Source: Marsupella aquatica (taxonomy: Eukaryota > Plantae > Marchantiophyta). From it: a DNA stretch of 64,000 nt. The position numbers and the translations under genes were made by a program. The notes below the pieces were generated by a model. That model saw only the letters and a list, made by a program, of their open reading frames with translations, ran no database searches and was not told where the DNA came from. The first letter of the stretch is position 1; every line of letters starts with the position of its first letter. Shown here in pieces: positions 1 to 64,000 of the stretch. The stretch lies in contig OZ316898.1 in assembly GCA_973895155.1 (NCBI GenBank), positions 4,761,079 to 4,825,078 on the forward strand, given 5' to 3'.

Positions 1-136
1 GTATGGATGCAAATTACTGGAAGCCTACTCTAAGAGAGGCCCCTTCTTTCTTTTCTTTATCTTGATCTCCAAGACCACCTTTTTTCCTTCCCAAGGATGA
101 CAATGAAAGATTTTTTACGCCAATTCTGCCCAACAG

Positions 137-1640
137 GAAGGCAGAATTACGGATGCAGAAAGGATATTTTCAACCATGTCTGCCGGGGAAGCGAAGCCAG
201 ATGGGCGTATCTACAACCTATTGATACATGCGAATGGGAAAGCTGGCAGGTCTGACAGGGCATTCGACTTGTATCAAGAGATGAGAAGATTGAAGTTGGA
301 CATCTCAGTTATCACGTTCAACTCCCTACTTGCTTGCCAAAAGAACATAAGAGATGCAGAGAGTATATTTCGTCAGGTAAAGGCATGGTACCTTGGTATA
401 TTCTCCCTTTTTGGTTGGAGCCCATCCGAGCTACTTCCCATTTTCTCACTCCGGTTGATGTCTGATATAGAGTGGCTGAATCTGACAGGGGATGTCTCTT
501 CCTATGCTGCTTTTGTCAGATGAAAGCGGCCAATCTGCAAGCTGATGTCGTCAGTTACACGACGTTGATTGATCTTTATGGAAAGGCGAAAAAAACTGAG
601 GAAGCTCAAGATTTGTTCGATAGGATGATCGCCTATGGCATACGGTGAGACCGTTTTGTCTACAATCTACTTCCAAGTTTTACTTATCAGCTTAGCTATG
701 AATGTAATGCTCCTCATCCTACTACTTAAAAATTTTGAGGGAATTTTTAATAGTGAGCTCTTCATCTGTCTGAGAATGGAAACGAAATTTCGCTGAATAT
801 TGCTGAAAAGTGACATAATAATCACCTGAAAACAATTTCGAACGGGCCTCAGGAAACAGAAATACTTCTTATTCGAGAAACATACTAGCAAAACTTTCAA
901 CAGTTTGATAGTAACTACGCGTTCTCACAGCAAAATCATAACTGGGAAGTTGCCATTTTTCCTTCACAGGCCCAACCGGACAACTTATAATGTGTTACTG
1001 GATGCATATACTCGAGCAAATCAAGTGGATGAAGCAGAGATTGTGATGAAAAAAATGCGAAAGGATAAGTGAGCATATTTTCTTTGGCTTTCTATATGTT
1101 TTTGGTCCTCCAAGAGGCAAATTCTCTCGTTCCTAAGTTTTGGCACTAGATAGCAACTGTGCTCCACATGATTGTTGTGAAAGTACCTATTAAAATATAC
1201 TTACGGACGGCCATGAAATTGCCAGATGCAAGCCAACAATTCGTGCGTTCACAACATTGTTGCATGCCTATGCACTTGTTGGGAAAATGGAGAAAGCAGA
1301 GGAGATTTTGAGGAGAATGAAGAGTGAGAATGTGGCTCCCAATGTGTTTACCTTCAGTGCAATAGTGGCTGGCTATGCGGCTGCAAAAGACACGGACAAA
1401 ATGATGAAAAAGTTCAATGAGATGAAGGCTTTGGGGCTGAAGCCAAATCAGGCCGTGTACACAGTTCTGATAGGAGCGTGGGGATTTCAAGAGGATTTTG
1501 AAGCTTGCAAATTTTGGTTTAGGGAAATGATTTCATCAGGTTGTGTACCTGATGCGAGAGCTAGGACCTGTCTAATGAGCGCATCCAGAACTCCAGAGCA
1601 ACTGCAAGAGGCTGTAGCATTGATAGATAGCTGTAGATGA
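137..1640 (+). CDS. P-class pentatricopeptide repeat protein (At3g59040-like), 3' part; the 5' end lies upstream of the window
   Basis: Exons 137-376, 520-644, 970-1068, 1226-1640, all GT-AG and phase-consistent. Translation gives tandem 35-aa PPR motifs (KPDGRIYNLLIHANGKAG, DVVSYTTLIDLYGKAK, PNRTTYNVLLDAYTRAN, PNVFTFSAIVAGYAAAK). The C-terminus GCVPDARARTCLMS...EQLQEA resembles At3g59040 as recalled. Confidence 0.93.
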
Positions 1641-3839
1641 CTTCCGGTGCGAGAAAGAGAGTGTTTCCTGTCATTCATCGAGTGACGACACATTGAAATT
1701 CGCAATGAAGTCTGTTACTCCGCCGGGTGTCCTACAACCGCACAATGCGTTTGTTATGCATAATCTAAGTGATCACCTACGTACCTATCTATATTGATGA
1801 TGTTGTTCGGAAGTGAGCAGACCTTGTCGGCCGCAGTCATTGGAGTACCTCATCGCCCATCTGGTTTCTGGATGCCAAGGAAGCAGTGCTGCATGACAAT
1901 CTATTAAGACGTGATCAGTCTATCTAATGGAACAGATAAAGTATTGTTCATCCCTGTCCTCTGAGAACGAACGTGGATGTCAAGTCACTGAGATTTTGGA
2001 TGTTGAGGAAGGATGCATTCAATGTAAGAGAGCTTGCGATACGGCTCTTAACTGCCTCCCAAAGTATTTTGCCCCAGTGAAAGCCTAAAAGAATAATTCG
2101 AGACTTTCTTTTTTACTATGCAGCACAGCTTAGGATGAGGTAAGGCGCTCTCAAACCCCACGACAGCTGTGGTAGAAAATCTTCGGGCCAGCTGCGTCTG
2201 CTAAAAGATGACGGGAGCATCCATAGAGGTTTTATTTTGGAGTCCAAGCTTGTGTCTGGGTATAAGATGGCCTGCAAGAGGAATAAGTTGCCAAGCAGTT
2301 CCATGAACCGGACAAGTTTTTCATCTTATATCGATAATTCGCTGAACATCATGACGAACATGACGTTAACGACCTCTACCCCATTATCCCTAGAATCTGG
2401 TATTTTTCAAATAGAAAAACGTACAATGTCTACATTCACGCGCGTGCTTCGAAATGAAGAAAGAAATCAAGTACGGGATTCAATCACAATCGTTTTGTTT
2501 CCACGATTAGTTCCTTCAACGAATTGTTTTTTCTCAACCAAATCGCGAACTGGTAACAGAACCATCGTTTCCTAGTCGGAGATTGGCACCATTCCGACTC
2601 GATACACGCTTCAGCGATGTCTCTCATATATGCGCCTAGGCAAGACACCTAAACGCAAAAGATGTGATGATCATCCGCGAATAATCCTCGAAAACGTACC
2701 ATGATTGAGTATCGCCATTACGATCAACGTGGAACTCGCTCCAAAGCTCAGAACCAAATGCCAATTGTTCCACGTCTTCAGTAGAAACACTGAATGACAG
2801 CAGCGTCTCTGAATGGACTAGTGGTACACTATACCATTAGTGTACATACAATTCTTCGGTTTCTCCATGGTTCAGAGTTCTTTCTTCTATTTACAATACA
2901 GTCTTATAATATAATCTCTTAAAAAACTTCTTACGTATAAAATACTGTATATGTGTTCGAAAGTGTCAACTGTACTCTTTGTACAGTTCCATAGCCAGGA
3001 CCAAACTTCTAAGCACGTATGATGGCTTCATGAATCTTGCCCGTTTGCATGATCGAGGATGAATCTTTTTATTCTTAATGAATGTACCACAATCTGTGCC
3101 TTTAGTAAATTGGTCCTTTTTCCTTTAGTGAGCGTGCGTGCGTGCGTTCGTGCCTGCCCGCCGGGACGAAACGACGAATGGAAAGAACAATCAAGTCTCA
3201 GGTAGTGAAATAATGATGCTGAATGTGATGGCTGCCTACTGAGCTGAATTGGCTGCTCGTCATCAACTTCGATTGGCAGTTGCGATTTGCCTCGATTGTT
3301 GTGTCTCTCGCAGTGAAGCAAGCTATCCTCAACAAGTTGCCATCACCACCAGTACGGTCAAGTCTTTCATACCCGAAGTGCTCCGATGCATCTGCGCACC
3401 GGAGCAAACAAGAATTTGCTCAGATCGAATAATTACTCGAGTCTTACTTACCAAATCTACAATTCCACACCTAAGATCTTGAATACGGACGGCTCACGCA
3501 CTGATAGATCACGGTTAGGGCGGGCTGGCGGGAATTGATCCACGACGTTGTAGCATGTACTAGGCACGCACTCCAGTGCATAGTCCCCAAAACCTTGAAC
3601 TATGTGACGTCTCTACCATCACATTGGTGTCAAGCGTATTGCAGTGGCGCACGACACCACGGGACGACAGGACCGATCCGCGCTGCGATCGTAGCCAATC
3701 GCTGTTGGGATCCATACCGCCAGAGACGACGGGCCGGGTAGAGGTATATTGGACGAGGAGGTACTTGAGTGAACATATTACTGTAGACTGTTGAACTTCA
3801 GAGAATGATGACGACGGAACGACGTTCAATCGAATATCG

Positions 3840-4710
3840 TTGGTAATAATAATGTGCTTTGAAGCAATATTTGTCTGCGCACAATTAGACCACTACAGTA
3901 CCACCGCAGTACTGAAATTGAGCGGGTTGATGTCCATTGCTCCTCGATGGCATCCACTAGCTGTTGATCTTCAGATCTGAATGGAGACGGATCGCTCTTC
4001 AATAGTTGCTGATACAGTCATGTGGTCTGAATGTTTGAAGCCCTATTTGTCTACGCGCAAGGAGGTCACTACAGTACACCGTGGTACTGTAAATTTCGCT
4101 GTTGAGCATGTTGATGTCCACTGCTGAGCATGTTGATGTCCACTGCTTCTCGACCGCATTCGCTCGCTGTTGATATGAACCCATGTGGATAGGTGTTCAA
4201 TCGCTGCCGATACAGTAATGTGGTTTGAATGTTTTAAGCCCTATTTGCCTGCGCGCAATTAGATCACCAAGTACCACTGTGGTACCGTAACATTTCGCTG
4301 TTGAGCATGTTGATGTCCACTGCTCCTCGACGCCTTCGCTCGCTGTTGATCTAGACCGAGATGGATAGGTTTTCAATCGTTGCTGATACAGTGACGTGGT
4401 TGGAATGTTTTAAGCCCTATATGCCTGCGCGCAATCAGATCACCACAAACCACCGTGCTACTGCAAAATTTCGCTGTTGAGCATGTTAATATCCACTGCT
4501 CCTCGATCGCATTCGCTCGCTCAGAGCTCAGAGCTCAGAGCTCAGAACTGAACGGAGGCAGATCGATGTTCAAATAGTTGCTGATACAATCATGTGGTTT
4601 GAAGCACTATTTGTCTGCGCGCAATAGGTCACCACAGTACGACCGTAGTACTGCAAAAAATGCATGCACTGTTGCGCATGTTCTTTGGTATCCATTGCTC
4701 CTCGATCGCA
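3840..4710. repeat. Diverged tandem repeat, ~175-200 bp unit, about 5 copies
   Basis: The motif GTTGCTGATACAGT..ATGTGGTTTGAA..CTATTTGYCTGCGCGCAAT..GTACTG..GTTGAGCATGTTGATGTCCACTGCT recurs at ~3840, 4005, 4203, 4379 and 4577. A (GCTCAGA)n insert lies at ~4519-4545. Confidence 0.9.
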
Positions 4711-5069
4711 ATCTCCCGCTCGCCCGCTAGCTCGTGCCTGAATTGAAGAGAATCATGTGCGCGCAGCACCCTAGTACATTACTCGTCCCGCCATCGCACT
4801 ACAGTACATTCCATTTCGGCACAGCACGAAAGTCGTCATTGCATAATTCGTGTGAGCTCGATCGGTCCACACTCCACACTCCACAGTGATGTTCTACTCT
4901 AGGAATCTCTCGCCGTAAATGAACAAACGCGGAATAACTAGGAAGTACAAGTCTCTTGCCCAAGTGCTCAACAAATGATCTCTCGCCATGAATTTGTACA
5001 ACATTCCCAATCGCTCGAACGACAATTTATTGTCTCAGCGTACTAGAGTACTGTGCTATTGCTATTCAC

Positions 5070-5460
5070 TGAGTTTTGTGGGGGTGTTTCATTAGGGGGT
5101 CTCAAATATGAGTTTTGTGGGGGTGGTTCATTAAGGTGTCTCAAATATGAGTTTTGTGGGGGTGCCTCATTAGGGGGTCTCAAATATGAGTTTTGTGGAG
5201 GTGGTTCATTAGGGGGTTTCTATGTATCTAGTTTTCTCTTCCAATAGGGTCAATATGAGTTTGTGGAGGTGGTTCATTAGGGGGTCTCTAAGTATCTAGT
5301 TTTCTCTTCCAATAGGGTCAATATGAGTTTTGTGGGGGTGGTTCATTAGGGGGTCTCAGATATGTATCCATTTTTCTCTTCCAATAGGGTCAATAAGAGT
5401 TTTGTGTGGGTGATTCATTAGGGGGTCTCAAATATGTATCCATTTTTCTCTTTCAATAGG
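5070..5460. repeat. Minisatellite array of 39-bp then ~65-bp units containing a MITE terminal motif
   Basis: GAGTTTTGTGGGGGTGGTTCATTAGGGGGTCTCAAATAT occurs about 7 times. A related motif (TTGTGGGGGTGGTTCA..ACCCCACAGG) recurs at 6570-6740. Confidence 0.9.
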
Positions 5461-6918
5461 GGTGACTTCCAGTAATGTGGCCTTCGACCAGTGCCCAGAC
5501 TTTCCAACTTCAATTATTTTGGTTTTTGTAAACAATCACCACTTGGTGGGAGGAAATGGCCAACAGGAAACAAAAAAATCTTGCAATAGAAGCGTGCCGG
5601 CTAGCTCTAGAAGGCACATTTTTCAGCCGCATCCATCCAAAACTCAACTTGGACTGTTGAGAGTGCCCGCAGATCTTATTTGAGACCCCCTTATTGTTAA
5701 GGCATCTCAAACCAGCTTATTTCATATGTTTCTAGTCACTAAAGTGCTGCGGGTCAGGTCATGGACCAAACATCTGCCTGACCATCAATGACTTGGGGGG
5801 TCAATGCACTGGTGTCCACACCAAAGATAACTTTGCACAATATGCATTAGCACCGTTCAAGAATAGTCAGTTATCAATTGACTCAAGGGAGCATGATGAA
5901 ACTCGTCTCAATTTCCAAGTCTTGCAAAAGGGTTTCACCAGACCGGCTTATAATAAATCTAGGCATGCCCTCAAGCATTGTCCTGGATACATTGGACTGC
6001 CCCTGTGGAATGCCTTTAGGGTTTTTGGAGCCCAACGAGGGCATTGTCCTAGATGAAGCCCGAGGAGCCTGCTTGAGGTGCTGTTCTAGGGAAATTGCCA
6101 GTGTAAAAAGACTCTAGGGTGCTTGGAGCCCTACTTGGATTTTTCTTATTGTTGGAATGTTTGGTAGTTGATGACTTGTGGGCAAAACCCTAGACCCTGA
6201 ACATTAAACATTGGACCAGACAACTAAAGGACAAACATGAGCCTTTAAGTGAGGGTGTGCCACATGGGGTGGTTCACTTGATAGACACCACAAGATCAAT
6301 TAAGGCCCTGTGTAGCTGAGGCAAATCTCACGTTAACGGTTTCTGATATAATGTGTTTTAAAATTCAGGAGGGCAAGCGTTTGAAGGACCCAGCCAAGTC
6401 CTAAATCAATCTTTAGTGTCCATCAAAATTTGAAGATGCAGGAGGGGCAGGTTAAGTCCTTCTTTGGCATTTGACAAACTGAGTGTCAAAATAACTTATT
6501 ATAATTTCCTTTGTAATGGTAGCCCACAAAAATTCCAGGAAAGAATTTAGAAAATATTAGCCAGATTTATTGTGACTTGTGGGGGCGGCTCATTACGATG
6601 ACCCCACAGGTAGTGAAACTTTTGTGGGGGTGGGTTACTAGAATGAGTCCACAGGGAATGTGGCTTTATAGGGGTGTGACTTGTGGGGGTGGTTCACTAG
6701 ACTGACCCCACAGGAGGTGTGCCTTGTGAGGATGGCTTACTAGAGAGTTTTTTTTGGCACGAAAGAAGCTCAGAGTTTATTTGACAATCATCCAAGTACG
6801 GAATGTGGGTATGATACAAGAAGCACAGGAACCAGTGAAAATATATAATGGGATAGCCTTGCTAGACTTTTGCATGTTGCTTAGCATAAGACATATTTGG
6901 TTCACACTTTATTGTGTA

Positions 6919-7050
6919 TTGGCCTACCACAAGCTGAGACAACTCGACTCACACATTATTGCATGTTGGCCTACCACAAGCTGAGACAACTCGGTTCACA
7001 CATTATTGCATGTTACCCTACCACAAGCTCAGAGACAACTCATCTCACAC
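6919..7050. repeat. Tandem repeat, ~47-bp unit, about 3 copies
   Basis: TTGGCCTACCACAAGCTGAGACAACTCGACTCACACATTATTGCATG repeated. Confidence 0.9.
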
Positions 7051-7454
7051 ACTTTGTTTGCATTGCATGATTTTGAAGAATAACCAGTGCTGGCCTGTTC
7101 AGGCTAAGGCACCTGACTCCCTACTACGGTAGTGTCATGGGCATCCAGGCTAGTTCACTAAATAAACGCTATTAAATTTTTTGGCCCTACTAACAAAACA
7201 TTTTGGAATGATTTTGGTATCTCGTGAACCTAAAGAATTTTGTTATCTAAATTTTAAAAATATTCTAAGCATCCCGGTGCAAGGTACTCTTTATTATTAA
7301 AATGAAATGAAATAATTACAATAGGATAGTAGCAAAATGAAAAAAAATTAAATAGGAGCATAATATTTTGTACCCTAGAAAAGACGAACAGGAGAGACCA
7401 TGGCAAAATAGTCAGGAGCAAGTTACGGTGCAGTGCAGTATTATGGCACAAGAC

Positions 7455-7697
7455 ATCAGGTGAGCGGAGCAAAGCTTTGAGACTCTGTTCCCTGCCACAG
7501 AGAAATGGAATTTGTATCAAAAATGATTAACCATTATCAGATGAGAGATGCAAAGCTTTGAGACTCTTTTCCTTGCCACAGAGAAATGGAATTTGTATCA
7601 AAAATGATCAACCATTATCAGATGAGAGGAGCAAAGCTTTGAGACTCCTTTCCCTGCCACAGAGCGATGGAATTTGTATCAAAAATGATCAACCATT
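7455..7697. repeat. Tandem repeat, ~80-bp unit, 3 copies
   Basis: GCAAAGCTTTGAGACTC..CCTGCCACAGAGAAATGGAATTTGTATCAAAAATGATYAACCATT occurs three times. Confidence 0.92.
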
Positions 7698-7819
7698 CTC
7701 ACTGCCTGTGCGGGCTGGGCTGCCAAAGAAAGTATAGGGAAATGCCCAAGCGGGGATAACTTATCACTCGTGAGCCCCAAGTGAATTTTTGAAAAATACA
7801 TCTCATTTCTACACTACAA

Positions 7820-8718
7820 ACAATTACCCTTTTGCCGCGGTTTGCCACTTGACCTCACCTATACTCATTAAAATTGACAATCCACACGCCAGGCTGACAC
7901 ATAGTTCCGTGGCTTGTGGCCAGGGTTATATCTCTGCTATAAGGTGAATCCAACTTTCATATTTTGTCTTATTGAGATTTTGTGTCCAATATTTTTATTT
8001 TAATGTGCCTTAACAAGGTGAATCATTTGTATTGATTTGATTTTGAATTAACTTTTGGACCCCTTTTTATTTTAGTGAGCTTAGAGTAATTTGAATGTAT
8101 TTGGCTCCCCTCATAAATGTTTAATCATTACTTTTCAATCACTCCTCCTTAGTGAATTCTCTCCTTTTTCCTTTTTCATGGAGTGAAAGAAATGAATTTG
8201 AACAATGTGCACATTTGGTGGACTAAGTTTACTTGTGTTTTACTTTACAAAATTTATGATTTTAATTGAATCTATTCTCACTACCTAGAAGCAATTGAAA
8301 ATCTGTATCTTATGTGCACAACTATCCAATACTTTTGTATTTGGTCATTATGTACTTTTCTTTGCATGTGTACTTATGGTTATGTGTGTTATGTCATTCA
8401 CTCTTAATTAACAGATATTCATTTATTGGCATATATTTTACATTTTTTTTCTTCTTTTATTATTATTTTATCATAAATTAAATTAAATAAATTACATATT
8501 ATTACAAGACAAATAAAACAAGGCATGTTTTATAACCTTCTATAGAAATAGGAAAAAAAATGCTAACAACTACCCTTAATTTGCCCCGGTTTGCCACTTG
8601 ACCTCACTTATACTCATTAAAAGTGAGAATCCCCAGGCATTGAGAATCCCCACACGAAGCTGGCACACAGTTCCCTGACTATGGCCGGCTAGGGGTGGCT
8701 CATGGCCAGGGTTATATT
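7820..8718. repeat. ~110-bp direct repeats (7820-7930 and 8570-8718) flanking an AT-rich core; probable TE relic
   Basis: GGTTTGCCACTTGACCTCACYTATACTCATTAAAA...TGGCCAGGGTTATAT is present at both positions. Confidence 0.7.
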
Positions 8719-10665
8719 TCATACCCTTTTATTGAAAATACAAAGAAAAAAATATGCTAGGGGTGTACTGTACTGACAAATAAGCTTCCAAGGCTTTCGT
8801 CCTTCGTTCCTTCCTTCCTTCCAAGCTCAGTAGAGGGGGTGCTCCACTGTCAAGGCGATTCCAAGAGTTAGATTGGGGAGAGCAATCTTTGAAAGCGGCT
8901 TTCCAGGCCCACAGGATCTCCGCCCAACTAGCCAGGCGGTCTCCCTAATGCATGGACGATGCTTCCATCTGACTACCACGATGAGAATGGACTCCTTTAA
9001 ACTCTAGAGGGAGTGAATGAATTCCTTTCAAAACTCTAGGAGGGAGGGAATGAATGACCCTCGTTATGGTACGTGAGCTGGAATTTCCCCTTCCTGGCTG
9101 GCAGGACAGCGAGAATCGTTACCCCTTCCCCCTTACAACATAATTATGTACCTGGCCAGCTACTGTACCCAGGTCAGTGCACTCATAGAGCTGGGCCCAT
9201 GCACTTTTTTCCTAAGAGGGCGGCCTTCTCCAGGAGTGAGCTGGAACCTACACTGGACTTCGCTGCGGAGCTTCAACCTCTACTTCTAGCAGCTGAGCCT
9301 ACTGCACCTGGTCCTGCTTTGGGTTGTTATACGACAACCCAAAGCAGGAGATAGTGAGATCGACACAATCATGACTCTGACATTGTTGCCTCGGAGGTTG
9401 GCCTTTTAACTTGGAATCAACCGATGCAGAATCCTAGAATCAATGTTCTTATTGGGCCAACTTGATTCTCTAATTCGAGTGGAGTTGAGTAGTGTGGAGG
9501 ACATCTGGGCCAATGATCGAGACGGAATCTCCCGGATGAAATACTAGAGAAGTAGTTACAGCACTTGGCAGATTTTACACGGTCAGAGAGTGCTGCTCCC
9601 TCTAACAGTTATTTTAGACTCAACTTTTCTCGAGAAGCTCGTCTTCATGAAATGCGGAAGTTCATACAGAGCAGAATCTAGATTCCCCTATCGGACCGCC
9701 TACAGCCGTAGCACAGGGGCAAGATCCCCTGATCAGTGGTGGATAGTGGTTACAGTGGATCCCACAACCCGGTGTCAGGAAATGAATGCCTCCATGATCT
9801 AGAGAAGTGCTTACTGCGAGGTCTGAGGAGCGAAGAATGATAACCTCTTGTCCCCAATGAGGGATCTTTCGTGCATAACAGGAATCGAAAGATCCACCAG
9901 AAAACAGATCGAACTCGAATCATTCACCATACATCAATGCAACGAGGAGCAACGAGAACGATATGTGCTTGTCTTTATTATTCACAAGATGCAATAGCAT
10001 CAAAGCACCCCGTCTACTTCGTAGAAGGACGCCAGTGGATATGCATTCTCCGCGATATTCCACATCTTCTTCAGCTTCGTAATTTGAAGTGAAAAGTAGC
10101 TTGCCTTTCAGCAAACACAGGTTTTCCAAAACTAATCTCAATTGATCTTTCGAGCTCTTTCCTCTCGGCTAGTAAAACATTTTATACATGACCTACAGTG
10201 AAAAAATTCCTATCTAATCAAAATGCTGTCTGCGTCTGGCAAATTTAAAGAGCCTGGCCTGACAAGAACCTCGTCTAGACATTCTTCCATTTTAGTCGTC
10301 AGACCTAAGTGGACGCAGGCATATGAACTATAACAAGAAGAAACCCTGGCTCTTTGATGCCAGGCCTTCTAGCTTTAAGACAACCATGGTGTTGCAGTGG
10401 ACGATCGTTGTGCAAGCGCACATTACCCATCCCTATAATACCTTGCAAAATTGCATGCTTCTAAAAACTGCAACCCACCCGAATACATTGGTGCAGCAGA
10501 AAGGCGGTGGAGGTACACCAGTGGAAGAAACGTGATTATACCAAATACATGTTCGAGTTTGTATTCTTGACGACCAACCCCAAAAACACACTACTCCTGA
10601 AAATCATCGGAGGGAACGAGGTGACAGATCATACAGGCGTTGATTCATGGCCATAGCTCAGTAGT

Positions 10666-12430
10666 TCAAGGCGGGCCTATTGCATTAAACAAGTCAAGTA
10701 ACTGCAAGGTCTGCACAACATTCGAGAGAGGTCCTCAGTTTGCAATTATATATAAAAATGTAGAGCAGGAAAATAGGAAGTCAATAAGCAGCAAACTACC
10801 GAAGGCTAATAAGATTCGATCACACGAGTTGCGAGTCCGAAGTGAAACTGCAGAACTTAATGAGTAGTCACGTATCTTTCCTCTTTGAGGAGACTACCGG
10901 ACAACCTTACCTCTGGAACAGACAGTTGAAGACGAAATTTCGGGCCGTCATAATGATGAAGAATGGGCCTGAAGGCTTCCTCTTGTAAGGGCTTGCAGAG
11001 TCTCCGAACTCGGATTCGAACCTGGACGCAGAGCTCATGTTAGCTTGGTATCCACCGGAGGTGAGCGCTAGAATAAGGTCAAGAGAAGTCAACTGGGTTT
11101 CGCTGGTACGAGCATCAACCTTTCTACTATATTAAATCTCCTTATCTGTATGACAGGTTCATTCTAACCCAGGAACGTGCTCATTGAAAATTTGGAGATT
11201 CTTAAGATTGTGTCAAGAAAGCCTAAGGATGGTCTTCCCATAAAGATCGGAAAGAAAGAGGTAGAGAAGGGTCATGATTCTCGCGATGAGGAGAATTTCG
11301 ACGTACCTGAGCTGGAAATCTCGACTCGCCTCGGCATTTCTTGTCTTCCCACGCAGTCGGGTCTATATTCGAACCTCCAAAACTAGAAGCCTGACAAGTA
11401 CCGACGTTGCAACATCAGTATGCTACCAGAGTGAAGTATGAATACTATCTCTTTAAAAGCCAGCATACGAAGGTGAGATGAGCAATCGACATGCAGTACC
11501 TCAAAAATCCCATGTAGCTGATGTGTTGTATAATTGTACAAAAACAATGGAAGCCCAGGCTGAATTGCGCGGACCGAGTCGCGATATCTCTGCGGAAGAC
11601 CTGCATTAAAAGGCAGGAGTTGGTCAGCTGACAGGAACTTAATTGAAAGTACTGTACAGATTCAATAAACAATTAACGACAAGTGGGGATTCCCGCAATC
11701 ACGGCCTGGAATCTCCGTGCCGCGTACACAGAATTGATGCAGGTGACCCAACGCAGATGCCATCCGTGAAACAAGGCTAAACAGAAGGAAAGTGCACATA
11801 GACTTTCGGGATTTCTACTCATGCTGCACGGCCGAGCGCCATCAAACACGCAACGCGGGAAACCAAGCAATGTCTTCAAGAAGAAGTTCGAGGTCAGCAT
11901 TCTGAGGCAAATGTCGGAACCCTGTTGTGGCAATATGGACGAGACCGGCGTAGGCGGTAACGAGTTGAAATGACAATGCACGTACCGAAGAGTTGGCGCT
12001 TGAGGTCTTCTTGCATTGTATCGTTGTTGCAAACGAAAATGTATCCACCGAGAGTTTCGTGGCGTGGGAGCATTTCTGCGGGGGGAAGGGATTTGAAGCG
12101 CTTGTCGTGATTGCCGGTCAATTGAAAAGGGGCGTTCCCATTGAAAACACCCGTCATCGACCCTCCTTGCTGCTGCTGCTGCTGCTTCTGTTCCGACAAT
12201 GTTACCTTCTTCTCCGTAGGCGGTGATTGTTTCGATCCGCCACTTCCACTTTTCCTCTCTCCCCCGTGCCGCTTTTTGGCCTCGGTTGCCCCCTTCGATC
12301 CTCGGTCCAAAAATCCTCTTTGCTCGTCGAAAGGAAAGGGAAGATTGGGGGGAGCTGGGGCCCAATTCTGATCTCCCGGGGTGCCCCCAAAATCCTCCCC
12401 GAAGGACCAGAGAGAATATGGACTCGCCAG
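10666..12430 (-). CDS. DCD (development and cell death) domain protein, NRP/B2-like; ~261 aa if initiated at CTG 12430
   Basis: Exons 12430-11986, 11600-11500, 11390-11307, 11021-10911, 10710-10666 (786 nt). Translation includes DKRFKSLPPAEMLPRHETLGGYIFVCNNDTMQEDLKRQLFGLPQRYRDSVRAIQPGLPLFLYNYTTHQLHGIFEASSFGGSNIDPTAWEDKKCRGESRFPAQVRIRVRR...HHYDGPKFRLQLSVPETLQLLDLF. The start is uncertain: CTG 12430 or the first ATG at 12157. Confidence 0.95.
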
Positions 12431-15327
12431 TGGTCCTGAGTGATTAATTCCCTTACCAAGATATTAAATAAAAGCTGTTGTTTTACACCAAACCCTCCTC
12501 TTGCGCTCTTCTTCGTGACGACTATGATGAAACTATTTCTATGAGATTGAGGAACGAAGGTCAGCCCTGGAAAAGCTGAGGACTTGTCTGCTTTTGTTGG
12601 TATAATATTCATTTAAAACTTACACATAGAGGGCCACAGCCTGCCTGCAATCGTTCCGAAATATTTCACAGACACCGATGCGTCCGACCTACGTCTTCTG
12701 ACTTTGTCACACGTAAGCCTGTATGTCGATCTACTTGCACTGCACACCTCGCGATTGCGGACGTCGTCTTTCGTCCCGGTAGTAACTGAAGTCTGTAGTC
12801 CAACCTGTGCTAATGGCGATTGACCGTTCCTAAAATCGCCGTTTGATTGCCCACCAGTCTGCCCATGCCCGTACTGCTCAATGAAATAAGAACAGTAAGA
12901 TTACCAAGCTCGACTAATCCAAGTGTCTTGAGTGAGAATGATGAGCTCCTTCCGACACCAAATCACACGTCGTGAAGGACAGTCCTCCAAAGCTAGTGTA
13001 GTCCTTGGTCGGTCACAATGTTAAGATACTGACACCGCTGCCGTAAGAAAAGTTTCTTTCCGAAAGCCCAGACAGACCATAAAATGACGTGCCTTCAGGA
13101 TCGCGAAGGAAAATAAAGGCTAGTTTTGTTCACCATACAAAGCTGCATTCGAAACCATAAAAAAAGCGCTAAAGAAACCTGCAACGCAAAGAACGACGGT
13201 ATGTCAATCTGGGGCCGAGAAACTAACTCTGAAACATCGAGAGGGAACCAAATGTATGAAGAATACTGACACTTTCATAATGCTGTAAACCCTGGCAGGA
13301 AACGAACAGAGGAAGCGATAAAACATCCCGGGAGTGAAACAATAAACCACACCTGGTGACACGAGAAGCTTAGAAACTCTAAAATTCTGTCAGTCGACAG
13401 AAAAATGTCACAGCAGAAGACAAAATGCACATTACGAAGAGCGAGGGGAATGGAAGAAAAGGTGCCGCTTTACCGAGCTGGAGGTGAGAACACAGCGGTG
13501 AACAAGAAAAGTGTAGAGCGACCCGAAAGACAGAAGATGAACGCGGGTCAAGTGCGACAGAAGAACAACTTTGCGAGACGTAAGGAGAAAGGAAATGAGG
13601 TACAGAACTTCGGTCACAAGGTCACAGAGGCGTTGCACGAAAGTAAGAAGGATCTAGAAAAAAATTAAAAAGTAAGAACGGAAATTAGAGGCTCCTCGGT
13701 GCATACACTAGATGGAGTTCCCGACGTATTAAAAATCAGAAAAGAAATCCCAGATCCAGACTTGTAACAGATCTCAATGACAGTGGTGAGAGCGAAGGAA
13801 AACTGAGGCACATAGAGAAATGCCTGCGGGCAAGTAGGAGGAAAGGAGGGAACAAGAGGAGCCGCCAAATGTTCCACAGTAGCGATAACCCCTAGCGTCC
13901 TTGGCGCATGCTTTGAGCCGCCGCAATAGCAAACCGAAGTGGTGAAAGCAATGAAGATATCGTTCTATCCACCATGCAACACTGCGAGACCACCGACGAC
14001 ACTCACTTCTATCCTATCCTTTCCTTGCCTCCTCTATGCTTCCTTGTTAAAGTTCGTTTGCTAGTATCCGTCTTCGCTTGCATGGCTGTCATTCAGAGCA
14101 TGATACTCACTGTTTCATGAATACAGGATTTGCTGATCACGTAATCTTCCGTAAACTTCACAGAAAAAGTAACATCATGCGCTCTATCTCTGCCCCGCTC
14201 CTGGCCGCTTCGATCTGTTCGAACCTGCTTGCCTGCCACTCCCCGCTCCGCTGAACAAATCGAAGCTCTACTCCTTTCCGCCCCTTCCTTTCTCGTTCCC
14301 TTTCCTTGCTTTTCCTTCAGTGTCTCGTTCGGCCGTTCCACCGCTTTCTAACTCTGCTCGGCTGCCTGATTACTTGCTTGCGACTCCAGCTCTAAGGCGC
14401 ACCTACCGACTCGATCAACCAACACAGCTCCCTGGAACTTTCCGACCACACTCGCCAAACTTACTTCGCAGATACACCTCCTCGTCCTTCCGTTCCTTCC
14501 TTTCCTTCCACGATTTTCGACGACTCCCTGCGAAACGGAGCTCTGGCAGCGAATCCAACCTTTCAAAGTAAGTCGTCCACGGCGTCCTGTTCCCTCTCGT
14601 CTCGACGAGAATCCGTGCTTTCAAAGTCGTCCACGGCGTCCTGTCACCTCTCCTCCCGACGCCGATCTCCCTCGTCTCGCGCAGCGTTCTTCCCTGCTAC
14701 GACTCGCTCTACTCGGCTCCCACTTCGATTGTGATTCACATCGCTCTCTGTGCAAGTTTCGTGCAAGCGATTTTCCTTCTTCGCTTCGCTTCGCTTCGCT
14801 TCACTTCACTTCGCTCGATCGTTAGCTTCGTTCGCGAGGTAGCCTGTTCTTCGCGCTTCCTGTTTCGCAATAAACACTCACACTCCTTTTTCTGCTTGTT
14901 TGCTTTCTTCTTCTTCTCTTGGTGCCAGGCAGGCAGGCTGCCCACAATTTATTGTATACTATGGCAGCGACACACTGTTCGGTCCCTCCTCCTTGTCGTC
15001 TACTGTTGTACTGTAGAACTGCGCTGTGCCACTTCGCCTCCCCCCCCCCCTCCCTTTCCCTTTGACCTGCCCTGCCTCGCCTCTTCACCCGGTTCGAGCA
15101 ATCAATAAAAAAAACATATACATTAATTTATCAAATATCATTTTCAACCCTAGACAGAAACACTTTTCTCATGATCGACAGGGTATGAGAATATTCCCTG
15201 TTCTCATGATTCGACAGGGTACAATTAGGGTCCATCTGAATTGCAAAAATTCATGAGAACATTTTAAAAAACCTATAAGTCTATCCGGGTTCCCATAGAC
15301 CCTAGACAGAATACACATTATAAGCCT

Positions 15328-16469
15328 GGACTAATTATAAATATTCACTGTGACATTGTGAGTAAAATGAGGTACATTTGAGCTGCAAAAATACATGGGA
15401 GCATTTTTAACAAACTTAGAGGTACATCCGAGCTTCATTTTCTATGAAGCATACATAGTGTATATATATAATGTATCATATCCTATCCTATCTTGTATAT
15501 TTGTGTTTAATTTGGTGTGGCTTTTCTGCATTTTTAGACGACAATACATTTAACCATTCCTGTATACTTGTGTTTCGTTTGGTGCCGTTTTTCTTGCATA
15601 TTATGAGTACAATGCATTTGACTTATCCTGTATACTTGTGTTACATTTGATGCTTCTTTTCTGCATCTTTAGACAACAATACATTTGACGTATCCTGTAT
15701 CCTTGTGTTACATTTGGTGCGCTTTTCTGCATATTTAGGCAACAGTACATTTAACCTATCCTGTATACTTGTGTTTCATTTGGTGCCGCTTTTTCTGCAT
15801 GTTTAGACAACAATTAAAACCTAACCACAGGCTTTTTTAATCAGGTATTACTCATTTGGTGCCTCTTTCCTGCATCTTTGGATACCAATTAAACCTATTC
15901 ACAAACTTGGTTACTTCATTTTGGTACAGTTTTAGACAACAATTGAACAAGTGTTTAAAAATAAGAACTAGCACATACAAAGTCACAAGTTTACTGATAT
16001 GTCTATTGCGATTATCTGGGGTATCTATCACATGTTCTGGAGAAATGCGTTTTGTCATGTAAAGTTTGTGAGAGTCTTACTCTAACTGACTTTTCAACAT
16101 ATACGTTGTTTTTTAAGGTTCAAGCAAGTTTTTTTTCATTTTAAATTTGGATTGGATTTGACAACATATTTTGGGATCCATTTGAAACCTGGAAAAAATT
16201 GTCACCTATATTTTGAGAATGTAAAACAGCTTGTTTCTAAAATGAAACCCATAATTTATATACTGAAATGGAAAATAATTAATGCTGTCATAATTTCAAG
16301 ATAAAAATAAATTAATACATAATGTGGAAATGTTCTACGTATCTTGGTATGATCTATAATGAAGCCCAGATAAACCTCTAGATTTGTCAAATATTACCAT
16401 AAAAATTTTGCAACTCATATAGACTGTAATTTACTCACAATGTCACAAACAATATTACTAATTAGTCCA
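15328..16469. mobile_element. Non-autonomous foldback/MULE-like DNA element with long inverted repeats and an internal tandem array
   Basis: 15328-15439 (GGACTAATTATAAATATTCACTGTGACATTGTGAGTAAA...GCTTCATT) is an imperfect inverted copy of 16358-16469. A ~65-bp unit (TATCCTGTATACTTGTGTT..TTTGGTGC..TTTTCTGCA..TTTAGACAACAATACATTT) repeats about 6 times at 15490-15950. The true ends may extend further. Confidence 0.7.
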
Positions 16470-19400
16470 TCCCGATTTTGCAGCTTTTGTCGACGGTCCA
16501 TGGGAGCATGCTATGAACACTGACATTCAAATATATCGATTTAAAAATATATGTATTGACCAAATGAAAAATAAGTAATATCACCGGGAAATGACACCAC
16601 GGTTGTCATCGCCAGGGGATCAAGAACTCGTAACTTCTTCGTTCATCACACCTCTTGCTTTCATTCGTCATCAACCCGAAAGAATCCAACGATCCTGGGG
16701 ATTCCTTGCCTTGTCTGCCCAAGTCCCCATGCCCTGCCCTGTCCTGCCCTGTCCTGCATGGATCGCTTTTTCTGCTACCCGGTCCGGCTTTGGTTCGCTT
16801 TCCCTCCTATAATTGTTTTCTCGTCGTGCCCTGCCCGCCTTCGCTCTCCTCCCAGCTGGAAAGCCTGCCCGCGCCCCTGGGCCCCCTCCGCCCCCACCCC
16901 CCATTGGCCACCCCCCGCCCGTTTGGTGCCCAGCCGGGCCCAGGCAAAATACAGTAGACTACTGCTGCTAGAGTACTGTAGTAGCCCTGGGCAGGAGCAG
17001 GGCAGCACGAGGCCAGCACAGGGCACTTGTCCTTTTCTCGCTCTCGTATTCTCTCTCCGGTTATAGTTATAGTTATTCCCGTTTCTATTTTAATATTATC
17101 GCATTGGTGTCTTTCTCAGACGACTCATAACAACTAATAACCTTGAATCATTCGTTTTCTCTCGCTGGCGATCATTATTTCGTTTTATTTTAATCGTGTT
17201 AGATGAATTGATTATTACATTTGTTATCTTTTTCCAGTCCGAGTCATAACTCAAAAAGTTGAGCTGGAATCTCCAAAGGACATAAATGTTTTACATGATG
17301 CCCAGGTGGACAAATGAAGTCTTGATAAACAAGGTATCATTCTTTTTCTCACTACAGGAGTGCTATCAATAATTTTATTTTATTATTTTATCTGTTTCTT
17401 TTTAAGACTGAGTCTTCACTCATAATCTTTAACTCGACCAGATGGGCACATGAACCCCTAGTGAAGAGGGCATCAGTCTTCTTCTCTCTGTGGCCATCAT
17501 TGTTTTGGATATCTTGCTCAGACTGAATCATAACTCACAACCTTGAACTGGAGCCCCAATGGACACAAACTTTGACATGAGGCCCAGATGGACACAAGAA
17601 ACCCTAAGGAAGAAGGCATCAGGCTTTTTCTCTCTCTTGCTTTCTTTCTCAGGCTATTATTAGATTTGTTATCTTTTTCACAGTCATAATTCATAGGCCA
17701 ATCTCGAAGTCCCAATGAACACACAAACAAAATAAGTAAATTAGTATGCTTTACACTTTACACTTCAGTACGTACAGTAGTAGTCTAGTCTGTGCGACTG
17801 TTATTGCCCATAATGTCTGGGTAATAAGGAGTGAATGCACTTTAATACACAAAAGATTCTCTCATTCTATATTTCATTATTTTTCTCTTTTCTTCACACC
17901 CACGATAAACCCAAATTTCATGCAACTTTAGATTTTACTTTCTCTACGGAGAGACAAGTAAAGAACAAACCCAAAAATGCCCTGCACACCCTGTAATAGT
18001 GTAATGGGTATTCTCTTACACAAAGTACAAAAAAGTCTATTGTCCCCACGTTGTTGGTGGGTAAAATATTCATTTTAAATCTAGGTTGTAGCATACACAA
18101 AGACTAATGGAAAACAACAAGAATGAGCAAGTTTGAGACACCCTAATGATTCGCGGATATATAGAGAAATCCTATACGTAAATAACCCTAAAAGGTTGAG
18201 TTACCCTACACACTTTTGCAAATACTGATTGTAAAATAATGTCCCACCATGTCACGCTGACACGGTCGGCTTTCCTGCGTTTCCGGGTTCCCGCCCCAAA
18301 ATCTTCTGCTAGTCTCTGGTCCTTACATGCCATCCCGCCGCATGCGCGCCGCGACTCCCGGTCACTATTATTATTTTCCCGGCACCCAAATTTTTGAAAC
18401 CCCTAATGCCTGACCGCACAGCTTTATTCCAGCCCCACGCAACACGTCACCAGTCGATGCGATTGGATATGGCACCACCAAACCTGCCAAACTTTTGTCG
18501 CCCCGCGGGCAGGGCGTGGGCGCCCAGGGGGAGAGACCAGAATCGCCCCTGAAAAGCGCGGGACGTCGACTCCTGCCCGGCGACAGCATCTGGACAAGCC
18601 CGAGACCGCTTTACTGAAAGTAAAAGAAAAAGGACGTGTTTGCCTCCCCCCTAAGCATTCACCTCCTGCCCGCGATTGCTTTTTCCCTTGCTCCGTATCT
18701 CGCCTCCTGTGCCAGCCAGCCAGCCGTGCACCGTACCGCTAGGCTCGGGACCGCCGAACCTCGCGGGCACATGCCCCCTCCCCGCCCCCTGGCGCCGTTG
18801 CCCCTTGTCTTAGCTGGCGGCGCTGCCCGGTCGACTGATTCGCAGTGTCGCCACTCCATTCATAGACCTACTTCATTCTACCACCCACCTAGTGTGGCTA
18901 CTTTAAGAAGCCTATTAATCTAGCAGTTGGACCGCTGGATTCAAAGACAAGAGTACCGGTCCTAGACTGGCGACTGGGGACACTGTTCTCTAGGGTATGA
19001 ATAGTCTGGCGGAACTGGAGAGCATCGTCCGGCCTTTGTTCGAGGCTAGCGACCGTGCAACCGTGCGGCGCAACCGCGCGGCGCACTTTTGGGACTTGGT
19101 GCGGCTCCCCTCGGCCAGTGAGGAACCAGGTCGACAAGTGAAACCGTTAAAAAAAGCTTTTTCTGCACATATTCACCAGTTTGGCGGATGGCCTTGAATT
19201 TGAAACAATTGGAGATTCACTATTTGTGGACAAGGTTTGAACTTGATACGAATGTAGATTCACTTTAACGGAGCTATAAAGCCAAAGGTTTCAACTGAAA
19301 GCGATCACAAGATGCTTTTGGTGTCGGCAAAACTTTATGACTCGAGAAAACTACATTCTCCTACTCAAAACTCACATTCTTATTTTCTTAAGTTAAAGAT

Positions 19401-22400
19401 TACGATGCTCCAAGGGACCCTTTGTGAAAACCAGCTGCCACGAATGACACAATCAAACTTACATTTGTAAATGTTATGCAATTGCAGAAATCTAAAGGAT
19501 TTGAGAGAACGATTTGGGATTGGATAATTCCACTTTTAAGTCTCGCATGCGGGCTAAAAATAAGTCAACGGTTTCAATGCAACATATGCAAATGTTGAGC
19601 TTGGATGTTCTAAACCTTAAACGCTGAACCCTAAACTTTGGCAATGACTTGTGCTATCCACTTCTGACTTGAATTTGAGATAATAACTAGTTAAATTCAA
19701 ACAACACTAGTTGGATTATGGCCTGTTATTTCAGGAAATTACTCAGGGAAACTGCAGCAAACTTAAATGTGATGTAGGTAGATGAATTGGGCAAATCTGA
19801 GCATCAGCCTTGACAAGGTTTCCCTTCCCCCTTTGAAAAAGAATAAACTTAAAATAAACAGATACTCCACCATTCTAACACTTTTAGGTAAGGATAGCAA
19901 CTACGGCAAGTGAAGTTTTTTCTTATCACCAAAAACAATTGATGTGTCCAAGCTACTGCCACAACTTTGAGTCACCATAAATTATTGGTCACCTCTTGAA
20001 AACAGTAGGGATTGCTACCTTTTCTTTCCTCGAAAAAACTTGATTAATTTCAAATTTTTCATGTGTGGACAGTTTACTACACAGCCCACGGATTGAAGTT
20101 AAATATTTATCCTGGTCTGATTTTCATAGCTAGGCAGACTGTTGTCAATACATTTTGCAAAGAATATTTGCACCCAGTAGTATGTCTTGATTGTACATTT
20201 ATTCCAGGGCTCAAGTTTTGGGGTTTTGTTAGAAGATTGATTTTGTCCCTTTCCTCCTGTTGTCCAGATTCTTTGGACTACTGTTTTTTGGGCCTAAGTA
20301 TGTGAATATTGTGTTGAGAGAACAAGAACTCAACGAACTACAATGGCAGTCCACCACCCAAGCTCAGGGGACTCACTATATGCTAACCCCTTTCACCTGC
20401 AACATTTTGAAGGCTCAGACACCCTAAACGATGAGAATGTTCTTGCACCATTTGTTTTAAAGTCTTCCCACAGGTCTTCCCTAAAGAATAATAGAAGAAT
20501 TTTATGCTTAGTGGCAATTGACATGCCATCTTACAAAAGTGAGACCCCCGGGCAAGTGGGGTAGAGTGGATTTAGGTGACTGGTTAAAAGACAAAAGTTG
20601 AGTCATACTTAACTCTACCATTGGACCATAAACTTAGTGTAGACGAAGTTGCTAAAGTAGTTGGAGATATGACTTCCTCCTCCAAAGTTTCCCCTCGTCA
20701 AATGCAACTTCCTAGTGACTTCCTAGTGACTCCGATTTTCTGAGGAGAGTAATACATACCCATCATTTATTGGAATTGTTTTTGGGTAATTGAGCTGTTT
20801 AGACATCCATGTCAAAGTTGGACACTTAGTTAGCACATTAGATGTGGATGATTAGCTAGGAAGTACCTAAAAGGAGTGAAAGTTTCCAGTAGCACAAAGA
20901 CCAAAGGCAGCTAATCACTAGGAGCTTTGCAATACTCTGCTGTACAACAATGGGGAAAACTAGTGTCTGAGTTTGGTGACGACGAATGAGACAAAGAGAA
21001 AGGAAATGAAAAACAGTAGCTTCCTAAGCATTTGATCATTCTTGAAAGCGGTTTACAAAAAGGTAGATATTGAGCCACACTGATCATGCTCACAGAAACA
21101 GTAAGGTAAGGTGGCACAAAGAAGGGTCCACCTCCCATGTAGATAAGAGACATTCCATCTATACACAGCTGTAGAGTTTGGCAAAGGAGCATAGCTATGA
21201 CTTCAAAATAAGTTCAAGTGGGCGTAAAGAACCAGAAGGAGACGCGAACTAGTGGAAGGTTGCAAGGGTTGGACGTAAATATCAGCATGATATTCTGCCG
21301 ACGTTTCATTAGGATGCATATGTAGTTTCACTATTTCCTTGCGAGGGAAGTATGAACTATGAAGAGTTCAGAAATAAGCAGCCACTAGAATTGTATGGAG
21401 CCTGCATGCCGTCCCTAGATACACTTGGCCAATTCTCCGCTAGCATGTGTAGTCCTTCCGAATGCCCTGCAACTTTATTACTGTAAAGCAAGCCAAGGAC
21501 ACGATCCTTGTTATTGAACGACACAGCTTGACACCTTTGCAATCACTGCATCATCATGTGAGCAGAACATTTTCGCTCCATATCATACGAGATACATTTC
21601 AGATTAGTGGATACAATCCATCCCTTAGACAACTGCCAGAATTCCATCCAAACCAACCTCACAATCGTCACTAGGTTTCCAATATTTAAGTAGCTCCAGA
21701 ATTTAGTTTCACAGGTTGGGCAAAACTTGGGCACTGAAGTCTCTGCGATATCTACTAAGACTACTTACGAAGGAGCTCGCTCTACCTTTTCGGCAGTGTA
21801 AGCTTCGGACTACTCGTAGCCTAAACTACAGCTAAATTCACAGGGCTGCATGTTTTTGACTGTGGGTGTCCATTTCTTTCATTAATCCGAAAGCATACAG
21901 ACACCTTCCATTGCCGTTGCGTAAAAAAGAACCTGGCGAGATCCAGATTCACCTGTTGTCCAAACGACCCTGATCAACTCTGCGGCGGCCTTAGCTCATA
22001 GAAGCCTCCCCAGCAATATGCTCAACAATAACTGACGTGTCGACGACGATTCGATGTCCCACTGGTTCGGAATAACAGAAGAAGCTCAGGTGCATCGGCT
22101 GGATGTGTACACTACAAGGTATTTGCTCGCCATACATCGTTGTGCATCGAAACTTCAGACCAAGTCCATACAGAGGGATCCTCGAGCAGAGAAAAGTAAA
22201 CTTCCCCCTATTTGATTGGATTGCTTGGCCTACTTTTTGGAGCTGCCGAGGGACATTAATGAGGGATCACATAGCTGGACTATCTTTGCAAGCTATGCTA
22301 CTCCCACTTTACAATTGATTTATATACAGTTTTATTTTCACAGTGAGTTCTCTAAATCACACCACTTACATGTAGGTTTCCTCAGAGTTGATACCCTGGA

Positions 22401-22485
22401 ACACATCCAATCTCCATCGTCCTACCAGTGTTGCAGGACGAAGCAACATAACATTTGAAGGCTTGGAAGGGAAGATAGAACCACC

Positions 22486-25400
22486 TTATACACTTTCACT
22501 GAAGACCATTTCCTGCGCACCAAAGGAAAGGCACATTACATTAAAATGGTGTAATTGCTGTTTGCAGGAGACGGAATTTATGCTCTAAGAACTTATTTTT
22601 TTCAACCAGGATCCTAAGCATCACACCACTACACTCGTCCCCAGATGCAAATGAAAATTTTGATAGTGTGGCACAGACCCGATGATTTGTTAAAGCACGG
22701 CAGAGCGGACAGAATCCTAGCCTAGCCAATAACTTGGAAATAACAAACAAATTATGTTCGACTCTGCAAACTGACGGGTGAGGGTCCCGCGTCAAGGCTG
22801 TATTAAGTTCCGATTCCAAATTTGGGATGTAACGACGGCAAGGAAAAAGGAACCGCGGCTGTTGAAATAACTTCTGCTCTCAGGGGAACTCCACTTTTGC
22901 TAAGCGCAATAGAATGCTACCTTCTCCAAAGCAGGGCGCCAACACGAGTCATCTATGGCTACATTTGTTCGGGGATCCCAGACGACTATCCACCCTCCTA
23001 GGAATTCCCTTGACCAGAATATTTTACAAGGCTATCTTACGAAGCCTCCAAGGTTATCGTGTAAAAGACCCCAGCAGTCTTAATCGATCACTTTCACGCT
23101 ACTCATTGAAAATCACATCTTCACTCTCGCAACTGGATAAGCTGGATGGAGACGTTATTGCAGAAAGAAATTCCACTTAGATACTCAAAATGGACTGCTT
23201 GATGGCCAACCGAGAAGCAGTCCACTGGAGCACTGCTCGTACTTTAACCATCACCTTGAATTCCAGAAAGCACAGAGTTCCCCCCCCCCCCACTCCCAAC
23301 ACCACCAACACATACCTATAGGAACCTAAGACTAAACTCAATCATGTGTCACGTAGTGTATACATTCAGAACTGGATATCGTCTCGGAAATTGCCAAAAT
23401 GAGGCCTAAGGCGAATGGGAGCCAGTATGGAAAAAGAGAATATGAAGTCAATAAGAGGGCGAAAACCCAAAACAAGTACAATGGGACCAACAGTTCAAAC
23501 ATTCTAGAATAGAGTTACTTATTTTGCTCTATTTTCAAAGAGAGATTGTGACATACCTTGTCACAAACAGGGCAACGCTTACTTCTCTCCATCCATTCAA
23601 GAATACACCCCAGATGAAAGTGATGGCCGCATTGAGGGGTTATCTTTGGATTCTCCTCGGTGTACCCTGCTCACCCAAACGAATAATTAGACATCTTAAC
23701 CCGACCTCACTCAGACTCCTTCGCATAATGAGATTGCAAACGATGACAGCAGGCTCTGAAGAGTGTCAACTGGTGGCCACAAACTTCACATTCCAGTAGG
23801 TTTGTGAAGACGGTAACTTCTTCCTGCAGATCCAGACGAAACGATCTAAACTTTGGAAGGTACTGAAACCATGACCTAAAGGAAGCCACAGGACAAAGCC
23901 TCATTTACGAAACGGGGACTTTCGATGTGACAGACGGTTGCGGACAACATACTGCTCTGTATAGCGAGTTTATTGACTTGACATACACTGTCAGACTTCC
24001 CAGATATTGTAATCTGTAAGAGTGCATGGAAAACATGACTTCGTGATTAGTACCCGCCGGGAATTTGGGACAGCCTACAAGAATGGAGAGCTCAGATGGT
24101 AACAAGAGATACTCTCAGTTAGGTAATTCGTCTTCTGTAACAGGTATCCAGATTCTGACAGTGCCTCTATTAGAATCGTATATTCTCCTAAAAGAAAAGG
24201 AACTCAAAGTTAAACATGCAAAGATGGGCACTGGTTCTGGAGATAGCACATAGAACTGCGTAACATCAAACGAAAATGCAAATTGCATAATGGATATCTC
24301 AAAGTACTGTATAACTCTAGAGAGTCTTGGAATTCAGTTTAAACAAGTAACAGCTACATGAAATCTTCATTAGGTCAAACACTAGCTGCCACACGCGGAA
24401 GAAAAACATCTAACTGAAAACTGTGACCACAAAGGCGTCCGTTGGAGTCTCATTAAGTGGAGCCAAAGATAAATAGGGAAGTGAGAGACACTTGGCACAT
24501 ATGGGCCAGACACAAACTGGGCCCCAAGAAATTGTCAGTACTACACATACACCTGGCGTTATGGGAGATTGGAATTACCATCAAGACAAGTTGGGCAGCT
24601 GTCCTCGTCATCTGTAAGTGAGAGCATGGATTCATTCCTTCCCATTTTAGCTGGTGCACGCTTTTCAGTGTCATCAAATTCATCCGCACCTCCTCCATTC
24701 CGCCGCTGCATCTGAGTCAAGGCTTCGCTCCCATCTCCAGTGGTCCTCTGTCGCAATGGCTCAGCTTCAACACCATGCAATTGGCTCATACCACTCTTGT
24801 CACGCCTCGACACCAAACCATCTCGGGCTATTCGCAGATATCTGGGGTCTATATCATAAGGCAAGGGCCTCGGAGGCGCCCTAAATGTATCCGGAAGAGA
24901 CGTATCTAGGGATGATGTGCCTAAGAGTCCCGCTGCTTGGGAGCCTGTCCCTCCTTGTGTTGGTGATGACGTGTCTCGCCCGTCTCCTGGATCAATGTAG
25001 GAAGAATACTGCGGTTCCAAAAACATATCTTCATTAGACAGCATGAATGACAATAAAATTCTAAGCAAACACAGGTTGAAGTGAAAACTCTGGGAGAAAA
25101 CCAAATCCCGCAACTCGAGGGGCACTGGAACGGGGGAATTGCACGACGAAGCTACTAGATCTCAATTAATGTCTCAAGGACTGGAGGTGACATTCGGACA
25201 CAGAGAAATCCTTTCGCCCTAGTTGGATTGGTGGAACTTCTCCCGAACGAGAATTGTAAGAATAAGAAACGTAAGCTCAATTATGGAAAGTACGGGAGGA
25301 GGAGGGATTTGCGCACAAAGAGAGAGAAACCCAGCATTATCATAAACTGAATACAGTACAATCTCTCAAGGCCTTTCACCCTGTTGGATTCGATGAGCTT

Positions 25401-25952
25401 CTCGCAAACGAGAAGCTATGAAACTAAGAACAATCTCACGGAAAAGAAGGTAAGATTTGGACGGGGAAATGAGAGGACTCTACGAGTAATCAATTAGAGG
25501 TCAACTAGGAACAATCGCACGGAAAGGAAGTATGAAAAATCAACTTGAACTTAAATCTCAGTTCAATCTCTGTCCCACTATTCACCCTAGTTAAAGAGGT
25601 ACTTCCAGGGAGAGATTAAACGATGAGACACACGGGAAGGAGGACGGATTGGGACACACAGAGAAACCAACATCCACATAAACTGACGATTCACCCTAAC
25701 AGACGAAGACCGCTTCCCCTGAGCTGGATGGAAATACACACAGGCTGACTGCTCCACAGAATTGAGCAAGGATTGGAAAGCAAAGCTCAAACATCTTCGG
25801 AGAGTGACAGAGAAGGAGATTGACCGTACCACGCGGAGGCACCATCGCACGCAGCACCTTAGACAGAAGCAATTCTGATAGATGCTCCCATTCGGGTACG
25901 ACGTGTACTCTTCAAAATCCTCTGGCCGTGGACAACAGCATAGTCCACCCAT
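22486..25952 (-). CDS. RING-H2 E3 ubiquitin ligase, At3g02290-like, 229 aa, predicted N-myristoylated/S-acylated
   Basis: Exons 25952-25830, 25008-24579, 23666-23557, 22512-22486 (690 nt). N-terminus MGGLCCC; conserved PPRPLPYDIDPRY; RING-H2 CPTCLDGYTEENPKITPQCGHHFHLGCILEWMERSKRCPVC; C-terminus EMVFSESV*. Confidence 0.95.
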
Positions 25953-27351
25953 ACCGTGGGCCACCTCCCTCTCTATATCTATCTCTATAGCTGCCCGACC
26001 TATTTTGGACAATCACAATTCCTTAAACGCAGAGCGTTAATATAAGTCAGAGCCTTGCTCTGCTCTGTTCCCCTCTCCTCTGCTCCTCTCGGGTCTGCTG
26101 TGCTCTGGTCCACTAGCTACTTTGAGATCGTCACCACCGAGGAAACCGGCCATCCATCAGAACCGGCACAATTCTTCCACATACATCCCCGTTTTCAGCC
26201 CAGATCCTGCCTCCGGCCTCCATCCCGCTCAGATTCTCTCTCCTGCCACTCCTAGAGTTCCTTTTCTTGCCCGTTCGTCACTTGGAGCAATCCACTTCGC
26301 TCAAAAGTAGAACCATGCTTGCTGCAATCGGCCCACTTCAGCGTCGAAAGATGTAGTGTTCTTGCTCCAATTGCTCCTACCCAATTCACTGTAAGCTCTT
26401 CGTGCTCGAGGGGATTATAGGTCGGCCAAGACAGGAGACGACTGACCCAGACCTAGGAAGCAGACCACCAATTCGCTTGCCTTTGTGGCTTTTGTAGCGA
26501 GTGCAGAACACTCACCGTAGTTTCTCGCAGTAGGTCACCTATAAGAGCGAAATGAGAGACCCAATCCGAAGAAAACGCTCTCCACCACTCCAAGTCAGCC
26601 CGACGGCAGGACTGCCTTCGCCCCTTCCTCTCGTGTCATGAGTTTTATCGTCTTCTCTTCTCTTATCCCGAAGGGGACCAAAAGCCAACAAAACGAAAGC
26701 GAAAACGGATTCGGCTACGGCGCTTTCCGTCGTAGTGGTAATAAGAGTAGTATAATACTGTAAGTCTAGACGACAGAACGGAACTCTATTCTGGATTCTC
26801 CAAACTCACTGATTATGCTTTTTCCTCGGCTCGGTCTCAAGGCAACAACGCAAACTCGCACAAACCAAACTAAAAGCACACGATAACCCAATTCCACACC
26901 TCACCCTATCCTAACCTGCTGCTGCTGCTGCTATTACACTCACAGGGCATGCGGAAGACCGACATGACCAGAGAACACCAACAGAAGGGACGGCCTTAAC
27001 GACGAAGCAGGCAGGCTTCCGCTGGATTGTTCCTCACACGCTTAGCGTCCGGCTTCCGCGCTTTCTTCCTCCTCCTTTCTCCTCGCCACCACCCATGCAC
27101 CTAACGACAGCAGCAGCCGAAACAGAACCAGCACATCTCTCCCTCACAGGCAATCTCTCCCTCCCTCTCTCTTTAATCACAATCTGTCTCTCCCTCTCTC
27201 TCACAAGGTCTCACACCAACCATCCGGCCAGCCACTCAAAATACTCTCCAATTCCTACCACTCCCAGAAAGGTCCGGACGGCTTCCTTGTGAGTACCCAA
27301 AACTCTCAGACAGACACTACTACTACAGTGCTCCTCGTCCTCGTCCTCCGT

Positions 27352-27385
27352 CGTCTCGTCTCGTCTCGTCTCGTCTCGTCTCGTC
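27352..27385. repeat. (GTCTC)n pentanucleotide microsatellite upstream of the RING CDS
   Basis: GTCTC repeated about 6 times. Confidence 0.9.
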
Positions 27386-28399
27386 GCGCAGCACTTACTC
27401 CTCGTTACTTACTTCACTGCTGCTTCCCTTACTTTCCACAACACAGCACTCCTCCAGGACTGTAGAAGCGGAAACACAATCCTGTTGACTGCTTCTTTGG
27501 CTCCTTCACTCACACTCGTGCACTGTAGAGGCGGAAGTAGTATAATAATCTTTTCTCTAGCGGTGTCGTGTGTCTGCCTTTTTCGTCATCAATCAGGAGC
27601 CCATTCCTGGAAAACTCTCGCTCATCCAAACGATATCCGGTTCTGGAGCAAACGCCTGTCTGACGGACGGTGCTGGTGCTGCCGATTGTGACGACGCTTT
27701 TGGGTTCCTCGTCAATTCCTCCTCCTCCTCCTCTGCTCCACGGCTCCGGCTCTGGTGGCCTGGAAACTTCTTCGACGCCACCACTCCACCAGGTCCACTG
27801 CCGCCTCTCCTTTGGGAAGTCTGCTTCCTCGTTCCTAGATCCCAATTCCCAATTCCCACCAGAAGGAGCCAACAATGTGGAGCCGACTCCGGGACCCACT
27901 CGATCGTCAGCAGTCGTCGTCTAATTCCAGAACATGACCACCACCTTTCAGCAATTGCTCCACCATCACCTCGACTCAACTCGACTGGAGCAGTAGGGGG
28001 AGGAGGAGCTCGAGTCCTAGATTTAGTCGTCGATCACTCCCACACACACGTTGCAACTTTTTCATTTAATTTCTGATCAATTGCGCATCGAATCGGCTTT
28101 CTGGGTCTGGATCCCATGCACAATATACTACTGTAGAGTGGGCACTGAAAAAAGCACAACAACAATTCTGGTTTCTGAAGGCCTCACGCCGGCACTGTAA
28201 TAGAGCAGAGGAAGGAATCAAGGCAGAGTGGAGTCGCAGAGTCCAGTCCAGTCCAGATCAAGTCAGCCCTGCCCGGCTGCCCGTCCGTGCAGGCCTGCCT
28301 GCTTGCCCGCCTTTTTTTGGGTGCTTTTTTTGGTGCTTTTGGTCATGGAGATGAGTGCTGAGTTTGGGTGCTCTTCTGGTTATTAATAGCCTTACCACC

Positions 28400-31320
28400 T
28401 TTTTTTCTTCCCCCCCCCCCCTTCAAGGAGAAATTTACTTAGGAGACAAGTAAAACCCAGTAAAAAACAGGAGTAAATCTGCCAGGCAACATGCAATGAA
28501 AGACCAAGTCACCCTGAGCCAAGACACATCCAGACCCGGGGACAGGGGTAAAACCAGGCCCGTGATCAAAGAGGTTTGGTCACAAAAGCTAAACTGTTGC
28601 AAATGCCCTCTCCTTAATATTGTACACTATATTTTGCCGAATCATATGCGCAGAAAAAAGATTTGGAGGCAATTTTGGGCCCCCACCACAAAGCTGCACT
28701 GGAAGTTCAGCCAATAAAGATCATGAGCAAAAAGTAAACAAGGCCATTACTCGCCCTAAAACAGGACTAACAAATGAAACAGCAAATCTAAGGGCAAACT
28801 CAACCTGCGTTACTCACCCTAAAAAAGGACTAACAAATGAAACCGCAAATCTGAGGGCAAACTCAACCCTGAAACTACGGTGAGAGAACCAGCGGGAGCC
28901 AAGAAGTGAGCATGTGAAAACAAGATGAAAATCCATAATGATTCAATCATGTGCACGAGAAAGAACAACTACTACTTCTACAACACAAGGCCACACCACA
29001 AATGAATGTGAAGCCAAGTGAACCAGATCAGAATGAATTCATGGAGGATGAAAAATCCACAGTGGTTGAACATCTACCACGAAGTTATCATCACAAATCT
29101 TGCATAAACTAACATTACGTCCACAATCTCTTGTCATCTGACCAAACTACTCTTGTTTATCTCTTCCTGACTCCAAAATATGTGCATAACCACGAATCCA
29201 GGCCATCCTCATGTATAGAGTCCGAAGCTCCGACCAAATTTTGCTTTTAATCCCAACCACAAAAATCTTCAACTCTTCCTTCTCCAAGGAGCAATGAGCT
29301 TTCCAAATCTGCCAGATGGTGATCTCACGAACAATGTGCCAGAGCTTAAGTGGAATGCCCAACTGACTTCCCGAAAGTGGAGCCCCCAAAATCGTAGTAA
29401 CAACCAAGAAATGAAATTGAAATATGCCAACTCCAGCAATTTGCATGATCAACCCAATCCATAGCAAAAGAAGATCTAGTTCAGGACAGGCCAAGACAAT
29501 GCATAATATCTTCATGTGCCTGCTGATCACATCTTTGGCACCACCAGACCTCATCCAATTGGGAAAAGGGAATAATGAGCCCATTCTCATCTATCCTTTG
29601 CAATCTCTGATCAATGTAATGTTTAGTGGCAAAAGAACGGTGAGCAATTTGCCATAGATCTTTTCCTCCCGAAATGATTTCCATATATGACCCCAAATCA
29701 CCCTATCCCTGGGGACACCCCTCATATCCATTCTCCACTTCAACTTCTCCCCTATTTCAACCGGCTTTTGATGTTGTAGCATCCTATGTAAGCTCTCAGT
29801 AGAAGAGTGAAATCTATTTGACTCCAAAGCCCGCTCCAAAGTAACCGACGGTTTCAACACACCAATCTCCATCTTGTGAGACAACCAATTTTTGGTTCGA
29901 CCAATGACTTCCTGAATAGTCTATTACCCAAAATTGGAAGAGGATCAATTTTCTGAAGAATTCCTTGTTGAATTTCAAACGCATGTAATCACCTGCTTCC
30001 CCTGAACCTCCTACATCTCCCAGCTTCCTTCACTAAACTGTTTGGGATCCAAATTTCCCACACCTGGTTCCCATCCAGAATAGGAACATGAGAAATCACA
30101 ATCATCTTAGCACTATCAGGGTACCCCATAGGAACAAATGGAAACTTGGAATTATCCACCACCGATTGAAGCAATTGCTTATATCTTAAATTAAGGAGCA
30201 TTACCAACAATCAAATCCCATTCTCTAGGCACATTGGCATCCTCAAAAATACCCCCCCCCCCCCCAAGAAGTAAGAACCTGACTACTCAGATTTCTACGA
30301 GGGACTGTATTACATCCAACCATGCTAGAATCGACATGATTGGTCTATGGTGACCGCAGAGGCTGGACCAAAACCAAACCCAAGTTCTCAGGCACCAAAA
30401 ATTCCAGATGAAGTTTCAATCTGTTCAACGAGCGGCAGATATTCCTCCATACAACTGAACCATCAGACCGCAATTGAAGCGGATATGTACCACTCCTCAT
30501 AGAAAACTGAATTAGCCTAGCAGCAAGAGCCGTAACCAGATCCTCAAAAGATATTAATCCAATCCCTCCTTCCGGCTTGTGTAGTGACAAAATCCTGAAA
30601 TTGATTCCATGTCTAGCCAAAATCTCCTGACCACTCCATAAGAACTCAATAAGCACCATCTTAATTGCATGTAAATCGGTATTAGAGCCACCCCATAGAG
30701 TAAGAATATACCAAAGTGATCCCATCAAAACATGATTGATAACCAGAACTCTGGTCATGAAAGGATGCGGCCTAAGTTTTACTTGAGTCAGCTTCTTATC
30801 CAACAAGCACCTAATTTGCTCCAAGCAGCCACCCAAATGAATCCCCTCTGCTCCAAAAAGGAATCCCAACAATTTAGAGTAGTTGTTAATCGATTCCCAT
30901 TGCCATCCTAGATTCAGCAACTCCCCAGGGATCAAATCCCTACTGAGTAAAATGGCACTAGTGGAGCTCCAATGACACTTCAAACCAGATGCTGTAGCAA
31001 GCACATCAAAGAATAGTTTACAATTAACTATATTCATATGTTCTCCCTTCAGCATGATCATTTTATTATCAGCTTATAACTGATGTGTCAAGTCAATACC
31101 CTCAATTTCAAACCGAACTCCTTCCAGCCTCCTTGTGTCTAATTGTTCAGTTAATAGACAATCCAGCCCCTTATGGCTAAAATGAAAATTAGGGGAGAAT
31201 TATGACACCCCTGCCTAACAGATATTGTGACTTTAAATGCAAAAGTAACATGACCATTCAGCATGATAGCTGATGAAGCATTGCTAGTGAGAGCTCGAAA
31301 GAACTCAATAAATCATGAAA
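28400..31320 (-). mobile_element. Degenerate 5'-truncated LINE (L1-like ORF2: RT plus zf-RVT-type C-terminus)
   Basis: The minus strand encodes VRQGC..SP (RT), a HQL*AD relic of YADD, KLLGFLFG, LSLHKPEGGIGL and IWQIWKAHC, with stops and frameshifts. The 3' UTR ends at a T/C-rich tract near 28400. An internal 62-bp duplication lies at ~28748-28870. Confidence 0.9.
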
Positions 31321-33284
31321 CCATCACCCCTCTTTTGAACCTATATAAAAAACCTTGCAAGACAAAATTCCTTATTATTCAGGTTCATTATTGATTTGTC
31401 CCCTCTCGGGGGTTTCACTTCCACAAAAATGGCATATCACGTGCGACAAAGGATAGGGTCATTTTATTGGTTCCAAGGAAAGACTTAAGAATTTTTGTAG
31501 ACGAACAATAGGGTCTTTTAAATTCAATTTTGAGACTTATAAGAACCTTAGGGTATTTTAATCCAATTTTTGGAATATTCCAAGAATATTCCAACTTTAT
31601 AGGGGTTTTAAAATAAAAATAAAATCTTACATTTTAGGGGTCCGAGGCCTAAAAATGTCGCAGGTGATGGGGAGGTCCCCATATAATGAGACCCCCAAGT
31701 GTCCCCCTATTCCTTGTACCTCACTTTGTTATGCTCGAGAGTCACTCTACAGAGGGTTCACTCTAGACTAGGCCCAGCAAATAGCTTTAATTGAGATTAT
31801 ATCCCATGCCAAAGCACCATTACTGCATCGGCACTGGTCCTTTGCCTCCAGGCTGGCATCATCAAATATTCTCCAGGCCGTTGTGCCCAGACATTTCTAT
31901 GCCGAGGTTCTTGGCCTTTTTTCAAGTTGTATCACCCTTTTGCCAGTGCTACCAAACTTCATTTACAATGTTGCTCGCACCACATGTTTACATCGCAGGC
32001 CTCCGAGATCAATCCTCATTATTTTGAAACAGCCACGGCACACTCCCGAATTCTGGAGTGTGTTCAAACACAGGTTTTACAAAGCACAGTTGCAACACCT
32101 TCATCCACCCTAACCATATATGCAGGCCTCTTATTGACATCAATAATATTCCTTTGGCAGCCATTGGGCTGCAAACCGCTGAAGATGCTCTTATCAAGGG
32201 CAAGGTAAAGAGGGTGAAGCACTCATGGCAAAGATGGATGGTGAGGCACAGCAGAGGGTAAAGCATGGGCGGTGAGGCAAAGAAGTGCATTGGGAGGAGT
32301 TTTTGTCAAACTAGCCATTGACAAAAGAGCCATTTTTCAGCAAATGACCTTCCCTCTTGCCCACCTTTGTGTTTTCTTGACATGGAGATGTGTGCCAAAG
32401 TTGGGTGCCTGCCTTTTGGTTTGTGTTATCCTACAAGCCCAATACCAGTGCATTGCACCATGAGGAAGGGCGAGACAAGGAGGGTGAAGCATAGATGTTT
32501 TGCTAAGGAGGGTGAGGCATGGGTGGCAAAAGGCAAGGCGAATAGGGCAAGTAATGGATGATGAGACAAAGAGTGCATGAAGAGGTTTCACTGGGAGGTG
32601 TTTTTGTCTAAATCAAAGGGTGACCAAAAAAACTATTTTCAGCAAATAGCCTCCATGCTTGCCGGCCTTTGTACCATGTTGTCTGTGTGACCTGACAACA
32701 CATAAAAGGAAGTGAATAAATGATTTCCCACTCAATTATGAGGTGGTGCAAGCATCCACATATGGATAGGTGCATTTATAACTTAGTACATACAATAGGG
32801 CGTATCAAACTAGCTGTTTCGTGAAGGTTTCCCATAAATTATCTGAATGTTGCAGGCTTGGTAGTGGCCACAATTTTATGTGGCTCCCCAAAAAGGCAAC
32901 CATCATTAACTTGGACAGTCATTGCACCAGCATTCAGACCAGAAATCACTCCACACATATGCTTCAACCCTCCAAAAAATTGATGACGCCCATTCTCAAC
33001 TCAATGATATTGAGTTCACCTGCGGCTGCATGTGGTGACCCGTCTTAAACCGAAAACCTCATGGATGAAGTCAGCCCAAATGTTGGGTTTTGGTCAGGGT
33101 CACGGACAGAAATTTCTTGCAGTGGGTTTGACTGAAAAAATCTGGAAAACGGGCGCGGCATCTTGAACGCCTTGGTGTCGCTCCGGTCACAGGTTTACTC
33201 AAAACGGAAGTGACAGACTAGCAAATAGTAGAAGGTTTTAACTCTTGCGATCAACCTCCAAAACTGATTCTTTCAGGCCCCAAT

Positions 33285-34900
33285 GTTTTGTTTTGTTTTT
33301 CTTGAAAGGAATACTTTACTTGGAAGACAAGTAAAACCCAGTAAATCATGGGAGTAAAAAGGCCAGACCACATGCGGTTAAGGACCAAAAGTTACCCAGA
33401 GTTCAGACACATCCGAACACGGGGACAGGGGTAAAAGTAATTAACAAGAGCGTAAAGTGAACAAATCTGCCACTCACTCCAGAACAACTAACAAACAGGG
33501 AAAGCAAATCTGAGGGCCAACTCAGTACCAGAATAACAGCAAGAGGACCAGCAAGAGCAAAGGCTTGAACAGCTGTCACGAGGGCGCAAAAATCCGTGAG
33601 GATAAATTCATCTGCACGAAAGGGACCAGCAACTAAGCTAACACCTAGTGGAGTCACAGTAAAAGAAAGCGAGTCCATAAGGTAACAAACCGATTCCTTC
33701 AAGGTGGATCAAAAGTCCACAAAGGACGGTAGTCAACCATAAAAAGACCATCACTAATCCTATACAGCCCACCATTGCTGCCAAAGTCCCTACGCAAACG
33801 ACCAGTCACAACTTGATTGTCGTCTCCAACCATAGAATGTCGAGAGATACCCTGAAGCCAAGCTATCTTGAGATAAGAATAGAGTTCCATCCAGATCTTG
33901 ATCTTTAACCCCAACATTGAAGTAGCCAAATTTTCTTTTTCTAAAGAACAATGAGATTTCCAAATTTGCCATGTAGCAATCCCTCTGAGGATCTGCCACA
34001 ATTTGAGAGGAAAATTATGCTTATTTTTCAGCAAAAGAAGCTCCCAACAACGCATGTACCGCCTCGAAATGTATATCCTCCAAATCCACTCCCGCAATAT
34101 GCAAGAGATTACCAATCGAAGTCCAGATAGAACGAGAAACAAGGCATGACCAAAGACAATGGAGCAAATCTTCATACATGTGCACCCATCTCACATCTTT
34201 TGCACCACCAAAGCTCATCTGACCTAGAGAAAGGAATAATGTGACCATGTTCATCCAGCCTCTTGGATCGCCGACCAATATAGTGTTTAGTTGCAACCAA
34301 CCTGTGAGCAACCTGTGAGCAGTTTGCCATAGAAAATGATTAACTTTTTCTTCTCGAAAAGGTTTCCAGATGTTATTCCAGATCACCTTCTCCATCGGGA
34401 CTGCCTGTAATTCCATTCTCCATTTTGAGATCCCCCCACTGAACACCGGTAGCCTGCTTTGAAGCAATCGTCGTAAGCTATCCGTGGAAGCATGGAAGAA
34501 TTGCTTCCCATCCTTTCAGTGAAACTGGTCTGATTTGCCAAAGTCCTTGAATGAAGGTCCCATCACTCCGATCCCTTGTTTATGAGATAACCAATTCTTC
34601 AGACGACCTGTAACCAATCTGAATAATCTAGACCAGAAACCTGCTGTTGCTCAATCTTCCGAAGAATTCCATTCGTAATTTCATCGAAGGAATCGGAATC
34701 CTTGGAATCTCATCAATCTCCCAGCTATCCTTCACCAGACTATTGCAAATTGTGATTTCCCAAACTTTGTTGCCTTCCAAGATTTCCCAATGTTTTTTGG
34801 AGACCTTCAGGTTTGAGATGCCCGACCTGTTTTGGGGTGTCTTCCCGGATGCCTGCACTTTAAACCCCATGGACTGTACTTTGGAGACAGGAAAATTTTT
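33285..34900 (-). mobile_element. Second, shorter 5'-truncated copy of the same LINE family
   Basis: IWNNIWKPFREEKVNHFLWQTAHRLL and LWQILRGIATWQIWKSHCSLEKE are homologous to the 29-kb copy. The 3' UTR (33301-33435) matches 28422-28555, and a T-rich tail lies at 33286-33300. Confidence 0.9.
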
Positions 34901-35554
34901 AAAAGTGTCTTTTGTTTGCAGGCCAGGGGCTGGGTGCCCCGCCTTTGTCCCCAGGACAATCAGGTGGAGGGTGCCCGACGTTGGTAGATTCTTCTCAGCC
35001 TGCCGTCATTCCTTTGTCCATACGCCAGTACTATCCGTGGGTGCCCCAAGTTGGAATGGGAGACCCGTCTCGGCGTCTCGCCCTCCTTGCGCTCCTTGCT
35101 TTCCTTTCCCTGCCCGCTGCCCGCTCTGCCCGCTGCCCGCTCTGGACAACAACGGCTGCCCAATAATAATAATGTAGCAGCCTGCCATGCTCGACTACTG
35201 CCCGGCCGCGGCCCGCCACTTCCGTCCAAACCTACAGTAGTACTTCCCGCTCGGGCAGAAAACGGGTGGGGCCCAAGACGGAGGGGCCCAAAACGGAGGG
35301 AATACTCAGGAGAGGATGAAGAGGTCCAGAGGAGTGGAGCGAAGGGCAGGAGACGGTAGTGAGAGTGTGGGACGGCGGAAAAGACGGGATGGAGGTCACG
35401 AACGGTGCGCTCCAAACCCAACGGCAGACCGGACGGTCGGTCGGGAGGAACGACGGACAGTGCAACGGCAGCTCTACACAGGCTTCCAGTGAAAAATATA
35501 TCATCAAAATTTGTAATATGATCAGCAAGTTAAATTGACCGCTCATGACCTATC

Positions 35555-35702
35555 AGGGAGTTCCAAATCATTTGACCCTGCCTCCTGTCGTGGTCAGGGA
35601 CAAATTCCTGGGAAAAAAGTGGTGGACAATAAAATGCATGGCCAAAAGTGGTAGTTCCGGACATTGTTTGTCTTTCACAAAATTCAAGGTTTGAAACGCC
35701 CT
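35555..35702. mobile_element. MITE with AGGG...CCCT ends
   Basis: AGGGAGTTCCAAATC ... GGTTTGAAACGCCCT (12/15 inverted match); flanks ATC/ATT. Confidence 0.55.
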
Positions 35703-37802
35703 ATTAAAGCATTTCAAAGGTCAGTTTTGGCAGCACGGTCGCCATCGGCACCCTTGGAAAATGTTAAAGTACATTAATAACATTCGTCTATTGTCATTTT
35801 AGGCAGTCCTTATCTTTTTTATGAACTAACCTACTTTTCTGTGAAGGGTTACTTCTGAATCTAGTTTTGAGATGCCCTACTACCTAAAATGAAACAGTTG
35901 GGTGTAATTTATTCAGTGACAGAAAATCTAGATATGTAGATTTTGCTGTACCCTTGTTGGTGCCTAGCTGCAGTTGTTGTGGGTAAAATGGAATTCCCAA
36001 TTCTTTCTGATGAACTTCACCAATAATCAAATGAAAGAACTCCAAAAGGTGAATAGGCTTCTAGAATATGCTGATGTTGAGGAAGAAGCTTGGAAAGAGT
36101 TCGCTACATTTCGATTGACACCGTGGTCCTACACACAATCTGAGAGCTGCATAAGGGGGGTCTTGTTTAGTGTTCATGTCAACTTGTCATCCAGGTTTTG
36201 TTTTATTTGCACAAATGGCCCAATTTGTGCTTGCCCAGTGATCTTCCATTCACTTCCAGGATCATTATGATTGCAACAAGGGTACAAGTTGTTATGGTAC
36301 GTGTTTACTTGCTTTGGAAACAATTATTTTTCTATTCACTAAATCTTTATTCTAATGTAGTGGTGGCATTCTGGTGCACAAAATCCAAATGCATTGGTGT
36401 GTTGTTTGACTAGGGTTGCAACATCGTATCTAGGATTATTATGTAATCCTTGCGGTAAATGACACAACCTCAAAAGAAGTGAAAGCTGCTGATGCAAGAA
36501 AATGATCGTAATATCATTTTTATTGTAGGTGGTCCCAAAACCTAAACCCTAAACCTCCTGGTCCTAAAATTGCTGGTTCAGAGCTCCATCTCACGTGAGC
36601 TCCTTATCTTCTAAAGCTGCAGTAGCCCATCTCTGGTGATCCTTCCTGTTTGGCTGTTGGTCCATGTTCTCTTCACCTTTGTCAGCAATTGCACACAATC
36701 TATGGTTGCCTCTCGTGAGCATGATTTTTTTGATGTGTCTCCACCTGACAAATTCTCTGCTTGAGACAGGCCTACATTTCCTCACAATTTTTTAGTAGGG
36801 TTTTGTTGCCAATGGCGTATAAATCCAGGTTAATTGTTTGTCTGGTCACTCACCCAGTTACTATGGTTAGGTGTAACCCTTGGGCTTCATTAATTTACTT
36901 ACTCGCTGGGTTAAGAATATGCCAGTTACCGTGGTTAGGTGTAACCCTCCATTCTCTTGGGATTTTGGGTTGTCTATGTGCTTGCCTTCTCCGTTGTGCT
37001 GTACGGAGTCTTCCTTGAGGCGCTCAGCCTATCTTGGTGTGGTTGAATTTGGGGCTCTCTGGCCGCGTCCCTCATGTCTCTTTCCTCCCCCGGCGGCGCA
37101 CTATTGTTTAATCCCTTGGTTGCAACAAAGTTGTCTCCAATCAAAAGACAGTTATTAATTGCCGTAGCTTGATTGTTAACCTTTAGCTAAAATTCATGCT
37201 AAAGGTGTTTAACAGGTAGGTATATTTTTGTTGCATCTGTCCAGCTAACTGACAACAAAGCCCATACGAGTAGAGAAGTTCATTTTTTGGTTTGTTTTTG
37301 TTTGGGAAATGCACGGAAACCCCACTTTAGAACAACTGCCACATAACTGGCAGAAACTCTCAGGTGGGGGAAATTTCTGAAATGGACGTTTTAACCATAA
37401 AGCATGATTGTAGCAAACAATAAGGAGGTTCTCTCAAATGACTGGTGGGAAAAGCAGCTAAAAGTACACAATGAAAATTGTTTGCCCCTAGATTTTTTGG
37501 GGTTTGTATTACAAAAGATGTGGTGGGAGTGAATTGCATACTTGCCATCCTTGTTACCACACCCATTCAGGTTAGCAAACAAGAAGTTATGTTATCATTT
37601 GAGTTTCACAAGAGTTATAATTCTTACACACGCTATGATTCCCACACACATCACAATTCTCACACAAGCAAATACTTTACACATCAAACCATTGATCAAT
37701 GAACATCAACCATTCGTAATGAATGCCTCTTGTTATCTCAAGTGTTATAAGACACATTGCACAATTTTCACCATTGATAAGAAATATCTAAATATCCCTC
37801 AG

Positions 37803-37915
37803 GATGTCAATACAACACTAAGTTTCCTCAGAACTTATAGATTTACAAGGCTCTAACCTGATGTCAACACAACACTAACTTTCCTTGGAACTTCCAGATT
37901 TACAAGTCTTTAACT
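37803..37915. repeat. 57-bp tandem duplication
   Basis: GATGTCAAYACAACACTAASTTTCCT..GAACTT..AGATTTACAAG..CTTAAC occurs twice. Confidence 0.85.
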
Positions 37916-38761
37916 GGACTGTAAAAACAAACCTGACTCAAATTTTCCTAGTCTTGAAAATTCTGAATTATTAATTGTTTGCAAGAATCGCAGATCAGTG
38001 GGTGAAATTCCACTCCATCGAACCATCACTTGTGCACGACATAGTTATCCCTCAACTGCTCATTGGAAGTGGGCAGTTCATACTTGCACTAAATGGTTGT
38101 AGCTGCTAGCAATCGGGCCAAGACCTCTCCTTTGCAGATGACAGTGGGTTTCTTTTGTGTTGGCTCAAGAGCTTCCCTTATGAGGCTTTGCACGTTACTT
38201 CTATCACAAAAGACAAAGGATTTTGTTTTGATTCAATTCCCTTCGGCTTTGCACGTTAATTCTATCGCAAAGGACAATGGTTTCGGTACTATGCGCATCA
38301 CGTGTTCTGTCTTGGATTCTCTCTAAACATTCAACATCGTTGTTTACTAATTCACGTACGTCGTCTTCTCAACACAGTACTGTAGTTGGATGCTCTTCAT
38401 GGTGTAACTCGTCAAATGTCTCCATTTTTGGATTACTGAACCTTCTTTCATTGATTGTTGTATATCATTCCGTCGTCTGCGTCCAAGCAAGAGCGGCGGA
38501 TGCCACATGTCTTCGTTCTGCGCAGGTTGTCACATCTTTGTGTGCAGCACTGACATTTTACAACTCGTAGAGTGCGTTGTAGATTCTACTCAGAGAACTA
38601 TCTAGTAAGAGAACTAAGACAAACCAAAAATCCGAGAATTTGATCCAGTGTCATCACTGGTCAATGCTAGAAATTACGGCGGGACTCGAGTCTTTAATTG
38701 AAAACGTCCACTGCCTCTTGCTCATGATGGCATTGAAGCCCTAGGCACCTTCACTCTGAAA

Positions 38762-41700
38762 TCAATTGCTTCCAAATGTGGGCCTCAGAACAATGATATT
38801 CAACCATCTGTACACCCGATTTATGACATTTGCTGCGGCAGAACTTGCTGCAGTTAGTGCAGCTTCTCGTCTTAGATTAAGGGAACGACCATTGTCAAAC
38901 AACCGGCGCACAAATTCACACAACTCGCTCTCTCCACCCACCTGCAGAATATGACTCAGAATCAGCTCTCACAGTCGAATCCAATCACTGATTACTACAA
39001 AACTTGCAACAATTCTACGGAACGGTGAAACATTCTAAAAATGCAATAAGCAAGAGGTCATGAAAGAAAGGATCTAAATTGTGGGGGACTGGGAGGAGAA
39101 CCTGTTCAATTGATAAGGGCGAATGTCTTTGCATTTCTGCAATCATTTCTTGGAAGTGCCCCACATAACGACCTGAACATTACGATTTCATAAGACGAGA
39201 AAACGAAGACAGTACTACACAACGTACAAGCCTCTCCGAGGTCACCAGAGTGATGTAGTCCACTGAACTGAACGGAAGGCAACATCGCCGTTCGCAGAGT
39301 GTTGATTTCAATGACGATATCTATTTTAACACATTACGGCGTCTACAAGTATTACGTACAAGGAAAAACTCGTAAAAATCACACAATTGATACATTGATT
39401 AAAGAAATGGTGACTTAAACCTGCAATTATCTACCTGTAACAACAGCACAACCAACCGATGCCGGCTCTGCAATGTTATGCCCCTGCAGATTTTCAAAGA
39501 GAGATCCACCAACAAATACCAATGATACTAAGTGATAGAACATCGATAGTTCACCTGCAAAAATCCAACCAGTAAAAATGTCACAAGACACGAAAAACTG
39601 GACCATATTGCTATTGCAAACAAATGTGAGCTTCAAGTAGCTAGATTATCACTTAGGCAACTATGTCTGAGCTTTAAAATTATTACTCATGAAGATAGCA
39701 TACCTAAAGTGTCTGCTATGTAAATTTCTGTTTTCATTGTAAGAGGCTCATTCTCAGAACGCTGCGGTGCCTCCCAATTATAATCATATTTTATAAACTG
39801 CACATGTGCACGGAGAGATGTCAGTGAGAAAGTCCAGCACTCCTTCACTTCATTAATCAGGCAATGACAAGGCCAAAAGTCAGGGGCTAAATATTCCCTG
39901 GAGGAACAGAAGGGAGTAAAGTCTACAAACGACAACCAATGTCCAGACTCTAGAAAAAATATCTGTTACGTACAGACTTTATACTATGTCCTCGATGAGG
40001 ATGTCGTGGGACAATGATCGTCAGCAAGTTTGGAAACATGCTCTGCAATTTCTTGTGGATAGACACCACCACTGCAACAGCAATTAAACCCAAAAGCAGG
40101 CTAATATCAGTTTGATGATTAGTCCAAACAACAGGGAGAGCCTAACAGCATAAAATATTATTGCACTGGTAGACCATCTGTATTACCAACCAAAACCGTC
40201 GTCATAAATTGAGAATCATCGATATTTATAACTCAGACATTGCTACATATGGAAATTGCTCAACACTTAGGTCTGCTCAGGCTGTATGATACCTTCTTCC
40301 TCCCCAGGGTGAGTAGAAGCTGCGAGCCAAACGCGTCGACCTAGCAGCTGCCTCCGCAATTCATGATACACTGGTCCATTAATAGACGCAAAATCCATCG
40401 CTCCTGAAGCTGTATAAACATGTCCATCAATTTGATTTTAGCAAAAACTACAAATGCAATAGACACGATGGGGAGTACTTTTATCAATCAAGGACTTGGA
40501 ATGTCTTCATCAGGTAGTATTGGTTCATTAGACGCACAAACAGAGACAAGATGTGCAACTTGAAAGAGTAAAACGGAATTGACTGGCGCAATCCCTAGAG
40601 AATGAGAATCTGAGACGTCAAGAACATAGGACAAATAATCTGCGGCAGTCCAAGGAGAATCAAGACAATTGTCCTCGGATAGTTGTGGAGCCATAGCATG
40701 GGAACTCACCATATTTAAGATTTCCAGCAAACTGTATCTGATGTGGAAGCGCACCCAGCTCTTGATAGCGCATGGCTTCTTTGTTGTTCTGCTCATGAAA
40801 ACACAGGAGTGAGGAAAATTCAACCTTATCATGCAAGTATGGCAAAATCCAATGCTTTCTGCAAATGTTCCTCAAGATGAAGGATCTTGAATTACCACGG
40901 GGATTATAAGAGAGAATTTGGAGATAATCTCTGCGGCCAAATCTTTTGCAGGTGATAGTGACCAGCGCCACAGTGATTTCGGGGATATTCGTGCATTTAA
41001 CAGGGCCAAACGGATCTGGAACATTAGAAATTCCAATTTTCAGTATCAAAAGTATATTTTCACCTAGAAATTTAATGCCATCATGACTAAGCTCTAGAAA
41101 ACGAAAACCCCACAGTGGCATGGTATTGGCAACCTGAATTATGATTTGTTTATATCATCAAAGATATACAGAAGAAAAGAATGAATCACTAACCCCTTTC
41201 TTCGATGATTCAAGGATAAGATTGGGCCATAACTCACTCTCCATGAAAACAGCAGCTTGTGGCTCCCAGAACGACAGAAATCTTTCCACAGCAGAAGGAG
41301 TATCCACCGGGGCAAACTGTGTCATCACCCAAATAACGCACCATGAATAGTAAGCGCTACACCAAACGTAACGAGAATCCGTAGAAAAGGGGATATAATG
41401 AACAAGAGCGGGATTAGTATTGGGCAGTGAAGATGTTTCTGACAGCTATTTACAGTTAGATCATTGCTGTTAGGTACAAACACGGTAACTCAGCAGATTC
41501 TCCGCAAACTTCAGAAAAATGTCAATGAAGTTCATGAAGTTGTAATTGCTATCGCATGCCCTAGAACCCTACACTAGCAAACTTATGAGTGAATCGATCT
41601 GGCAATGATAACTACTTTCGACGCTACTATTTCAATGCTTCTTGGCGCACAGACACACAGAGCATAAGGTGGAGGAAAGATAGAGCACGGAGACCTCTTA

Positions 41701-43113
41701 ATTAGCTTTAGTCAGGACATCGGACCATATCAACGAACAATTCCATTAAAAAAGTTTCCGAAACATAAATGATGAACGGCATAAGATGGCAGGAACGTAA
41801 ATTCAGAACGTTCTGAGCTAGCAGGATGGAGATATGTGCTTCTCCAAAATCACCAACGGCACAGGTGAGAAAGTAGAGCAAAACTTTACTGACGACAAGA
41901 CAATCGGTGCCAAATTTAGGACAAGCCTTACCTGGCAGATCACCCCCCGAGGAAGAGTCTGTTGAAGAAGTGAACTGCACTGAGGCGAATAAGGCCAAGT
42001 GTTAAAGTCAAGTTATTAATATTAGAAACAAGCCTGGGAGGCAATTGAGGCAACTGTAGAAACCTGACTTGCGGGAATACGGCCATGACAAATGAATCAG
42101 GATAGCAATCAACGATGAGATGACAACCCTTGACGATTGTCAGAATTAGTTTAGTGATGACTTACAAGGCTGTAACCGTTGAAGTAGTCATCAAAATGTG
42201 TACATTAGGTCGAGTTTGCAGACACCTTTTTATCACTGGGAGCGCCTCCATTCCCTCACCTGTTAGTACCACCCACCATTGTACACAAATTAGTCTGTGG
42301 ACATTCCAGCATCTTATCATAGAAGGAAGATGGTCAACAGACACATTGTCATGTTTTACTTACTGATGAATTTCACTCGTACTGTTTGTTGATCAGTGGT
42401 TAGTTTTTCTTCAACTTTCCTTTTTCGTGCTTGTATTTACTTCTGGAGGCGTTTTTTGCTCTCTCATCAAGATTTCCTACAACAAGAGACCAAAGGCCTG
42501 TACGCTTTCTACATCGCAATGTAGAGAAACACGTTTCCTCACGCCCTGATTTTGTGTGCAATCAAACTGAACAAGACGAGATCAGTGCTTCTTGTGCGAA
42601 GTCTCATCCCCATACCCCAATCACATTCCAAAATTTGGTATGGTTCAAGACCTGGACTTCCGGTACAAAGTTACCATATTCTGGATTATCCGAAGTCCTC
42701 TCCAGATAGCCCCAAGGCCCACTGGGATTGTGAACGGTAATTACCTTATTCAATCGTTCATCCATTCGTTCAATACTTTCGCTATTTTCAGCTTCATCAC
42801 ACTATGGTTTGTCACTCATATGGGCAACAAGGAGCATTCGGAAGAAGGAGCGTCAACTTTGAGCATACAGAGTTAATTTGTGCTCCATGTGAGGTATGCA
42901 GAGACTAAAAATTGCACAAGGAGACGAACCTACGGATACGGCGTGGAACCAGAGGAGAGGCCCTCTTGGTCTATCGAACGATGGATGCCCACACCGTTCC
43001 GGTCCGTGCTTCGCAAGCTCAAGTCCGCGCATCTTGCGTTTCCGAAGATGCAGCATCGCCACAGGTCCCAGCGCTGCAGTTATCCATGAATAGAAGGTTG
43101 CTGCCTTCGACAT
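38762..43113 (-). CDS. KDTA: 3-deoxy-D-manno-octulosonic acid (Kdo) transferase, WaaA/KdtA family (GT30), 440 aa
   Basis: 12 exons: 43113-42930, 42259-42166, 41974-41932, 41316-41194, 41015-40896, 40788-40710, 40409-40293, 40071-39974, 39797-39704, 39554-39435, 39172-39102, 38941-38762 (1323 nt). Motifs WFHAVSVGE, FAPVDTP, MESELWPNL, NAR, GNLKY, ASTHPGEE, IVPRHP, DTLGEL, VGGSL, GHNIAEPA. Confidence 0.96.
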
Positions 43114-44160
43114 CTTTCCTACTTCCCTCTTTTTCTTCCTCCCCTGCCAATTTGAACTTCAAAGGAAGTCCTCTATTCATCTAAAACAGTGAAACGATAT
43201 CAACTGCTTCATGAGGAATATACAACCATCACTGCAAAGCTTCCGCCAGGGATCAACCGAAAATCGGATCATCATTCATCCTTCACCCTTTGAGGAGAAG
43301 CAAAATGCACATCAGACAAGCGAAGAATTTTTTTGGAAATGCGTCCAGCAGCCAGCATGAAAATGTACTCCGAGAAGCTCTCAATCTTCCCCTCTTAAGA
43401 GTGCTCCTGCATCTTTACTGCTTTCCGTAGAACATTCGGAGTAGCAATGGCCAAATCATCAATTGCAACAGTCAGATGGCTCTTCCTGTCCGTGTTTTCT
43501 TCGTGTGCGGAGGGTTTGTCGTAAACCCTTCGGCCTCGAGGAGGAGCGAGCTTTGGGCGTCCCTCGATAACATGCGTGCGACCCCTGGAGATGGCGGGAC
43601 CTCTGTCTCCGTCCAGCCCGGCCCCCAAAGTTGGCGCCACCGCTAATTAAGGTTAGGGTGGCACTTCAGAGCTGGCGCCATCACGAACAGTATGGGAAAC
43701 ATATTGTTTCCGTAAAAGCAATGCTTTGTGTATTGTAGCGCCAAAAATAAATAAATCTGGGATTTATCATAGTAGATTATCACTCTTTTTGGCTTAATCT
43801 TAGGGTGTTTTTTTATTCTATTTATCACATTGTTTTTGTTTGTAGGTCAATATAATTCACCCGGGTTAGTTCATTCACATCCAACGGCTATCATTGCAAT
43901 TAATGTTGTTGATTGGACAACTGGGGTCTTCCCCAAGGTGAATTTGACCACGTAGCAGGACCAAAGCAGAAGCTATGCCCAGGGACAGGCTAGCCCTTGA
44001 CAAAAGTTGTGTGTGGAATGGGAGGATAAGACCAGTGAGAGGCCCCTCAGTCAATTAACCCAAGGGTGGTGAAAGTCACTTTGAAGAAGACCCAGGCCAT
44101 TTGATTTCAAAAATTGGGTGAGATGACAGTCATTGGATGTGAAGGGGCTAACCAGGGTGA

Positions 44161-44298
44161 ATTTTCTTCATGTAGGTTTGCATTGTGAACTCTGTATAAA
44201 TGCTTCAAAGCAAAGGACGGATCTTTGTTATTTTCTTCATGTAGGTTTGCATTGTGAACTCTGTATAAATGCTTCAAAGCAAAGGACGGATCTTTGTT
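44161..44298. repeat. Perfect 69-bp tandem duplication
   Basis: ATTTTCTTCATGTAGG...GGATCTTTGTT at 44161-44229 and 44230-44298. Confidence 0.95.
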
Positions 44299-45389
44299 TT
44301 CTGAGTCTTCTGGCTCCAGTCAGTTCTGTGAGCTTTTGTTGTTAGAACATATTCAGTAACCCACATTCTAAATACATATCAGAATCTAAAGTTATACACC
44401 CTAAACAAAAGAGCTAGGGGGACTCGAAACTGTTAATCTGTTAACTCGAAACTTCTTATCGCGAATCCTATCTACAGCAGTTAGCAGAGGTTTGTGGAGA
44501 ATGAATTTACCCAGGAATGCTTCAAACAAGAGAGGCCTTGCGATTAACGCGTGACAAGTAGAGAAATTTTCTGCACATTTTTACACCGAATGATGGAAGC
44601 AAATTGTGTTTCAGGTTGCAAGATATTCCAAGTAAAATGAGGTGCTCGTGCTTAATGTTGAAAGCACGTCAAAAAAGCGAAGTTCAGCTACAGTAGTTGA
44701 CTCGGTTCATGCTTGAGGTTCGTTCTGATAGTTGATTGAACAAGTTTGTGAATTTCACGTGATAAATCAATCCCCGGAATTGGGATCCCCGGCCGGCGAA
44801 CAATCATCAGATTCGTCATTGCGAACAAGCGAACCCTGTGTCTGCTGTAGACTTCCTGCCCTAAACCCAAAGCAGCTCTCAAAAAATCAAAGATGCCAGA
44901 AGAAATTACAAGAAAGCATATCTAGCGAGGGTAAGGTACAGTAGAGGATTCAAGCAAAGCCCCCTTCCATAACATAAGGAGGAGACACATCCTCATCTAC
45001 AAAATTGCGACATTGAGTGAAACGAGCTTCACATATTCTGGTGGTGTCGCTGTAAGGGTTGACTTGAGACAGTTCAGGGTTCACTATTTTCATCCAAGAA
45101 TGGGTGCTTGTCGAGACTAAGAAGCTTGTAGAACAGACTGCAGACTATCGTCTACTAGAATCTAACCTTGACGGAACAGTATGAATGAGGAGTGATAGGA
45201 TGTACATTCGGCAAAGAAAATCTAGAGTGAGCTACGGTCTACTAGCACCTTTCGAGCTGACAATGCCTGATTCTACCTGAGACTGCCCAATAGAATCAGC
45301 AGGGACCTTATTTGTCCTAAAAATTGACAAAAGGACTAAAATATTCCTTTGGCCTGATCCGTAATGTGGATTTACCACAACATGCCTGC

Positions 45390-46772
45390 TCAAAGCTCAA
45401 TAGAACATACGAAAGGATCTCTAATATCAAGAGTAAGAGAACAAACTGCTTTCTCCCACTCAATCTCTTTCCTCTCGCTTCCAAACCCTTTGCTCTGAAG
45501 AAGAGCATCCCCAGTTGCAAAACTCTCCAAGTCCCTGGTGTACCAATACGCAGACAATAGTAGCTCGCCGTTTGCAACTAATATTGACATCGGCTTGATT
45601 TCAACAGAGGCCAACTCTTCTATCGAAGCAAACGAATTTGAATGCAGACTTGTCCATACATTTCGATCAATATCGTGAACATCAATGCCATCACAAGTTA
45701 TCCGGTGAAGCTTCCCTTGAGCCATGAAAACTAGGGTTGAGCTTGTGGGAATCACAAAAGGTTCGACCAAGTCCCACTCATCGTCCATTGGACGATATAT
45801 CTCCAAGAACGCTGCATCATATACGGGTTCACCAGGTATTGTGCCGAGCTCCAGAATTGGATGTTCATACCCGTCGAGGAAAAGTGGATCGTAAAACATT
45901 CCGCCGTATACGACTAACTGCTCTCCAACTGTTGCAACCTGATGCCCAAATCGCCATGAGATCATGGGCGTTACTGGCGACCATGCGTCTTTGTGAGGAT
46001 CGTAAACTTCGGACCCGTAGACAGGATAGCCACTTAACGTCCCCCCGAAAACATAAATTTTTCCATCTATGACACCACAAGCAAATTCATGCCGTTCCTC
46101 TTGCATGCTGGCACACTGTTTCCACTCACTCTGTCCCGCCAAATCCAATACATATACTTCTGTACTGGCAGCGAAAAGACAGTTTTTCTTCAATACATCT
46201 CGCACAGCACCAACAGCATAAATTTTACTACCCAATGAAATCCAACGACCACGACCACGTCCGGGCCAAAGATTGACACCTGGGATCGGCGGAAGTTGAT
46301 AACAAGAGTGATCTCTCGTGGAGAAGAGCTCAGCAGTAATTTCGCTATCCCATGAAGGTCTATGATGAAGTACAAGTAGTGTCTCTGTTGAGTGAGAGTG
46401 GACTCTCGCATCATGGACTTGGTGACTTTCAATAGCTTGCTTCCAGCCCCGACTTACTAACGCCAAGATGTGAAGCACTCTCCATGACAACTTTGGAGCA
46501 ATCTTGTCAAAGGTAATCTCGTTGGGAAGCCCCGGAAGGAGTTGCTCATTCAGTTCCTCAAATCTGGATCTCTTGTTGGTCTTTCTTTCTACGGCCACTC
46601 TCTGCACTCCAGACGACTCTCCTCCTGTCCTGTCGTTCGGCAAGCCTACTGTCTCCGTGTTCTGTCCCGGATCTTCTCCAATCCTGTTCTGGCTAATCTC
46701 AATTCCATGCCGAAAAGTCTCACGAGAAACTTTATCTCCGTATCGCCAAAACGATCTGTTCGGCTCTGCCAT
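45390..46772 (-). CDS. F-box/kelch-repeat protein, intronless, 460 aa
   Basis: Uninterrupted ATG-initiated ORF. F-box-like LLPGLPNEITFDKIAPKL..VSRGWK; kelch motifs MQEERHEFACGVIDGKIYVFGG, SEVYDPHKDAW and RFGHQVATVGEQLVVYGG. Confidence 0.92.
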   Translation of the reverse strand: MAEPNRSFWRYGDKVSRETFRHGIEISQNRIGEDPGQNTETVGLPNDRTGGESSGVQRVAVERKTNKRSRFEELNEQLLPGLPNEITFDKIAPKLSWRVLHILALVSRGWKQAIESHQVHDARVHSHSTETLLVLHHRPSWDSEITAELFSTRDHSCYQLPPIPGVNLWPGRGRGRWISLGSKIYAVGAVRDVLKKNCLFAASTEVYVLDLAGQSEWKQCASMQEERHEFACGVIDGKIYVFGGTLSGYPVYGSEVYDPHKDAWSPVTPMISWRFGHQVATVGEQLVVYGGMFYDPLFLDGYEHPILELGTIPGEPVYDAAFLEIYRPMDDEWDLVEPFVIPTSSTLVFMAQGKLHRITCDGIDVHDIDRNVWTSLHSNSFASIEELASVEIKPMSILVANGELLLSAYWYTRDLESFATGDALLQSKGFGSERKEIEWEKAVCSLTLDIRDPFVCSIEL

Positions 46773-47488
46773 CTCTCGTCTACACGCTTTAATTGTATCT
46801 TTCCTCGCAACTGTGATCAGATGGAACGGGGATTAAGATAGTGGGAGATTGAGATAGTCGTGAACAGGAAACTCCCGCGATTCAGAGTCCTTATCTGCGT
46901 CAAAAATCGCCACATCAACGCAGAGGTCGATCTCGTGAATTACCAGGACAGCGCCAGGAGATGCCAGACAATCCCAGAGCGAGGCGATCCAAACGGGACA
47001 TACTCGAAGAGCAGTGTTTGTAGTTTAGCCATGAATCGCGTTCTTCAGAACAACAGAGCGACCAAATTCCCTCTTGAAACTACACGCCATTCGAGGATTC
47101 AACATGACTGTAAACGATCCAGATAGCAGAATTCCTGTGCCTGATTGGAGGGCAAATCCGATTCAAGCGGAGTAGAGGAATTAGGAACGCGATTCGTGAC
47201 CGTGGTCAACTGTGGGCAGGGCGATGGAGCCCGATTGCTCGAAGGTCTGGGAATCGCTGACTGCGAAATGGGATAAAAGATGCTATATACTTGTAGAGTA
47301 GACACGCACGCACAGACAAGGATGACAACCTCCACAGCACTCCAGCATCTTAGGGTCATGACCCTACTACGCCTCAAATCTACATCATTCTAGTCATAAC
47401 CCTAGCAGAACAAACCAAGACAAGGTACTCCCTAAATGACAGGTGACAGGAACAAATGTGTGTGCTGAACCAGGTGACAATAACCAAT

Positions 47489-47932
47489 AGGGTCTCAAAG
47501 CCTCGCCCTAAGAAGATAAGGCACTCCTCCATAACTCAAGTATTATGGAAAGTCCTTTAAAAGTTATGGGAGTTCATCTTTAGCTAAGGAAAGCCTGTGA
47601 GATCAAGACTTAGCCCGTGGGTGTCTCACAACTTTAGGCAGAAATTTGTAAATCGGGAAATCTAGGACTCTGGAACCCTAGGAAGCCGTGCAACTTAAGG
47701 CACCCGGGCTTTGCGCTTGACGGGGTGATGGTTGTTACATTTGAAATTGCAACTTATCGAGAATGACGGAAAAATGAGATATTTAATTTATGAAACAAAG
47801 GTGAGACCTTAACTCTTTCCTAATTGGGTAAACCCCACATTTTAAAATTCCTTAACTAGGTTCCATAACCGGGGTTACAGGATGGACCACAATTCCATAA
47901 CTTTCAGTAACGACCCAACTTTGAGACGCCCT
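47489..47932. mobile_element. MITE with AGGG...CCCT ends, lying between two ~100-bp direct repeats
   Basis: aat AGGGTCTCAAAG ... CTTTGAGACGCCCT att. The sequence at 47387-47485 is repeated at 47933-48045 and followed by another TIR start, AGGGTGTCTCAAG, at 48048. Confidence 0.7.
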
Positions 47933-48612
47933 ATTCTAGTCATAACCTTAGAAGAACAAACCAAGACAAGGTACTCTGCAAACCAAGTGACAAGAACAAA
48001 TGTGTGTCCTGGTTTCTGGTTTACAGTAAACCAGGTGACAAGGAACTAGGGTGTCTCAAGGTTTATGTATAGGGCAATGGAGGTCTGGTATATATGGAGT
48101 TACTAGCCTATAATCCTCTAACAAGAAAGTGTAAAAAACCTGACCCATGACAGTTGGGAAGGTTTTTTGAGCTTTCTTGGAGGAGGGTTTAGGCTGGTAG
48201 CCCCAGACCTGACCTCCTTGAAGTACATAATTTTTGCAAGGAAAATATTACTTCCTGACAACAGATTATGTGAATTTCAGGTGCCTCCGGAAATGGTCAC
48301 ATGCAGGTAACCTACATACCATACAAAATTTATGTTCCTTTATGGCAAATGCAAAGGCAATAACACATACTTATGACACAAACCAAGAATCTCTTTCTGT
48401 GAACTCCAATAGTGAGGTCATAAGTAGGTGTTTATTAAACGTACAGCGGAAATAAATATAAAAGTGCGGTAACATATGGTGTGCATATGCACATAAAAAT
48501 GCACTTGCATACAATGTGTCCCATGATAAATGGCATGTACCCACAAGTTGGATAGATTTCCATACCATGAGAAACCCATGCAGTATGATATTTGGTTGTC
48601 GCATTTTGATGT

Positions 48613-48744
48613 GACAAGATGCCCACCCTCAACGTGGTATTGTGAACCACCATGACTCTGGGATATGTGAAATGTGGACAAGGGCCAAAGGCACTAGAGC
48701 TACATCAAACAATGCTACAGGAAGGGGTAAAGCCAGATCCTGTT
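48613..48744 (+). pseudogene. PLS-class PPR gene fragment
   Basis: Translates as DKMPTLNVVL*TTMTLGYVKCGQGPKALELHQTMLQEGVKPDPV, one PPR motif with a TGA stop at the conserved Trp position. Confidence 0.85.
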
Positions 48745-49060
48745 TGTATGTGACCAGGTTGCTGCTACTGTAGCTGGTACAGTGAATGGTGGTTGGTGAT
48801 TGAATAGATAAAGAGGGAGGATTGGAGTGAGTGGTTTGTCATGTGGCGTAAAGCCCAAGCACATGACACACCTATTTCTTTACTCAGGGTATGTTGTTCT
48901 GGAGTTTGTGATCAATGCAGACAAGCTGTGGCTCATGGGGTTGGGCCTTGGGTTGGGCTTGTGCACCAATATTATTGAATTTTGACATCATTCAGGCTAA
49001 GATGGGAGAACAGGCAGGTAGTCAATTGTGGAAGTAGTGTATTTATGTTGACCACATATG

Positions 49061-49427
49061 TGTTGAGCATAGACGACGATCGCAACGGCAAGCCCATGAA
49101 CCATCCAACGCACAATAGTCGACACAAGAGATACGTGGTTCACCTCCTTGAGGTTACGTCCACGGGAACACACAAGAGAGCTTTACTGAACTCTAAGCCC
49201 GTCGGCTATACCGAGTCTCCACAGTGTAAGCTCTCCCTATCTCTCAAGTGGCTCCATAACAATGAGCCTTGGTTCTACCTCTCCAAGCACACATGCCTCT
49301 TATGATATAGTGTGCAACTTAGTTGTACCTAACCACATAGTTGTACCTAATCACATAGTTGTATCAACCCACGTTGTTGTACCAACCACGTCATACCTAA
49401 CCTAGACGTAAGAGTAAATACCCAACA
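49061..49427. mobile_element. Solo LTR, probably Ty1/copia type
   Basis: Starts TGTTGAG and ends CCCAACA (TG...CA inverted termini). Flanks ATATG/GTATG match 4/5 as a TSD. Contains GACACAAGAGATACGTGGTTC..TACGTCCACGG and an internal 18-bp repeat (AGTTGTACCTAACCACAT) about 4 times. No internal coding domain. Confidence 0.85.
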
Positions 49428-50143
49428 GTATGCATGTCTCAGGTTTATTTGCCTCTTAGGGGAGGGCGATGCCTAGACTTGGTGCAAAGTTGAGAGTGAA
49501 ATGTTAGCGTCGGAGGTTGTTGAATGCATGGGGCAGCTGTCAAACTGATCTGGCATTGTGTTTTGTCGTATTGAGTTTCACTATTGATAATTCTTCCAGA
49601 ACAAGTTGTGAATTTCAGGTGATGAATAAACCCCTAGACTTAGGTCACGGGGGAGTCGGTTGTACAATCATCAGATCCATAATTGCCAACACAGAAATAG
49701 TATGTAGATTTCCTGTCCTAGACCCAAACAGCTCTAAAAAAATCAAAGACGCCAAAAGAAATTATAAAGAAGGCTATTAGTGAGGGTGAGGTGTACCATA
49801 GTACCATAACATAAGGAGGAGGCACCAGACTTGGTGTCATTATGATAACTAGAAAAGTCAAAGGTGATCATCCAACACAAGAAATCCTTTACTCTAGAAG
49901 TAACTTACTAGGCATTGACAAATTCTTAAGGTACTCCAAACAGTGTTTTGTCACAAAGCCTTCTCTAGTAAAGCATCATGAAGCAATGCATACTCGTGAC
50001 TTCAATACCACTCACTCTAAGAAAAAATGTCACATGCTTATCTACAAAAGTGAGCGGGCCCAGAGCGAAGAGTGTTTGACATGTTCTTTTGCTGTAAGGC
50101 TTGACTTGAGACAATTCAGGGTTCATTATTGTCATCCAAGAAT

Positions 50144-50295
50144 AGGGCATGTCAAAGCAGGGCCTAATATATAAAACTGTTGTATGGCCCGGTCAAAAAT
50201 GCTACGGGCTACCTTAATACGTGCTCCATACGGATGGTACGTCCAAAAAATTTCAGCCATACAACTTAGCTTATGACAGTGCTTTGACATACCCT
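50144..50295. mobile_element. 152-bp MITE with 16-bp TIRs and an AAT target-site duplication
   Basis: AGGGCATGTCAAAGCA ... TGCTTTGACATACCCT (15/16), flanked AAT/AAT. The paralogous empty site CATCCAAGAATGGGTGC is at 45091-45107. Confidence 0.93.
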
Positions 50296-50808
50296 AATGG
50301 ATGCTTCTCGAGACTAAGAAGCTCTTAGAAGAACAGATTATATACTAACGACTCCTAGAATCTAACCTTGATGGAACAATGTTCATTGCCACCATAGATT
50401 TGCTTTGGGTGAACTGCACTAGATAAGTTGAGTTCTTTGCTTTTGGGGGAGGGAGGGGCGGGGGATTGGACAATGTCACACCATTGTGGATATGGGCCTA
50501 ACTTAAATTGGATTCCTCTAGATGATCAAGTTGCCATTTGTTTGCTTCAACCTAGATATTTTGTTAGTACCAAAGAGGCAAAATTAGAACATCCACAAGA
50601 GTAGGTCATATTGTTGAGTGAAAGTCTAGGGTAAGAGTTCTTGTCTTGTTAGCATTCATTCCTCTCTTACTGGTGAGATTATTATCATTTACCTAGACTC
50701 ATTAGTGTTGTCATGTATCACCATGCATCGGGCTATACACTCCTTACTTAGTGTTATTATGTCAAAATACTTAGCCATTTTCTCATAAAGCGTCATGAAG
50801 CAATACTC

Positions 50809-51111
50809 GCACTGAAGCATATGCTCGATTAGGAGCACTTGACGAGGGCAGCCACATTCATAAGCAGATCGTTTGCACACGGTTGTGAATCTGATGTTCA
50901 TGTGACTAGTAGCCTAGTTCACATGTACACCAAATGAGGAAGCATAAAGGATTCTCGGAAGGTCTTCATCAAGATGGCCATAGGAAGTGTTGAAACCTGG
51001 AATGCAATGACACATGGATATGTGGAATGTGGACAAGGGTACAAGACAGTGAACCTTTTTGGATAGATGCAATTGATATGGGTGGAGCCAGATAGTGTCA
51101 CCTTTCTGAAT
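50809..51111 (+). pseudogene. PLS-class PPR gene fragment (L-S-P motifs)
   Basis: Translates with frameshifts and stops as ALK/AYARLGALDEGSHIHKQIV/HGCESDVHVTSSLVHMYTK*GSIKDSRKVFIKMAIGSVETWNAMTHGYVECGQGYKTVNLFG*MQLIWVEPDSVTFLN. Confidence 0.88.
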
Positions 51112-51487
51112 GGAACAGATTTGTGTACGAGTTGTAGGGTTTAGTAACACTCCTAAGACCTATAAGAAGCTTCTTTGTTGTGAAGAATTCCTGCAAAAGA
51201 ATAGGGCCATTAAAATATAAATACAAGTAATGAGTAAATTCAATGCCATATGCCCCACAGACACTTGGTGTTTTTATGAAAAAATTAAAAAATCTGATAA
51301 ACTTTCTTTCCACCTGCCAAGCCATAAATAATTAAAGTCAGATCATTTCATGGTCCCATTTCCTTCTTCAGAAGAAGAAAAGAGAGGGCCAGCAAAAGTA
51401 AGAGATAACAAAAAAGCGCAGAGCAAGGCAGAAAGATGGTAAAGGGCCTGTACACCACTCCTTTCTGACTTCGTTCATCTTTTTACA

Positions 51488-51545
51488 ATTTTTTTCTTGA
51501 AAGGAGCACTTTACCTCAGTGAAAGTAAAACCCATTAAATCATTT
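51488..51545 (-). mobile_element. Extremely 5'-truncated LINE 3' end (~50 bp plus poly(A))
   Basis: TTTTTTTCTTGAAAGGAGCACTTTACCTCAGTGAAAGTAAAACCCATTAAATCAT aligns with 33296-33350. Confidence 0.75.
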
Positions 51546-51706
51546 TTCCATTTCCCTTCCCTTCCTACAACAGCTTGTGAATGAATGAATCGGCATCAAT
51601 GACGAGGTACCCAAATATTTTTCTCTTTATAGCTCAATAAAGTGCTAAAGCAAATCAAAGCAACATGCATGAATCAGTGATTGTAGAACACTACAAAAGT
51701 CATATT

Positions 51707-51889
51707 AGGGTGTCTCAAAGGTACATCTTTATGGGTGATGGCTTGTGGCAATAAGGAAGTGGCCATAACACCTTTCACACAGTTGTGTAGAAGGTTTGTT
51801 TCTTGACCACTACAGTAATTTATGGTCATGGCATCCGATCATTCTTTCTGTACCTAAAGTACATCAAGTTTAGAGGTTTGAGACCCCCT
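51707..51889. mobile_element. 183-bp MITE
   Basis: att AGGGTGTCTCAAA ... TTTGAGACCCCCT act (12/13 inverted match). Confidence 0.8.
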
Positions 51890-52695
51890 ACTGAACACCA
51901 AAACTTGGAGACAGTATTACAAATCCATTGAAGGGGGTGGAGGACTAATGCTGCAGGAGTGTGAAACTAAGTAGAATAAGAACAAAACTCTATTTATTAA
52001 TTTGCCACTCATTTATTTGAGAATATTTGTTACTTTGCACTGTTTAATCATCTATAAGTTAGCTTTAAATTTGATCATTGATTTCACTAAGTTAAGGTAA
52101 GCATCAGCCTTGATTTATTATGGTTCTAATGAGGTATCATCTTAAGCATGGTTAGGTCTCTATAAAACTTTGCTTGAAACTCTCGTCTTCTAGTTAGATC
52201 CATTCCATCACATTCTCTCTGGTGGAATTTTGGTTCCAGCTTGTGCTGTGTATGCTTATGGTTAACTTGTCAGGGCCCCCCCCCTCTTTCATTGACTCCC
52301 TCACCCTTTTCCTCCCTTTCCTTCCCTGGTTGGGTACATTATCTTTGGTAATATTTTAATTGGGCCCAGAGGGAGCTTTAACGGTAGGGACATCCTGGAT
52401 CAAGAAGAACCTGCAGGGCATATTTTATAATTTTTTATTCCAGGATGACGCAATTTTAAAAATATTACTATCTTATTTCCAATCTCAAATTTAAAAACAC
52501 ATATACACACTGAAAGTGAATGTTTACATGAAAATGCTTAAAATATTCTTAAAATATTAATCCCATAATACTTTTGAGGGTTCAGAGGTCCACAATATGT
52601 GTTAGTCAGGTCCAAGTTTTTAATAATCATATGTTTGGTGCTCAATTGCTTTGACCAAGTTGGCACTACTGTAATGTATTTTGTTGGTAGTTACT

Positions 52696-53042
52696 AGGGT
52701 GTCCCAAATACGGGGATTTTTAAGCTTTGGCCGCGCCCTGGACTGTTTTGGGTTGGGGCGACGGTCATGACTGGTCGGGCACCAAATGTGAGGTGCCCTG
52801 ACCAGTCACACTCGGGACCCTAAGAGGTCCCAAAGTTTGAAGGACACCTCTGTACACAGTGTGCCACGACCCCAATCATATTTCAGTACCCAATAAAATT
52901 ATCATCTAGTAGTACCCTTATTGCAGTGCATTCAAATGCCTCGCCGCGGCCCATGAGCTGCCATTTCTGTTTGCATATGAGGTTCAAGTGCCTTGCGGGT
53001 GGCCCATGAGGTGCCATGTTCTTTTTGTACATGAGACTCCCT
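52696..53042. mobile_element. MITE with degenerate TIRs
   Basis: act AGGGTGTCCCAA ... ATGAGACTCCCT agt, with an internal ~54-bp duplication near the right end. Confidence 0.55.
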
Positions 53043-54092
53043 AGTAAAGCTTCTGAATTCACACAAATTTAAAGAATAATTTTAAATGGCACACCATAAT
53101 AACAATAATAATAGGGTCGGAAACACAGGTCACTCCTCCCCTAATTGATGCCCTATTCCTTTCCCACGTTCCTTCCCTTCCTTCCCTTCCCTTCCTTCCC
53201 TTCCCAGCAAAAAGAACTAATAATGAATGAACGAATGAATAGCGGAGTACCGTATGACTGAAGACTGATGACGACGACGACGACGACCAAAGCACTCGCG
53301 TTTCGACGGATGGCATAAACCCCTCTGCAGCAGAAGAAGCAGCATGGCATCTGCAGCACAGCGGGTTTGATCTTTGCTATCGTCTTCCAATCTAGTCGCC
53401 GTCGACCCTCGCTCTCGGGATCTCGTCTCCCTCGCCATGATGCTCTTGTACTCGATCTACATTCGGTGTAGCCCAGCACACACCCCCAGACCAACAATGG
53501 CGATTGATTGATCACTGAGCCCCGTGAAAAGGCTAAGGCTAAGGCCTCTGCTGCATGGTGTGGTGGTGCTGTTTGTCGGTCGGTCTGTCCCGAACGAGGC
53601 CCGGATAAGTTATGGAGGACGAGGAGTGGCGTGGGCGGAGGACGACGACTACGACGGGGTTTTGTCTAGATAGGGGTGTCGCTGACATGAATGTTGGTGC
53701 TGCTGATTTGGGTTTGCTGCTTTCTTTTCGAACGGAGGAAGAATGCGTCCGCCAATGACAACGTGTGCACCCATGGCCATCGCCACAATCGAGCACTGCG
53801 GCAAAAGCGATCATTAGGGTCCAATTGGGTGGTTCCTTCTTGTCTTCCTTCCTGAGTTCCTGCCTGCCTGCGTTTGTCCACATGCGTTCGAGCTCGCGGA
53901 GGATTGGGTCGTGTCGACCGGGCTGCTGCTACTGCCGCTAGTACCGTGAGAGGTGGTCTATGATTGAATTGAATAGATGATAAAGAGGGAGGATTGGAGT
54001 GAGTGATTGAGGGAGGGTTGGGAAGGGAGGAGAGGAGGGAGGGAGAGTTCTGTCCTGAGGGAGATAGGGCTTTACACGGGGTTTCGCTAAAT

Positions 54093-54103
54093 GGTTTAGG
54101 GTT
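54093..54103 (-). promoter_or_regulatory. Telo-box (AAACCCTAA) upstream of FtsHi1
   Basis: GGTTTAGGGTTT lies ~130 bp upstream of the proposed ATG. This is a motif match only. Confidence 0.35.
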
Positions 54104-54228
54104 TCTGATCGGGTGGATGCATGCACTGGCCGGTACTCCGAGGGTCAGAAAGCCCGTGTGCAATTTGATCCCTGGTGGACCTTCTGTGATACAGAGGAAC
54201 AACACACAAGCACAAAGAAGGCGAGAAA

Positions 54229-62237
<8,009 letters not shown>

Positions 62238-62439
62238 TTCATTCAAAAAATGGCCTTGACCGTCACGAATTGGCTAGGGTTCGTCCAGAACCCCTCTCTG
62301 ATTTATTCTTCAACATCGATGACTAGAGAGCTTCTTACGCTATCTTATGAATACAATTCGCAAGCTAGCAAGGGACTGTTAAACCACAACTTCCCCTATA
62401 AAGGTAAGGGCTACCCGTAACCAGTACCTCTTACCTGTG

Positions 62440-62690
62440 GCTCTCATTGTAAAGTGAAAAACTGTAGCTCTCATTGTAAAGTGAACAGGTTCTGGAATGG
62501 GTTTCGAGCTCCACAAAAGGTGGTGAGTGCAAAACTTTTTATTGGTAAGCGCTCCACAAAAGGCCCGCAGCCTCATTGTGAAGTTTTTCAGGTTCAAGAA
62601 TGGGTTTTGAGCTCCACAAAAGTTGGTGAGTGCAAAACCTTTTTTGCAAGTGCTCCACGAACAGTGCAGAGTGTTCCACCGTTTATGGTG
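62440..62690. repeat. Short nested direct repeats, probable TE relic
   Basis: GCTCTCATTGTAAAGTGAA occurs twice, and CAGGTTC..GAATGGGTTT.GAGCTCCACAAAAG.TGGTGAGTGCAAAAC occurs twice ~102 bp apart. Confidence 0.75.
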
Positions 62691-64000
62691 AGTAGTGCGA
62701 CATGGCATGGGGCTTTTATGGTGGCGGTTGTGGTTTATAGGGGTTCCAAAGTCTTAATCGCCGTTCTTCATGTACTCATGTGGAGAAAACCTTGATTTCA
62801 TAGTTTGGGTGGATCTATGTGTTCTGGTCCCATTAGCTCATTGTGGATATCCTATAGTAGAACTGGCCCAATGTCAGTGATAAGTGATGAGTGAAAGTGT
62901 TGTGGAGTGGATCACAAGTGAGACGGCCAGGCAGTGGGAGTGGACATTAGTGGCAACTGATTTTCAAGAAGTACACCAGCTGCAGGGAGGGCAACGGTTT
63001 GGGCGTGGAAAAGGGACACAGTTGCACCTTTAGGTCATGGTTACTACAAAATGTCATCATAATCTAATGGTTAGCGAGGCGAGGCTTCCATACACAATGA
63101 ATGTGAAAGAATGAGCTTGCAAAGTCTAGTTAGATAAATCAGGTCTTCCTCCAAGCCGGTGAAGGTCCGGCCACCTACAGTGTGGAACCTGTCTTGGGTT
63201 GACACCTAAAGATCCTCGTGAACCTTTCCCCCCTGAGCTTGACTACTTACTACCTGATGAACTTATGACATTGCCGCCTGGCTACCTTGTCACCCAGGTA
63301 TGAGGGCCAAGCCACTGCCGACTATAAGGAAAGGTTTCGTAGAGAAATTGTAAGGTTGCTTGAGGACAAAACGACATGGCCTGTCTAGGTGTAAACAGAA
63401 ACGATCGCAAATTTGATGATTAATCTGATTCGAATTGAGTAGGCAAGCTAATATGGGAGGAATTGGTGGCAATCCTGGAACGGAGTACTGTGCACTGTAC
63501 TTGAAGGAAATGCGATTAATCAAAGGCATCGGAGAACATCTGTGTAATCTTGCATCCCAAATGTGGACCTTCCATTTAGTTTGCTTAATAAAACAATTTA
63601 TGTCAAAATATCCATGGCTGATGACTATCATGATGTGTTAACTCGAAAGCATCTCAATTTTCGTTTCAAGTTCTGTAAACAAACATTGCTGGACGGACCA
63701 CATGGATTATTATTACTTTGCACGTCTGGAGCTTGTCTGATCATCCTTGGCACACAGAGGAAAGCCAATTTTGTCATCTTTCAATTTCATCTCATGTCCT
63801 ACGACCACTTCGAGGTGTCAAACGTCATGCCGCTTTCAGATGCTTAGCAACAATTCATCGTTTTGACGGAGGGACAACCCAAATAAGGAGTGATTTTTTT
63901 TTCACTTGTAGACACTTCTACTGCTTTCGGTTACTGCCCCATCTAACTGTAGGCATGAGCGGTGTTTCGTGCACTAGATTTGCGGTGAAACCTTGACCTG

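What the first reader, a model, noticed from the sequence alone, without database searches (positions are those of the whole stretch)
12155..12430. DCD/NRP gene appears to initiate at CUG, with a downstream AUG giving a DCD-only isoform
Seen: the reading frame is open upstream of the first in-frame ATG (12157) back to a TAA near 12465, with no ATG in it. CTG at 12430 (context ccaCTGGC, +4G +5C) begins L-A-S-P-Y-S-L-W-S-F-G-E-D-F-G-G..DQNW. There is no ATG in any frame for the 273 nt from this CTG to ATG 12157, whose context is weak (tcgATGa). Established, from memory: angiosperm NRP/DCD proteins begin M-x4-S-F-W-Q-L-G-D-E-L-R-G..EDHKW, which puts this CTG at the initiator-Met position. Inference: near-cognate initiation makes a 261-aa protein and leaky scanning makes a 170-aa DCD-only form. 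Standard gene finders would truncate this gene.
Basis: partly seen in the sequence, partly recalled or inferred. Interest (0 to 1): 0.82.

Follow-up and report, generated by a model that had tools for sequence, protein, structure and literature searches.

The report
Conserved CUG start of bryophyte NRP
A liverwort stress and cell-death gene (an NRP-type DCD protein) has CTG where vascular plants have the ATG start codon. Every liverwort and moss copy examined keeps that CTG, so the full protein almost certainly starts at a non-standard codon that gene finders miss.

Summary
On the minus strand, CTG 12430 opens a frame with a TAA 12 codons upstream and no ATG in any frame until ATG 12157. The models of 261 aa and 170 aa are correct.

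The CTG aligns with residue 1 (Met) of vascular-plant NRPs. It is invariant in 12 of 12 liverwort and moss loci, including Riccia sorocarpa. Invariant Leu codons elsewhere in the same gene drift freely, and CTG makes up only 4 of 55 of them.

The CTG-to-ATG interval is under purifying selection in this frame (dN/dS 0.16-0.26), and not in the other two frames. Spliced transcripts from six taxa have leaders collinear with genomic DNA and an in-frame stop upstream of the CTG. One moss transcript has no in-frame ATG until inside the DCD core.

Initiation at CUG is therefore strongly inferred, but it is not shown directly.

The leaky-scanning DCD-only isoform stays plausible but unsupported. The ATG-free corridor is expected from the protein sequence alone, and mosses lack it.

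A tiny uORF abuts an AUG uORF that overlaps the CUG.

The window comes from a leafy liverwort, not Sphagnum. I found no earlier scan report of this on other DNA.

The parts
12428..12430 (-). CTG, the inferred initiation codon of the full-length NRP-type DCD protein
   Evidence: It aligns with Met1 of vascular-plant NRPs. It is CTG in 12 of 12 bryophyte loci, whereas five invariant Leu positions in the same sequences use 2-5 codons each.
12431..12442 (-). Conserved 12-nt context upstream of the CUG (consensus yAyTCrGnACCr)
   Evidence: Alignment of 12 loci. The -3 C, +4 G and +5 C are invariant.
12464..12466 (-). In-frame TAA closing the frame upstream of the CTG
   Evidence: Every relative also has an in-frame stop upstream without an intervening ATG, except two moss loci.
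12158..12427 (-). Coding sequence of the 90-residue N-terminal extension (motifs ASPYSLWSFGEDFGG and DQNW)
   Evidence: dN/dS is 0.16-0.26 against L007 and L002 and 0.42 against L001 in this frame. The other two frames give about 1-2. Substitutions concentrate at third codon positions.
12155..12157 (-). First in-frame ATG (start of MTGVFNGN), a possible second start for a DCD-only form
   Evidence: Weak context tcgATGa. The Met is kept in liverworts, Sphagnum-type and Ceratodon-type mosses, and it is the annotated start in the alga Spirogloea. It is absent in Physcomitrium-type mosses.
11986..12154 (-). Rest of coding exon 1 (linker and start of the DCD domain)
   Evidence: tblastn of P0001 and the GT donor at 11985.
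11500..11600 (-). Coding exon 2 (DCD domain)
   Evidence: PF10539 at 39.4 bits against a cut-off of 27.8. Splice sites.
11307..11390 (-). Coding exon 3 (DCD domain)
   Evidence: tblastn match and splice sites.
10911..11021 (-). Coding exon 4 (DCD domain)
   Evidence: tblastn at 95% identity. PF10539 at 20.6 bits, below the cut-off.
10666..10710 (-). Coding exon 5 with the stop TGA at 10668-10666
   Evidence: tblastn match and AG acceptor.
12613..12627 (-). Tiny uORF1 (ATG TGT AAG TTT TAA) whose stop abuts the next AUG
   Evidence: The same arrangement occurs in L007 and in Sphagnum-type L010. A variant occurs in L001 and Riccia.
12202..12612 (-). uORF2: AUG-initiated, 136 codons, frame +1, overlapping the CUG start
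   Evidence: The motif TTTTAAATGAA and frame +1 are kept at -182, -185, -197, -179 and -215 in five loci. All pre-CUG indels are multiples of 3. dN/dS before the CUG is 0.31-0.55 in this frame, against 1.7-2.4 in the main frame.

Best explanation
This is the NRP-type DCD gene of a leafy liverwort, and its full-length 261-aa protein is initiated at CUG 12430. That codon occupies the position of the AUG initiator of vascular-plant NRPs. By the general rule for near-cognate starts (inferred here), it is decoded by initiator tRNA as Met.

Shown: the N-terminal extension is translated and selected. The CTG is constrained at the nucleotide level across liverworts and mosses. No upstream exon or in-frame AUG is available in the mRNAs of relatives.

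Inferred: scanning 40S subunits pass two weak-context upstream AUGs. The first is a tiny uORF. The second is an abutting AUG uORF that overlaps the CUG out of frame. A fraction of subunits then starts at the CUG, which has +4 G and +5 C. Subunits that miss the CUG, or that finish uORF2 45 nt upstream of AUG 12157, may start at AUG 12157 and make a 170-aa DCD-only protein. That last step is the least supported.
For: 1. Homology: L1 aligns with M1 of Ginkgo NRP, and the motif x-A-x-P-Y-S-[FL]-W continues into all vascular-plant N-termini.

2. Codon constraint: CTG in 12 of 12 loci. These are five liverwort-type sequences including named Riccia sorocarpa, two Sphagnum-type, and five loci of two Bryopsida types. 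Physcomitrium patens and Ceratodon purpureus proteins also have L there. At 14 invariant 4- or 6-fold degenerate residues of the same sequences, every site uses at least 2 codons. CTG makes up only 4 of 55 Leu codons.

3. Translation of the interval: dN/dS is 0.16-0.26 in this frame, against about 1-2 in the other two frames.

4. No AUG source: in-frame stops lie 5-34 codons upstream in spliced transcripts L001, L002, L003, L004 and L008/L009. The leaders are collinear with genomic DNA.

5. In L008 and L009, two independent assemblies of one moss transcript, the first in-frame ATG is codon 175, inside the DCD core. A functional protein there needs a non-AUG start.

6. Annotators disagree. Riccia sorocarpa, R. 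fluitans and P. patens have mutually unrelated N-terminal extensions. Ceratodon and Sphagnum tenellum are marked partial.

7. CUG is among the most efficient near-cognate starts in plants, and AAG the poorest (PMC7605272). In L004 the only other near-cognate after the stop is AAG.
Against: There is no direct evidence of initiation: no ribosome footprints and no N-terminal peptide. No transcript from the window's own species was seen; the closest is L002, at 98% amino-acid identity over the part that one search aligned.

Position -3 is C in all loci, which is not the favoured purine.

Upstream AUGs, one of which overlaps the CUG, should lower the flux to it.

The four in-frame codons before the CTG ([HY]-S-x-P) vary mostly at synonymous positions, which could mean translation starts further upstream.

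Two moss loci (L006, L011) have an in-frame ATG 22-23 codons upstream.

Transcript L003 is frame-shifted between the CUG and the DCD region.
Confidence: 0.8

Rival explanations
1. An AUG is supplied by splicing. A leader intron ending at the conserved CACTCAG just before the CTG would fuse the AUG-initiated upstream ORF (12612) to the main frame, as the 417-aa P. patens model does with its own upstream ORF.
For: The motif before the CTG looks like a 3' splice site preceded by an AT-rich stretch. GT..AG pairs that fuse the two frames exist, for example -58..-6 and -103..-6 in the window. The upstream ORF shows coding-like evolution. The first 48 residues of the P. patens model are a conserved upstream ORF.
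Against: Transcripts L001, L002 and L010 are unspliced there, and L001, L002 and L008 are collinear with genomes. L003, L004 and L008/L009 have no AG at that place. The candidate donors are weak. Indels in multiples of 3 continue through the would-be intron. The rest of the P. patens extension has stops in L008. None of the listed hits that cover the region in 5.8 billion database proteins joins an AUG exon to PLAS by a conserved splice; every upstream part is collinear with genomic DNA or, as in the Riccia models, unrelated to the others.
Confidence: 0.07
2. The extension is translated, but from another in-frame near-cognate codon upstream of the CTG (for example AUU at -18 in the window). 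The CTG is then just an internal Leu codon kept for other reasons.
For: The four codons before the CTG are conserved with mostly synonymous variation. ATT or ATA sits at -18 in the window, L002, L007 and L001.
Against: No such codon is conserved. Riccia has none at -18. L004 has only AAG between its stop and the CTG. This reading does not explain why the CTG never drifts to another Leu codon, nor why it sits at the Met position of vascular plants.
Confidence: 0.07
3. Only AUG 12157 is used. The upstream frame is an untranslated relic, and the gene product is the 170-aa DCD-only protein.
For: AUG 12157 is the first AUG in frame. The algal (Spirogloea) model starts at the same place. ORF callers produce 170-174-aa products from bryophyte transcripts.
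Against: There is purifying selection specific to this frame over the 90 codons. The motif has been conserved since the split from vascular plants. The Physcomitrium-type moss transcript has no such AUG.
Confidence: 0.03
4. The CTG is a sequencing error or a private mutation of an ATG.
For: None beyond prior plausibility.
Against: The same CTG occurs in 11 other independent loci from different species and data sources.
Confidence: 0.005

Closest known systems
Angiosperm NRP / B2 DCD proteins (AtNRP, soybean NRP-A/B, carrot B2; Pfam PF10539)
   Same: The domain order, the N-terminal motif, the C-terminal DCD domain and the C-terminal tail are the same.
   Different: Those proteins start at AUG, whereas the bryophyte orthologues have CUG at that codon. 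The middle region is not Asn-rich. Function in bryophytes is untested.
Arabidopsis FCA, a nuclear plant gene whose main ORF starts at CUG (Simpson et al. 2010, as cited in PMC7605272)
   Same: A full-length protein needs a CUG start upstream of the first AUG. The inference comes from conserved coding sequence upstream of that AUG.
   Different: It is a different gene family. FCA was tested experimentally and this gene was not. Here the CUG replaces an AUG that is still present in another plant lineage.
Conserved non-AUG N-terminal extensions found by comparative genomics in human genes (PMC3105428)
   Same: The same kind of evidence applies: frame-specific conservation upstream of the annotated AUG, an in-frame stop, and a conserved near-cognate codon.
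   Different: This is a plant lineage. In one moss there is no usable downstream AUG, so the non-AUG start is obligatory and not just an alternative.
Plant AdoMetDC tiny/small uORF pair (PMC2811004) and, from memory, the ATF4 uORF2 that overlaps the main start
   Same: A 3-6-codon uORF abuts the AUG of a longer uORF. As in ATF4, the longer uORF overlaps the main start out of frame.
   Different: The main start is CUG. uORF2 is long (127-169 codons). Its peptide is only moderately conserved, and no regulatory response is known.

Membership tests
NRP-type DCD protein (PF10539 Dev_Cell_Death) | DCD domain recognised by the Pfam model | tested here: met
   Window exon 2 alone scores 39.4 bits against a cut-off of 27.8. 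Exon 4 scores 20.6 bits. The orthologous transcript L001 scores 143 bits over the whole profile.
NRP-type DCD protein (PF10539 Dev_Cell_Death) | NRP/B2-type architecture: N-terminal x-A-x-P-Y-S-F-W-x-F-G motif, variable linker, C-terminal DCD domain | tested here: met
   Alignment with Ginkgo, lycophyte, fern and angiosperm proteins. Tree.
Main ORFs initiated at a near-cognate (CUG) codon | Frame-specific purifying selection upstream of the first in-frame AUG | tested here: met
   dN/dS is 0.16-0.26 (0.42 against L001) in this frame, against about 1-2 in the other frames.
Main ORFs initiated at a near-cognate (CUG) codon | No in-frame AUG between an upstream stop and the conserved region in the mature mRNA | tested here: met
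   Met in the window and in transcripts L001, L002, L003, L004 and L008/L009. Leaders are collinear with genomes. The exceptions are L006 and L011.
Main ORFs initiated at a near-cognate (CUG) codon | The near-cognate codon is conserved beyond what the amino acid requires | tested here: met
   CTG in 12 of 12 loci, against 2-5 codons at each control Leu position.
Main ORFs initiated at a near-cognate (CUG) codon | Direct detection of initiation (initiating-ribosome footprints, N-terminal peptide, mutagenesis) | not testable with these tools
   No such data are reachable. No paper was found in the library.
Leaky-scanning dual-isoform genes | An AUG-free corridor between the two starts beyond chance expectation | tested here: not met
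   Synonymous resampling gives P 0.16-0.49 for zero ATGs in the four liverwort loci tested. Mosses have 3-6 ATGs there.
Tiny-uORF / inhibitory-uORF pair (AdoMetDC-like, ATF4-like) | A tiny uORF abutting or overlapping the AUG of a second, conserved uORF | tested here: met
   TAA then ATG with no spacer in the window, L007 and L010. A spacer is present in L001 and Riccia.
Tiny-uORF / inhibitory-uORF pair (AdoMetDC-like, ATF4-like) | The second uORF is translated and under selection | tested here: inconclusive
   All indels are multiples of 3, and dN/dS is 0.31-0.55 in its frame among three close relatives. Counts are small, and the peptide is poorly conserved at greater distance.
Tiny-uORF / inhibitory-uORF pair (AdoMetDC-like, ATF4-like) | A regulatory response of main-ORF translation to a signal | not testable with these tools
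   This needs reporter or ribosome-profiling experiments.

The most novel reading that the evidence does not exclude
The bryophyte NRP leader is an ancient three-tier start-site selector. A tiny uORF lets ribosomes bypass an abutting AUG uORF that overlaps the CUG. The stringency of start-codon recognition (eIF1/eIF5) or ternary-complex supply then decides between full-length NRP from the CUG and a DCD-only protein from the ancestral algal AUG. This would tie the output of a cell-death regulator to stress. The device has been kept since liverworts and mosses split, and vascular plants replaced it with a plain AUG.
Probability: 0.2. Interest if true: 0.8.

Novelty: new member of a known kind. 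Interest (0 to 1): 0.62.

Why it matters
Non-AUG starts of main ORFs are few in plants and are almost never documented outside angiosperms. Here comparative data alone make a strong case for a CUG start kept across liverworts and mosses. That depth is inferred from their phylogenetic distance and is on the order of 400 million years. The CUG sits at exactly the codon that is AUG in vascular plants.

The finding explains why public annotations of this gene in Riccia, Physcomitrium, Ceratodon and Sphagnum are truncated, marked partial or given invented N-termini. It flags a class of annotation error in bryophyte genomes.

It also offers a tractable system, in Marchantia or Physcomitrium, for asking how start-codon stringency and uORFs set the dose and isoform of a stress and cell-death regulator.

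Tried and rejected
- A metagenome-contig scan with the N-terminal alignment found no confirmed locus.
- The profile search of 1.84 billion representatives gave only 7 hits and nothing new. Protein callers rarely include this region.
- The ATG-free corridor and the long open +1 frame downstream of the CUG looked striking. Both are expected from the amino-acid sequence, so neither is used as evidence.
- A hairpin downstream of the CUG is not conserved across species. The consensus fold gives only a weak stem (-4.4 kcal/mol) that pairs the CUG with a downstream CUGG, with one covarying pair. This is not relied on.
- Enumerating GT..AG pairs that would fuse the upstream ORF to the main frame gave many chance candidates and no convincing conserved one.
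- The look-up of the P. patens locus failed because it is not on record.
- The first Pfam call failed because of a frame slip on my part. It was repeated correctly.
The exons were searched by reference one at a time, and natural transcripts of relatives stood in for the joined model.
- Hornwort, Takakia and Haplomitrium states could not be determined.

Full report
**What is in the window**

On the minus strand there is a five-exon gene for an NRP-type DCD protein.
- The CDS from the CTG is 12430..11986, 11600..11500, 11390..11307, 11021..10911 and 10710..10666.
- Exon 2 alone passes the Pfam threshold for PF10539.
- CTG 12430 sits in the context ccaCTGGC.
- An in-frame TAA lies at 12466-12464.
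- The first in-frame ATG is at 12157, in the context tcgATGa.
- No ATG occurs in any frame between the CTG and that ATG.

Exons were searched by reference, and natural transcripts of relatives were used in place of a joined model.

**Which organism**

- The DCD gene groups with Riccia sorocarpa and with an unnamed Riccia-like transcript (L001), apart from the mosses.
- An intronless Kelch gene at 45393-46772 has the leafy liverwort Calypogeia fissa as its best named relative, at 73% identity.
- The window is therefore from a leafy (Jungermanniopsida-type) liverwort.
- Two close relatives were found. L002 is a transcript from a JGI sample. L007 is a genomic contig.

**The CTG is at the Met position**

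BLASTP aligns window residue 1 (L) with residue 1 (M) of a Ginkgo NRP, with 14 of 33 residues identical. Lycophyte, fern, gymnosperm and angiosperm proteins all begin M-x-x-x-[YHF]-S-F-W. The bryophyte sequences read L-A-S-x-Y-S-[LF]-W at the same place.

**The CTG is conserved as a codon**

Twelve loci carry CTG followed by GCG (GCT in one locus) and then AG:
- the window, L002, L007 and L001;
- Riccia sorocarpa (L012, GCA_046195345.1);
- two Sphagnum-type transcripts (L010, L004);
- Physcomitrium-type L005 and L008/L009;
- Ceratodon-type L006, L011 and L003.

P0011, which belongs to the L010 group, is identical to Sphagnum tenellum over the DCD domain. The P. patens and Ceratodon purpureus proteins also have L at this position.

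Eleven of these loci were compared; L012 was read and L007's CTG. In those eleven sequences, five invariant Leu residues of the DCD block use 2-5 different codons each. CTG accounts for 4 of those 55 codons. All 14 invariant residues with 4- or 6-fold degenerate codons vary at the codon level. The constraint on this CTG is therefore on the nucleotides and not on leucine.

**The interval is translated**

- Between the CTG and the ATG, substitutions among the window, L002 and L007 fall mostly on third codon positions, for example 6, 2 and 15.
- dN/dS is 0.16-0.26 among these three, and 0.42 against L001.
- The same columns read in the other two frames give about 1-2.

**No AUG is available upstream**

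- Spliced transcripts from six taxa have an in-frame stop 5-34 codons upstream of the CTG, with no ATG after it.
- Their coding introns are removed, but their leaders are collinear with genomic DNA. This holds for L001 against Riccia, L002 against the window (12576..11985), and L008 against L005.
- In L008 and L009, two independent assemblies of one moss transcript, the first in-frame ATG is codon 175. That is 11-12 residues inside the DCD domain, so a non-AUG start is obligatory there.
- In L004 the only near-cognate codon between the stop and the CTG is AAG, the poorest near-cognate start in plants. CUG is among the best (PMC7605272).

**Public annotations confirm the difficulty**

- Riccia sorocarpa and R. 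fluitans carry unrelated invented N-termini.
- The R. sorocarpa model joins a far-upstream exon 24 nt before the CTG.
- Ceratodon and Sphagnum tenellum are marked partial.
- The 417-aa P. patens model begins with a conserved upstream ORF. It continues through sequence that contains stops in the related transcript.

- Resampling synonymous codons shows that zero out-of-frame ATGs is expected from this protein sequence (P 0.16-0.49 in the four liverwort loci tested).
- Ceratodon-type and Physcomitrium-type mosses have 3-6 ATGs in the interval.
- Physcomitrium-type mosses lack the downstream ATG.
- In favour of a second start: the Met of MTGVFNGN is kept in liverworts, Sphagnum-type and Ceratodon-type mosses. 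It is also the annotated start in the alga Spirogloea. Vascular plants, which have AUG upstream, do not keep it.
- A DCD-only isoform is thus plausible in liverworts, at roughly 0.4, but it is not demonstrated.

- AUG 12627 opens a 4-codon uORF. Its TAA abuts AUG 12612.
- AUG 12612 opens a 136-codon ORF in frame +1. This ORF runs over the CUG and ends 45 nt before AUG 12157.
- The motif TTTTAAATGAA and the +1 frame are kept at -182, -185, -197, -179 and -215. These are the window, L001, L007, Sphagnum-type L010 and Riccia.
- In L010 and Riccia the uORF's TGA overlaps the downstream ATG, giving ATGA.
- Among the window, L007 and L002, every gap in the 146 nt before the CUG is a multiple of 3.
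- dN/dS there is 0.31-0.55 in the uORF frame, against 1.7-2.4 in the main frame.
- So the selected frame switches at the CUG.
- The simplest reading is two separate translation events. The arrangement resembles the plant AdoMetDC tiny/small uORF pair (PMC2811004) and, from memory, the overlapping uORF of ATF4.
- A splice that fuses the two frames is the main rival. It is disfavoured by the unspliced transcripts, by the lack of an AG in three taxa, and by the 3n indels inside the would-be intron.
- The other first-stage note on this leader proposed an AUG-stop made by a splice from 12627 to 12436. It is not supported. The donor is not conserved in L007, and L001 and L002 are unspliced there.

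**Caveats**

- All evidence for initiation is comparative.
- Position -3 is C.
- Two moss loci have an in-frame ATG 22-23 codons upstream.
- One transcript (L003) is frame-shifted.
- The codons just before the CTG are unusually conserved.
- No paper in the searchable library links DCD/NRP genes to non-AUG initiation. That is not proof that it is unpublished.

**Verdict**

A CUG start is strongly supported (0.8). The leaky-scanning isoform remains open. This is a new member of a known kind, and it comes with a conserved uORF architecture that deserves testing.

Noticed in passing
window 12613-12627 and 12202-12612 (minus strand): A tiny uORF abuts an AUG uORF of 136 codons in frame +1 that overlaps the CUG start. 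The motif TTTTAAATGAA and the frame are conserved in liverworts and in a Sphagnum-type moss, with 3n indels and dN/dS 0.31-0.55 before the CUG.
   Followed up: yes
L008:696-839, L009:137-280, L005:649-807: Physcomitrium-type mosses have a different conserved AUG uORF (78-93 codons, first 48 residues about 80% identical) well upstream of the CUG. The 417-aa P. patens model A0A2K1IEE2 fuses it to the main ORF.
   Followed up: partly
L006:2928-2993 and L011:559-627: Two Ceratodon-type moss loci have an in-frame ATG 22-23 codons upstream of the CTG (M-[VI]-K-R-E...), also preceded by TAA. This may be a secondary AUG-initiated extension. The CTG is kept all the same.
   Followed up: partly
L003:2193-2410: In this moss transcript the CUG frame stops after 72 codons, and the DCD ORF continues in another frame. 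The cause could be an assembly error or a decaying paralogue; it was not resolved.
   Followed up: no
window 12391-12431 (minus strand), alignment A2 columns 15-40: A weak consensus stem pairs the CUG with a downstream CUGG. Position -1 (A or G) covaries with its partner (T or C) in 9 of 11 sequences. The energy is only -4.4 kcal/mol.
   Followed up: partly
window 45393-46772 (minus strand): An intronless 460-aa Kelch-repeat protein. Its best named relative is Calypogeia fissa (73% identity), which has more than 30 paralogues among the hits. This indicates that the window is from a leafy liverwort and not from Sphagnum.
   Followed up: partly
L012:3001-3207 and 3895 (Riccia sorocarpa CM100800.1): Annotated exon 1 of R1sor_024145 is joined 24 nt upstream of the CTG across the conserved uORFs. 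It has no counterpart in R. fluitans or L001, so it is probably an annotation artefact.
   Followed up: partly
protein P0035 (Spirogloea muscicola): The algal DCD protein model starts at MMTGVYNG, the position of the bryophyte downstream ATG. This suggests that the DCD-only form is ancestral and that the N-terminal extension arose in land plants.
   Followed up: no
window 30345-31061 (minus strand) and 54408-55367 (plus strand): Two ORFs of 238 and 319 aa have no Pfam match.
   Followed up: no
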